Positions 1 through 64,000 of a DNA stretch of 64,000 bases are shown in pieces. The translations under genes were made by a program, and so were the position numbers. Each line of letters opens with the position of its first letter. Within the stretch, counting starts at the first letter, position 1. Below the pieces are notes generated by a model. The model was not told the DNA's origin, did no database searches, and worked only from the letters and a program-made list of their open reading frames with translations. Source of the DNA: Pelomyxa schiedti (taxonomy: Eukaryota; Protista; Evosea); the NCBI GenBank assembly GCA_020536535.1, contig JAHLWZ010000808.1, forward strand, positions 66,493 to 130,492, in the 5' to 3' direction.

Positions 1-2130
1 AGAATTGGTTTAGTTAGGATCTCAGTTACACCAACGGGTCAAGTAGGCAAATCTCCTGTGTTCATTATTCACTGAAAATAGGTCACCCTTGCATTGGCAC
101 CCCACTTCTTACAAGGAAATCTTGGCAGATACTCTTGGGTGGAGTATATCCCCAGAGCTGGCTGGTTCCCATCAGGAGAAGAGGTTCCATAAAACTGGCA
201 CTATGCATCCCTAATTCTTTTGGCAGGTGTGGGCCCAGCTACTGGATCGAGCTCAACAACGAATTGTACTCGTTTCCATTTCAACTGGAAACTTTACAAG
301 TGGTACAACGCCAACTGTGTGCGAGCTATGGAGTGAAACCTCGGAGCTGTGGATAAATGTTTGATTCTGATTTCTACTTTCCTAATAGCTTGCAGATTTC
401 TCACATAATGCATCCCATGAAAGATAATCGTGTGATTTGGTCCAGTGAAAAAACTGGGTTCAGGCAACTCTACCTCCTCACTCCAAATGGTTGGCAGAAC
501 ACTGTATATTCTCAATTTCCTCATCTTTCCCTCAAAACAAGGAAACTGTCGTCAGCTCACAGGTCACACTTCAAAACAAGAATGGCAAGTAGACAGTGAT
601 TTTGTATTTGTGGACGAGCAGCACCAAGTGGTGTACTTTTCTGGCACGTGTGACAACTTACTGCAGCACCACTTATATGCTGCCTCTTTTGCCCCAGGTG
701 CAGATACAATGTCAGTTGTAAGGTTTTGTGCAGCTACATAATAATAGTAGTTAATTTTTACCCACAGGCTCACTATAGAAGGCTACCATCACGAAAACAT
801 TTCTGTTGATACACAATTAGGGCTTGCTATTTCAATTCAATCGAGCAAGTCAGAACAACAACATTCTTATATCTATTCCTTGCATTTTGAACCCCATTCC
901 TTGTTGCCTTCTGCAACTGTGATAGCGCGTCTCGTAATCCTTCCCATAGGTACAACTTCCTTTTAATGAAATCTAGTGGTGCCCTCGACAAAGTCCCACA
1001 TTCCCAGATGACTTGACTATTCCCAAGTTATTCAATTTCGCGACAAATCATCATGGTACTCATTTTCTCCTTGTCTCACATTTGATCCAATCGTAGGCTT
1101 CAAACTCTATGGCTGTTATTTCGCACCAAAGAACTTGGACAATAATAAGCGATATCCCTGCATAGGTTTCTCTAGGTGAATTCAACCTGTTCCTTCTAAT
1201 GATTTTAAGTTCATATTTATGGTGGACCCTTAGTACAGGTACCCACACTTACCTTTGCCTTCCTAATTTTTCCCAGTCCGTCAATGATTCATTTGCCACA
1301 ACCAATCAATCGTTCTTTCAACTTTATGCCTCACTGGGTTATTTTGTTGTTTGTATTGATAATGTTGGGTCATGTAACCGAGGTAAGAGGTAACCTAAAA
1401 TTGCTATTCTCTTCCAAATACTCAGGGCTTGCCTTCGAAGGCCTTATAAAATACAAGATGGGATCTGTTGAAATACCTGACCAGGTGAACTTCTATTCCG
1501 GAATAAGAATTTGCCTCACTATTCCGTTCCCTCTTTGTAGGTGGCAGGAGTAGAGTATCTCATATCCCAAGGAATTCCAATAGATCGAGATAGAATAGGC
1601 ATCTTTGGGTGGAGTTATGGTGGCTATGCTTCCGCAATGGCGCTCTGTCAGCGGCCAGACTTCTTCAAAGTGGCTATTGTGATAGCGCCGGTTACCTTAT
1701 GGGAAGCCTATGACACAGGTATGCGCCCTTAATTTCTCTGCCCCACAAGACTGAGACACACAGGATATACCGAGAGGTACATGGGACTTCCATCTGAGCA
1801 AGCCCCCAACTACAAAAATGCATCGGTGATCACCCATGCCACTGGATTTCCTTCCCAGTATGGGCTCAATTCTTCTCTAATGAACAACACACAACATGGC
1901 ATACACACCTACAAACACTTTTCAGGGAAGGAAGGCTTATGCTCTGCCATGGGTTGCAGGACGAGAACGTGCACTTTGCACACACATCACGGCTTATATC
2001 CGTACTCAATGCAAATGCCATACCATACAAGTTACTTGTGTTCCCCTCTGAGAGACACGGAGTCTGTGGCTATGCAAACAGGGTGTTCTTGGAGGGTGAA
2101 ATCCTCAGGTTCTTCACTCAGCACTTGTAA
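1..2130 (+). CDS. Dipeptidyl peptidase 8/9-like (S9B), 5'-truncated by window edge, multi-exon
   Basis: Spliced translation gives EYIPRAGW..VWAQLLDRAQ, IYGGPLVQ, nucleophile GWSYGG (~1607-1624), HGLQDENVHFAHT (Asp) and ERHG (His); stop at 2128-2130; introns mostly ~37-55 nt GT-AG. Confidence 0.93.
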
Positions 2131-2170
2131 AAAAAAAGTCGTTTTTCAGAGAAATCAGAGGAAGTTCTTT

Positions 2171-4785
2171 TTATTCATGTACGGTCACAACTAAACCAGA
2201 GCAACCTTTGCAAAACATTTTGAACTTGTAGCGATATTGCGGGGGCGTTATCTTTATCACACTGGAATTTCTTTTGAAGGAAATAGTCTCCACAGACCCA
2301 CCCTCACTCAGCAGGTCCTGTACATTGCGTTATTCAGAACAACATGTGTTCACATCGTTTCTACCTGAGTGATTGTATCAATCACGTCTTTGATTGTCTG
2401 GTTTGGTTCCACAAGCACAGATAAACATTCGCCTTTGATTTCCACTTCAACCAGAACATGTTCCTCCTCGACCACTTCCTGCCTCTGAACTGGTAGTGGT
2501 TGTACTTGCATTGAAGTGGGAGGTGGAGCTGCAGGTGTGAGTGCAGGTGCCGTTGGGGTTGGAGTTGGCACAGTTGTTGAAGATGCTGCAGTCTGGTGTT
2601 CCCCTGGTTGTGTGTGCTGGGGTACAGACTGGGCTTGCTGAGGAGGTGGCACTTGTGCCTGAGGTCGGGGTTGTGAGTCGGTGGTCTTGGTAATTCCTGG
2701 TTCTCCGGCTTCCTTCTTTTTTTGCTGTAATTCCATGAACTTGGGCTTTCCAAGAATAGTCACAAGGGTGCCGAATAATGAGCCATTCACTGCAATATGG
2801 ACATCAGAAAAGATGATCTTTTCTGCCAGAGCCTTGCTTTTAGAAGCATTTAGTGCCGACACGAATGAACTGAGATAAATCTTATTGGGAGTACTATAAT
2901 CTGCTTCTGAGCCAGCAAAGAGCTCTGGGTGATCTAGAACAGCTTCAGGGTTCTGCTGCGCAATTCCATTAAGTGTTGACGAATCCAGCCGAGAAGCTAG
3001 CACAGGATACCGCAGGATGCATGCTGGTTGTCCTCTGGCAAGTGCATTGAGAGTTTGTGAGTTCACTTTGAACAAATTTCTGTTTATGTACTCAGCAAGT
3101 AAGGAAACGATCTTGGGATCTAAGAGAAGTTAAAAGAGAGCACTATGTGCAATGTCATACTGGATGCTGCCTCTTTCAAGGAGAATTCGAGCGCTTGAGA
3201 AGCAGAAGAACCATAGATAGTACCCTCTGTATCATACTGCAGAAGAAATTCCAGTAATTCAACAGACCCCAGGGTACAAGCAATGGATATAGGTGTAGGA
3301 AGACCACTAGTCTGGCCTCGGAGCAATCCAGGAAGTGCCATTGGTGGAGTATGCTCGAAAATGCACCGTAAGATTTGAATTATCACAGGGAAAACTGCAC
3401 TTCCACAGTGCAGGTATCTAGACACCATTGCACTTACGATGTCATGGGTAGTGACTGTGATGTGGGAGATTTTTTCTTCTAACTGTTCAGGAGTAGATAA
3501 TGCCAGGAGCTGCCGCTTTTCATATGTAGAAGAGGAACTGGAAAAGGGTTACACAATTACAAATATTAGCCATACGAGATTAGTCTAATTTCTTTTATGC
3601 AGCTAGTGCAAGCAACAAACACGGTATTGTCTGCCAAATCTATGCAAATTCCACGGCAATTTTGAAGGCATGTGCTCTGCAGAGTACCGTCGGCCATCGT
3701 ATTACGTATTCCGCCAGATTGTGGTACTAATTGTTCGTTAGAAGAAGCCGTGAGGAAAACAAACATACTGCAAAATGACATAGTTTCATCACAGACCCAA
3801 AGGTTTCCTTGAAGGTCACACAAAATTCCTTTTATTTGATTTGGCCACCTTGTATATGCGGTTCTTGGCGGTTCTATCCCATTGACAGTATCTTTTACAT
3901 GTCAAAAGGTGTCCATGTGCAAGAAACTACCATTCAAAGGGACTTCCCAGACCAACTTAGTGGAATCAAGGACGTAAAGGATCTGGCGAATGGGGTCTAG
4001 TGCCAAGTGTTCTGGATGGGAAAGCGAAAGAGTAAGTCCGTCTGTATTTTGGACACTCCAATTTGCTCCTCGTACAACGGTAACATTTCCTAAGTGGTGA
4101 TGGGTGGTGGCTTGAGACAAGAGGAAAGTAAACCTTCTGCAATTTTTCTGATACAGTTGTTATTGTAGTCCGCCACATATATCACCCCCGAAATGGGATC
4201 TGACACCATACCCATCGGACCATTGAATTTACATTCACTTAGAGGCCCGTCTTGACATCCAGACACGCAATTTCCCGCAAAAAGGCTCACTGTGTTTTCT
4301 TCTAGGAAGTTGGATTGAAAAGAATGGAAAAGCAATTTCTACCATGAATCTTTCTAATGCAGTTACTGCCAGTATCTGAGACGAGCAGTGCCCCATCTCT
4401 TGTGACTACCATGCTGTGAATACGCCTAAATAAAGCTTCCGAAACAGGGCCGTCACGATAACCGTGCTCATTTTCTGGATTACGCGGAAGTATTGTAGTG
4501 ACATTTTTGTCTGTGGATAGAAACTAAGTCAGCTTGTGGGAACTGTGTCGATAGACGACCTGTTATCTTTCGGATAACATTATATCCTTCTTCCAGAACA
4601 TACAACTCCATCCTCAAGAAATCAAAAGCCATTCCTGAGGCATAAGTAAAACTGGAGCTACTCCTTGGCCCGTCATTGTACCCAGACTGATACTGGAACT
4701 GATAGTAGTTCTCTGATACCTTGTACTGTTGACTTAGAGCTCCTGCCTTGGTGGACACAGTATATAGGTTAGGGTGTGCTAACAT
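2171..4785 (-). CDS. NHL-repeat (beta-propeller) protein with ankyrin-like segment, Pro/Gln linker and possible ubiquitin/PB1-like C-terminus
   Basis: Repeated NHL motifs GYNDGP..F..ASGMAFD..NVIRKI, GYRDGP..DTGSNCIRKI, GCQDGP..FNGPMGM..VADYNNNCIRKI; PISIACTLGSVELLEFLL; last exon ends GLVVTVHE* at 2171. Confidence 0.75.
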
Positions 4786-4954
4786 GATCGAGTTTCTCTG
4801 TTTTAGGTAATGAGAAAAATGGACTTTGTTGTAAAAGAGATACTTTCTCACCAAAAACTAACTTGGTGGGAACTTGCTTTTGTACGTCATTTATGGAGGG
4901 ATTCAATTGCGGGGAACCACTTTTTTTTTTCGTACAGTAAAACATTGATCTAAT

Positions 4955-7900
4955 TTACACATTCATTCTCTTTTTGAATTTTCCCCAGCCTTCTTGCAGC
5001 TTCATCTTAGAGGCAGAAGCCATGTCAGTCAACTGTTCTGGTAATTCAATGTTGATGCCTGGGGTGTTGGGGTTGTGTGAGGATGCTGATGATGGGTGAG
5101 ATGTGTGTGGTATGGAAGGTAGACTGCTTGGGGGTACTGAAGGAAGGGAGGGAAACAGTGAGGTGAGTTTGTTCCCACTAGGTGCCGGCATGGGTGTGGG
5201 AGTTGGTGTGGGTGGTGGTGCGGGTGCAGTTGTAGTTGTAATTGTGGCTGTAGGTGGGGGCGCCGGTCCAGGTGTTGTGCTGGTTTTAGGTGCCGCTGCC
5301 GCAGTGGTCGCGGCGGCAGTGTGGGGTGTGGGTTGGTTCCCTGGCGGCATTGAAGGGGTGGTTGAAGTCCCAGGTACTGATGGGAGGGAAGTTTGTGATA
5401 TTGATGGTAGGGTGGCTATTGCTGGAAGGTGGGTATGGGATGGAGAATTCGTTGCGCTTGGTGCTGGTTTTGGTTGTGGTTGTGGTTGTGGTGCTGCTGA
5501 GGCTGTGTGAGTGACAGTGTGTGCCGGTTGCGGTGGAGGGTTTACCTTCGCCGGCGGAGGTTTTGTGTGTTCAGTATTTGATGTTTGTTGATGTTGTGAG
5601 TGCTGTGGGTGAAGCATAAACTGTGCTACTTTTGCTAAAGCGTCAGCTGGAGATTGGGAGGGTGTACTCACCGATGTAGCACTTGCTGAAGGGCGAGGTT
5701 GAGTTGAGATTGGAGATGGGACAGCTGTGGATGGGGGACGTGATGTAGTAGAAGGTGGCAACTGTGGCACTAATGGTGCCGAGACAGTAGATTTTTCTAT
5801 TAGAACACTAGGAGCAGGTTCAGTAGACGGAACTGAAGCTGCAGCGGCTTGGGTCTCAGCGGTCTTCTGTTGTTTAAGCACTTGTTCTGTAAGGGTTTTA
5901 ATTCGCTCTTTGTCATACTCTGCCTCTCGCTCAAGGGCACTTATTTTCTTTCAAGAAATGAACTCTTAAGAAGGAAGGTAAGGGAAGCAAACAGCTTTCA
6001 AGGCGTCTAAGTCGCTATCTTTGTTTTTGATTTCAGTCTTCATCGTAGAATTTTCAGATTCCTATGTCTGGTAAGGTATAGCAAAATATGGATGCTTTTT
6101 TTTATTACTAGAGCAGTTATTCTTGCCCGAAACAGGGTCAATGCGTCTTCATGTGCCTGATTTTTTACACGTATTTCATCTTTAAGTAACACTATTTGAG
6201 ATTCGGCTTTCTTTCTTAGCTGCTCAGCCCTTTACGTCAGTCAGGTGTGTGAATATGAACACAATATACAGACTCTGTATTCACAACAGTGAGACTCTCA
6301 ATAATAGATTTCATCTGACGCATAGGAACAGAGGGGAATTGCTCTTCAAGCATACGTAAAAATCTTTTTGAGGTTACTACTTATTGGTACTGATCAGTCT
6401 GCCATACCTGCGATTTTCTGACGCTAATGCATTATTCTTTGCCGTTAAATCTTCGTTTTCCTGCATGAGGGAGTTTATCTGCAAACATATTAAGTGCCAG
6501 CCCAAAACTTCAAACACATGTACTTTGTGGGCTTTGGCATCTTCTGATGTCAAACGGGCCAGCAGGTCACATTTGACAACTACAAATTGCTGCTCCAAAT
6601 TGGAATATGCTTCTTGTGTCTGATGCAGTTGCTTTTGTAAGGTGTCTGTTTCAACTCTGAATTACGGTGTTGGGAGGTCCCAAAAAGCTTAAAAAGGGTA
6701 CTGATGATTCTTGGCTTGTAGACTGAGTTCCTCACTCATAGCTTGCTTGAGTCGGTCTAAAGTTGCATTTGGTTGGTTGATCAGTCTCATGTGTATCAAG
6801 GGACCTAAGAAAAATTGAATGCAATAGTTTGATAAGATCAATTATACCTGCAGAACCAGGAGTCATGCAGGCTGGGTTCCATTTAGGACCATGGAATGCA
6901 AGATCCACATTTTCAAGTTGCAACTCCACCGATTGTTCAACTAATGTACTCGTCAGTGCTGTTTCATGTTCCAAGGAGTTTATTTGTCAAGGAAATTGAC
7001 TCACCGATGTCAATTAGAGGAGTGTCTGGCGCAGGATTTAGAGCCTTTATCTTTTCTCTGTTTTTCTTGATCTTTTCCCCTATCAGCAACAACTTGTCTG
7101 GGACGGTTCCAGAAGCCTGTGACGCATGAATCCAGATTTCATTTAGTTCATTTGTACCTGAATTTGAAAGCTTGAAACAGAAACAGAGCCCCGAGCAGAG
7201 AGGCGCTTCTGTGTGAATGTAAACGCACAGTATTTGGAAAAATAAAACCTCAGATAACGCCAATTCCCCTTTATAAGAAATCTCGACCATGGATTCATTT
7301 TTATTGACAATAGCTTCTCCAATGGTTGACCCACTTCCGCCGATTGGTAGAAGATGGAAGGTCACAGGATTTCCTGGGAAGCTGAGTAACCTCCCCTGAA
7401 GGAAGTTAAATTAAATTCGGTAATCACTAGGTACTACCTGTATCCCCTTACAGGTGGCTGAAACAATAGACAAAAAGACAGAAAGAAAAGGTCAGTCTAC
7501 AAAAGATACATGTTGTTCCCAACCAAAAAAACTGAAAGGCACTACAGGAATCAAAGAAGTTTCTAAGGTGCATTTTGTTTCTTCAATAAGCACAGAACAC
7601 AGCTGTTCTTCTTGGTCTTTGGAAGAATTATTGATGTAGTTGGTTTATTTTTTTAGGAAGGAATTACCTGTAGTTTGTCGAGAAAAAATATTAGTGACAT
7701 CTTGGACTGTTTTGAAAGTAGCCAAAGATTCCTCAGAAAGAGAGCCAATGTAATCTTTTGAGTGTGGGTTTTAAGATCTTATTGGAGGAGGTACCAAGGA
7801 CTTCAGTAATTGATGTTGTTGAGGCTGATATATCAACTTTCACTGGGCCCAACGTGAATTTACTCTGTGTCCTATCTTTGTTAATACTACAAAGGGCATT

Positions 7901-10766
7901 TGTGGGTACCTTAGATTCAATAATGAAAGGGGGTGCACAGGAATTGCGTTTTGGTGAGCGGTTGTTACAGAAGTAGATGTATGTGGACCATGGGAATTGG
8001 TTATGGGAGGTGAATGTGGAATTGTAGCAGTAACACTAGCGAGTACAGTTAGCCCCTTCCGTATTGTGGAAGACAAGATCTGCACATGAGGTTTTAGGAT
8101 TGCAAGTAATGCAATAAGTGAGGATTCTGTTCCACAGTTAGTGATTTTCAATTTGATCTCCTATACGATGTAATGACAGGATGACTGAAGATATTTGTGC
8201 ATCAAATTGCCCTTTTGCAATTTCTTGCTAGTAAACTTAGAAGACAAAAAAAAAAAAAAAAGATAAACCGTGGGATCTAGGGTGACATTGAAATTTTTAG
8301 TAAAAAGCTGCCAGGGTGCAACCTCAAACTAAAAAGGAAAAACAGTGAGCTGGAAGACATATTAAACTATGCGTTGTAAAAACCTGAACGGCAATGGATA
8401 TGGGGTGAAGTAAAAGGGGTGCCGAAGAAGCATTCTCCCCTCGTTCTATAGAATCACAAAACCCAAGGGAAAGTGCATCAAAAGATAACTATCAAAAAGT
8501 TACCAGTCATCATTAAGGAACAGAACGTTACTGTTGCTGGTAGTCCGGGGTTTGTGGGATCCACTTGGGTGTTCGGTTTGTTTACCAGACAACACATAGA
8601 TTTTAGGTGAACTGCCAGTGTATGAGGAGATAGATTGCATCGCAGTTTCACAAGAATGTCCCCTACCTATGAGTAGACAAGAATTTATTTGTTAAACTTG
8701 AGGTCATTCATGAAATGGGTCAACATTCACGGTCATCTGGCATTTCTTCAGCTTTTGTAAATGCTTAGCCAGGGGAGTTGTTGGTGTGCTACCAGATGAT
8801 AATGAGGGAGCCAAAACTATGCCTGCCAGATTTTGAAATATTGGACTTGTGATTAATGCATAGTCCTGTGCATCAACAAACATTTCAAGTGGCGCTACTT
8901 CAATTCCAAGTTCAGCCAGTCCCCCTTTCATCACGAATCTGCCAGTTGTTAATGAACTCTGGAGAATGAGGGGAATGGGGCCTACTGTATTTGCAAGAAT
9001 TTCTTTTCTGGATGGGTGGAAAGTAATGGTGGGACTTTTAACTGAGGTGATTTGATTACAAAGGAAGATAATCCGGCGGAAATAGACAACAGAAGGTGTT
9101 TTCTCTTTTTTTTGGTAGAGTGACCAGTGGGGTCTGTGATAGCTCTAAGAGCTGTTACTTAGAGAAATTAGGTAATCTTAACCTACTGGTCTAGGGTTGA
9201 GGCAACCATAGCATTTAGACCATGTGCTTCAGCATAAAGGGCTCCAAACTTGATGTGCATTGTTGATATGTTGGCCTCCATGGAAACTATAAGTCCACTG
9301 TCTTGGGAGTCCTTCTAAAAGTTAAAACGTTGCGTAAAATGGCTTGTGTGTTGTACTGTTTCTTCAATTTCGAGTTCTGGTGTCAAATCCTGTGTAAAGT
9401 TAGAATGGAAACAAAGTAAAAAGTTCGCCAGGTACCTCGAGATCTGCATCTACAGTAGGTAACTCTTCACCTTCGTTCTCGCCATGTGACAGGGTCTCCA
9501 ATTCCAGTCCCAGTCCCGGGATGTTTATTTCCGCCACTTAGGTATTTAGACATTTCCCACCATTTCATGGTTGTACCTTTAGCTCCAGAAGTGTCGCGAG
9601 AGAAACACCATTGAGTAGCTGCCAGGAAATGAAAGCCGATGCCAAGGCTGCTATCGTCCAGTGAAACATCGATAGTAGGGACGCTTCCACCCAATTTCAC
9701 TTCAATAAGCCGGCCTGTCTTAGCATGCCTCAAGATTGCTACCTTCACATTTTTTTGGTTAGAGAATTATTATTCCTTATGCCTAGATACATGGCTGTTA
9801 AATGGAGCGATAGACATAATGTGTAGTGGAGCAGGTTTGGTGACAGGAGCATGGTCAGTAGAGTCTCTTGTGTGGCAAAGAGATACTGTTATCTGAGAGG
9901 AAAGTTATGTAAGACTACATCCCTTTGTGTGCAAATACCTGTCCAAGGACAATCTCCTTATAAATTGTGACCTCTCGCTTTCCTGCATTCATTTGCTTGA
10001 GTACTTCCAGATCAACAACCTTACGATTGTTGGAAAAGAAAAGTCAGAACGCACCTACCCTTCTTTGTGAATTAGTAGAGAACAAATCAAAAGAATCCAC
10101 AGTGATTTCACAGAATTGAGTGCATTTAAGAAAGTGTGCTTGTAAGTGCATGTTTGTGACTTGTACATGAACATTTTCCAACAGTGTGTCAATAAAACCA
10201 CGGGACTCTGTAGAATCTGTATTTCCTCTAAATGTAACGAGGAGTGAGGATAATTCTTGTGTGTCAAAATTTTAACAAACAAACAGGGAGTGCTGTGAAA
10301 TTAATTACTGAAAAAGGGAAATACTGACATACTTCAAAATTTTCTTCACTGCAGACATGTCAGGTAAAACTACAAGTTCTTCTGCCTCTTTTATAATTAC
10401 ATTTACATCTGAAATGCTCACAAATATAGGTTCATGCTTCAAGTTTGTCCAGGGGACCTGAATAAAATGAATTCCAGTAAGAGCAAGTAGGAGGAAGTAA
10501 TACTCGAATTTTTAGAGCTCCCACAGTAACACGCTTAAGCTCCAACGTTGGGGGAAGGTGCATCAAGTGTTGGACAACCTGTTCATTCAATTCTTTCCCC
10601 ATTATTCGAAATTCACGCACTGCAATAAGCAAAATCGTAGAATACCCATGTTGTTCAAGCGCACTTCGCCCTTCAACAAGCTCAATGACATGTTTTTGTC
10701 CGAAGATCTCAAGAACACCCTCATGTAGTCACGCAGCACCTTGTTCAACACTCCCGCTGCCGCCAT
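4955..10766 (-). CDS. Chorein-N bridge-like lipid transfer protein, BLTP3/UHRF1BP1 (SHIP164)-like, with C-terminal coiled coil and Pro-rich tail
   Basis: N-terminus MAAAGVLNKVLRDYMRVFL..MSLSLLKGEVRLNNMELNEQVVQHLMHLPPTLEL..VPWTNLKHEPI, plus GFIDTLLENV and REVTIYKEI, match the BLTP3 N-terminal pattern. A single gene through to 4955 is inferred from continuous exon/intron structure. Confidence 0.75.
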
Positions 10767-10937
10767 TTATTCCCTTTTTCTCGTCCTTCCGCCTCCTTTT
10801 TGTTGACTTCTCTTGTTTCGAGTGGTTTTTTTTATGAACTTTTGATCTAGATGGTAGGTTTTTTTTTGTTCGTTTTTTTTGTTTGGGTGCTAGGCATTCC
10901 TACCCGGATGCCATTGGCATTAGGGTTTTTTTTAATC

Positions 10938-13377
10938 CTAATTCTTTTTGAGGGATGGTATTTGGAATCCACCACCAAGAAGTGCTAAGAGAGCCTCCTA
11001 TGTAGAATGAATTAGTGACCTGTTCCTTTCAATACATCTATCCCATTTGAACGAGTAGAATTGGGGAGGTACCTGTTTCTCGGGATTTCTTGTCCTTGAT
11101 GTACCACTAGCAGTACCACCACGGGATTGTGTTGCTTTAGTTGATTTCGCTGCCCGTGTTGGTGCCCGCTTCGTGGTTGTCTTTGTGGGTTTGGGTGCTT
11201 TTGTGTGAGGCGGCTCCTGTGTGGCTGTATTCTTCGCTGCCGCCGGTGCCTTTCTTCCGCGTTTTTTTGGAGGTTCTTCTGGTTGTGCATCCGTGGTTTT
11301 CTTGGGATCGGTATCCTTGTTTCCTTTTTTGGTGTGCTTGACCTTGGAAGCCTCTTCATCTTTTGAAGGCTCGGCGCTCGGTGGTTTACCTGTTATGGGG
11401 TGCGTCTGCTGTGTGCCGCTTTCCGGTGCTGGCAAAGGTTTTTTTGAAGCAGTGCGCTTTGATGTTTTCACAGATTCCTCTTCCGTAGTTTCCTTGGGTA
11501 CTGCTTCTTGGGGCTTTTTGGGTTCTTCCTCCTTTGCTGGGGGAACTACTGTTCCCAATCCTTTATGAGAATCACTTGAGTCTGTTTGCTCTTTGCCAGC
11601 CTTTGGGTCTGTTTCAGTCACATTCTCCTCTTTCCCTCCCGCTGTGGAACCGTTGGGTGCAGTAATGGACTTTTCTGGCACAGATTCACTACTCTTGTGG
11701 GCTTGTTCTACTGTTGGTTTGATTCCATCTGACATAACCTCTTGCTTCGCAGGCTCTTCTTTACTTGTATGTTGGACTCGTGAAGGGTCATTTGTTGCGT
11801 CAGATTTTCCATCTGTTTTCCCCTCTGAGCTTGCTTCTGTCACTTTCTTTGGGATATCTTCCCGTTGCTTGCTTGCTTCAGTCCTTGCTTCATCATCTTC
11901 CTTCTTGGCAACAGGGGGTTTACCTCTGAGTCTCTGTTTTGGTTCTGGTTTAGGAAGTTTCTCTTCTTTTTTTGTTCTTGCCGGCTTGAGATCCTTTTTG
12001 TGTGTTCTTGTAGTTTTTCCTCCCACCTTTATTTCATCTTGCTGGAGGTCTTCTTTATTGGCTGTTGGTTCTCTGTTGCCTCTGTTTTTCGCTTTTTCTT
12101 CCGGCACACTGCTTGCTTTCTTGGCTTGAGATGACTTCGGGTGTTCACTCTCCTCAACTGGGGGTGGGATAACTGCAATTGGTTCTACGGGAGTATTGTG
12201 TTTACGAAGTCTATGCTTTTTGGCAGGAGGGGCAGCCACATCAGTGACTTCACAAATTGATGCGGCAGTTGGAGTCACAGAGGCAGTTTTGGTTGTATCA
12301 ATTAGGGTACTAGAGTTTTCCACATTTTGACGAGGTTTCAAGGCATGAGACTCCACAGGAGCGTTATAGGGTTTGTCATTTTTCCTCTTCCTGGACAGAT
12401 TTTCGTTGTCACGTGTGTTTTCACACTGTGTTGCTTCAGGCATATGTGGACAGGAGCCAGGTTCAACACTCTGAAGAGCTGCTCCACTTTTCACTGAGTC
12501 AGTTGTCTTGGAGGATTGGTCCGTAGCACTCATGGGGAGACCAACTGTGGAACAAGAAAGCAGACCATTGAAGCCTGAGGTGCACTGGAGAGTAATGAAT
12601 TGAAGGGGGAAAAAAAGGATCGATTACAAGTGTCCTTAGAGCTTCAAACTGGGTTTTTTTCTCCTCTATCAAAACTTGATTTCTTTTCTGAGCCTTATAT
12701 ATTAGAGGAAACTTAGTAGAGCGAACACACATTTCGGTCATTCAACTCCATTTCCTTGTGGCACATCATGCAGCAGCACTTGATTGGTGTGGGTAAATTT
12801 TTCCCTGGGGAACTACGCTTTGAACTAAAGGCACTCAACTGAAGCTGTAAGTGAGACTTCTCCAACAGATGAGAAGCTCTCTCCAACCCTATATCAACTG
12901 CGTCACTCTCCAACAACTCCATATAAACAACAACACCAGCAACAACAATAACAACAACAAAAACAACAACACCGCCGAACCGACTGCCACCGAGTACTAC
13001 ATACAATTGCTGAAGCCCAGCTTATGTATCTCCACGCCCAGCAGCGAAGCGGTGCAGCGGTCCTCGGCCCGCACCATCCTCAGCTCCGCAAATGGCTTGG
13101 CGTGGGACCACGGCACCCGCGCCAGCGTCTGCGCGGGCCGGTAGTCCAGCGGCGCCCAGGGCTCCCAGCTCCGCCTGCCTCCCTCCCCCTGCGCCCCGAG
13201 CCCTGCGCCCTCCCCGTCCTCCTCCTCCGCCCTGGCCCCGCCCCCCGTCCCTGCCGCCTCGTACTCGTCTTCCCCCTGCTGCCCCTCTCGCTGGTGGGCC
13301 ACCGCCTGTTGGGCACTCGAGTGGCTCGTGTCCTTTTCTTGCTTGACGGCAACCAGCCGTTGCTGTGTCTGCTGCAT
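10938..13377 (-). CDS. Hypothetical protein with long charged/low-complexity (K/E/T/P) C-terminal region
   Basis: GC-rich first exon ORF 12997-13377, short middle exons, 511-aa ORF 10998-12533, and terminal exon EALLALLGGGFQIPSLKKN* after a GT-AG intron. Confidence 0.6.
12924..12972. repeat. Imperfect (AAC)n microsatellite, probably intronic
   Basis: aaacaacaacaccagcaacaacaataacaacaacaaaaacaacaac. Confidence 0.7.
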
Positions 13378-13453
13378 GGCCTTGGAGTGAGTATTCTAGT
13401 GCGAGAAAAAAAAAAGTGCACAGAATTTTTTTCTTTGTATTATTGCGCACTGA

Positions 13454-16400
13454 TTAGAGAGTGAGTGCGACTTTGAGAAGAAGGTCACGGAAGGCCAGCC
13501 TCTTGTTGGTAGGATTCTTTGCTACCGCCGCCCATTTTTCTCCATGGCGGGGTTCTGCTTGTGCACAGCGCTGCTTTACATCCTCTTGGGTTTTCTGTTT
13601 TGGGGGTTTCATGGATGTTAGTTTGGTTGGGGAAGAAAAAAGAAGAAGGGTACCGCTGTGCCGTGCTGGGTTTCGAACTTGTAAAAGTTGGCCCATGCAT
13701 CACCCAGGTCGGGGTTGAGAGTAACAGCTCGGTTGAACCAAGTCCGTGCCTTTTCCACTTTGCGATCCGCCCAGAAAATCCTGGTAATTTGGTGATTTGG
13801 TGATAAGGAGGTGCTCCCATAAAATTGTAAGTGGATGACACACTTTGCAATAGAGACAATCACGTGAGCGTCGTCGTCGCAATGCTTCAGCGCATCAACA
13901 CTGCGTGCTTTCTTTCCTTGAGGAGGTTCATTCTCGATAAGCTCCGCCCACAGAATGCCAGATCTTGGGCACTCTTGCAGTGCTTTGAGAAAGGTGGTCA
14001 GAAAATTGAAAAGTGAGAAGATATATACCTTTGGCCATCAATCCTTGGGCTACTTTCTTATTTCCTGCACGATTCTCCACTCGTATTACCTCCAACCACA
14101 GGTCAGCACACTTTGGTATTGCGTGTCTTGCTTTCTCCAGCAGGGCACGTGCTTTTCCTTGTGCCACAGATGTGCCAACACTCTCTTCACACCGGGCTGC
14201 ACTGAGCCACAACTTCACACTTGTTGGGCAGTGACGCAAGCCAGTTTCGTAGAGCTCTCGAGCAGAATTCACACCTTCTGTGTCAAATGCAAGAGAACCA
14301 CGCATAATCCACAGTTTTGCAGACTGTGGGTACAACTTCAGGGCATCTTCCAAAAGGCTCTTTTCTGCATCTCTGAATGTAGTGATAAGTGAAAAGAGTC
14401 TGAGGCAATGCCACCACATACCTGTTGTTCAATTGTTTCTCTAACTGTGCTGACTTGATCCACACATGCTCAGTAGGACAAGTGATTCTCGCACGATTAA
14501 GCAAAGACCGGGCTCTTTCTTGTTGATTGTTCTCATTTTCAAGTTTTACTGCAGCTAACCAGATAGCCTCACTGTCGGGATTTGCAGCAAAAGCTTCTTG
14601 AAGTATACATCTTGCCGCTGGCACGTCACCCTGTGTTGGAAAAATTATTTTACCTTCCATAACTCAGGACAGACATACCCCAAGCCACTTTTCTTTAGCT
14701 GCCATGAGCCACAGAACCTCTGCTTGAGGACAATATGAAACAGCTTTTTTGAGTAAAGCATCCAATCCATCTCTTGTTCCATACTACACATAAAATCCAA
14801 GGGAGAAGAGAAAAAAAAGGGAGGAAGGGGGGAGAGGTAGACAGAAGGTCAACAGGAACTACGGACAGGTTAAATATTTTTATTTAAAGAGAGGAAAGGA
14901 ACCTGTTTTTCGAGCATTGCAGCACCAAGCCACAACGACTTTTTCCCTGGAAAAACAGTTAAAGCATTGGCATAAATAGCCCGTGCGGTAACAGGGTTTC
15001 CTGCGCCAATTGCCTGCAATACATTAAAATCGAGAAGTAACAGTAGGAACAAACATTTTCGGCATCCTCTTTCCATGTTTTCTTACGATCAGCTTCTTCC
15101 ACATCCATGCCAATTGTCTCCGCAATTATAGCCTGGCAGGTAGCAACAGAGCCAGCTTTCTCGGCTGTCTGTGCTTCTTTCAGCCAATCTTCCCTTGACA
15201 TGGATACATTGTGCACTCGGAGAGATTTCACTCCTAGGGGGCTCTATTGTTAAGAAAGAAGTAAATAAAATAAGGTACTCACCCCTTTTAATGATAGTGG
15301 TAACAGTTGATTCCAAGCCATGAGCTTCCTCCAGTTTGGCTGCCGTTATCCATATGAGGGGTTCTGTTGGTAATATTTCCCTAGCTTTGTTGAGGACTTT
15401 CCTTGCATTTTCATGTGATTCAAGGCGAGCCAGGGCAAGCCATACATCTACGCTCTGGGGCACACACCTGCAAATATTCAGTTTATAATCATTTAGATGG
15501 CTTACATACTCAACTGCCCTACTCAGAAGAACACGCGCATTTTCAGGATCTTCCAGCTGTACAGCTGCTTTCCAAAGTCTTACGGAATTGGGTACAAATT
15601 CGAGGGCTATATCTACATAAGAATAAAGCGAAGCACTCACATTGAAAACCTTTTCTTAGAATTCTTCTTTTTGCATTTACGTCATCCTCCAAGTCAGCAG
15701 CAGCAATCCAAACCTTCACAGATTTGGGAATGTTTTGTACTGCCTGTGCAAGTATTCCACGTGCGTTTTCTTTTGTCTGTACTGTGTCACTAAAGGTACT
15801 GTAGAAAGGGTATATTGCTCACTTGTAATCTTGCAGCTTCAAGCCAGACATCTTCAGCCTCTTTACACATCTCCGTGCCCCTCATAATAATCTTACGTGC
15901 CTGCAGTAATCTTCCAGCAACTTCCTCCAGGCGGGCTGAGGCAATCCAGCCTGGGGGGTGATGAGGATTAGTGGTCCGCACATTCTTTAGTAGCATGCGG
16001 GCTCTCTTGATGTCTCTGAAGAAAAGAATAATGAGCTATCTATACCACTCCTCAGATGACAACTTACCCAATTTCTGCATCACTTATGCCCTTCAAACTA
16101 TTGAGGTCCGTCAGGTAACCTTTACTGTCCACAGCTGATTGTCCTGCAACTGCTGTAGATATCTGAAAGAAGTTAGTGTCCTGCTCCAAAAACTGTCAAT
16201 GGCAGAGTCACATACACCAGATAACTTCATCTCCAATAGCTTGCTTCTTGTTATACCGATCTCTCTAAGGTCAGTTGTAGTACCAGGAACAGATGTACCA
16301 GCTGGGGTGTTCACACCAGGTGTAGAAATCCCCGATAGTATACTGGTAGGAAAAATAAGTGATATAAATAAATGGAAAGGCTTACGGGATAGGCATATTT

Positions 16401-17286
16401 TCAGTACGTGCATGCTCTATAATAGAGTCAGGGACAGGGGTGTATCTCTGAAACTCAGGGACCATTCTGCGCTTCCTAGGGCGTGCTTGATTGGTGGAGT
16501 CAGGGATTGCATCCCAATCGGCTTCTGTTAAAGTTCCCAGTTCGCGCTTTAGGTCACTCAACTGTTGTTGGATTTTAGGGCGTGTGGCTCGGTATTTCTG
16601 GAGGTCTTGTTTCATACGCGTCTCCCTGTGTGTGTGGTTGGTATCATCTAAGGTTAGATAATACAGACAGTGCACCTTCTAGTTCGCCTACGGGAGTCCA
16701 TTCGAGAGTCAATAGCTTCCCAAACTGCATCAGCTTCTTTGTCCTCTTGGTCATACCTAGAATAGTGAAAGTGTGTTAGTAGGCTGTTGTCAGTTAAGTT
16801 AACGTACGGTGTGGTTGAATCGAAAAGAGGAGCAGAGTAACCACTGAATTCATCAAAGTTGGACTCAGAGTAGTCCCCTCTGTCGTCATCGTCCTTTGGT
16901 TTACAGTAAGGTAAGGCCAAAAAGAGGGGAAAAAAGGCACTATGCTCACGTCTTTTTGTGGTTGAACAGCAGGCCTAATACAGTGTGAATAAGAAGTAAG
17001 AATACATAGGAACTTACACAATTGGATCGGGTCCATCACGTGCAGGACCAATATCAGATCGCGTGGTGAATCCGGTGGCACTTTGAGCGATAGTAAGCGA
17101 AATTAACTAACCCATAAAAAAAGGTGGGAAGAAAACAGGAAGAAAGAAAACCATAGCAAAAAATCAAAAAAAAAAAAAAAAGCATGGGGGAGGGGAAAAA
17201 AAAAGCCGGTACCCTCTGCCCAGACCAGCCACGTAATTTGGAGGCGGTTGTGCGGTCAAGAACGATCTCTTCTCACTCCCCAACAT
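13454..17286 (-). CDS. PRP6: Pre-mRNA processing factor 6 (U5-102K, HAT/TPR repeats)
   Basis: [13 protein letters not shown]-terminus, [37 protein letters not shown], many HAT repeats, [10 protein letters not shown]-terminus. Confidence 0.97.
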
Positions 17287-17399
17287 CCTAGTCTTTATTT
17301 ACTTGTTTTGATTGTACTGATTTTGTTCCTTTCAAAAAAAACTCAGGAAAATTCGCAGGGAACGATTGGCGTATCACCCATAATCTCGTATCTACACGC
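17287..17399. promoter_or_regulatory. Putative bidirectional promoter PRP6/nagA
   Basis: 113 nt between divergent start codons. Confidence 0.55.
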
Positions 17400-19019
17400 A
17401 TGATAGTTGTGGGTGATAAGGTGGTTGTCGGGGGGTGTTTTGGAGAGGTCTACGACCCCGGTTTCGTTGAGTGGGACCCATTATCTGGTTTGGTGACTCG
17501 CGTGGGTCACGGGGTACCTTCGCAGGGGAGACTTGACGAACTGTCAATTCCCGCTTCTGAGGTGCCACACTACAACTTGGTACCTTGGTTTTTTTTTTCT
17601 TTCCTTTCCCTCACTTGCTGTGTCATTTCATTGATGGGCTAATGTGTATCGCATTAGGTCATGCCAGGATTTGTTGATATACATAACCATGGAGCAGGGT
17701 CATTGGCTACAGATGTGATTGAGAATTGGTCCAGACCGGCGGATGTGTGTAGAGTCACAAGTGTTTTTCAAGTAACTAATAGAAATTAGGTTTTGGGTTA
17801 CCTTGGCTCAGTTGGAACAACAAGCTGCCTGGCTTCATTGACACTGCCCTCTGACAACCTCGATATAACTCACAGAATAAATGAAACTCTACGTGGTCAC
17901 ATAAACGAAATTGGTAAATATACTACCTATATTTCGATAGAGTCGAAATTTCTTGGTCTAATATTATTTTGGAGAGGCCTTGGCTGTGTACTCAGAGGAG
18001 TGCATTGTGAGGGACCTGTAATTGAGACTCTTGGAGGGCTGCCAAATTCTGAAGCCTACATTTCTCCTAAGGCTTTTTCAGCTCTCTTGGATGATACCCC
18101 TGCATTGAAAATGATGACTGTTTCTCCCAGGTGTTAATGTAAGGGAAAAACCCGAGATGAGGTTGTAATTACTATATCTAGCCTTGCCGCCAAATATGAC
18201 TACTGGCACATAAAACAGCTTGTGGAGAGAGGAATTAAACCGGCTCTTGGTCACGACCTTAATGCCAATGCACAAAATATTCTTGGTAATCCCACTTTTA
18301 CTTTTTTACTTCACTATTAATAAGCTAAGGGGCGTTATCTTGTAGCAAAGCTGCTATGCATATTACACACATGTTCAATGTATCATCATTTCATCACAGG
18401 TTTCCCTAATTTTTTTTTTCACCCATAATGAAAGAATAAAGGAACATGGGGTTGTGTAACTTCGGGATGGTGAAGAAGTTTCCCAACCTTCCAGAGTACA
18501 GTGGACTTGTCCCACCAACAGTTGAGGTGATTGGTGATCTCATACACATGTTTGTCCCCAGTGACATTTGTCATCTTGACTTGAACCAGAAACCCTTTAG
18601 TAATACAGGCATTGCTTGACCAAAACCGAGACAACGTTTGCTTTGTAACCGATGCAGTTGCATGTGGTAAGGACCTTACAAGGAATAAAACCTATCTGGG
18701 AAGACCATTGTCAATTTCTGACAGGGTTACAGTAGCAGGTACACAATTTTTGTTGTTCACCAAATTCCAATACAAAAAAATAGGAACAAACACGCTTGCT
18801 GGCAGTTGTGTGGACATGATGCAAATATTTCGCTCCCTTAACATATTTGGGCTTACTCCTGAGCAAGCCAGTCCAATGTTAAGCAGCATTCCTGCTAAAA
18901 TAGCCGGCCTTTTGAATGTGGGTACTCTGTCTGTTGGAATGTCATGTGATTTCGTTGCATTTGATGGTCCAGAGAACACACTAGAGGCTGTTGTTTCTGG
19001 AGGAAATAAAATACTGTGA
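17400..19019 (+). CDS. nagA: N-acetylglucosamine-6-phosphate deacetylase (amidohydrolase)
   Basis: Spliced motifs PGFVDIHNHG, GTTS, GVHCEGP, LGHD, ITHMFN, IGDLIH, VTDA, TLAGS. Confidence 0.9.
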
Positions 19020-19157
19020 TTCCAACAGCACAAAAATTTATTTACTAGAAGACACCAGGGCATCAATATGGATGAAACCGTGGAGAAATGTACTGGATAG
19101 GCTACTGGAGGGTTTAGTGGGGAGAGGTGGGTGCTACTGGTTCTTCCCAAGGAGACA

Positions 19158-20615
19158 CTACACTCCACAAGGTAAAGGGAGTCCAAATTCGTCCAAGAAA
19201 ACTCCTGTTTCCGTTGCAGTAAATGCTTGCTTCAGAATTACGTTGGCACCAAAGGAAGGATCTTTTTTATTTGTGAAAGGAAGCCTCCATGAAAGCTCCT
19301 ACCTTCCAAGTTCAAGAACGAGTGCCAGGAGGCAGGGATAATATCTGTATTGCATGTTCCGGGGTGAACACTTGTAATCAAAATACTGGGGTATTTGGTT
19401 GCATAAATCTTGGTTATCAGAGTGACTAGTACTTTGGAGAGACCATAAATATAAGTAGCCCATCCTTGGGCGGCAGTATGTTCCTTTCCCTTAGAAAGGA
19501 GCGAAACCTACACGACTTAGGGTTTTGGACAAACAAGTTTGTAGGTACATACATACTCCTCCATCAGTGATGTGATTGAAGGAATATCATAAACAGAAGT
19601 TACGTGGGATTGCACATCAGGACTACATTGCGCCAGGAATTTACCTACACCCTTACTGGACACATTTACAATGTGCGGCATGGGCAGGAGACTGCTTGGC
19701 GTAGCATGGTCCATCATAGGAATGAATGCGTCCATGGTTCTAAGTACTCCATGCACATTGATATTAAATACGTCAATTGCAGCCTAAAGAGAAACAAACC
19801 AATTAATTTGTAAATAAAGAAATCAAACAAAAAAAAACCCACTTTGGCAGAAACTTCCAAACCACTGACGTCACTGGGATCGTGAGGAGCAATTCCAGCG
19901 TTGTTTATAAGTAAGTCCACACGTCCCCACTTTTGCTTCACGGAATTCGCCCCCTGGGTAACAGATTCAGGATCGCCGATGTCCATGGCGAGGCTATCCA
20001 CAACCACAACAACGACGGGCCCGGTCCCATAATCCTGAGCCATCACTCCCGGCATTCCGCCGCTACCGTTCACCACTACTCGTGGGACCGTCCCACAATT
20101 AACAGTGGAGGCACTCCCACTAGTCGCATTTGTGGCTCCACATCCAGCCACGATCTCGTCCCTGGCGGCATGTATCTTCCCACAATCTCTACCCACCATA
20201 ATCACCACGACTACAACCACATTCCCATCCCGATTTTCATCCACTCCACCTCGAGAGGTTGGGCACAGAGCCCCCCAGTCTTTTTGCGCCAGTTGTTGGC
20301 ACATGGCCTTTCCCAGTCCCCTGTTGGCCCCAGTAACAACAGTCACAAATTTCGCCGCCTGAAGAACAGGTTTCGTACTTATGGGAGCCGAAGGTGAAGA
20401 TGCCGACATTGATGCCGCTTGAAGAACAGCAAGTAATTCGTTTTTTTTGTCTGTGAACTGCTGTTGTTGGTGTGGCTCTTTGAAAAGGAAAAAAGAACTC
20501 TCACATCTTTCACAAGGATAGAGAGTTCCTCACGGCACTGTGCCTGTTGGTCTTTGAGTTGTCTTATTTCGGCCAAAGTAGCCCGGATTCTGTCAGCTGG
20601 TGTTTGGGGCTGCAT
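19158..20615 (-). CDS. Short-chain dehydrogenase/reductase, carbonyl reductase (CBR1)-like, with short N-terminal coiled-coil extension
   Basis: TGANRGLG, LINNAG, VNVSS, GWATYIYGLSK (YxxxK), SVHPG; upstream exon MQPQTPADRIR.. splices in frame to 20409. Confidence 0.88.
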
Positions 20616-20858
20616 TTTTCAAACGTTTGAAATTTATGATGGTTTCACGGAACATGTTAACTTATTGAAACAACACAAAGGTTCTACAATGAGTAATGTT
20701 GGAATGAACTCTATACAGGAGGAAGAGAAGCTTGGCTTTCGAGGTGGTGCTGTGTGTGTCTAAGCAGTAGTGTCTCTGCCAACCATCATCCGGCTATCTT
20801 TGTGATATAAATGATTGACGGAGTGGTGACTGGCAGAGGGACACAGCAGGCCTCCCTC

Positions 20859-23800
20859 TCAGGGGTCCCCTGCCTGGGCCTGCACCTCTTTTTGCTTGCG
20901 CTCCCATTCCTCATACCACTTGTGGGTCTCGGCTCTTTTGATGGCTTCCTCCTCCCGTTTGCGGGCCTCTTCCTCCTCCCTCTTTTTCCGCAGTTCCTCA
21001 CGCCGGCGGGCTGCTGCTGCTTGGCTCTGGGTGAGTTTGTCCTCACTGGCACTGGCGCTGCTTGGTGCTGCAGGGCCCTGGGTGTTTGTTAGTGGGCCGG
21101 AATAGATGAGCAATGGGAGGAGAATCAACCTTCATGAAAACGCCGCGAGCACTCTGGACGGCGCCGGATTCTATGGATAGAGACTTGGTTGTGGCTCCTT
21201 TCTGGGGGCCTTCTTGCAGCGATAAGAATTTCTCGCGCTGCTGGTGAACGATGTTTATATGTTGCAATTGCTCGGTTTCACGCTGTCGAGCAGTGTTTGG
21301 AGTAATATTCGTTGGTTTGTGCGTGATAAGAGTTGTAATTGCAGCGCTGACTGCACCTGTTTCTACTACTTTCGGGGCTGGTGGTGGTGGAGGTGCAGGT
21401 GGAGGTGGAGTGAGGTTTGCTTTTATAGTGGATGGCGGTTTTGATTGGCCTTGTTCCGTAGTTATCACCTCCACCTCTACCTCTTTAATTGTTTCAATGG
21501 TTACCTCACTTGTAGGTAAAGGTTGCACAATAAGTTGCATTTCAACTTGCTCAACAGTGCTAAGTGCCCTCTTTTCATTTTTCTCAGGGAGTTTCGCCTC
21601 CGCAGTCTGTCTCCTTGCAGCTTCCTCTGCAATGCGTTTCCTCTTTGCTTCATCGGCAGCAAGTTTCCTCCTCGCCTCTTCTTCTGCAATGCGCTTCCTC
21701 TCAACTTCTTCTTCTGCAAGGCGCTTTCGTTTTGCTTCAGCTGCCAGGCGTTTCATCTCTGCTTCTTCCTCTGCGATGCGTTTCTTTGCTGTTTCTTCTG
21801 CAAGGTGCTTCTTTTCTGCTTCCTCATCTGCAATGCGCTTCTTCTCCGCTGTTTCTTCTGCAATACGTTTCTTCTCTGCTGCCTCTTCTGCAACGCGTTT
21901 CTTCTCTGCTTCTTCTGCAAGACGGTTCTTCTCGGCTTCCTCTTCTGCAAGGTGCTTCCTTTTTACTTCTTCCTCGACACGTTTCCTCTCAGCTTCCTCT
22001 TCTGCAATGCGTTTCTTCTCGGCTTCTTCCTCTACAACACGTTTCCTCTCTGCTTCTTCCTCTGCGACGCGTTTCTTCTCTGCCTCTGCATCTGCGACGC
22101 GTTTCCTCTCTGCTTCTTCCTCTGCGACGCGTTTCTTCTCGGCTTCTTCCACGGCAAGTCTTTCTTCTTCCTGTTGTTTTAGGAGAGCCTCCTCTTTTTT
22201 CTTCCTCCGTTCCTCCTTTTTCCTTTCATGTTCTACTTGTTTGGCTTCCTCCTCTTTCAGTCTTCCAGCTTCCTGGTCTTCCTGAGATTCTTTTTTTTTA
22301 CCTTCGTCCTTCGTTTTGAGCTTCGTACCTTCAGCAAGAGCCTCAGATGGTTGATGTTCTGGAGAGCTGTGTTCCTCCGAATGTACATTTGCCGTATCCA
22401 CTTTGACAGGAGCATCACTGGAAACCGGTTGGTTTACTGGTCCCACTGACACTGGGGGAGTATTTGGCTTGGGTTGGTTCTGAGCGGTCTGTTGATTTGC
22501 TTGTGCCACTTCAGTTTCTGTAGTCTTAATTGAAGCCTTTTCCATAACAGCTGGGCTGGGTGACACTTCAGTTGAAGACTTGCTCAGTGTGTTTGTAGGT
22601 CGTAGTTTCACAGTGAAGGGGAGTCCCCCTGTCCCTGTGGATGGTGGGGTTTGTGGTTGCTTTATTGTTGCAGCATTCACCCCAAATTTCTTTGGCTCTG
22701 CTGTTGCTTTCGTGCCAACAGTTTCTGAGGCAGGAGGGACATTGGACCTGGGTGATGGATTGGGTGATGGATTGGAGTTGGCTGCTTCAGAGGGAGCAGT
22801 GTCGCGCATCTTTGCAAGTTTCTTAGCCAATTCCCCTCCATCACTTGGCTCAGTTGGAACAAAGGACTTTTTCATGGTCTGAGCTGAACTAGCTCTATTC
22901 AGAGGGCGAGCAGCTGTGTTAGTTGAAGGTTGGGGAGTGGTCACCGGTGGGTCAGGTGTTGGTGTAATTGTGACTACCACAGTGGGAACTTGTACTGCAG
23001 GTGATGGAGATGGTGATGGTGAGGGAGAGAGCTCCCTGTCTGACCCACCTGGGGAGTGAATTTTTTTCCTTAGTGTTGAACCCCAAGCAGGCTGATCCTG
23101 AGTCTTAAGTGAAGCAAGCTTAGCTTGCCTGTCTGACTCTATTCGATTAGCTCTTTCTTCAGCTTCCTTCTTTGCAATCTCTTCTTTATGCTTTATCTCA
23201 GCAAGACGCTCCTCCTCAATACGCCGTTCCTCAGCAAGTCTCTGTTCTTCTTCTTCTTGTATACGTTTCTTCTCGGTTTCTTCTGCAAGTAACTTTTGTC
23301 TGTCCTCCTCTTCCTTTTGTTTGCGTTTTGCTTCAGCAGCAGCATTAGTTTTTCTTTGCCTTTGTTCCATAAGCCGTTTCATCATAAGCTCTTTGCTGGT
23401 GGCTTTAGAATGAAGTTAAAGCAAGAAAAAGATGCATGTATAAATACCTCCAGGAGTAGTAGCACCCTCACCCATTTTGACCTAAAGAAAAACAAAAACA
23501 GTGACAATACACAAGAAATAAAGTTAGTGAGGCTTGGAAGCTATTTGTAGTGAAAGCATAAGCTTTTTTTTTTTCCCCCACACTCACCAGTTTTAAAGAA
23601 AAAAAAAAAACCCAAACAAACCTCCATCTGTAGGCCACTGGAAGTCAAGGCCGTGCCAGTGTTCACTGTTGGGATATCCGGCGATGAAGCCGACAGCGAG
23701 GCTCCTACCCCGGGGGGCGAGGAGCCCAGCACGGGGGAGCCGCCGGTCACCGGCAGCGGCGACAGCGAGGCCCCGCGCCTGGCGTCCTTGTCGCGGTCCC

Positions 23801-24116
23801 TGTCCCTCTCCCGCTCCCTGTGCCTCCCCCCCTTGTCCCGCTCCCCTCCCTCGCCGCCGCCCCCCTCGGCCTCCTCGCCCCCGCTCGTGGCCCCGCTGCC
23901 GCCCCGCAGCCCCGACTCGGCGATCTCCGCCTTGGCCGCGGACGTCGGGGGGAACTCGCTGCGGTGGCGGTGGTGGTGGGACGACGAGGACGACGCCGCC
24001 GCGCGGGGGGCCTCGGCCTCCGCCGCTACCGGCGCGGCGGGCTCCTCCTCGTCCTCGTCGTGGCCGTGCTTGTGTTTGTGTTTCCCGCTGTGTTTGCTGC
24101 TGTGTTTCGAAGACAT
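20859..24116 (-). CDS. Large low-complexity protein with E/K/R single-alpha-helix repeats and Pro-rich segments (possibly cytoskeletal)
   Basis: GC-rich exon 1 MSSKHSSKH.., 780-aa ORF 21043-23385, last exon ending AQAGDP* at 20859. Confidence 0.7.
21620..22150 (-). repeat. Coding tandem repeat, ~27-30 nt unit (EEEAE[K/R]KR[V/I]A)
   Basis: Recurrent tcttctgc(a/g)acgcgtttc(t/c)tctc(t/g)gcttc units. Confidence 0.9.
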
Positions 24117-24424
24117 CGAAATTTTTTTTTTGTTTTTTTTTTGTCGTGGTTTTGTTGCTCTCTTTGTGTTTTTTCTTCGGTTCTTGTTGTTGGAAGGGAA
24201 TTCGGCGAAGCGTTTTACCACAACGCGGTATTTTTTTTCCTTCTTTCAAAAAGGGAGCGCCATGTGGTGTGCTGTACATGAATTTACGGTAAAGGCCTTG
24301 AGCTCACATATGTTGTGCTTTATAAGTATCTCCTGGGAAACGGAATTGGGAATGGCCTATGTCAGGGTGCAACACGAGATAGCTGTTTGTTTACGCGGCT
24401 TGTTCCGTCCAACTGTACACTGAG

Positions 24425-25155
24425 TCATCCCCATACAGCCGAGCCATTGAATGTGTAGCCCCCAATTGGTGGTGGCATCAAAGACGGGGGAAGTGAGTCC
24501 TCTATTGCCTCCAGCTGTGGTGGAATATGATAGACAGTTGGAGGATGTACAGTGGCTGTTGAGTGTTTTTCTGTTTGCGTTGAGTTTGCTTCGCCACTAG
24601 ATTTTGTTTCCCCAACGGTGGTGTCTTCACTGTCGCACTGCGTCTGATCTTTGAAATGAATGGTGATAGTAAATAGACGGAACAAGTTAGAAATTCCAGG
24701 TTAATTAAAAAGTATCATCTTGTTAGCGCTATGGTGGGTGCTGATTTTTTTTAGTAAAAATTAGAATGCGTAAGATAGCGGAATATTACCATAGTGAGCA
24801 GCCAGTACTTCGTACGAGTGTGAAAAGCGGCACTCCGCACCCTGTAGGCAGATGCCAGTACGAAGAAGTTTCTGACAGGGCATCACAGTCCTCCTTGGTC
24901 TCTCGGGTGGCATGTCTGTGCATAACAACCAATCCTTGTGTTAAAAGAGAGACATAAAATACGTTTGGCGCACGACTGCACCTTGAACAGTAACAAAATA
25001 ACCACACAAAACATAAAAAGGGTACATTTGTAGGCATCGTAGTGAAGTTTAACAAGGTTTTTGTGCCTGGGACTCTCAAAGTGCTTTTTTCGATTGGCAA
25101 CCGAGTAATTGAAGTACTTTTGGCAGTGGTCGCAGTAATACTTCGGCAGAGGCAT
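24425..25155 (-). CDS. ZMAT5: U11/U12 snRNP 20 kDa protein (matrin/U1C-type zinc finger + C3H1 finger)
   Basis: KYYCDHCQKYF..NRKKHFESPRH; spliced exon 2 PCQKLLRTGICLQGAECRFSH (C3H1); C-terminus LPPSLMPPPIGGY..VWG as in ZMAT5. Confidence 0.88.
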
Positions 25156-25281
25156 AAAAAAAAAACCTCCCCGTTATGATGCTGTCTTTTCCTTTTTTTT
25201 GAAAATTTTCCAGATGAGATAGAGGGTACTGGCTTCTATCTGTTGGTGTTTTTGAGGGAGTTCTATGTGGGAGGCACTGGA

Positions 25282-26679
25282 TTATGACGATTTGCTTGTT
25301 GTTTTTGTGGTGGTTTGTGGGGGTGGGTTTGGGCTTTCAGAGGCGGCTAGGCACATTCTTGCTATTAGTCCAAGAATTTGTGTAAGGGTATTCACACTAT
25401 CAGCACCAGTAACAGCGTGGGATTCCGACAGTAACCTCATGAACTGGAGTTTGAGGAACTCATTCCACTCTGATGATGACTTTAGCACCCTAAACCTAGC
25501 CAATGATGTGAGATGGTCCTTTGAATTCCCTGCTGACAGGGTGGAAATGAAGTGCATACATAGTAGACATGATATCGGAAGGAGTATATCCGTGCCAAAC
25601 AAGTCTCACACACTCATCAGTGGCAACATTCAAGTCCATTGCGGTACAAGCATTTATGATTGCACGCACAGTGGTGGGATGAGGTTGATCGGCAACCTTG
25701 AATACATTGTCCTGGGATACAAGTCCAAACCCAAGGAAGGTGGCATGAAGATTGTTTATTGCCTGCCGCATGTCACCTGGTGATGTGCCATAAGCTAAAC
25801 GACTTGTTGTGAATCATGTACCATCAGCCGTGAATACCAAAGCCTCGATACCATCGCCAGTAAATGATACATTCTCTGCATTTATTATTTCTCGGAGTCT
25901 TTTGGTTATCTATTTTATAATAGCACAATTAACACGAATTTACCACCAAAAAAGGGTAAAGAAAAAAGGACCTGCATATCAGTCAATCTGGAAAATCGAA
26001 GCACTGCACACCTACTTTGAATTGGTTCTATGATGTCATTGCTATAGTTGCATGCGAGAGCAAATCGGGTTGTATTTGAATGAACTTCCATGGTCCTTCT
26101 CATGGCCTGCTGGGCCGCAACAGTCATACTGTCTGCTTCATCCAATATGATGATTTTGTGCCGCCCTAAAAGGCATTGGTTATGGTAACGCGCACATGTG
26201 TATTGATGCTGGCTGATAAAAACCTGGAGGAAGAGTGACCTGCTTATGTGCGAAAATCTTGATTGTGTTCCTTACTACATCAATACCTCGATCGTCGCTT
26301 GCATTTAGTTCCATGACAGCATTTTTGTATGTCACATCACCAGGACTGCCACCAAGCAATTCACGGGCCAGACACAGTATACTCGTTGTTTTACCACTAC
26401 CAGGGGGTCCAGATATGATTAAATTCGGCATATTACCTTGCTTTGCAATACACTTTCGGGTTTTTTTGTTTTGAGTTATGAGCGTGGTGCACGTGCACCC
26501 ACAATTATGAAGGGAGTGGGTTACCTTGAGTCGCGTAACAGTGTCTTCGTTGCCCACAACGTCGTCCAACGTTCTCGGTCTGTATTTCTCCACCCACGGC
26601 ATGTCCTCGTCTTCAGTGGTTTAGAACAAGCACGCCGACCGACTCCCAAACCTGCCACACTGGCTGTTGCAGCCGCCAT
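25282..26679 (-). CDS. RFC2: Replication factor C small subunit (human RFC2 / yeast Rfc4 type)
   Basis: [70 protein letters not shown]. Confidence 0.95.
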
Positions 26680-26738
26680 GAGTTCAAATTTTTTGTTTTT
26701 TTTTCATTTCCGAGATCTGCAGCGGAACCGAAAGTGAT
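26680..26738. promoter_or_regulatory. Putative bidirectional promoter RFC2/hypothetical gene
   Basis: 59 nt between divergent start codons. Confidence 0.5.
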
Positions 26739-27942
26739 ATGGGCAAGCACCGCCACGGAAAGCACCCGCACAGCAACAACAAACACAACAAACACAACAA
26801 GCAAGACAAACACCCGAAGAAAGCTGCGCAGTGCCTAGCCGCAACATCCTCCGCCAGTATCGCCCCAGCACCGCCTTCGACCACGCCCACGACGGCCCCG
26901 CGCGTCTACCCTCCGTCCCCGACCTCAACCAGCAGCAGCACGCCGCAGCCTCCACCCGCTCCCTCTGCTTCTCCCGCCGCCAGCAGCCCACCACAACGGC
27001 AACAACAACAACAACTACTAGATGCAGAAAGAATGCACAGACTTCTGCCAGAGGAAGAGATGCAAACCACCTGGCAACAGTTAATTCACCTCGGAGGGTG
27101 CATCAACGTCTACGTAAAAGATGCACTTGCAGTGCCGAACACACTATGTGCGCAGCTTAAGAAGAGCCAGAAAAACGATAGAAATCTTAAAACTAAATTA
27201 AGACACGCATATAACTTCTTCCTGTTGCGAAGCTTCAGAGCACTCGAAAATTACAACTATGGCTGAACAACAAGGCAAATTAAACGCTTTGAAAGTATTT
27301 CCCTTTTTTTTCCCCCAACACACTAACATACCTCCTCTGGTAGGAAATAAACAGCAGGACCACTGCTGAAAGTTGCCGATTAAGCCAAGAGAATGAAAGC
27401 GTCACAGGTACGCACTTAGCAAAGTAGCCTGGTCTAACTCTTTTTCAATGCCTTTTGAAGAACTGCTGAAGAAGTTTAAGAAAGAGGTTGATGAAAGGTT
27501 GAGTAAACTGGAGAGAAAGACTGTTGAGTTGGAGAGAAAGACTGTCGAGTTGGAAAAAAAAACCACTGGATTGGAAAGTGTGAAGAAGGACCACACTGCA
27601 CTTGTTGAGCGTGTCACAGTTCTAGAGGTCTGAGACTCTTTCATACAAACATTATTATTAACCAATCGCAGAACTTCAAGAAGAAAACTGAGGAACAAAT
27701 AGCCATTGCAGAAATGGCCACCCATCTGTTTACATATGTTGGACAACAACTAAATGTTGAAACTCCGGTTCCCTCTTCCAGTCTGCCCCTAGAATGCAAC
27801 AGTGACTACAAGTTTCAACTTTGCTCAATGATGCCCTAAAACGCAAACTCTTGCTTTTTGCAGGTTTGTTCTTGTTTTTTTCTTCCTTACCCAATTCTAA
27901 GCAGGACAAATCAACACCACAAGCACAGTTCACGGGCACTGA
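26739..27942 (+). CDS. Hypothetical coiled-coil protein (exon structure and 3' end uncertain)
   Basis: 175-aa first ORF, then short exons flanked by GT/AG encoding heptad repeats LERKTVELERKTVELEKKT. Confidence 0.45.
27509..27564 (+). repeat. 21-nt coding tandem repeat (~2.7 copies, one coiled-coil heptad each)
   Basis: tggagagaaagactgttgagt tggagagaaagactgtcgagt tggaaaaaaaaacc. Confidence 0.8.
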
Positions 27943-28056
27943 AGGGCAAAGCTTAGGATCAAGAATACTGTTAAAAAAAAACTGCTGGAGAGTGGCAGCA
28001 ATGCTTCAATTTTCAATACTTGAAATTTTACAAGTTGTTGGAAGAGGAACCCGTTG

Positions 28057-30015
<1,959 letters not shown>

Positions 30016-30359
30016 CTTCCTTGTGTTGTTTGATTTTTTCTAATTTTTTCGTTGTTTCTGGTACAGCGACGGTTTTCTAGATAATCAGGCTTCTTTCCTC
30101 TGAAATCGCTGCTTTTTCCTCGGCAGAGATTCGCCTCGCACCCATCCACTGTTTCTGACCAAGGGAGTGCTGGATTCATCTCATGCACGGACCCCAAGCC
30201 GAGTTAAACTGAAGCCAGTTGACATTCCTGACTTGGCGAGATAATCAACAGACCGGAAAGCTGTACTTTTCGTTATCGTCGTTCAGGATCGGCGGTCTGG
30301 TGTTTTTTTTTATTCAGCCACTTGGCATAGATTAGCATAATAACAACCCCGTGGAGTGA

Positions 30360-31641
30360 ATGGAGAGCATTGCGGCGCTTGGTGCGGAGTGGAATACAGC
30401 GTGGAGATCTGCGTCGGTGGCGGTGCATGATGCAGTAAGCAGATCCAAGTCTCGTGTGATGCAATACGACTCGGTGACAATCGACGATCAGTTGCACGAG
30501 ATCATTATGTTCCATCTAAGGAAGTCCCTCAAGCTTGCTCCTGCACGTGCCTTTTTTCTTTCTTTTGTTTTTTCCCTTTCTGTGGTTTTTTTTCATTATT
30601 AGGGGCGAACTGTTTTATATGGTTTTTGCTTGCTTTACTTGCTCTAGCACTAATGGCAGTTGTTGTAAAACCAATAGGGGGATACCCTTTCGAAATACGA
30701 ACCAGAGATTGTACTTCTAATGTCGGGGCTGGTATGGTGGTTTACTGTTGGGTACGGAGGTGCTCCATATGGAGCCAGACTGAACAACCTCGACTTGGTT
30801 AGGGCATCATCTCTGCAGCCAGTCTCCAGGAAGATACTTGCTGCCCACGGTATTATGACCGTTGGAATGAGGTGGGCAAATGATAGAGGTATCTCCTAAC
30901 AAGTAGCGTTTTCTTAAACTCATGTACCCTTCTAAAAAGGCTCGCAAATGATGATTGAGAGGGGTTGGGCACACAAGGTATCCCCATTTTTCTTTTTATG
31001 TTTGACCTTTGCTTAATTATTCTAAGTTAAATCACAGAGAGATGTAAGAAGAAAGATATGGGCTGCAAAAAATGCCATTGAATCTGCTGTTAAAGCTGCC
31101 TCACTTCTTAACATACTAGCTTTTCTTTTTCAGGGCAGGTAAATATGATATCATTACATTCAATTTATCTTTCACAGGTACATCTCACTAACAAATCGTG
31201 TGCTTGGTGTTACACTCAAGGCTCACTACTCACCTGAATTCCAGCGGGTAATGATGTTCGATGCCATGAACAAAGAAGTAGTCTGGGATACCTTCACTGT
31301 ATGTGTCTCCTTAGTATATCGCTTCTGATTGTTTTTAGGAATTCCTTGCATTCATGGCTCCACTTGTTCGGTCGGGGTGGGCCAATTCTGTGTCATCCCG
31401 TCTACGAAATTTGCTGTGGGTTAAAAAAGCACCCACCAAACCCAGCATCCAAGTGAGTGTAAACAGTCCACAGTGTGCATTTTGTGGTTCCGCGGCAGTC
31501 AATGGCTGCACAATTGGACCTTGTGGTCACACTGCATGCTACTATTGCGTTGGTACAGCCCTGAAGAGAAATCAAACAACTTGTCCACAGTGTGATGCCC
31601 CGCTACACAAAACTCCCACTCGTTACAAGAAAGCCTTGTGA
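30360..31641 (+). CDS. PEX2: Peroxin 2 (Pex2/Pex12 N-terminal domain + C3HC4 RING)
   Basis: RVMQYDSVTIDDQL, YEPEIVLL..WWFTV..YGARLNNL, LNILAFLFQGRYISLTNRVLG, FDAMNKEVVWDTFTEFL, RING CAFC..CGHTACYYC..CPQC. Confidence 0.88.
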
Positions 31642-31692
31642 GTGTACAGGGGAAAAAAGTTCTAAAGTAATTTTGTGTTTTTTTCAAAATCA

Positions 31693-32956
31693 TCACATAA
31701 GGTAAGATAACGCTAGTTCAGGGTTGTTTCCTGCCAGTTGCAAAGCATTCTCCACATTAGTACGAGGGAATCCCATTTCCATCAGAAGTGTGATGTTCTC
31801 TTCCGTGACGGTTACTGTTGCAGAGGGGGTTGTTGGGGGTGGTGTGAATGTGCTGAGTGCACTGACATTCTCACTGTCTGCCGCCCCGAGTGTGATTACA
31901 CCAAAGTCAATTTGTGCTGGTGTGCGGTTGAGGAATGTATTCTGAATGATTGCGGCGGCATCGTATATGAACCTTTCTGCAGTGGTGGCACAATGCACGA
32001 TTGGGGAAGGGCGGGCACCATCCTGGAATTGGAGTTGGTATTCTCTTAAGAGAATATGGTGCACTTACTAATTCATACAATTTTCCATTAGCGTGGACAA
32101 AGCATATGAAATGGTAGTTGACCTTTTCATGTTTTGTGTACTAATTAACAAGTTAGAAGTGTGAAAACACGTGCGCTGGCATACATCTGTCTGGCCCTTC
32201 TTCGCCACAATATCGTGTGCAGCAGCAATGCCTTCGCATAGTCCAAGTGACTCGCCGCGGTCATGTGGATTCATGGCCGCTGTGTGTTCAAAGAAATCAC
32301 TCAGAGCACCTCTGCCTGTACCGAAGGTAATCTTATGTGATAGTGAGTTACTTTCTGGGAACCTATTTCGATTTTGTCTCGATTGTTTGCTAGAGCGTGA
32401 ACAACTATTGATAGGAGAGGTATTAATTAAAGGAAACAAAATTTTACTACCTGCAATGGATCCACAAGCATTGCTCACCATTTGGTGCATGAAATAGACA
32501 CTCCCTTCAGCTTCTTCCCTGGATGTCTCCGGCAAGGGCCTCGTCCTTTCCTAGAGGAAATGGTTTTACAATCAGTCCCTTTATGCCAAGTCACAGAGAA
32601 GAATAAAGAAACTTACATCGATTTTCCTCCAAGGGTAGACCAACAACAAAGCCACACAAGGAGACGGCACGAAGGCAAGCTGGTCTGGGCTGATACTGTA
32701 GCAGTCAGTAAAAGACCACTTCCTGCTCACCCCCAGATTGTATATGAACTATATCACAAAGTCAAATGGGCGTTATTATCAGTGACACAATGTGTTTCTA
32801 GTGCCAATTCCTTTCCCACTCACTTTCGGGCGGAATTTTTACAAAAGCAACTGAGGCGCAACACCTCAGCCACAAAAATCGTAAGAGGAGTACCTCGTTC
32901 ATCACTTCGGGGTTGGACTCGAGTGCAACCCACCGCGGCTTACGCACCCCTGCCAT
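31693..32956 (-). CDS. Ubiquitin C-terminal hydrolase (C12, UCH-L3-like) with C-terminal UBA domain
   Basis: WVALESNPEVMN, QMVSNACGS (Cys), YHFICF..LYELDG (His/Asp), then LLMEMGFPRTNVENALQLAGNNPELALSYL. Confidence 0.9.
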
Positions 32957-33266
32957 TTCAATATTTGGCTTTTGACTGGAAAACAACAACCGGCACTGAG
33001 AGACCTCGACCAAGCCAAGGTAGACCCATGAGATACTATAGGTTCTCAGCTGAGTTTTGATGACTGAGATAACACGAGGAGTGTTGGACAGTGAACTTCT
33101 CAGCTACGACTAGCAGGGAAGAAGCCATCAAAAAAACTTTGTGATCGAGTTCGTCGCAATCTTCGCCAAACGCTTTCGGCATCTGAACCGGTAAACAACA
33201 CCGTCACCAACAAACCACTCCACAAACAACGACCCCCGTCCCATAACCCATTTCGGCCCTCCCTGC

Positions 33267-35372
33267 ATGTCGTCGTCCCGAAGGAACAGCCTAGCGTCGG
33301 GCAACGGTAGCAGCACCAGCCACCACCAGTACAACCCCACGCCCCCAGGCTCGCCCCCGAACCCCTTGTCCCCGTCCCAGGCCCCTCCCTCCGCCTCCGC
33401 CGCCGCCTCCTCCTCCTCGTCCATCTCCAACCCCTCTGCCTCGTCCTCCTCGGCCTCCTCGCTGCTATTCACGACCTCCCAGCTGCGCTCGTCCGTGTCC
33501 ACGTGCGCCCTGCAGCAGCAGCAGCAGCAGCAGGGGGCGCCCTCGTCTTCGGCTGCAGCGGCGTCCTCGTCCTCCTCGGCGTCCGCGTCGCCGTCGCACG
33601 CGCCGCACGGGAGGACGCACGCGCACACGCCGTCGCACCACTCCACGACGTCGTCCTTCTCGCGGCACTCGGAGCCGTCTCGCCCGCCGCTCTCGTCGTC
33701 CCCGCTCATCATCGGGAGCTACCGCGAGGCCAGCCCCAGGCTCGCCACCTCGGCCTCGGAGAGGGACAGAGAGAGGGAAAAGGACAGGGGGGACAGGGAG
33801 CTCAGAGATAGGGACCGGGACCGGGATAGGGATCGGGGAGGAATGCGGGATATGGATAGGGATAGGGACCGGGACAGAGACAGAGACAGGGATAGGGACA
33901 GGGACAATAGATTGCGAGATAGGGACAGAGATAATAGGTCGCCACCAACTCCTCCGGCTAGGTGCCGATCACGTTCTTCGGCGGCAATTAACTTGCCTGA
34001 CGGAGACTTAACTGAAGGCTATGGCGACCTTGTGTTACACCGCACTGCGCGATCACCTAATGGACTTGACCCTGCAAGCCCTCCTTTGCTTCCACCATTG
34101 TTGTCACAGCCAAGCTCGCCTGCTACATCATCGAAAGGGACACATGGAGCTGTGGCTCCTCTGAAAGTCCGGCTTACCTTAAATCAGACTGGTCATTCTC
34201 ATTCCCATGCACATGTTCATACAAGCACGCATGCTCATGGACACAATCACACTCACTTGAGGGATGACTACAAGCATGACTCCTTTAGTGTTAGCTCTGA
34301 AAGTTCCGAGAAGAAAGAGGCAAAATCTGGTCACAATTCCTCAGATGCAGACAAAGACAACACGTTTCGTGACGACCGCCGTGATAGATATAAGCACCAC
34401 CATAGAAAACCAAAATCTTCAACCTCTCTCTCCCCATCTTTGGAAGAGTCTTCCACACCACCCCTACCATTACCAGAAGCGGAAGTGGAATCCCCTGAGG
34501 CTCCCGAGCCACAGCCGATTCAGGCCACACGGAAATTGCCAACCCAAATTGAATTAATTCAGCAACACTTGAAGGAAGGACACCAGCCTGGCACCCAGGA
34601 AAATCTAGAATCTGAGCTGAACTCACGAGCACAAAGAAGTGATTCTGATATGTCAACTCTTGACATTCACGCGGCTCTGGCAGTTAAAGAAAAGGAGCTT
34701 GCCTCTCTGATTGGTAGGTACAACTACATCAAATTGCTTTTTTGATCTCTGTCAGAATTGGTTACAATTAAGAAGACTACTTGCAGCCAACTCCTATTAA
34801 GGAAACTGACATTAGTCTCTGACATAGCTGAACTTAATAAAGTCAATTCTACCCTACGAGGTGACTTGTCCATTTGACTAAGATATCCACTAATGAAATT
34901 TTTGACAGAGAAAATTGCTACTTTTACTGAAGAAGGTATTGCTGTAGAGTACGAAAATGAATCCACCGCCCAGCATAACTCGTTCCTGCAAGTTATATCA
35001 CACCTACAGGGTGTGGTTGGGAACTTGGAATCATGTGTCTCTAATATAACAGCTAATACCAAAAAGGTTCGTTTACGAGGTTCTCCTTCACACCCCTTAT
35101 TCTATTCTGCAGAACTTCACAAATATAAATCTTGTACAAATGGGCAAAATGGTGGAACAGAGGGAAGTGCACATTGAGGACTTGAACAAGTCACTCAAAA
35201 AGTCACTAGGAATAGTTGAGGAGGTCAAAGCCTCAATACAACAAGAGAGGACAGGTGGCTCCCTCTTCAATACACTTTTTTTTTTTTAATCAACAACATA
35301 GAGAGTGATAAGGTAGAAGCCAATGTAACACAGAAGTTAAAACTACTTGATGGCCTGGGTATGAAGCACTGA
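33267..35372 (+). CDS. Hypothetical Ser-rich/RD-repeat protein with C-terminal coiled coil
   Basis: 492-aa ORF with polyS, polyQ, (RD)n and His-rich tracts, followed by short exons ending GMKH*. Confidence 0.65.
33763..33933 (+). repeat. Hexanucleotide coding repeat (Arg-Asp dipeptide)
   Basis: Repeated ggacag/ggatag/ggaccg units encoding RDRDRD. Confidence 0.85.
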
Positions 35373-35788
35373 AAAACAAGTTGTAAGAAGAGGGAGTGCC
35401 TCAAGCTTGTAACAATAGTAGTTAGTACTTTTGTTTTGGTACTACCACCTCTGAAGGTGATTTTTGCGAAATAATATTTACCTGTCACTCTTCCTTTCGG
35501 CTGCTTTTTTTCTCATTCACGTAGATCCCTGCTGGGCGAAAACACCCCTAATTTCTTCCTTGTCTGGTCTTGTGTCTTGAGTAGCTTGCATTTTTGGCTC
35601 TAGATGTGCAGATTCTGATGTCGCTGAAAATGTCACTCCCGGTTAAGTTAAACTCGAGGGAATCAGGGAATTTAGGGTTCTGCACTTCCCGCCTAATCAT
35701 TCCAGCTTATTTATCAAAACAAGAAAACAGGCAGATAAAAAAACAAAAAAAGGAACTAAGCTGCCACTTCGAACCCCAAACGACAACG

Positions 35789-36245
35789 ATGCCGACTGAA
35801 GACATTGTCTACAGCGAGAAGTACACTGACTCTGTGTACGAATACAGGTGGGCATTGTGGGTTTCGAACATGTTTCAACACTGAGAAATACAACTTCCCA
35901 TTTGTTCATTTCGTTATGATTGTTGGGCCAGCATTCCCACCACACCCCACAGCATTTGTGTTGTTCCCCATCTCAAATTGGAAGGGTAATGTGTGCGTAG
36001 GCATGTGATTTTGCCACCAGATATCTCTGCCCTCCTCCCAAAGGACAGGTTATTGACTGAGGAAGAATGGAGAGGTGCGGGTGTACAACAGTCATTGGGC
36101 TGGGTGCATTACCTGTATGTTCGCTATCGATTGTTCCCCTAATTCTGAGACACTTCCCAAAAGGATTCACAAGCCGGAACCACACATTCTCCTATTTAGG
36201 AGGCCCAGATCTGACATCAACGCCACCGCACCGCGCCACTACTAG
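35789..36245 (+). CDS. CKS1: Cyclin-dependent kinase regulatory subunit
   Basis: Three exons: [15 protein letters not shown]|[27 protein letters not shown]|[14 protein letters not shown]. Confidence 0.96.
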
Positions 36246-36343
36246 GGAAACACACTCATGGGATGTCCGAACATTTTAAACCTTGTAAAACCTAAGCTAA
36301 ACTTGTTAAAACACTGTGGTGAAAAAACCAGTTTTTTCCCTTC

Positions 36344-39300
36344 TTAGTACAGAGACCTACCACAGTTGTAGCAGTGTGTTGCCTTTGTGGATCCTTGCAA
36401 GTTAGAGGTACCACAGTGCGAGCATTTTTCGCTGTCGCCTATGAATTCCGAGGGTAATTCTATGGGTTCATGGGTTACACTGATACTTGTTTCGGTTGTT
36501 GTGTTGTTGCTTGCTGATTCGGATGTTGTTGATGTTACTGCCATGGGTTCAGTTGAGCCTGTTGTTGCAGTTCCGGTTTCAGTAGTAGTTGCGGTTTCAG
36601 TTGCGGTTGCAGTTGTGGTTTCAGTTGCACTTGCAATTTCTGCTGTGTCTGAGTTTGTATTTGTTGAGAGAACTTGATGGTCATCATCCATTGAATTATG
36701 TGGTTCTATGGTCACAGTGGTTGTTTCACTGAGCGGAGTGATAGATTCCACGGTTTTGATGGGTGGGGCAGCTGAACTTTGTGTATCGGTGCAGGTAACG
36801 CTCTTATCTGGTGTTGCTGTTGTCGGTGAAGGGGTTAATGTGGAATTCAGTTCTGAATAGGCAGTTTCAAGGGTGCTGGGTGATGTAGTGATGACGCCAT
36901 CTTGTTTTGGGCTAATGCTATTGGAAGTCGTAGCTGAGCTATCTGCTGTGGGAGCCTTGGATGAACTGAGAGTAGACTCCGATAATCCAGTTCCTCAGAA
37001 TAAAGTTAGAAATTCATGGGAACCCCATAAAGCATTACCTTCAAATGCTATTTGTTTCTTTTTATGTGGGGGAGCTGATTTGCTACTGGATGAGTCTTCC
37101 TGAGGCTCACAGTCTTCCACCTATATGTTGTGGGTCTTAAAATTAACAAAAAAAAAAAAGCAAGTTAACTTGAATGGTGCAACGAGGGGTAACAAGGAAC
37201 TCCCCCAGGGACTTTGCGTCATTATCTAGTGCATGTAGAATGCGTTTTTCATCTTCAAACTTGAGAACTTGGTTCTGAGGAGGTATTTCCTTTTTGAATG
37301 TTACTGACAGTGCTACTTAATATACGCAGTATACCATAGCTTCAAGAACCAATAACTTTAAGTCACTGACGGTTGTAGAGCTGCTGATCTTAACATATGC
37401 ACCTATTTTAACATTACCCTAGTGCCTACTTGAAAGATAAATACTTGAGTAACCAACGAAAGAATTGTACCACCCCATGAGTCGGCTACGGGAAACTGTG
37501 CACACAGTGTTAAAAAGTTTTGGAATTACAAATAAGTCTTACTTCTCTTAACCAGAACATCTTGACATGAAAATTGAGCCCGTTCAATTTCTTTTATCGT
37601 CTGGTAATTGGTTGCACATGGTAGACAAACTTCGGGTGTACTAGTGTATTCAAGGAGGTCCGGCTCGAATGAATGAATATTCAATGGAGGGGTTTGATTA
37701 AACTCTTGACAGGTAAAACTAATGGCTGTTCCTTTTTGTCCATATCTGAGTAGTAAAGGGTAATGCAAATCAAAGTAATGAATGTAAAAACTTGGTGCTC
37801 AATCTCATAAAGGCCTCATTTGATATGAGCTGGAAAGGTGAACATGCTGTATAGTTGGAGATGTTTTTCATATCCCAGAATACAAATTTCGGTATGTTCA
37901 TTGTAACCTTTCCATGTGGGCAGAGGAGGCAAGTAAAATCAAGAGGACCAGGCCTGTTTTCCCATGTTATTGAGACATTTCACAAAAGGCAAGTCCTACT
38001 TTGTTGTGCTTTGACCTGTTACATAACTCCGCCATGAAACATACCACTCTGTAGGAAGTAGAGAATATCTAAGAAGGTCACTAAATAAGTACCCGAAACT
38101 CACTTACGGGACATCAAGTCGAAGGTCATTGGGGTGTTTGATCATCTCGCCAATGAGTTCTCGTTCTTTTACCTGCACCCATAAGTATTCTTGCTGGAGA
38201 AAACCCGACCCACCAATTCTTCAGCTGTTAGCTTGTTTTCCAGTATGCACTCGGCACACTCCCCGTTAGCAATCGGAAGGGTTACAGGTTCACCTCCTTC
38301 ACAAAGATCCACAAAATACTGCCAAATCTTGGTGAAAGTATTTTGTGAGTAAGATTTTGGTTAAACGTGAAACTTACATCAAGTGGTACAGGCAAGTAAG
38401 CTGACTTGGCATTGGGTAGGAGTTTCTTGTGAGGACACAGAATATTTGCTGTTAACCCTTGCACTGGAAACCTTGCCCCAAACCGCGATTTTTTCCAGTC
38501 TTTTGTAGAATTAACAGGATCAATTCAATTTTGGCATTTACCATCAATAAACTTCTTGCTAATATAAAAACCATCACGTGGGGGTGGGCCATATTCACAT
38601 CTACTTAGAGTGGCACTGAGAGCACTTTTTTTTTCTTTATATGCTTTAGAGGCCGCTTTTTTCCCTAGCCAGGCCTTTTGGAGGAGAAAATGAATTTTTT
38701 AAATAAAAAAGAAGAGAAGAAAACCTGGAGGCACTCAACACAGCACTGATCATGGGATAGCTCTGGTCCACCATTGTAGTTTGAATGCAAGAATGTCCAC
38801 ATATTCTGTGCATCAAGTCAGTAAGTCAGCTGTAATGCATAAACTCACTGTGGTGATACGCTTCCTGAGGGGAGCTAGGTGCTTCCCCATGCTAACCTTG
38901 TTATGCTCACAGAGAAGAGGTTTGTTATCGATGGGGGAAATGTCTGAATGGCCATTGAGCCATGAACTAAGCCAGGGCGTTGATATCCATCTGTAGTCCC
39001 TTGTGTTAGGTGCAGCTAGCCCCTTTTTGTGGTAAGATGAGAAGTAAAGAACGGGCCATTACCTCCAGACAGGAATCCAGATTGTCCAGGCAATTTTCAA
39101 TGGCTCGTTTCTCTTTCAACTCCAGTGAGGCCAATTCTTGCATTTGTGTAACCAGTGATTGATTTTCTTTGAGTACCTCAGACACAGCTTTTGTTTGATA
39201 AGTTATCTTTCATCAATGGAGAAATAGTGCTGGAGGTACCTTGGCAAAAAGGAGTCGTTGTCGTGGAAGTTTCTTTAAGATGATACAAAAGCATGTAAGG

Positions 39301-41353
39301 TGTTTCATTTCCTATTGTGGTTTGCATTACTTCTGGGTTTTTTTTTTCCCCCCATTACACACTCAGAGAATTTTCTGGTGGGAATCCAGCACACTCTGTG
39401 ATTGTTGAGTCATTACATTGCCACCAATGTGACGTCTTGCTAAAATCAAGTGAGTACTTATTAAAATATTTAAAATGTTTTAAACCTGTCTAAGAGAAAA
39501 GTGATATAATGACCTCCTGTGTTTGTATTAGGGATAGATGTCTTGAAAAAATGCCACCTTGTGCAGATTTTCCAACATGGCAAACAACAGCAAACAACTT
39601 ATAAATAGCGTGAACTGCAGCCGAATCTCCTTGTGGGAAAAGTGCTTTTGTGTCTATAAACCCAGGATACGCTATTTCGTTCATAATCTATGTAGAATAC
39701 TAAGTATGCTTAACTGAGGTAAAAAAAAAACCTTCACTTCAGAACGGGACAAGGAAGAAAAAGAAAACCTCACTAGTTGCAAATTCAGAATCTAAGTACC
39801 GTGAAAAGAAAAAATGGAGTCAACTGTTGAACCTCCGGAAATCTTGTCACTCGGGCTACTCGACGAATTTGTCCCAAGTTAGGACATTTACAACGATCAA
39901 AACGGTAATCGCTATTTGAAATTTGGTCTTTAAACTAAAAATATTAAATGCAGTTACCCTGGTATGGCTTCTTCTGAGAAGTATTCTTTGATACAATCCC
40001 CAATAGTGTTTGACTTCTAAGTAGGATTAGACATACTTATCTTTCGATTGTCTCAGTGAAATACTGTGATACAAAGCTTAATTTCAAAAAAAGGTTCTCT
40101 CTGTAAGCTGGATTCTTTGCAAACAGTACACCTCGTAACATATTCCATATCCCCTCCAAGGGAATTAGTGATCTGTTATATCAAATAAATCTCGTACCAG
40201 TAATTAAGGAGGAAATCCTCTCTTTGTCTCCAGGTGATTGAGAAAAAATTCCCTCTACAACATGGGATAGTAAGTTGTAGAACCTGTTCCCTGTGACTTC
40301 CTTTATTTAACAAACTAATCATACTCATGAGGGTCTTGCTGTATCTTTGTATCGATATTTGCTGCTTGGGCTAGAGCGCTTATTGAAATACTCTTCCGTA
40401 AAGAGAAATGCATAGCTGCAACAATCTTCTGAAGTTCAGCACATATTTTCAGTTTTACAGGGTCGACTCCTTGGGAGTTCTTTTTACGTTGAATTTTGAG
40501 TTATTGAGTTCCAGTAAATAGACCTCAGGATTCCAGTGAAGTAACATCTGTGAGAGTGACGGGTCAGCTGAGATGCATTGCACGACTGAATTCATGTAAC
40601 AAGTGGAGCCAAGATTCTGAGGGAAAATCAGGTTTAGTTGAACCACAGCTGTCGGAATACTGATAGGCCAACAAATGGCACAGAAAAAGAGATTCCATCA
40701 GGAAATTCCAGAGAAGACGCCTGCAAATGCAACCCATCTTGACAGAGAGACTGCTGTGCGTGAGAATCACATTCCATCTGCGTAGTCAGTTCCCCCGACT
40801 TTTGAGTGCCAACCACTTGTGACACGGGAGAAATTTTCACTCTCAGTGTGGACCTGAGAGCAGTACCATTCGGGTGTGATGCAGCCACCCTTTTGGATAC
40901 AAGTTTAGTCATCAAGTCCTCCACCCGCTGTTGCTGTTGCTGCAGATACAGCGCCGAGCTCTCCAGCCTGGACCCAGCAAAATTTACTCCTACAGAGGCC
41001 GCAACAGAACCCGTGCCAACACTAGAAGCCGCGGGAGAAGCTGGCGCTGCAGAAGCCAGCATGTGCCGCGCAGATAGCAACTGTTCAAGGTCTCTGTCAA
41101 CCAGGCCCAAAAAGCAGTTGGGATTCGACGTGCAGTGGGGCGAAACGGCGTCCTTGACACCACTGGAAGCCGAGGAAGTGGAGCTGGAGGATGATGTGCT
41201 TGAGAAGGAGAATTGTGCACTGCCTGTCACAGACGTGCCTCCCCATGACGAGGTTTCCCAGAATGGGGTTATTGCATAGGGACTCTTTTTGCATACAGTG
41301 TCATTCAACCTGTACAGTAAATCGAAGCCCTCCTCCTCTACAAAAAGCCACAT
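36344..41353 (-). CDS. Ubiquitin-specific protease, USP48/UBP26-like (USP + DUSP + UBL, C-terminal Cys motif)
   Basis: CTSNPNCFLGL (USP48-type N-terminal motif), VGLSNLGSTCYMNSVVQ Cys box, YKLFAVVCHVG..GHY His box, repeated LC(E/P)H DUSP-like motifs. Confidence 0.85.
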
Positions 41354-41822
41354 ATTCGTCAGGGAAAAGCGAAAAACGGTTTGCAAAAAGGGAGAAAAGT
41401 ACTTAAGGAAAGAGGATCGGGCTTTGCGAGGTACTCTCTAACCTTGGTTTTGCGTGCCCAGTCAAACTGCATTTTTAGTGGTTTCCTTGTTTTTTCGGCT
41501 TTGCCGCTACACAGTTTTTGATCATCAAATTGGTTCTTCTCACCGAATTGGTGCTGAGTCACACTCACTGGTCCAACGCCAAGGCACCATGTGCTACCGA
41601 GTAAGCGCATAGGATTCTCAGGTTCACAGGGGGGTTTTCTGATGGTTTTGACAGGTACCAGACAGGATCGAAAAAATAGTTCTGGACCCCAGTGGAAAAG
41701 TGCACTCCCTTTGGCCAACTGCACTTTGCAGAAAGACTCGTTGTACACATCAGGGATCCATTCCAAGAACAGAGTTTTACTAACGGACCCATTGGCAAAT
41801 TGGCCTGCCATCCCCATCTAAA

Positions 41823-44516
41823 ATGCAATCAGCAACAACCCTGGACGACGAGTACTACACCCCGCAGCCCCAGTTATATTCACGCGGGGAAGAAGCGCAA
41901 GTCCCCGCCACCACCACCACTGGCCCCCTCGCCATCGACGACTGCTACTCCTGCTACGACTACTACGACGCTCCGTCCTCCTCCCCCATCACCATCACCA
42001 CTACGTCGTCTTCCCCTCCCGGCTCCCGCCTGCAGCAGCAGCCTCAGCGACCTGAGGCCCCCCCTTCATCGAAAACCGAAACCACCACTACAACTACTAC
42101 CACAACTACGGTCTCATGGTCGCGGGAGGGCGAAAGTGCCGAGGGCGGGGAAGTGAATGTGAATTATGGTTGCTGCGGGGATGACAAGGAGAAGGCGGAT
42201 GGGGGCTCGTCGCCTCTGTGTGCTGTGAATTCCTTCACTACCACTAACAACACCACCAACACCACCAACACCACCACCACCAACAACAACAACAACAACA
42301 ACAACAATGTGCACCACAACTACTACAACATTTACATCCAAGCTTCTTCTTCTTCGACTTCACAACCACCATCTCCTGGGGAGAAGGAAGCCAGCGCTAT
42401 CGGCAAGGTAGTTTCTGGTCATGTTGATGTGGATATCCCACCTCCGGACATGCCCCCACCAACAACACCACCTGTCAATGTTGATAAGCGCATTGAGGCT
42501 AATACAAATTCGGAACCTGTACTTACACCGGAGGACCACAAGCGTTTTTCCATTGGCGAGGAGCTTATTTCTTCAGAAAGGCAATTTATTGCATTAATGG
42601 AAGATGGCACAAGGGTGAGCACTCTTTCTTTTTCCCGTTTGAAAGTCATTCATTGCAAGTTCTAGGCACTGTTGCAATACCTCCTAACCCCTGAGGCATC
42701 AAAAGACTCGGATTTTGCTGACAAAAAGCTTATGCTTAGAGACCTCGAGAAGTTAATAGAGATTCACAAAGAGTATCACTTCTACCTTTCCACCTTAGTT
42801 TTTGTAACAAAAATGGGTGCAGATTCTTGAATGTATTAGGGCCACATCGAAACATTGGAGAGAGAATACTACAACAACTCGCTTCCTGGAAGTCGTTGTA
42901 CTCGGTCTATGTGACAAGAAAAATGGTTCAACAAATGGAACTCAATCTGGAAGAAATGTTGGTAACTTGATTGCCTTCACCAATAAACTACTAATATCCC
43001 TCCCTTAGAGTAATACTAGCTCCGAACCTGAAGATAATTTTCTTCAAGAACCTTTCAACCAAATCTACAAAAGTACTTGCCTCCCAATATAAGAGAAACA
43101 TTAACAACAGTTTCGCAGTTATTAGCTTGTTCAAAAGAATCGCTGATGCAACACCTGCTTCCCACATGGATCACACCAACACCACTGATGTAATCACTCA
43201 ATTCCAAGAAATTGGTGACTACGTTGTAGCGTACCGTATACTTGGCAAAATTAAGAACTACAAGGGCCCTACTATTGCATCTCCTACCTCAGTTCAATCT
43301 CTTGTCCGCCATGGCCCTGCCATTGTAGACAGTTCGAACAGGTCACTTTTAAAGTAAATGGTCTCCTACTTAATGTCACTAGATATTTGTGGTTATTCAC
43401 TGGCACACTTGTTCTGACAAAATTCGTGAAGACAAATACAAAACAGCCTTACAAGTACAAACAAGCTGTAGAACTTTTCCGATGTGCTGTGGATCTCCTT
43501 TCTACACCCAAAGGGAATGCATTTCGGATCACTAGTCCCGCTTGCCGTGGGACAATTGAGGTATCATCCAACAGAGACGACTGGGTGTTAGACATTAAGC
43601 GCCTAGTGGCTGCGTCTTTGGCTGATCAACTAAACGAAGCTGGGAAATCCGCAAGTGCAAACAAGTCTGTCGTTCAGAGACAACGCGAAGCGTTTTTGAA
43701 AAATGAGGTAAAGAGAAAGGAAGTAATGACCAAGATTTCTCTGGGAGAAACTGAATATCTTGTTACTCTTCACGACCTTCAAGAAGTCAGCAATGCATAA
43801 CAAATACAACCGACTTACCCTCCTTAGGCACTCCAGTCTGTCAATGAGAAACTGTTACTCTCAGATGATGTCAATAGAAAGCAGGCCAAGCCTTTCCATG
43901 TACTTTACAATGATATAGCAGATATGATCAAGTTTCATGAAGGGTAAGAAAAATTTCTCCCAATAAAATGCCTCACTCCTGCTCAAGATTGCACACGCTG
44001 TTGACGCGAAGAGTTGCAGAGTGGGACACTAGGTCCACTGTCTCTGATATTTTCACTGATCAGGCAAACAAGATTCTCTAATTGTTACCGTACTTACATC
44101 TGCCCAGTTGCCAGCACTTCGAAAGAAATATGTCAGTTACACAAAGAAGCACAGCGAGAAGCTTAAAACGGCAGAGGATTTCATCCGCGGGCACCCGGAC
44201 CTCTTCAACAAGATTTCCGTATCTCGTTCACTGCAATCTTTCGCCACCTACTAACTCCACCATCCAACCATTCCTCTTTGTTTGGCAACAGGGCGAATCC
44301 CCCGAAGTACTCCGGCAGCTCCTGTCGGCTCCCCTGTTCCGAATCTCGCAGTATTGCGCGCTGTGCCAAGAGCTTCTCGAGTGCACCAACTGCGGCCACT
44401 TTGACCACGACCGCACCAGCCAATTGGTGCGCAAGATGGAGGAGCTATCCAGCACTGTATCGACTGCGTACGCCGCTGCAACTACGGCGAAAACTTCACC
44501 CTCCCACCGCTCCTGA
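41823..44516 (+). CDS. Rho guanine nucleotide exchange factor, DH-PH-DH architecture
   Basis: EELISSERQFI..QEPFNQIYK..ATPASHMDH (DH1); LWLFTGTLVLTK..DDWVLDI (PH); SLGETEYLVTL..APLFRISQY..CGHFDH (DH2). Confidence 0.8.
42241..42310 (+). repeat. (ACC/AAC)n coding microsatellite (poly-Thr/Asn)
   Basis: TTTNNTTNTTNTTTTNNNNNNNNN. Confidence 0.8.
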
Positions 44517-44699
44517 GACTGTCACAGCCACACAACAAACTCTCATTGTGAATTCACCCACCCACACCGTGTACACGTAACAAGAGATATCTCGTTTTCC
44601 CAGGGACCCAGGTGGTTTTTCCATAACACTAAAACACAGCCGTCCCTGCGCGTTTCAAAGAATAACGGTTGAAAGGTGACAAGACAAAAAGTGGTGGGG

Positions 44700-46411
44700 T
44701 CAGTCTTCCTCGTCTGGAGTATGTACAAGGGGGAAACATTTGGTGAGTTGGTGCAGGATTACTTCGAATGTCGGTCTTGTGGCCGGATCTGGGGCCCAGC
44801 ACTTTGGGATGAGCTCGATGGCCTTGCCGCAAACTCCTGGGGGAGCGACGATCTCGGGTCTCTCGCCGTTCAGTAACTTCCGCGTGACTTCAAAGTGGTT
44901 CGTGACTTCTTGGAATGGCGTTTGGCCGGTCACCATCTGGTAAAGCATGACGCCGAAGCTAGGGTATTTTGGGAATATTTGTTTTTTCATTGTGCATTAG
45001 CATTGCGTTGAACTAAAGAAAGGAAGTTTACCTGTAAACGTCAGCTTTTAGGTCGTAGTCAGTGCCTGTAACGACTTCGGGAGCCATGTAGGTTGGAGTG
45101 CCTGTTGCTATGGTCATCTTTTGGCGAGCAGATGAAGATATTGTCTTGGCCAGGCCAAAGTCGCACAGCTTTACAAGAAGTGGGTCTAACTCAGATACAA
45201 GTACATTTTGAGGTTTAATGTCCCTAACGCTCTGTTTAGACAATGGAAAAAAGGGAAGAAGCTGTACCTATGTATTACACCTTTGCTATGCAGGAACGCT
45301 ATGCCCTTTGCCATGCAAATTGCAGCGTGCGCTATTTCTGCAGGTGTCAGTCTTCTTGCATCCAGTAGAGACGCGAGGCTTCCGTATTGAACAAATTCAC
45401 TCACAATGCAAAAAGGGTCTCCCTCCGTTTCCGGAATAATAACTCCATATGTTGTAACGATGTTCTTGTAGAAGGTCAGTGAGAAAAAGCTGCCCAAAGG
45501 GGGAAAATTAACTGGGTGATTTCCAAGGGAAGCAATTCCCTTTATTTCTGTCTCAAATTCAGTAGTAGTCATTGGGTAAAACTGCTTCACAGCGACAGTT
45601 GTCCCTCTCCAGGATCCCTTTGACACTCTTCCTGTAGCACCTGCCCCTGAAATGAGAGTAAGAGAGTACCTTCCAGAGAACAATAGCGTTGGTTACCGAT
45701 TACATCACCAAATGTGACTTCTTCTCTGGCAATAAAATTGAACACAAATGAAATCGACTGTGCCCGGATGAAAGATGGATGCTTGCTCAAATGAGTTGAC
45801 CCTCTTACAACAGGAGAGGTAAACAATGACAATATTGCAGGATTTTCCGTCAGATCAAGAGGAGACTCGCCAGACTTGTTCGGTACCGTCGGATCTAAGA
45901 ATAACGGTTTGGCCTTTTCCCCAAAAATGCCTCTCACACACACAGAACACATACACAGAACACGCACCCGCACGCACACGCACACGCACATACCAGCGCC
46001 ATATTGCTTGAGTTGCTTGACAACTTCCAGGTGGCCCTGGGCACAAGCAAAGTGCATAGCCGTGAACCCGTTCTTATTTACAGCGGCCACGTCGGCGCCG
46101 GCCTGGATAAGCAGGGCCACCGACTGCGCGTTGCCCCCCTTGGACGCGTAGTGCAGCGGCGTCTCCTGCGTGTTGGTGTTCCTGCAGTTGGCGTCCACGA
46201 ACTCGCGGCCGTGCATCAGCAGCAGCTCCAGGGCCTGCGGGTGCGGCCCCCACGCCGCCACGTGGAGCAGGGACCACGGCTCCCCGGGGTCCTGGCGCAC
46301 CAGGTCGGGGAAGTGCTTGAGCAGCCTCTTGAGCTCCTCGATGTTGCCGTGCTCCGCTGCCTCGAAGGCCTTGGACTTGGCTTTCGCTCTCGCCGACGCA
46401 CTGGCTCCCAT
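44700..46411 (-). CDS. Ankyrin-repeat TKL-type protein kinase, probably N-myristoylated
   Basis: MGASAS start; SLLHVAA/TPLHYAS/TAMHFAC ankyrins; GAGATGRV, VAVK, HRDIKPQN, DFG, GTPTYMAPE. Confidence 0.9.
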
Positions 46412-46594
46412 TATTTTGTTCTTGTGTGGTGGCGGGTGCAACAAGCCAAAGCGTCTGTTTGGTTATTGATCAAAAAAAAATGTGTTTTTTGTTTGTCTTG
46501 GTGGCAGGTAGGTAGAGAGAAAGTACATGGTGATGTTGGTGAATGGCCTTTATTGGAAACCACTCGTAAGGAGGTTTTTTTGAGGGTTGAGGAA

Positions 46595-49500
46595 TCAGCA
46601 AGATACTGTGAGCCTGACAAGGAGGAGGCTTCGGCTTACCTTTTGGGCTGGTTTGACAAGAACTTCGGACACCATATAGGAGCAATCAAGCTTCCCTGGT
46701 ACGGGTGGGCAGTAGAGTGGAACAGACATCTTCATGGCAGCTAAGGTGAGGAGTACATCACCCGGAATTACTTTCTGGCCAACGGTGACAGAGATGGATT
46801 CAATGTGGCCGGATATGGGCGCCCTGATTTCACCCGGAGCGCATACAACGGGCGCGGAACTCTCTGACTTTTCTTTGGTGCTTGTGCTGGAGTTATCATT
46901 TGCGGCGCCGACGCAGTGAACTGGTGCCGAGTCATCCAGGAAGTGCAGGGTTCTAGTTTTCTGTAAACTAACGGGCTCGATGCGCTGTAGTTGTATTGTA
47001 GTAACACTGAGGGAATCGGCGCCGGGGGGAGGCATCGAGTCGGCGGCGGGTGGAGTCATTCCCTCCGTACAATGATTTTCGGCAAGAAGTGAGTAGTTGT
47101 GAAGAGTTGTTGAGCCGCCGATGGACATGCCAGTAAAGAAAACACGGGAAGTGAGGCCTCGTGTCAGGGTGCCATATTCTTTTGTGAATTCGGCGTTCTT
47201 ACCCAGATAGGCACGAGGGAACAATGCACAAGCCAACAGGCTTTCGATTGGTACAGGATCTGAAGTGCCATACGCAGACTGTATTTTGGCGGTCAGTTCT
47301 TCGAAATTTGCATCAACTGGAACTTGGTTGCGTTTCGTTGCAGGATCAGTCTGAGTTGCTGCAAGAACATTTGCGGGGAACCCATGGTGTGGAACACCCA
47401 ATGCACCATTTAGCATATCTTTAACTGATTGAGGGAGCTCCCACCGGGCTGTATCTGAAAGCAGTGCTTGCTCTGGAGTCATATTACGACTGACCATATG
47501 GACAGCAAGATCTCCAACAACTCTGCTAGAGGGAGTTACCTTGATTACACGACCAAGTGCTTCGTCAGCCAGGGCGTACGCTTCAAGAACACGCGGCATG
47601 AGGTGAGCAATGCCCAGTTGTTTGCACTGATCGCACAGATTGGTATACTGGCCTCCTGGCATTGCAAAGCGGAAAGCTGAGGTTGAGGGAATATTATGGG
47701 CGTTGTAAATGGAGTACCACGGTGCCCGCACAACTCCCTTCCACGCGTCATCAATTGGTTCTAACCACTCTGATTCAATTTTAAGTTGCCTTGGAGCTCG
47801 TCGCATATATTTGAGTGCAACACAGAGGGCCGCGAGGGATGGTTGTGAAGGTGACGCCGACATACACTGAGGGGCGCATACATCAACTACTTCGCACCCG
47901 GCCTGCACCATGGCAATTATTGTTTGCAATGCAAGACCTGAGCTATCATGTGTATGGAAATGTATAGGAAGTTGGTTATTGGTCGCTTCACGCAAGGCAT
48001 TCAAAAGAGGGAGAGCATGAGATGGCTTAACCATTCCAGCCATATCTTTTATGGCAAGAATATGAGCTCCAGCTGCAACAATTTGTTTAGCTACGGACTT
48101 GTAATAATCAAGTGTGTAAATCGTTTCTTTCTCACTTTCAAAATCTCCGGTAAAGCAGATGGCCATTTCGACAATCTTACCACAAGCAGAAGCTGCCTTG
48201 GCAACCTCTGTCATACGACTTACGTCATTGAAACAGTCGAATATGCGGAACACATCAATTCCACTTTGTGCAGCAGTTTTGACAAACTGATGTACAACAT
48301 TTCTGGACTGACGAGCAGAGGCAACGATATTTTCTCCACGAATTAGCATCTGTAGTGCTACAGTCTTGGGAAGTGTCGCTCTAATAAGACGTAGTCGCTC
48401 CCAGGGGTCTTCACTTAGGAATTCTAGGCAAGATTCGAATGTTGCACCACCCCACATTTCAGCAGAGAAGAAAGAGGAGCTCTTTGAGAGTGGAGAGGAA
48501 GCCATTACTTGACATATTGCCAGCAGGTCTCGAGTTCTCACACGGGTTGCAAGCAAACTCTGCTGCCCGTCTCTCATTGCAGTATCGGTAACAAAGACTT
48601 GTCTCTTTCCCTTCTCTAGTAGCCATTGTGAAACTGCTTTTGGACCATAAGCGTCCAAGATAGTTTTCATTGATGATGTATCGTCCGATTTCGTGAAATC
48701 GGGGCACACTACAGACTCAGATGCCCGTGGTGTGCTTGCTCCGAAATTAAACTGTGGTACAATCAATTCAAGTGCCTCTACTTGAGTTGCTGAATCCCCC
48801 ATAGCAGCCCATTGGTCCTTTCGTTGACCAAGAGTCGTATTTGTTATGTACTTGATATATGGTTGAGCTGGGTAAATTTTCGGCACGGGCCTGCTGAAAA
48901 TAGGGGGAATAGACTTGCTCAAATTTGCTAGGAGTTCTTGTTTTTCCTTGGGCTTGAGTTCACGGATAGCTTGCGGGAACATGCGCCTGTATTTAGCAGA
49001 TCTTCGATCAAGTAATTCTTTGCCGTTCAAGTCAGCAAGTGATAGAAGCGACTTCAGAATAAATCTACGTATTTCATTGGCTGTCCCCCAAATATCGCCA
49101 GGGATCTCAGTGATTATATGGTCAACAAGACCTAAACTATGAAGCTTTGCTGCGTTCCAACCAAGTGAGGTGGTTATTTCATTCGCTTGAGCAGTAGTAC
49201 AAGATTGCCGCCGCAAGAGTGCAACGGACTCGGGCGTCATTACACCAAGGTACCCTGAAGAGAGAATAGCTGAGTAGTCGGAGTAGCACAGACATGCTGC
49301 TCCACCAGAGCTCGCTTCAGAAATAATCACAGTGATGATGGGTACGGAGCATTTCGAAAGAGATAGAAGTAAAGCAGCCATTGATTGATACACACCCTTA
49401 GCTTCCTCAAAGAAATTTGGAACAGCACCAGGTGAGTCAACCAAAATTACAATGGGGAACTGCCACTTTGCTGCCATTCGAGCAAGGCGTCGCGCAAAGC

Positions 49501-51240
49501 GTAGGTCTCCGTGACTTAGCATTCCGCAGTTATTTTTCTCCATGTCTCCCAGAGAATGGCCTTTTACAGTGCCCATAATAAACACTGGGACTCCGGCAAG
49601 AGAGCCAACACCTCCTCTCATACAAACATTGATGCTATCTTTGGAATCACCATGCATCTCATTGAAGTTATCGAGAATTGCGTTAAGGCAGTCCTGTGCT
49701 TGCAAACGGCTACTATCTCGTAGCTTTGAAATGTCGAACTCAAATTGGGGTGTTTTCTGTGCGCTGGCCTCAAAAAGCTTTGGTGTGTTATCCAAGGCGT
49801 TGGTGAGAGTTGATTTAATGACAGCACGGGACGGGTTTCTCCACAATCTCCAGCCAACGGAAATTACATGCAGTAAGTTTAATAGGTAGTCACTGATCTC
49901 TTTATCAACAATTACATCAGCACGCCCATGATTGTACACAAACTGCGAGGTCTGGAATCCTTGAGGGCAATTTGCATCATACTCAACCACGTCTCCTTTG
50001 AAGATGGTGTTCAGGATAACTCTCACACCAGAAAATCCAACCCTTGCAGACTCTAGGGCAATGATAACATCGCAAGAACTTCCATAAGCGGCAGTAATGG
50101 CCCCAAATGAGGGGTCTTTTAAAACGGCAATCACGGGTAAACCTAATGAATGAGTGATTACGTCGTATGGAAAAAAAAACCCTTTACCTTGAAGGTTGAG
50201 CTTGTAAAGTACAACAAAGTACTTGCAAATTTCTCTGAGAGAGTATGCACCCTCTACATGTTGAGTTAGAGGAGGTGAAAAGAAGTGGTTACTCAGACCT
50301 TGTATTCGCAGCCCACCTCCAGCACATGACAAAACAACAGGAATTTGCTCACGAATTGCTTCCTCTAATCCTCGAGTCATAGTTTCACCTTCTACAGCCC
50401 CGATAGAACCACCCATGAAACCAAAGTCATGTCCAATCCACATCACACGACACCCAGATACTTCCCGTACATCCGCGGTTACAGCCGAGAAGGATGCATG
50501 ATTCATGTCTCTGGCTGGGTTTGCGATCCACCTTAAAATGGCGGCCTTCTTGATTTTTTCCTTGTAGGTGTCACCCCCAAAGCAAAATCCAAGAGGATCT
50601 TGTGGCACTAGCATAGTCTTCCGGGGGGATCGGGATCGAGGTTCCTCAGTCATAACAGGAGGAGTTCCTCGTGGAATAGAAATTGTAGCTGAAGATTCAG
50701 CTGCAATTGAAGTGGAATTGAACATACGAGCCAGATGTGCTGTGTCCGCTGGAGATTGGGAGACGGCATCCAAAAAGTGGTTGTAGGACTCGGAGAAAAC
50801 GGGAGGAGTAGCACTTTTCAATGCTGATACAACTTGGCCTTGATCAACCCCTGCAGAAGGAAGATATATAGCCAATAGAGAGTAGTCATCCTTCAATTGG
50901 AATTTCCAGAGACGAGGTCCCAGAGTTCTATTTGTATGTGTGGTTACCTTTTTTTTTGCTACGAATTTCCTTTAATTAAGAAATTGCAAAAGTATGGAGT
51001 GTGTGTAGGCACCCCCAAATTTCCCTCACATGTTACAAATTCTTAATAAATATTCAAGGAAAACAGAGGGACACACTTTGTAGAGGCACATATTGATTTA
51101 AGAACCGTTTCACGAGCATCCCACCAAGCGTCATGCCCTCGCTCTTTTGCGATCGTGTGATCAAAAAACTCGAGCGATTCCACGGCATTGCCGAAATACT
51201 CACGGGCGTCGAACTTCGATGGAACATAGATCCAAAACAT
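46595..51240 (-). CDS. Single-chain biotin-dependent transcarboxylase: AccD-like + AccA-like carboxyltransferase + pyruvate carboxyltransferase + biotinyl domain
   Basis: DFGFMGGSIG, GGGLRIQEG, GFSGVRVI (AccD); NCGM, LVDSPGA, SSGGA (AccA); RDGQQSLLATR, EMWGGATF, IKDMAG, HFHTHD, MPGGQ, KVTPSS (PC-CT); AMKM at 46727-46738; introns 50928-51076, 50254-50298, 50143-50187. Confidence 0.92.
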
Positions 51241-51488
51241 GGTTGTGTGGTTTTTTTGTGTTTGTGTGAACTACGACGATGGCTTCGACGCTCCTTTCGT
51301 CAGGGCAATGTGGTTTTGGGAAAAGAAAAAAAATCCAAAATGAGGGAACAAAGGTTGAATTGTGTTAGCGTCCGAATGGGAAAAACCCGAACGGTGTCTT
51401 TCCGAGAAGTGTTTTTGAGAATCCGATGTTATTCTCAACATTTACAATCAAACACACAACCAAGCAAACGAAGAAGGCCGGCCTCGTC

Positions 51489-53805
51489 ATGGGACAAGTA
51501 GTAACTGCGTTCACGAGCACCGCCATCAATGCAACGTGCTCCCATCATTTCTCTGCAACTTCCACAGATGACCCAGCCGAGCCAACGCCTCCCGCCGTCG
51601 TCGCGGATATTCCTTGGCCCACAATGCACTTTGACCCCCGCTCCCCCCTTCCACCTACGCCAGAGGAGCGGTCCACGGCCAAGAGGGCACGTGGTCGCAG
51701 CCCGGGGCTGTCGTGGAAGCGACGTCGGGATCTCTCGGCGTCGCGGGATGCCGCCATCAAGTACATCATCGAGGGGAGTAGCGAGGCGGCCTGGGCGGCC
51801 CCGAACCCCAACAGCATGGCGTCGTATCTGGAGCCGAAGCTCGTCCCCTCCGGGGGGTGGGGCCCCGCAGCCCGCCTACTTATGGGACAGTACCAGGACT
51901 CGTGGTGCGCCCCGTCCAGGGGAGTCGACACTTACGGCGAGGTGGATATGTCTGAAATTAATCTGCCGGAGGAGGAGTTGCCGGCTGTGATGCCTGGGGA
52001 CGTGGATTTGGTGAAAGCAACTGTTTTGGAAGAAGTGATGCGGGGCTTTTGTATGCAGAGGCCGGCGGTCAATCAGGACTATGGGGGCTGGTACAGCTTT
52101 TTTGGGGAACCAGAGTGCAAGAGGCCAAAAACTGATGGACTTCCTCCTTATAACGTTACCCACTTTAGTTATTCACTGAAGAATTCCAGAACACGCGCTC
52201 TTTTTCCCCATTACCTTCTCATTGTACCTAATGGCTCAAACTGCGAATAGGAAACCCAAATACAGTTTGTGGAAAATAGAATCAAGTGGTACCGACAGAG
52301 AAAGTGCGCTTTGTGGGCAAAGAATTTGATGGCAACGGGGTGTGAAGCTATGTTGCTTACTACTGCCTGCAAGCGGGCTTGGGCTGACTGGTATCCAAAA
52401 GAGGCCTGTGACGCTCTGTACGAAACTGTAGCTTGGAAGTTGATATCGAGTATGATGATTATTATTTCGTTGGTGATACATATTGGAAAACCAAGGGTCA
52501 TGCCAAGTTTCCGGCCAGCGCTTATTATCATTTATTTGCGGGGCCCATCCTCGTGCTGGGAACAAAAGTCCTATATCGCTTCTTAGTTCCCACTTGCTAA
52601 GCCACATCCTGCATATCATGCTACATTTTAACTGGCGAGATGAATGTGATGACTTGGAAAGAGAACCAGCACAAACAGATTTTGAGAAACAACTTCAATC
52701 ACGTCTTCAACTATGGGTGGACTCCCCCGACACTGTGTACATGGGGGCGTTTGGAAATTTTAATCCCCATGATCGCCAAGCTGATATGAGATTTTACGCT
52801 CGTAAGTTAATAAGGAAAAATCAATGTAGTAACGAAAACCCAGTTATTGCGGCGTACTCTCTTGTTTGGTACAGTGGACCATGGATTTCTACTGCACAAT
52901 TTATAGCAGCTGTAGGTTCGCTTTTCTTTTGAGTTACTGATGACCTAATACTCCTTGAGAGGATGGAAATGAGGCCAACCTGCAGTGTTATGCATTTTTT
53001 CGGTGTGGGGCCTATGCCCATACGCCACAAGAGCGATTTATGGCTATAAGACTTCACAGCACCCTATTTGGTGAAATATCTGAATCAGAAGAGCAATCCG
53101 TTATTACTTGAAATATTGAATGCGGGCCTCCTAACATCACAATTACAGTTCCGGAAATGCTTTACTGGTGAGGGAACAGTTTCAATGGCAGATGGTTCTA
53201 ATAAGTACAAAGATCTTAACTCTCTACGTTAATTTTTCTCATGGAAATCAGGCTAGTTGCTAATGTCCGTGTTGGGGATTACGTGAAAACTGAATCAGGA
53301 ACCAGGAAGGTTTATTATGTGGAGAAGAAGTCTGTAAATGATACCATTCCAATGTGTGAAGTCTCTGGAGTTTGGTTGACGCCTGGGCACCCGGTTTTCG
53401 TTGTATGATATTTGTCCTACCTCGACGTAAAATACACACAACATTTACCACACACAGGGAGGGATATGGACCCATCCCTTTGAGGTATCGCCAGTTGTAG
53501 AGAGGTTTGTTACCGACTTATTCAACTTTGAACTGGCTGGGGGTCCACTAGCATCCGACCACTCTCTCTGGATAAACAATCTTCTGGTAAGAGGATGACA
53601 AAAAAAAAAAAAAAAAAAAAAGCAATACCTCACAAAGAACCAGGTATGCACATTGGGTAAAGATTGTGGGGAAAGGATAGTTAAAGGGTGGCCCAAAGCA
53701 GACAATTTGGCCGGTACTGGCTATTGGCGTTATGGGAACTCCAAATGGGTTCAGCACCAAGTCAGACGAATGGCAGACAACAGGCACTGTCCTGGATCTG
53801 GATGA
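51489..53805 (+). CDS. Hint-domain (Vint-like) autoprocessing protein with uncharacterised N-terminal region
   Basis: Spliced C-terminus CFTGEGTVSMADGSNKLVANVRVGDYV (block A, Cys at 53158), WLTPGHPV (block B), LFNFEL..HSLWINNLLVCTLG; upstream exons joined by GT-AG introns. Confidence 0.8.
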
Positions 53806-54084
53806 CGTTTTGTTAATGTAATAAACACAAAAACTGTGAAGCAAACAAAGGCTCTTGCGTTTGGTGTGTGGAACTCGCAGATCAATCTGGCCAGTCAACA
53901 CAGAGGAAAAGAACAATCAAATCACCGGTATTCGTTCCCTGTTTTGTGAAGACAGCTCTCTTTGGGGTAGAAAAACTCTCATTCGGTTACCTGAAGGCCA
54001 ATGAAAAAGGCTCGTTTTTAACGCTTAGAAGGTACAGTACAAACGCAAACAAAACAAAACAGATAACCGTTGAAGGCACAAGGC

Positions 54085-54954
54085 ATGGGAAAGGACGAAA
54101 AGAAAGGAAATAAGTGCTGCATGGCAGTCTGTTGTTCTATAACAACAACGATAATAGCCGCAGTTGTGGCTATAGGCACGCAAAAGAAACAACGAGTGAC
54201 GCTGGATCTCACGTTTCTTATGTGTTTCCTGCTCTTTTTTTATAGTGATATACGTTGGATTGGCGTACCAGACTCTGAAGAATGCACAGTGGCAAGTCAC
54301 ATCATCGTCGGTTGATTCCTCTTTTCTTTCATTCCGTATACACGGTCTGACTAAACTGTGCCTTTCCTTTTGTGTTATTTTTAGGCCACAGTGGAGCCTG
54401 GAACGAGCACATTCACCTCGAATATTACTATGGATATGGGTGAATTATTGTTAGTACCTTTCCTTCCATGTTTCTTACATTTCCTCAAAGATGTCTGGGC
54501 AACAAAGGGAATCACCGTATCTGCTGATGGGGTGAAGTTCGATCTCACAATGCTGGACAACTCAGGGGCTGATTCCTCTATTAGTGAGTTGCTCTTTGTT
54601 ACCTACAAAAATATTAACCACCTACAGCTGGACCTGCTGATTGTGGTGGTGTATCTGTTGGGAAAACTGCGAGCAGTGTAACGATTGACTCCACATTAAC
54701 TGGAGACAATTCCGATTCGGATTTGATGCTGGCATTCCTGGCCGGAACACCTGAGGACTTCTCAATCACCGTGAAAAAAATTAAGGTTGCCTCCCTTCTT
54801 TCTGGTAGTTCCCTGACACATAAAAGTTTTGGGGAAGATGGGTTCCTATAAAGTTCACGTGTAAGTATTTCCCTAATAAGACTTCCTGTTCTTATCTTCA
54901 AACAGTTGTGCAGGAGCTCTCCATGTCCTAACATCTGATGTCATCTGCCTTTAA
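54085..54954 (+). CDS. Small single-pass membrane protein with beta-rich ectodomain (LEA_2-like fold possible)
   Basis: MGKDEKKGNKCCMAVCC, then hydrophobic IIAAVVAIVIYVGLAY, then beta-strand-like exons; spliced model ends VICL*. Confidence 0.55.
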
Positions 54955-55098
54955 ACGAGTATTCGTGTACATAGGAGCGAAGACAACCCGGAGCAAACGC
55001 CGTTTCGATTTTCAGAACAACCAAGCAAGAAATAATCAAAAAAATGATTTGAAGTTGATTTATTTTGCATGGTTATCTGTTTGTAGTTTACAAGGGTT

Positions 55099-58000
55099 TT
55101 ATGAGAGGAATACAGGCGCGCTTATACTAGAGGCTATGTACTCAAATTCAGACTTTAGAGCAACACCATCAGCCCCACAGCAGAAAGTCCCCTCAGCACA
55201 TTCCGCGAGCCGGTTCAACCGGGCGGAATCCTTCGGAGTTGTGCCAAAGCCCAGTACATAAACCGGTACTCCTGGGAATTCTCTGTGGAGTTCTGTCATC
55301 TCGTGGTCACCGTTCTCGCACTCCCCATCAGACATGAACAGCAAGACAGGCTCGTGGGTTCCAAATCCACCGGCTTTGAGAATTTCGTGGCATTGCACAA
55401 TGCCTGCAGCGAAGTTGGTGCCACCACGTGGGTTCGCATTCCTTGGTAGGGAAGAGGTCAAATCGGGAGTGAGTTGGACCTGCCCCAGCCTAACACTTGC
55501 GCTGTTGGAGTATCCAACAACTGATATTATGTCAGAACAAGGAGTACGCAGCTGTGAACACTGGTTGATCCTATCTTTAGCAAATGCAGCTACTGCTTCG
55601 AGTAGCTGAAGCCATCGCTTGCCACACATTGAACCAGATTCATCCAAGCACATGACGACGAAGCGCGGTGGTGGGTTGGCAATGTTTGATCCAAGTCTTG
55701 CAAGCTGCATTATCCTGTTTTGAAGGTCTCGTTTTGGAGCTTCACCACCGTCAAACGAGAATAGTGCTTTGACAAATTCGTCAGTATTGCTATGCAGTAT
55801 TTCAGCTTCTTCGACTTCTTGCATAAGGACTGCAAGAGACTTGTTGTATTCTGACTGTTGCCTTGATCTAAGACTGGCATAATCTCCCCCATTTATCATT
55901 GCGGATATTTCAGTATCAGTGAAGCTCCAGTCTTCCCTAAGACTTTCCGAACATAAAAAGAGTTTGTAGTTCCCTTGGTGACCTTGCCGCGCTGTCCTTC
56001 CACGTATTTGAATCTCCTCTGAGATAGACGCGGAGAGAAAAGTTTGTATGACCAATACACCCCCTTTAGTATCCACTTCTTTGTAAGATTTGAAATCGAT
56101 CCCGCGGCCAAAACTTCTAGGTAGTAATGTAACAGCCCCAGGTTTTGATGCTTGAGAAATCAAATTGTCTTTGTACTCTGACTCCTCCACAAGAACATTA
56201 TACCCAAGTGTTATGTTCTGTGCATTCGAGGATAAAAAGGTTCTGTAGGACTCTAATGCAACAACATTTTCAAAAAAAATTAGAACGGCACGGCCTTTTG
56301 TTTGCGCATCAGCAGCAAGGCAAGATATTTCATAAAAGTGATTGTGCCTGTCGGGTAAGATTTTTATGTCATTGATGGGCCTGAAGTCAAGCCTGGAAGG
56401 GCCGTAAATGGATGGCGCATAGGAAAGAGTATTCACTTTATATTTCTTTAGAAGCTCAAGTTCTTTATCGCACAGAGTATCTAGGGTGCCTGTAACACCA
56501 GAAATAATAGCATACCGCGAAGGCAGCTTTGCATAAGAAAAGGAACCACAAATAATTGAAAAGCCCACTGCAGCCTTTACAGCCTCTTCAGGCAAGGTTT
56601 GATTTGAAAGCTCGCTCATGTATGCGAAAGTAGTTTTATGAGCAAAATAGGTAGAGTAATCATAGGCCATAGAAATTTTCTGTGTTTTGTATCCAATTTT
56701 TCCCTTTATACGATCAACATGGTATGGGGGACCTGAGCGAAAGTTCTGTGCATCAGCAACCATTTGGCAAATTTGGCAATCAAAGAGAGGCTTAAAATCG
56801 GGCATTTTGGTAACCAGGGTTCGATAACACGTTTGTTGTTGTACTTTGCGTGCACTAAAATGTGGATCAGAATAATGATCCCACACAAACTTAATTAGTT
56901 CATAGCATTCAGGTTGTGTCAGTAAGGCAGCTGGCATATAGGTGCCCCCTAAGAAATTGTCACTGAAGAACACATCAACTTCGTCAATCAATAGTACTCG
57001 CTTCCGCGTCGGTGTGGCAATTGGTCTACAAGCAGTAGAATTGTTCAAGAAACTTGTCACTCGATCCCTTACATTTCCTTGTGCATTGATGATTTTTTCA
57101 CAAAGTGCATTGACTGTAGAATATGAAATTCTTTCTCGTGTGCGAAAAATTTCAAACAGGAAATTGAAGGCTTGGCTGTCACGAGAACTTAAATACTCAG
57201 AATATGAAACCACATCCACATCATAGCCAAGAATGGCAAAGAGAGTAGCGGTAACTCCCAACACGACTGATTTGCCTTCTCCTGTACCAATTTGAATGAA
57301 GTGACTTCTAGGAGTACACAATGACTTGTCATGGCTAAGAAGTTGGAGAATTGCCACTATCTGAACACTGTGGGGTTTTCTAAGAAACTCGATTTGTGTG
57401 AAAGTTTGACTTCTATTGTTGAGAGTCCAAAGAGAAAATATGTATGCCATAACAATAGGCAAACGAGATGGATCTCTTGGAAGTGTTGTAGAAATTGCTA
57501 AAGCTTCTGATTTCAGATGTGTAAGATCCATGAATAAATTCTGCTTAACAAGGGAGTTGTATTTGGACTCAAACTTCTCGAAGACAGATTTTAGCTCAGG
57601 CCATTTAATTCCCGTTTTCGCTGACCAACTCTCCGAGCCAAGTAAGCCGAGAAGAGGACCTTTCATTTGTTGTGTCTTAAACTGTGAAATTGTATGATCG
57701 ATTCCTTGGTGTGCTATTTGCGCTGACATTATCTTGTTTCGAAGCCATTCAAACTCGGCATTTTCTGAAAGAATCTGCGTTCCAGTAATTCCAGAGGTCT
57801 CCAGTTCTCCAGCCAGTCTCGTTTCTACTTCTTGGTCGTTATTATTTTTCCTTATGAACTCACTAATTGTGACTTCAATTTGCGCTTTTAGTTCCTTTTC
57901 AATGGAGGGGATTTTTTCTGCAACGCCACGAATATTACACAGAAGCTGTGCCATACTTATTGGATCATTTTCTTGTTTCGTGAGTGCAATCTTAGATTGA

Positions 58001-61000
58001 ATACTTGAGAAAACATGCTTCTTCACGGTGTTTGCCGGGTTAACACCTACAAATGAGCACAGGCAAGCGCTTCTATCGCATTTCAGGAGCACACCGGCCA
58101 CAACTTCGAGCTTTTCCGTGTCCCAGGCCTTAATTGCCTGCTGCTCGATGTCGGAAAATTGTTTTCCAAGGATTTCTATGGGGTCAAATAGAACTTGGAT
58201 TTGTGGTGAAATTGAGTGCAATTTCCTGGCATCCAGTTGCTTTCGGGAGAGCTCTTCCACGACATCATATCGCTCAGATTTAAGCGCCTCTCCAAATTCA
58301 CGTTGAATTGAACACAAAGCCTGATTGGCGAGATCTACTCCCTCTTCAAAGGAAAAGAACTTTGCTTGCATTTGAAGGTGTTCAACAATCTTTGACAAAA
58401 TCTCCTGGAGAAGGCCCAAGGACTGCAAAAAGCGGAGATGATTTCCCACTGCTAAAAGGTCACGGTGTGTAAGGGCAGATTTGAAGCTGAGTTCAACTTT
58501 ATGACTTGCCTCGGCAGATAGTTTCACCAAGGAAGTTCCTTTTTCTGCTTGCGCCTTTATAAACTCCGCAAATTCCCGTGGAATTTTGGGTGTGGTGACT
58601 TCAGGGGGTGGCTGAGGTACAGAACTCCGAGAAAATTGTTTCAAAGCATGATGGTACGCACAATACATGTTATTGAAGATATAACTGTATATTTCTGCTT
58701 GGGATGATTTAACACTCTCTGGAGCCATTTCTTCAAGTGCCTTGCTTATGCAAAGACTTCGTTTTACTTGCTGTGCGTCAACTGACTGAAGAAATAAAAC
58801 GAGGGGTTTGAGTTCAACTTCCTTCTGTAGGATAGTGAAAGCTTGAAAGACATCGGCCATTTGTGGACTGAATTCTTCATTTACTTGGATTGATTTTAGA
58901 ACAGAATTTAACTTGGTTTCTAAGGTTGCCGCTATCACTTGGAGGGTCTCTTCAAAAAAATGTGTGTCACACTCTAGAAGGTGCAATTTCCTTTCGACAC
59001 TGTGATAGTTCTGTTGCTGGCACTGTGAGAAAATTTCTTTTTGTAATTGTTGCTTTCTCTGAAGAATTTTTTCTCGAATGACTTTTGCCTTAGTCAACAC
59101 AGAACCAGAGAGCTCTGAATGAAGGTCTGATACTAATAATTCCACTTCCTCAAAGGATGAAGGTGCCTCTTCCATAATCGCTTTGGACAGTGATGGGTCG
59201 TGTTCTCCAGTTGATTTGCTGTAATACCCTTTCAGAAGCTGATCGAAGTAATTTCTGATTTCTGCCGTAATAGAGAACGTGCAACTGTGAGACGTGTCAA
59301 AGTTGTGCTTCGAGTTCTCAAAAAGGGCATTGACTCTGCTGGAATCAATATAGGGCCGCTGCCTAAGAGCAGGACGCAACGTTTTCTCTATCAATTGTTG
59401 CAGTTTTGTGTCAAATGTGATATCAAGTTGATCAAGAAGACTCGTTGTATGTGGGTCTAGAAGACCACTCAACTTATTCTTAAACCCAAGTAAATGGTCT
59501 TGAGCGGAGGCAGCAGAAACAAGTTCCCCTACAAAATCTGAGGAAAAACAGGGAAGAGGGGAAAATACCTCTTTCAAACATGGCATTTATCTTTTTAACT
59601 GCCAGTGAAATGTATGTATTGAGAACCTGCTGGTGATGTTCCTTCTCCGTCGCAATCGCTTCAGTGTCATATTTAAGCTTGTGGAGGCACTCAACTGAAG
59701 ACTCCAGATTCATAAAGCATTTCTTAATTTTCAATTCTCTCCTTTGTTCTAGCGGGTCCCAAGAGTCGAGCATAGACTCCAGTTCCCCAAGCAAGTTTTC
59801 TTTAACAAAATTCGCAATAACATATTGAAGGGTGTTGATTTGGTCAGGGGGGTATAGGGAAATGATTCTTTCAAGTTCTGCAAATCGGCTGTGGGTAAGT
59901 GCCTCATTGACCTCGGTTGTAACCCCATGAACTCGTTTAGAGAGTTCAGCACTAGAGGTGGACACTATGGACACTATCTCAGGTATAAATTCGAATAAAA
60001 CTCGCGAGCCCTTCAATAATTCCAAATTGGTGCTTGCTGTCTGGATAGGAACTTCGGAGTTAACTATCTCATCGCGGAGCATAGCGCAAGTATGCGTAAC
60101 CCTTTTGATTGCCCTACGGAAGTCTTCCTCAGAATTCAATCTTTTCAGGTTGGTACAATTGTAAAACACTGTTAACTCCGCATATACTTCTTTAAATAGG
60201 GAGCAACCCGATTGGCATCTTTCACATAAGGAAACAAGTTCCCTGTAGTGAGTGTCTAAGTAACGCTTAGCAAGAAGTTCTAGAGTTTCAATTGTTCTCT
60301 GTAGCTCTTCATTATTGAAGTTCTGAATTCTGCCACAGATTTCGGAATGTATTACGTCAAGACGTTGTAAAGAGGAAGCAATAGAGGAAGGCTCAGGCGT
60401 ACCAGTTGTGGGGCTGGCAGGTAATTGTGTGAGTTCCTCACAAAGTGTATGGATCAATACTTCCACGCTATTTTTACATTCACCAAAGATCTCTGGGATA
60501 CTAGTCTGTTGTAGACTCGCCATACTCTCAAGTTTCTGTAAATTTTGAGCTACTTTTGTATAAAGGCTCCGTTTCCAACTTGACTCAATATCACCTTTCA
60601 GCTTTTTTGCCTCGTCTGTAAGAGATGCAACTATTTGCTCACAAGAAATGGAAATTCTTTTGCCTATATAGTCATCTAGCCACAGTGCCTGCTTAAGTGA
60701 GCCCAAGAGAGTGTCAACTTTGTAATAGTCTATATTTGGGTAGACCAAAAGAGCTTTTATTTCTTCCAGTACTCTTTCCGGAAGTGCGAAAAAAGCATAA
60801 GCTGCGCGATCAAGTCTAGGGGAAATGTTGTGAGCTAGCTCAGCATCTAGTGTACAAATCTTTTCTATTTGAAGGAATAATAATCTGAATCTGTCCGGTA
60901 CAGATTTCTGGCTGGCAAGAGTGCCTTCAGCATCGGAAAGAAGGGACAGGCAAAATTGGTTCACAACACTATAACAATGCTTTCCAATCTCTTGTATATT

Positions 61001-63034
61001 CAGACTTTCCAGGTAAGACTGAGTTTTTTTACTCTTTCTGAGAAGACTAATGATGGAGATGGCACAATAAACAGTACCTGAAGCACCTGCAGTTGGAAGC
61101 TCATCAATAGCTGCTTGGCACTGATGCACAAGGTTTGCGAATAGTTGTGCATAGGAATCGAATATTTCTGTAAAGCGGTGCTGCTCAAAATTGCCCAGTA
61201 CTTTAGAAGACTCGGAAAGAACAGCAAGGGTAACTTCAATATCCTCAATGGAAAAAGGAAAAGTCATGCCAGTAGTTGGTTTCAATGTATATAGGGTCGC
61301 ATTTGGCCTACTTTGGCGCACAGTATCTAAGTTCTCCTTTACCCATACCATAAGGTCCTCCATTGGGATGATTTTTTTTTGTACATTTTCCCAAACTTGG
61401 TTTAAAAAACTATCGGCAAATCTCTTCATCAACAAACCTGCTAAAGAGGTATCCAGTGCTAACATGAAATCGAGTTGGCGTTTAACTTCAATGAGACCAC
61501 TACAAACAAGTACTGGTAAATCTTTTTCTTTGGTTGTAACATAGTCTGCAATACTCCGCGTTAGTTTTTCTTTGAGTCCTTCAGGAGTATCAATGCTATC
61601 AGTGAAAATCTTAGGCAAGCGAGTTCTCCACAGGCACTCAACCAGTGAATGGAAATCTTTCACATATTGGCAGGAATCGGGACTAACAGCTTGAGCCATC
61701 AAAATCTGATTCATGGAGTTCCAACAGTGACCAGAGAGGCTTTGATACTCAGTGCGTAATTTATCTTCAAACTGAGAAAGATGGCCATTTGTGTACTCGC
61801 CAGTGTATGGATTCAGACTCACTAAATTATCAATTAAAGTTGAAATGTCACTGAAACTTTTGTCAGATCTTTGTTGGAGTGCAAATTCAAAGCCCTTCTT
61901 CATCTTGGCAAGGAATTCAGTCAATTCTTTGTTAGCTTTACAGGCGAGAGTTGTTTTCAGGCTCATTGAACTTGGAATTTTTTGTGTCAGTTTAATAGCC
62001 TCTGTGACTTCTCTGAGTGAAGCACCGTCTGGAGGATTCACTATGAACACTCGTCTCGAATTTTTTGGGGCATCATCCTCTGAGGCAGCTTCCAATGTCT
62101 CTGACATATCGTTCACCAATAGCTCTAGTAGCTCGTGTTCATCCGTGTCAGCAGGAAATGTACTTTCAATTTGCAACAAATGTGGAAGTATGCCATCAAT
62201 ACCCTCAGAAGTTTTCGTGACGAAGAAAAGCATAGAATTTTTCCACGACTTGTCACCGAATAACTTAGTAACCATCGATATCAGGTCTTTTGCTCCTTCG
62301 CCTCTCAATTCGGTGAGAGATGTAGCAGTGAGAACTAAGATAGGTAACAAGTTCTGACAAGCCTGTACACACATCCTAAGACCCACCATATTAGCCAAGT
62401 CAACGATATATCCACTAGTGTCGCTAAACCCCGCACTGTCCACGACCATTGTATCTGGTAACCTAGGAAGTGGAGCACTCTCAATATACCGTGTTTGTGA
62501 GCTTGCTGCATGTCCCACCTGATGTTAACTGGTTAGGTTGATGTTTGCTGGAAGTTTTTCGCCAAACCGGAAAGTCTTTGTCAATTGATGGCAGCAGAAC
62601 ACGCATCTTGCTGGTCTTAGAACCGCATGCAATTGTTATCCGTTTCTTCTCGAGAGGGTGCCCAAGCAAAAAATGAGCACTTAATGACTTGCCTGTGATT
62701 GCACCCCGTCAGTGTCGAGGGCGAACATGGGAAAAAACCAAAAGCGACAACCAGAAGCATCTGGTGTCAAGGGCAAACGTGAAAAAGAAAGAAACGAACC
62801 TGCGCTGGTGGGACCCATCAAGAGAACGATGGTCTTTCCCGCCACCTCGGACGGAGATGTATTGGCCTGGCACAGCTTTAACAGCTGCCCCAACGTCTCA
62901 ATCACGCTGTCCAGGTCGTCACTTGGTTGTTCCATAATCGCATTTGCTCCTGCGGGGGTCGAAGAGTACGCCGTCGTACTAGCCGTAGTCGTGGGGCTGG
63001 AAGATACAACAGTCTGTGCGGGCTCGTTTGCCAT
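55099..63034 (-). CDS. Giant (~2580 aa) P-loop GTPase - helical region - SecA-like SF2 ATPase - vWA fusion protein
   Basis: GPTSAGKS and DSAGFSDT (GTPase); GTGEGKS, SEYLSSRD, LIDEVD, SGVTGT, FGRGIDF, QIRGRTARQG (SecA motifs); DESGSM, GGTNF, FMSDG (vWA MIDAS); introns 62693-62799, 62519-62567, 59538-59568 give one frame. Confidence 0.88.
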
Positions 63035-63640
63035 GTTGCAACAAAGAGGAAATATGCAACACGGTTTTTCTTTTTTGGTAAACCAACCTTCCTTGAACAT
63101 GCTTTTTGTATTGTGGAGTAGATCCCAAGTTGGGGGACTTTTCTGGAGTTCAAGGGGACTAGTCTCGAGTCGAATGAACAGAGACTGTGGATGGGGAAAC
63201 TGTTATCCCCTACAAGAGCTGAGACGGATCCTGGGGAGGACGGTGACATCACACTTTCGCAGATCCGGCGTGCTCAGAGTCTGCTGTGAGGAGTGATGGG
63301 CGAAGGATTAAGGGAATCTTGGTGTGATGATTGGGCGCCAAGTTGGCCAACTAATTATGGCCATTCACGGAACCAGCGAGTTCAAGCTAAACCCCCTCTG
63401 TATCGTGTAAATAGTTAAGACAAAGTTGTGATATAAAACATCAAACACACATGAGGACAACAACACTATTCAGCCCACAACATCCCTCACCCACACCACG
63501 TATCTTACACTGCACTTATTGCACCCCAAAAGTAAAGTGAGATTAATAACAGCACCCCTTAAGTCCTCTATCTCACAGCCTTTGGTGATTCTAACAGATT
63601 TAATTTGCCCTAGCAACTGCACGAAAAGAGCACCCGAACA

Positions 63641-63964
63641 ATGTCAACGACTCCTGTCGGCGCCACGGAGCCCAAGGCAGAGGGAATGGACGGAGTTGTT
63701 GGCGGGGACCAACCCACTAGTACCAACACGGGCACTGCGGACGTGAGCATGCCGGAGAAGGAGGAAGGGGCGGCAGCGGTGGAGGGGGGCGAGGGAGCGG
63801 CGCCGGGGACGGGGGGGAACGAGCGGGTGCGGGGACCCCCGGTGACCAAGGAGAAGATACGGTTCGTGGCGGGGCACGAGGACAGCAGCGCACTCACCGT
63901 CGACATCCCTGACGAGGACCACACCCTCGCAAATGCCCTGCGTCACGTGTTGTCTTGCAGGTTT

Positions 63965-63997
<33 letters not shown>

Positions 63998-64000
63998 CCC
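63641..64000 (+). CDS. RPAC2: RNA polymerase I/III subunit AC19 (RPB11 family), 3'-truncated by window edge
   Basis: ATG at 63641 reads ..KEKIRFV..SALTVDIPDEDHTLANALRHVL (EDHTLxNxLR motif), then a GT donor and poly-T intron; AC19 versus RPB11 judged from the long N-terminal extension. Confidence 0.75.

Follow-up and report, generated by a model that had tools for sequence, protein, structure and literature searches.

The stretch of Pelomyxa schiedti DNA analyzed here (64,000 nucleotides of contig JAHLWZ010000808.1, termed the window) carries on its minus strand a series of long ORFs, in which an earlier note had recognized a GTPase, a SecA-type motor and a vWA domain. The locus raises the question of whether these ORFs form a single genuine gene and, if so, what kind of protein it encodes, to which family the protein belongs and what it may do.

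Gene structure and expression

The four minus-strand ORF pieces, extending from 63034 to 55099, join into one frame via GT..AG introns, and together they make up a genuine nuclear gene of P. schiedti that is transcribed. The exons and introns, all on the minus strand, are as follows.

62800..63034, minus strand: exon 1, start ATG at 63034, encoding an N-terminal helix, GPTSA and the first base of the next glycine; aligns with the GxTGAGKT of homologues
62693..62799, minus strand: intron 1, 107 nt, GT..AG, phase 1; its removal restores GPTSAGKS
62568..62692, minus strand: exon 2, the KS of the P-loop, helix 1 and a beta-hairpin, assigned from sequence and homologue alignment
62519..62567, minus strand: intron 2, 49 nt, GT..AG, phase 0
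59569..62518, minus strand: exon 3, the remaining G domain (switch I SSQT; DSAG, 62440-62429; TKTS, 62218-62207) and the first half of the spacer
59529..59568, minus strand: intron 3, 40 nt, GT..AG, supported by a contig of run X4 and NCBI model P0001
55099..59528, minus strand: exon 4, the second half of the spacer, the SecA-like motor, the vWA domain and the stop codon

A second possible start, an in-frame ATG, is located upstream at 63100. Introns 1 and 2 rest on the alignment with homologues: the spliced G domain is collinear with 12 of them, the first junction reading GPTSA-G-KS and the second DKDFP-VGHAASSQT, compared with the homologue consensus IGxxxxSxT (IGHGxxSxT). If left unspliced, intron 2 leads to a stop codon on read-through (ORF 62481-62669). 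No contig covers 62444-63200, and none that skips these two introns was found in four runs. Intron 3 is precisely defined by a 1,802-nt contig of run X4, a run not on record as RNA, which omits exactly positions 59568-59529. The identical junction (MFER-G-ELVS) is present in the NCBI protein P0001, in which the exons were located by means of their concatenated translations, an X standing for each of the two split codons. Searches employed either exon-wise references or homologues as queries.

Since intron 3 comprises 40 nt, the protein consists of 2,579 rather than 2,582 amino acids. Thus, the single joined frame proposed earlier was correct, as were the introns of 107 and 49 nt, while the third intron of 31 nt (with an acceptor 9 nt upstream of the supported one) and the resulting length of 2583 codons were not. 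The X4 contig crosses the junction near 59550, so that both large ORFs lie on one molecule. Short strand-switching contigs in runs X1 and X2 resemble artefacts of the assembly graph or of whole-genome amplification and were not counted as joints.

The public NCBI model (2,436 aa, annotated as “helicase carboxy-terminal domain protein”) lacks the first two exons and thus the P-loop. This omission, the small number of introns (3, versus a genome mean of 7.43 per gene; PMC8887013) and the occurrence of bacterial relatives as single ORFs could be taken to indicate that two separate genes meet near 59550, that the contig is a bacterial contaminant or that the gene was acquired horizontally and is dead. 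Such an artefact is very unlikely in view of the spliced contig across the junction, the three canonical introns, the absence of in-frame stops over 7.7 kb, the preservation of every catalytic motif and the identity of the nearest relatives, which are transcripts from Archamoebae and other Amoebozoa.

Modular architecture of the protein

The product of the gene is a soluble, presumably cytosolic multi-NTPase of four parts: G domain, spacer, SecA-derived motor and vWA domain. No transmembrane segments were found in the 2,579-aa protein. The three recognizable domains and their order, as described in the earlier note, were borne out by Pfam, sequence motifs and fold comparison.

61919..62914, minus strand: TRAFAC G domain, GIMAP/Toc/dynamin-like, spanning exons 1-3 (homologue alignments, models, fold searches)
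57469..61918, minus strand: spacer, ∼1,480 aa, no recognizable domain, weak collinear similarity to homologues
55924..57468, minus strand: SecA-type two-RecA motor (NBD1, insert, NBD2) (Pfam, motifs, PDB/Foldseek, model)
56515..56961, minus strand: ∼150-aa insert where SecA carries its preprotein cross-linking domain (PPXD); predominantly helical when modelled, no PPXD similarity detected
55693..55917, minus strand: pair of scaffold-like helices behind NBD2, one of 41 residues followed by a return helix (model, structural alignment)
55102..55683, minus strand: vWA domain with intact MIDAS (DESGS, 55644-55630; GGTNF; SDGE)

In bacteria and plastids, SecA drives protein export, and its PPXD serves as the polypeptide clamp. 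In the Pelomyxa protein the motor occupies residues 1,790-2,380, with Walker A at residue 1851. The motifs GTGEGKS (Walker A, 57288-57268), DEVD (56985-56974), SGVTGT, GRGIDF and QIRGRTARQG were all found, at the coordinates reported earlier, and the ATPase motifs are intact. Across 46 relatives, 25 columns do not vary; Walker A, DEVD, TGT and the arginines of motif VI are among them. Pfam SecA_DEAD matched above its cut-off (5.1e-10; 39.5 bits versus 24.6). A match of Tox-PLDMTX over the Walker A region (E 0.067; 13.7 bits versus a cut-off of 26.1) was dismissed as noise.

The database name of the protein implies a different role for the motor, namely that of a giant SF2 helicase or translocase under GTPase regulation that acts on nucleic acid, as an RNA or DNA sensor or remodeller. 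The SecA motor is itself of the DEAD-like SF2 fold, DEAD-box helicases align with Z-scores of 21-22 over ∼320 residues, some of the relatives match Pfam Helicase_C or DEAD, and the PPXD clamp is not recognizably conserved, so that nucleic acid or another substrate is possible. Nevertheless, this reading appears rather improbable. The PDB sequence search with the motor returned SecA chains only, and with the motor model (pLDDT 87.8) the top 36 Foldseek matches were all SecA chains (E down to 8e-20), the first helicase following at 2e-7. In VIA, SecA reached a Z-score of 30.7 with 513 residues aligned, compared with 22.5 and 319 for eIF4A, and the isolated SecA motor 3bxz reached 26.9. The SecA-specific YLSxRD signature and a scaffold-like helix after NBD2 are retained, and neither DEAD nor Helicase_C of Pfam matched the Pelomyxa protein. 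The motor therefore groups with SecA rather than with ordinary RNA helicases.

With SecA and SecA2 the motor thus shares the DEAD-like two-RecA core (TGEGKS, YLSxRD, DEVD, TGT, GRGxD, QxRGRxxRQG), an insert at the PPXD site, comparable to the PPXD in size, and a long helix after NBD2, and SecA is its best structural match, at 20-22% identity. The set of SecA features is, however, not as full as had been stated. In contrast to SecA and SecA2, the protein has no detectable PPXD and no wing domain, C-terminal linker or zinc finger, its motor lies between a GTPase-spacer region and a vWA domain, and nothing points to an association with a membrane or channel. The insert did not match PF01043 (SecA_PP_bind), and in hhalign the clade's insert aligned to PPXD with a probability of less than 1%; more SecA-like bacterial giants reached 98.9% in this comparison, and Pfam PF01043 was found there too. 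The earlier denial of a C-terminal scaffold holds only in part: the wing domain is missing, but a short pair of scaffold-like helices (H530-570 and H576-592 of the model) is present. Structural alignments extend to SecA chain residues 738-756; in the PDB sequence search, no similarity to SecA was found after NBD2. Pfam SecA_SW did not match, and only ∼80 residues separate NBD2 from the vWA domain.

A true SecA-type translocase, docking on a SecY- or Sec61-like channel of an organelle or symbiont membrane, would be in keeping with the intact motifs of NBD1 and NBD2 and with the prokaryotic endosymbionts that live in Pelomyxa (PMC10579272). It is nonetheless improbable in the extreme. The NCBIfam SecA models scored 32-64 bits versus cut-offs of 725-1,493 (the best, 64.3 versus 862), the insert lacks PPXD similarity, the interval before the vWA domain is too short for a wing domain, a transmembrane segment is absent and 1,850 residues of other domains precede the motor. 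The motor is of SecA descent, but the protein is not a SecA translocase.

The P-loop GTPase recognized earlier at the N-terminus is a G domain. Its G1 (GPTSAGKS, split by intron 1), switch I (SSQT) and G3 (DSAG), aligned against 60 relatives, match near-invariant columns of the family. At the G4 position the Pelomyxa copy carries TKTS, of which the threonine is near-invariant family-wide and the following aspartate is present in some relatives only; lacking the aspartate that usually reads guanine, the Pelomyxa copy is of uncertain nucleotide specificity. Pfam AIG1 and MMR_HSR1 did not match this copy and scored at or below threshold in relatives. Since a sequence-profile search of the PDB yielded mostly P-loop-only matches, fold comparison was needed; because three exons contribute to the Pelomyxa domain, the homologue P0002 (39% identical) was used to model fold and dimer. 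The P0002 model (pLDDT 93.5) resembled most closely GIMAP7, Fzo1, Toc34, MxA and BDLP (Foldseek: GIMAP7, 3e-5; Toc34, 1e-4), with TM-scores of only 0.3-0.4. Modelled as a homodimer with GTP, P0002 gave an ipSAE of 0.76 versus 0.00 for the best control, a mark that 21 of 30 solved homodimers and none of 23 monomers attained, although the predictor may have memorized solved dimers of GIMAP or dynamin. The predicted interface covers the P-loop and the switch regions. The domain thus resembles GIMAP/AIG1, Toc34/159 and mitofusin/BDLP/dynamin-type GTPases in fold, G1, switch I threonine, G3 and a predicted dimer across the nucleotide site, and differs from them in its low TM-scores, its TKTS at G4 and the lack of a membrane anchor.

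At the C-terminus, the vWA domain with intact MIDAS was confirmed by Pfam VWA_2 (7.9e-9; 36.5 bits versus 27) and by Z-scores of 20-21 to known vWA structures. Domains of this type are partners of remodelling ATPases, as in midasin and MoxR/RavA-ViaA, in which a grip is combined with a motor. The Pelomyxa protein would follow a similar logic, a MIDAS-intact vWA domain and a large ATPase being joined here in one polypeptide. The likeness is one of analogy, since the ATPase is SF2/SecA-like and not AAA+, and homology is limited to the vWA fold.

The spacer evolves fast. Pfam, NCBIfam and two ESM-Atlas feature searches with its ∼1,480 aa yielded nothing usable; GTPase-like ESM-Atlas rows derive from the G-domain part of exon 3. 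Over the middle region, P0011, P0012 and P0015 are collinear with the Pelomyxa protein, and the final 250 aa before the motor are conserved throughout the family.

Distribution and phylogeny of the family

The Pelomyxa protein is a member of a large uncharacterized family, in which the spacing of G domain and motor is conserved. The family search yielded 283 relatives. Those of eukaryotes occur in Amoebozoa, Hexamita, ciliates, Reticulomyxa, diatoms and bdelloid rotifers, and the four-part architecture recurs in other eukaryotes. The bacterial relatives are single ORFs of giant size, carried by Legionellales, Chlamydiae, Wolbachia and further intracellular bacteria; nearly all of the 128 bacterial loci belong to intracellular lineages. 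The P-loop precedes the SecA-type Walker A by ∼1,780 aa in the Pelomyxa gene, by 1,700-1,900 aa in eukaryotic or unassigned members and by 1,900-2,080 aa in several of the bacterial ORFs examined. The vWA tail was observed only in eukaryotic or unassigned members and in none of the sampled bacterial ORFs. No informative Pfam domains were found in the N-terminal extensions of ten longer relatives. Viral matches were restricted to four distant ones in IMG/VR, and a viral origin was rejected.

Among the relatives, a Mastigella eilhardi transcript stands closest, with 47% identity in the motor (clade SH-aLRT 99). The motors of the Pelomyxa protein and of giant SecA-like proteins from intracellular bacteria (Legionellales, Chlamydiae, Wolbachia, Rickettsiales, Amoebophilaceae) form one clade with an SH-aLRT of 100. 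Several of these giants also share the N-terminal G domain and its spacing; they differ in having no introns and, in those sampled, no C-terminal vWA domain. In a tree rooted on SecA, the eukaryote-bearing clade is nested among the bacterial giants, and one member of the close clade shares a 2.9-Mb bacterial contig with a canonical secA. In view of this nesting, and of the single ORFs of intracellular bacteria that combine GTPase, spacer and motor, it is doubtful that the motor was repurposed in a eukaryote.

A full-text literature search revealed no functional study of the family, in agreement with the earlier statement that no function was known for the four-part architecture. There were passing mentions only, of “SecA-like helicase-related domains” in Amoebophilus effectors (PMC3482391) and of Legionella fallonii lfa2470 as a eukaryote-like protein (PMC4256840).

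Proposed mechanism and its implications

A GTP-gated, dimerizing, ATP-driven remodelling machine that participates in host-symbiont conflict is plausible. On binding GTP, the G domains would dimerize head to head, as those of GIMAP, septin and dynamin-type GTPases do, and two motors would thereby be brought together at a target. The MIDAS of the vWA domain may grip an acidic residue on a protein ligand, while the SecA-like clamp would use ATP to pull on a polymer or to remodel it, a polypeptide being the most probable one. The phyletic pattern and the domain analogies suggest conflict or control between the eukaryotic cell and intracellular bacteria as the most likely setting. Taken jointly, a genuine gene, a four-part protein, its family, a GTP-dimerized and ATP-driven remodeller and eukaryote-bacterium conflict provide the best explanation of the locus, which we hold with moderate confidence. 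A more specific and distinctly tentative proposal is that the family represents a cell-autonomous immune or symbiont-control machine of eukaryotes. Dimerized through GTP, it would assemble on an intracellular bacterium or the vacuole around it; a surface protein gripped by the vWA domain would then be pulled out or unfolded by the motor, and the bacterial copies would serve as effectors or decoys in this arms race.

The locus thus reveals a motor of clear SecA descent without the translocase-specific parts, set in a soluble giant protein between a predicted dimerizing GTPase and a putative vWA grip. The GTPase-motor design recurs in hundreds of protist and rotifer genes and in intracellular bacteria, and, at the level of annotation, the public gene model misses the GTPase P-loop. 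If the motor still handles polypeptides, the protein would represent a remodelling machine for proteins that descends from SecA and is distinct from the AAA+ unfoldases. If the proposed conflict is real, protist innate immunity would gain a large family, and so would the effector sets of Legionella-, Chlamydia- and Wolbachia-like bacteria. Should the immune or symbiont-control proposal prove true, a SecA-derived motor would have been exchanged between hosts and their intracellular bacteria.

Exon-intron structure of the gene

The gene is composed of four ORF pieces on the minus strand, which can be linked by three GT..AG introns read from the sequence.

62681-63100, minus strand, ORF piece
62481-62669, minus strand, ORF piece
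59480-62518, minus strand, ORF piece
55099-59586, minus strand, ORF piece
62799-62693, minus strand, intron 1 (107 nt, phase 1); removal restores the P-loop GPTSA-G-KS
62567-62519, minus strand, intron 2 (49 nt, phase 0); removal connects ...DKDFP with VGHAASSQT
59568-59529, minus strand, intron 3 (40 nt, GT..AG); skipped in a contig of sequencing run X4, with the same junction in P0001, the NCBI protein model of the gene

The single frame proposed in the earlier note was upheld, as were its first two introns, whose junctions reproduce the uninterrupted GxTGAGKT ... IGxxxxSxT ... DxPG of 12 full-length homologues. Its 31-nt intron 3, on the other hand, was ruled out: the X4 contig (1,802 nt) skips 40 nt, the plus-strand ends of which (CT..AC) represent GT..AG on the gene strand, and P0001 carries the same junction (MFER-G-ELVS). 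Since both use the 40-nt intron, the spliced product comprises 2,579 aa (78+1+41+983+1+1475) and not 2583 codons.

Both large ORFs are carried on one spliced molecule in the X4 contig, which spans the junction near 59550 where a split into two transcripts had been considered. Run X4 is not recorded as RNA; BioProject PRJNA672820 includes five Smart-seq2 single-cell transcriptome libraries alongside amplified DNA (PMC8887013), and a frame-restoring 40-nt GT..AG skip is the pattern that cDNA would give. Run X4 yielded no contig over 62444-63200, and the support for introns 1 and 2 therefore comes entirely from homology. Contigs of ∼50 nt from two other runs, X1 and X2 (window 59803-60008 and 62490-62806), were rejected as splice joints, as each links nearby sites on opposite strands; they look like assembly-graph tips or whole-genome-amplification chimeras.

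P0001 (2,436 aa, named 'helicase carboxy-terminal domain protein [Pelomyxa schiedti]') begins at the Met of DTMVVDSAG and thus lacks the P-loop. An alternative in-frame ATG is located at 63100, 22 codons upstream of the start chosen in the earlier note (MFKEGWFTKKEKPCCIFPLCCN-MANEP...; window 63035-63100), and the 5' end lies ∼1 kb from the end of C808 (window 64000), the contig of the P. schiedti assembly from which the window comes. With three introns in 7.9 kb (window 55099-63034), the gene is intron-poor relative to the genome mean of 7.43 introns per gene (PMC8887013). All searches employed exon-wise references or homologues as queries; for the local comparison with P0001, exon translations were concatenated, with X at split codons.

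Modular composition of the encoded protein

The N-terminal P-loop GTPase was confirmed. Once GPTSAGKS is restored, the protein keeps the near-invariant family residues (P-loop G/G/K, SxT, DxxG, DxxG, N and T); its G4 site, TKTS, contains no Asp, so that guanine specificity of this copy is not assured. With a profile covering the 325 N-terminal positions, 7,039 cluster representatives were matched at E<=1e-3, of which 559 reached E<=1e-30, and SecA motifs occurred 1,700-1,900 aa downstream in 37 of the 144 proteins newly fetched from the best 150 profile matches. Among sequence profiles, MMR_HSR1, AIG1, RsgA, septin and GIMAP gave only threshold-level matches to the G domain.

Because the G domain is split over three exons, residues 1-330 of the homologue P0002 (39% identical) were modelled instead (pLDDT 93.5). 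The best Foldseek matches of this model were GIMAP7, Fzo1/mitofusin, Toc34, MxA and BDLP (E 3e-5 to 1e-3, TM 0.3-0.4). Two copies modelled with GTP gave an ipSAE of 0.76 (best control, 0.00), a value attained in 21 of 30 solved homodimers and in none of 23 monomers. At least 83% of the contacts agreed among three runs, partner pLDDT was at least 86, and the interface comprised the P-loop, switch I and the G3/G4 regions. The prediction on this homologue supports dimerisation of the G domains across the nucleotide site, although the score may reflect memory of solved relatives.

In the spacer that links the G domain to the motor (∼1,480 aa), nothing was detected in Pfam, NCBIfam or Atlas searches, and no hydrophobic segment was found. 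Its similarity to the homologues is weak, yet collinear, and the final 250 aa are kept even in bacterial members.

The motor is recognised by SecA_DEAD of Pfam (5.1e-10), with P-loop_SecA slightly below its cut-off (26.5 bits) and the NCBIfam SecA models (32-64 bits) far under theirs. All 23 PDB sequences retrieved with it by phmmer were SecA or SecA2. Among 46 aligned relatives, 25 columns are invariant, including TGEGK, the L..D of YLSxRD, DE.D, G..GTL, RG.D and Q..GR..R....G. When residues 1,791-2,579, modelled with AlphaFold (pLDDT 87.8), were compared by Foldseek, 36 SecA chains came first (8e-20 to 2e-10), ahead of vWA domains. A grouping with ordinary RNA helicases was not borne out, since the first helicase, Dbp5 (2e-7), ranked after the SecA chains, and in VIA-align eIF4A (Z 22.5, 319 aligned) fell below SecA 6itc_A (Z 30.7, 513 aligned, rmsd 5.2), SecA 2ibm_B (Z 30.0, 431 aligned, rmsd 2.9) and the isolated SecA motor 3bxz (Z 26.9, 337 aligned). 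The alignments to the larger SecA structures exceed those to 3bxz or eIF4A, so the superposition on SecA takes in ∼100-190 residues outside the RecA pair.

The earlier description of a full SecA set without C-terminal scaffold requires adjustment on both counts. The ATPase motifs are present, and SecA heads the phmmer, Foldseek and VIA-align results. In contrast to SecA, the protein has no wing domain, as the gap between NBD2 and vWA is only ∼80 residues in the model. A 150-aa insert follows DEVD at the position of the PPXD, but unlike that of SecA, the insert of this clade shows no PPXD similarity by hhalign (probability <1%). The same test finds PPXD in the more SecA-like bacterial giants (98.9%), and Pfam agrees there and for a giant ORF on P. 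schiedti contig C730. Past NBD2, the model contains a helix of 41 residues and then a return helix, with alignments extending to SecA residues 738-756; on this modelling the SecA scaffold seems to be partly retained. The motor is SecA-derived, yet the protein is not a SecA.

The C-terminal vWA also proved as described, with VWA_2 and VWA above threshold in Pfam, Z of 20-21 against vWA structures and an intact MIDAS (DESGS, GGTNF, SDGE). A vWA of this type was found in 33 of the 120 best homologues and in none of the sampled bacterial giant ORFs. The closest vWA relatives in the P. schiedti genome (assembly G000, GCA_020536535.1) are C-terminal domains, 39-43% identical, of 690-800-aa ORFs.

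C804:44649-45233, vWA-bearing ORF L007
C804:29848-30417, vWA-bearing ORF L008
C500:19317-19853, vWA-bearing ORF L009
C1357, vWA-bearing ORF L005

Two of the three scanned with Pfam had an N-terminal HSP70 match, L007 over the cut-off of 20.6 (24.5 bits) and L009 under it (14.7 bits); L005 had none. Judging from these sequences, the vWA module seems common to more than one P. schiedti gene family.

Descent and distribution of the family

By motor sequence, a transcript of Mastigella eilhardi is closest (47% identity); it forms a clade with the gene and a Pelomyxa paralogue on contig C1034 (SH-aLRT 99). Among the Amoebozoa, transcripts of Endostelium, Pyxidicula and Thecamoeba are further relatives with a vWA. 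With such relatives, contamination was rejected as the source, and the gene is an inherited amoebozoan gene. The paralogues and shared domain order sought after the earlier note were both found: P. schiedti paralogues reside on C1034, C262 (two) and C730, and the spacing from P-loop to motor recurs in relatives.

In total, a motor-vWA query matched 283 proteins, the named members including 26 from bdelloid rotifers and 11 from Hexamita inflata, together with dictyostelids, Reticulomyxa, Tetrahymena, Symbiodinium, Cylindrotheca and Arcella. A bacterial scan (one genome per species) disclosed 128 loci, nearly all in intracellular lineages (Legionellales, Coxiellaceae, Francisella, Chlamydiae, Wolbachia, Rickettsiales, Holosporaceae, Midichloriaceae and Amoebophilaceae/Cardinium). 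These relatives are encoded by single ORFs, of 1,000-4,400 aa in most cases; several carry a P-loop that precedes the motor by 1,900-2,080 aa, with G domains that match exon 3. Canonical secA and one member of the close clade share a single 2.9-Mb contig.

In a maximum-likelihood tree of 120 rows that was built quickly under LG+G4, with SH-aLRT as the sole support measure and three canonical SecA as the root, canonical SecA was separate, followed by a grade of bacterial giants. Within this grade, the gene fell in a long-stemmed clade (support 100) of 38 eukaryotic or unnamed and 22 bacterial rows. The topology is consistent with a design that arose in bacteria and was exchanged later with eukaryotes, the direction of transfer being uncertain owing to sampling, rooting and possible MAG contamination. 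Rather than a SecA motor repurposed in a eukaryote, as earlier proposed, the gene was probably inherited from a design also present in intracellular bacteria.

The C730 paralogue grouped apart from the gene, with giants of Francisella and Thiotrichales MAGs.

G000:C730:6441-7508, SecA-like giant ORF L013 (3,326 aa); SecA_DEAD 1e-42, PPXD PF01043 34.8 bits

It is a second kind of SecA-like giant, either acquired separately or lying on a bacterial contig in the assembly.

The Wolbachia endosymbiont of Tribolium confusum carries two SecA-like giant ORFs head to tail (L032:5334-9878 and 9882 onward; 1,515 and 3,911 aa), one in the clade of the gene and the other in the more SecA-like bacterial grade.

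Proposed role

No functional study of the giant GTPase-SecA-like family was found in the literature, passing mentions only. Giant actinobacterial toxins contain SecA-like ATPase domains (PMC8195603), and lfa2470 (SecA DEAD-like) of L. fallonii has been counted among eukaryote-like proteins (PMC4256840). The gene is a further member of this unstudied, widespread family. From anatomy and distribution, we favour a mechanism in which the G domains would form a GTP-dependent dimer, the vWA would serve as the grip on a target and the SecA-like motor would pull on a polypeptide at the expense of ATP, in what may be a setting of host-bacterium conflict.
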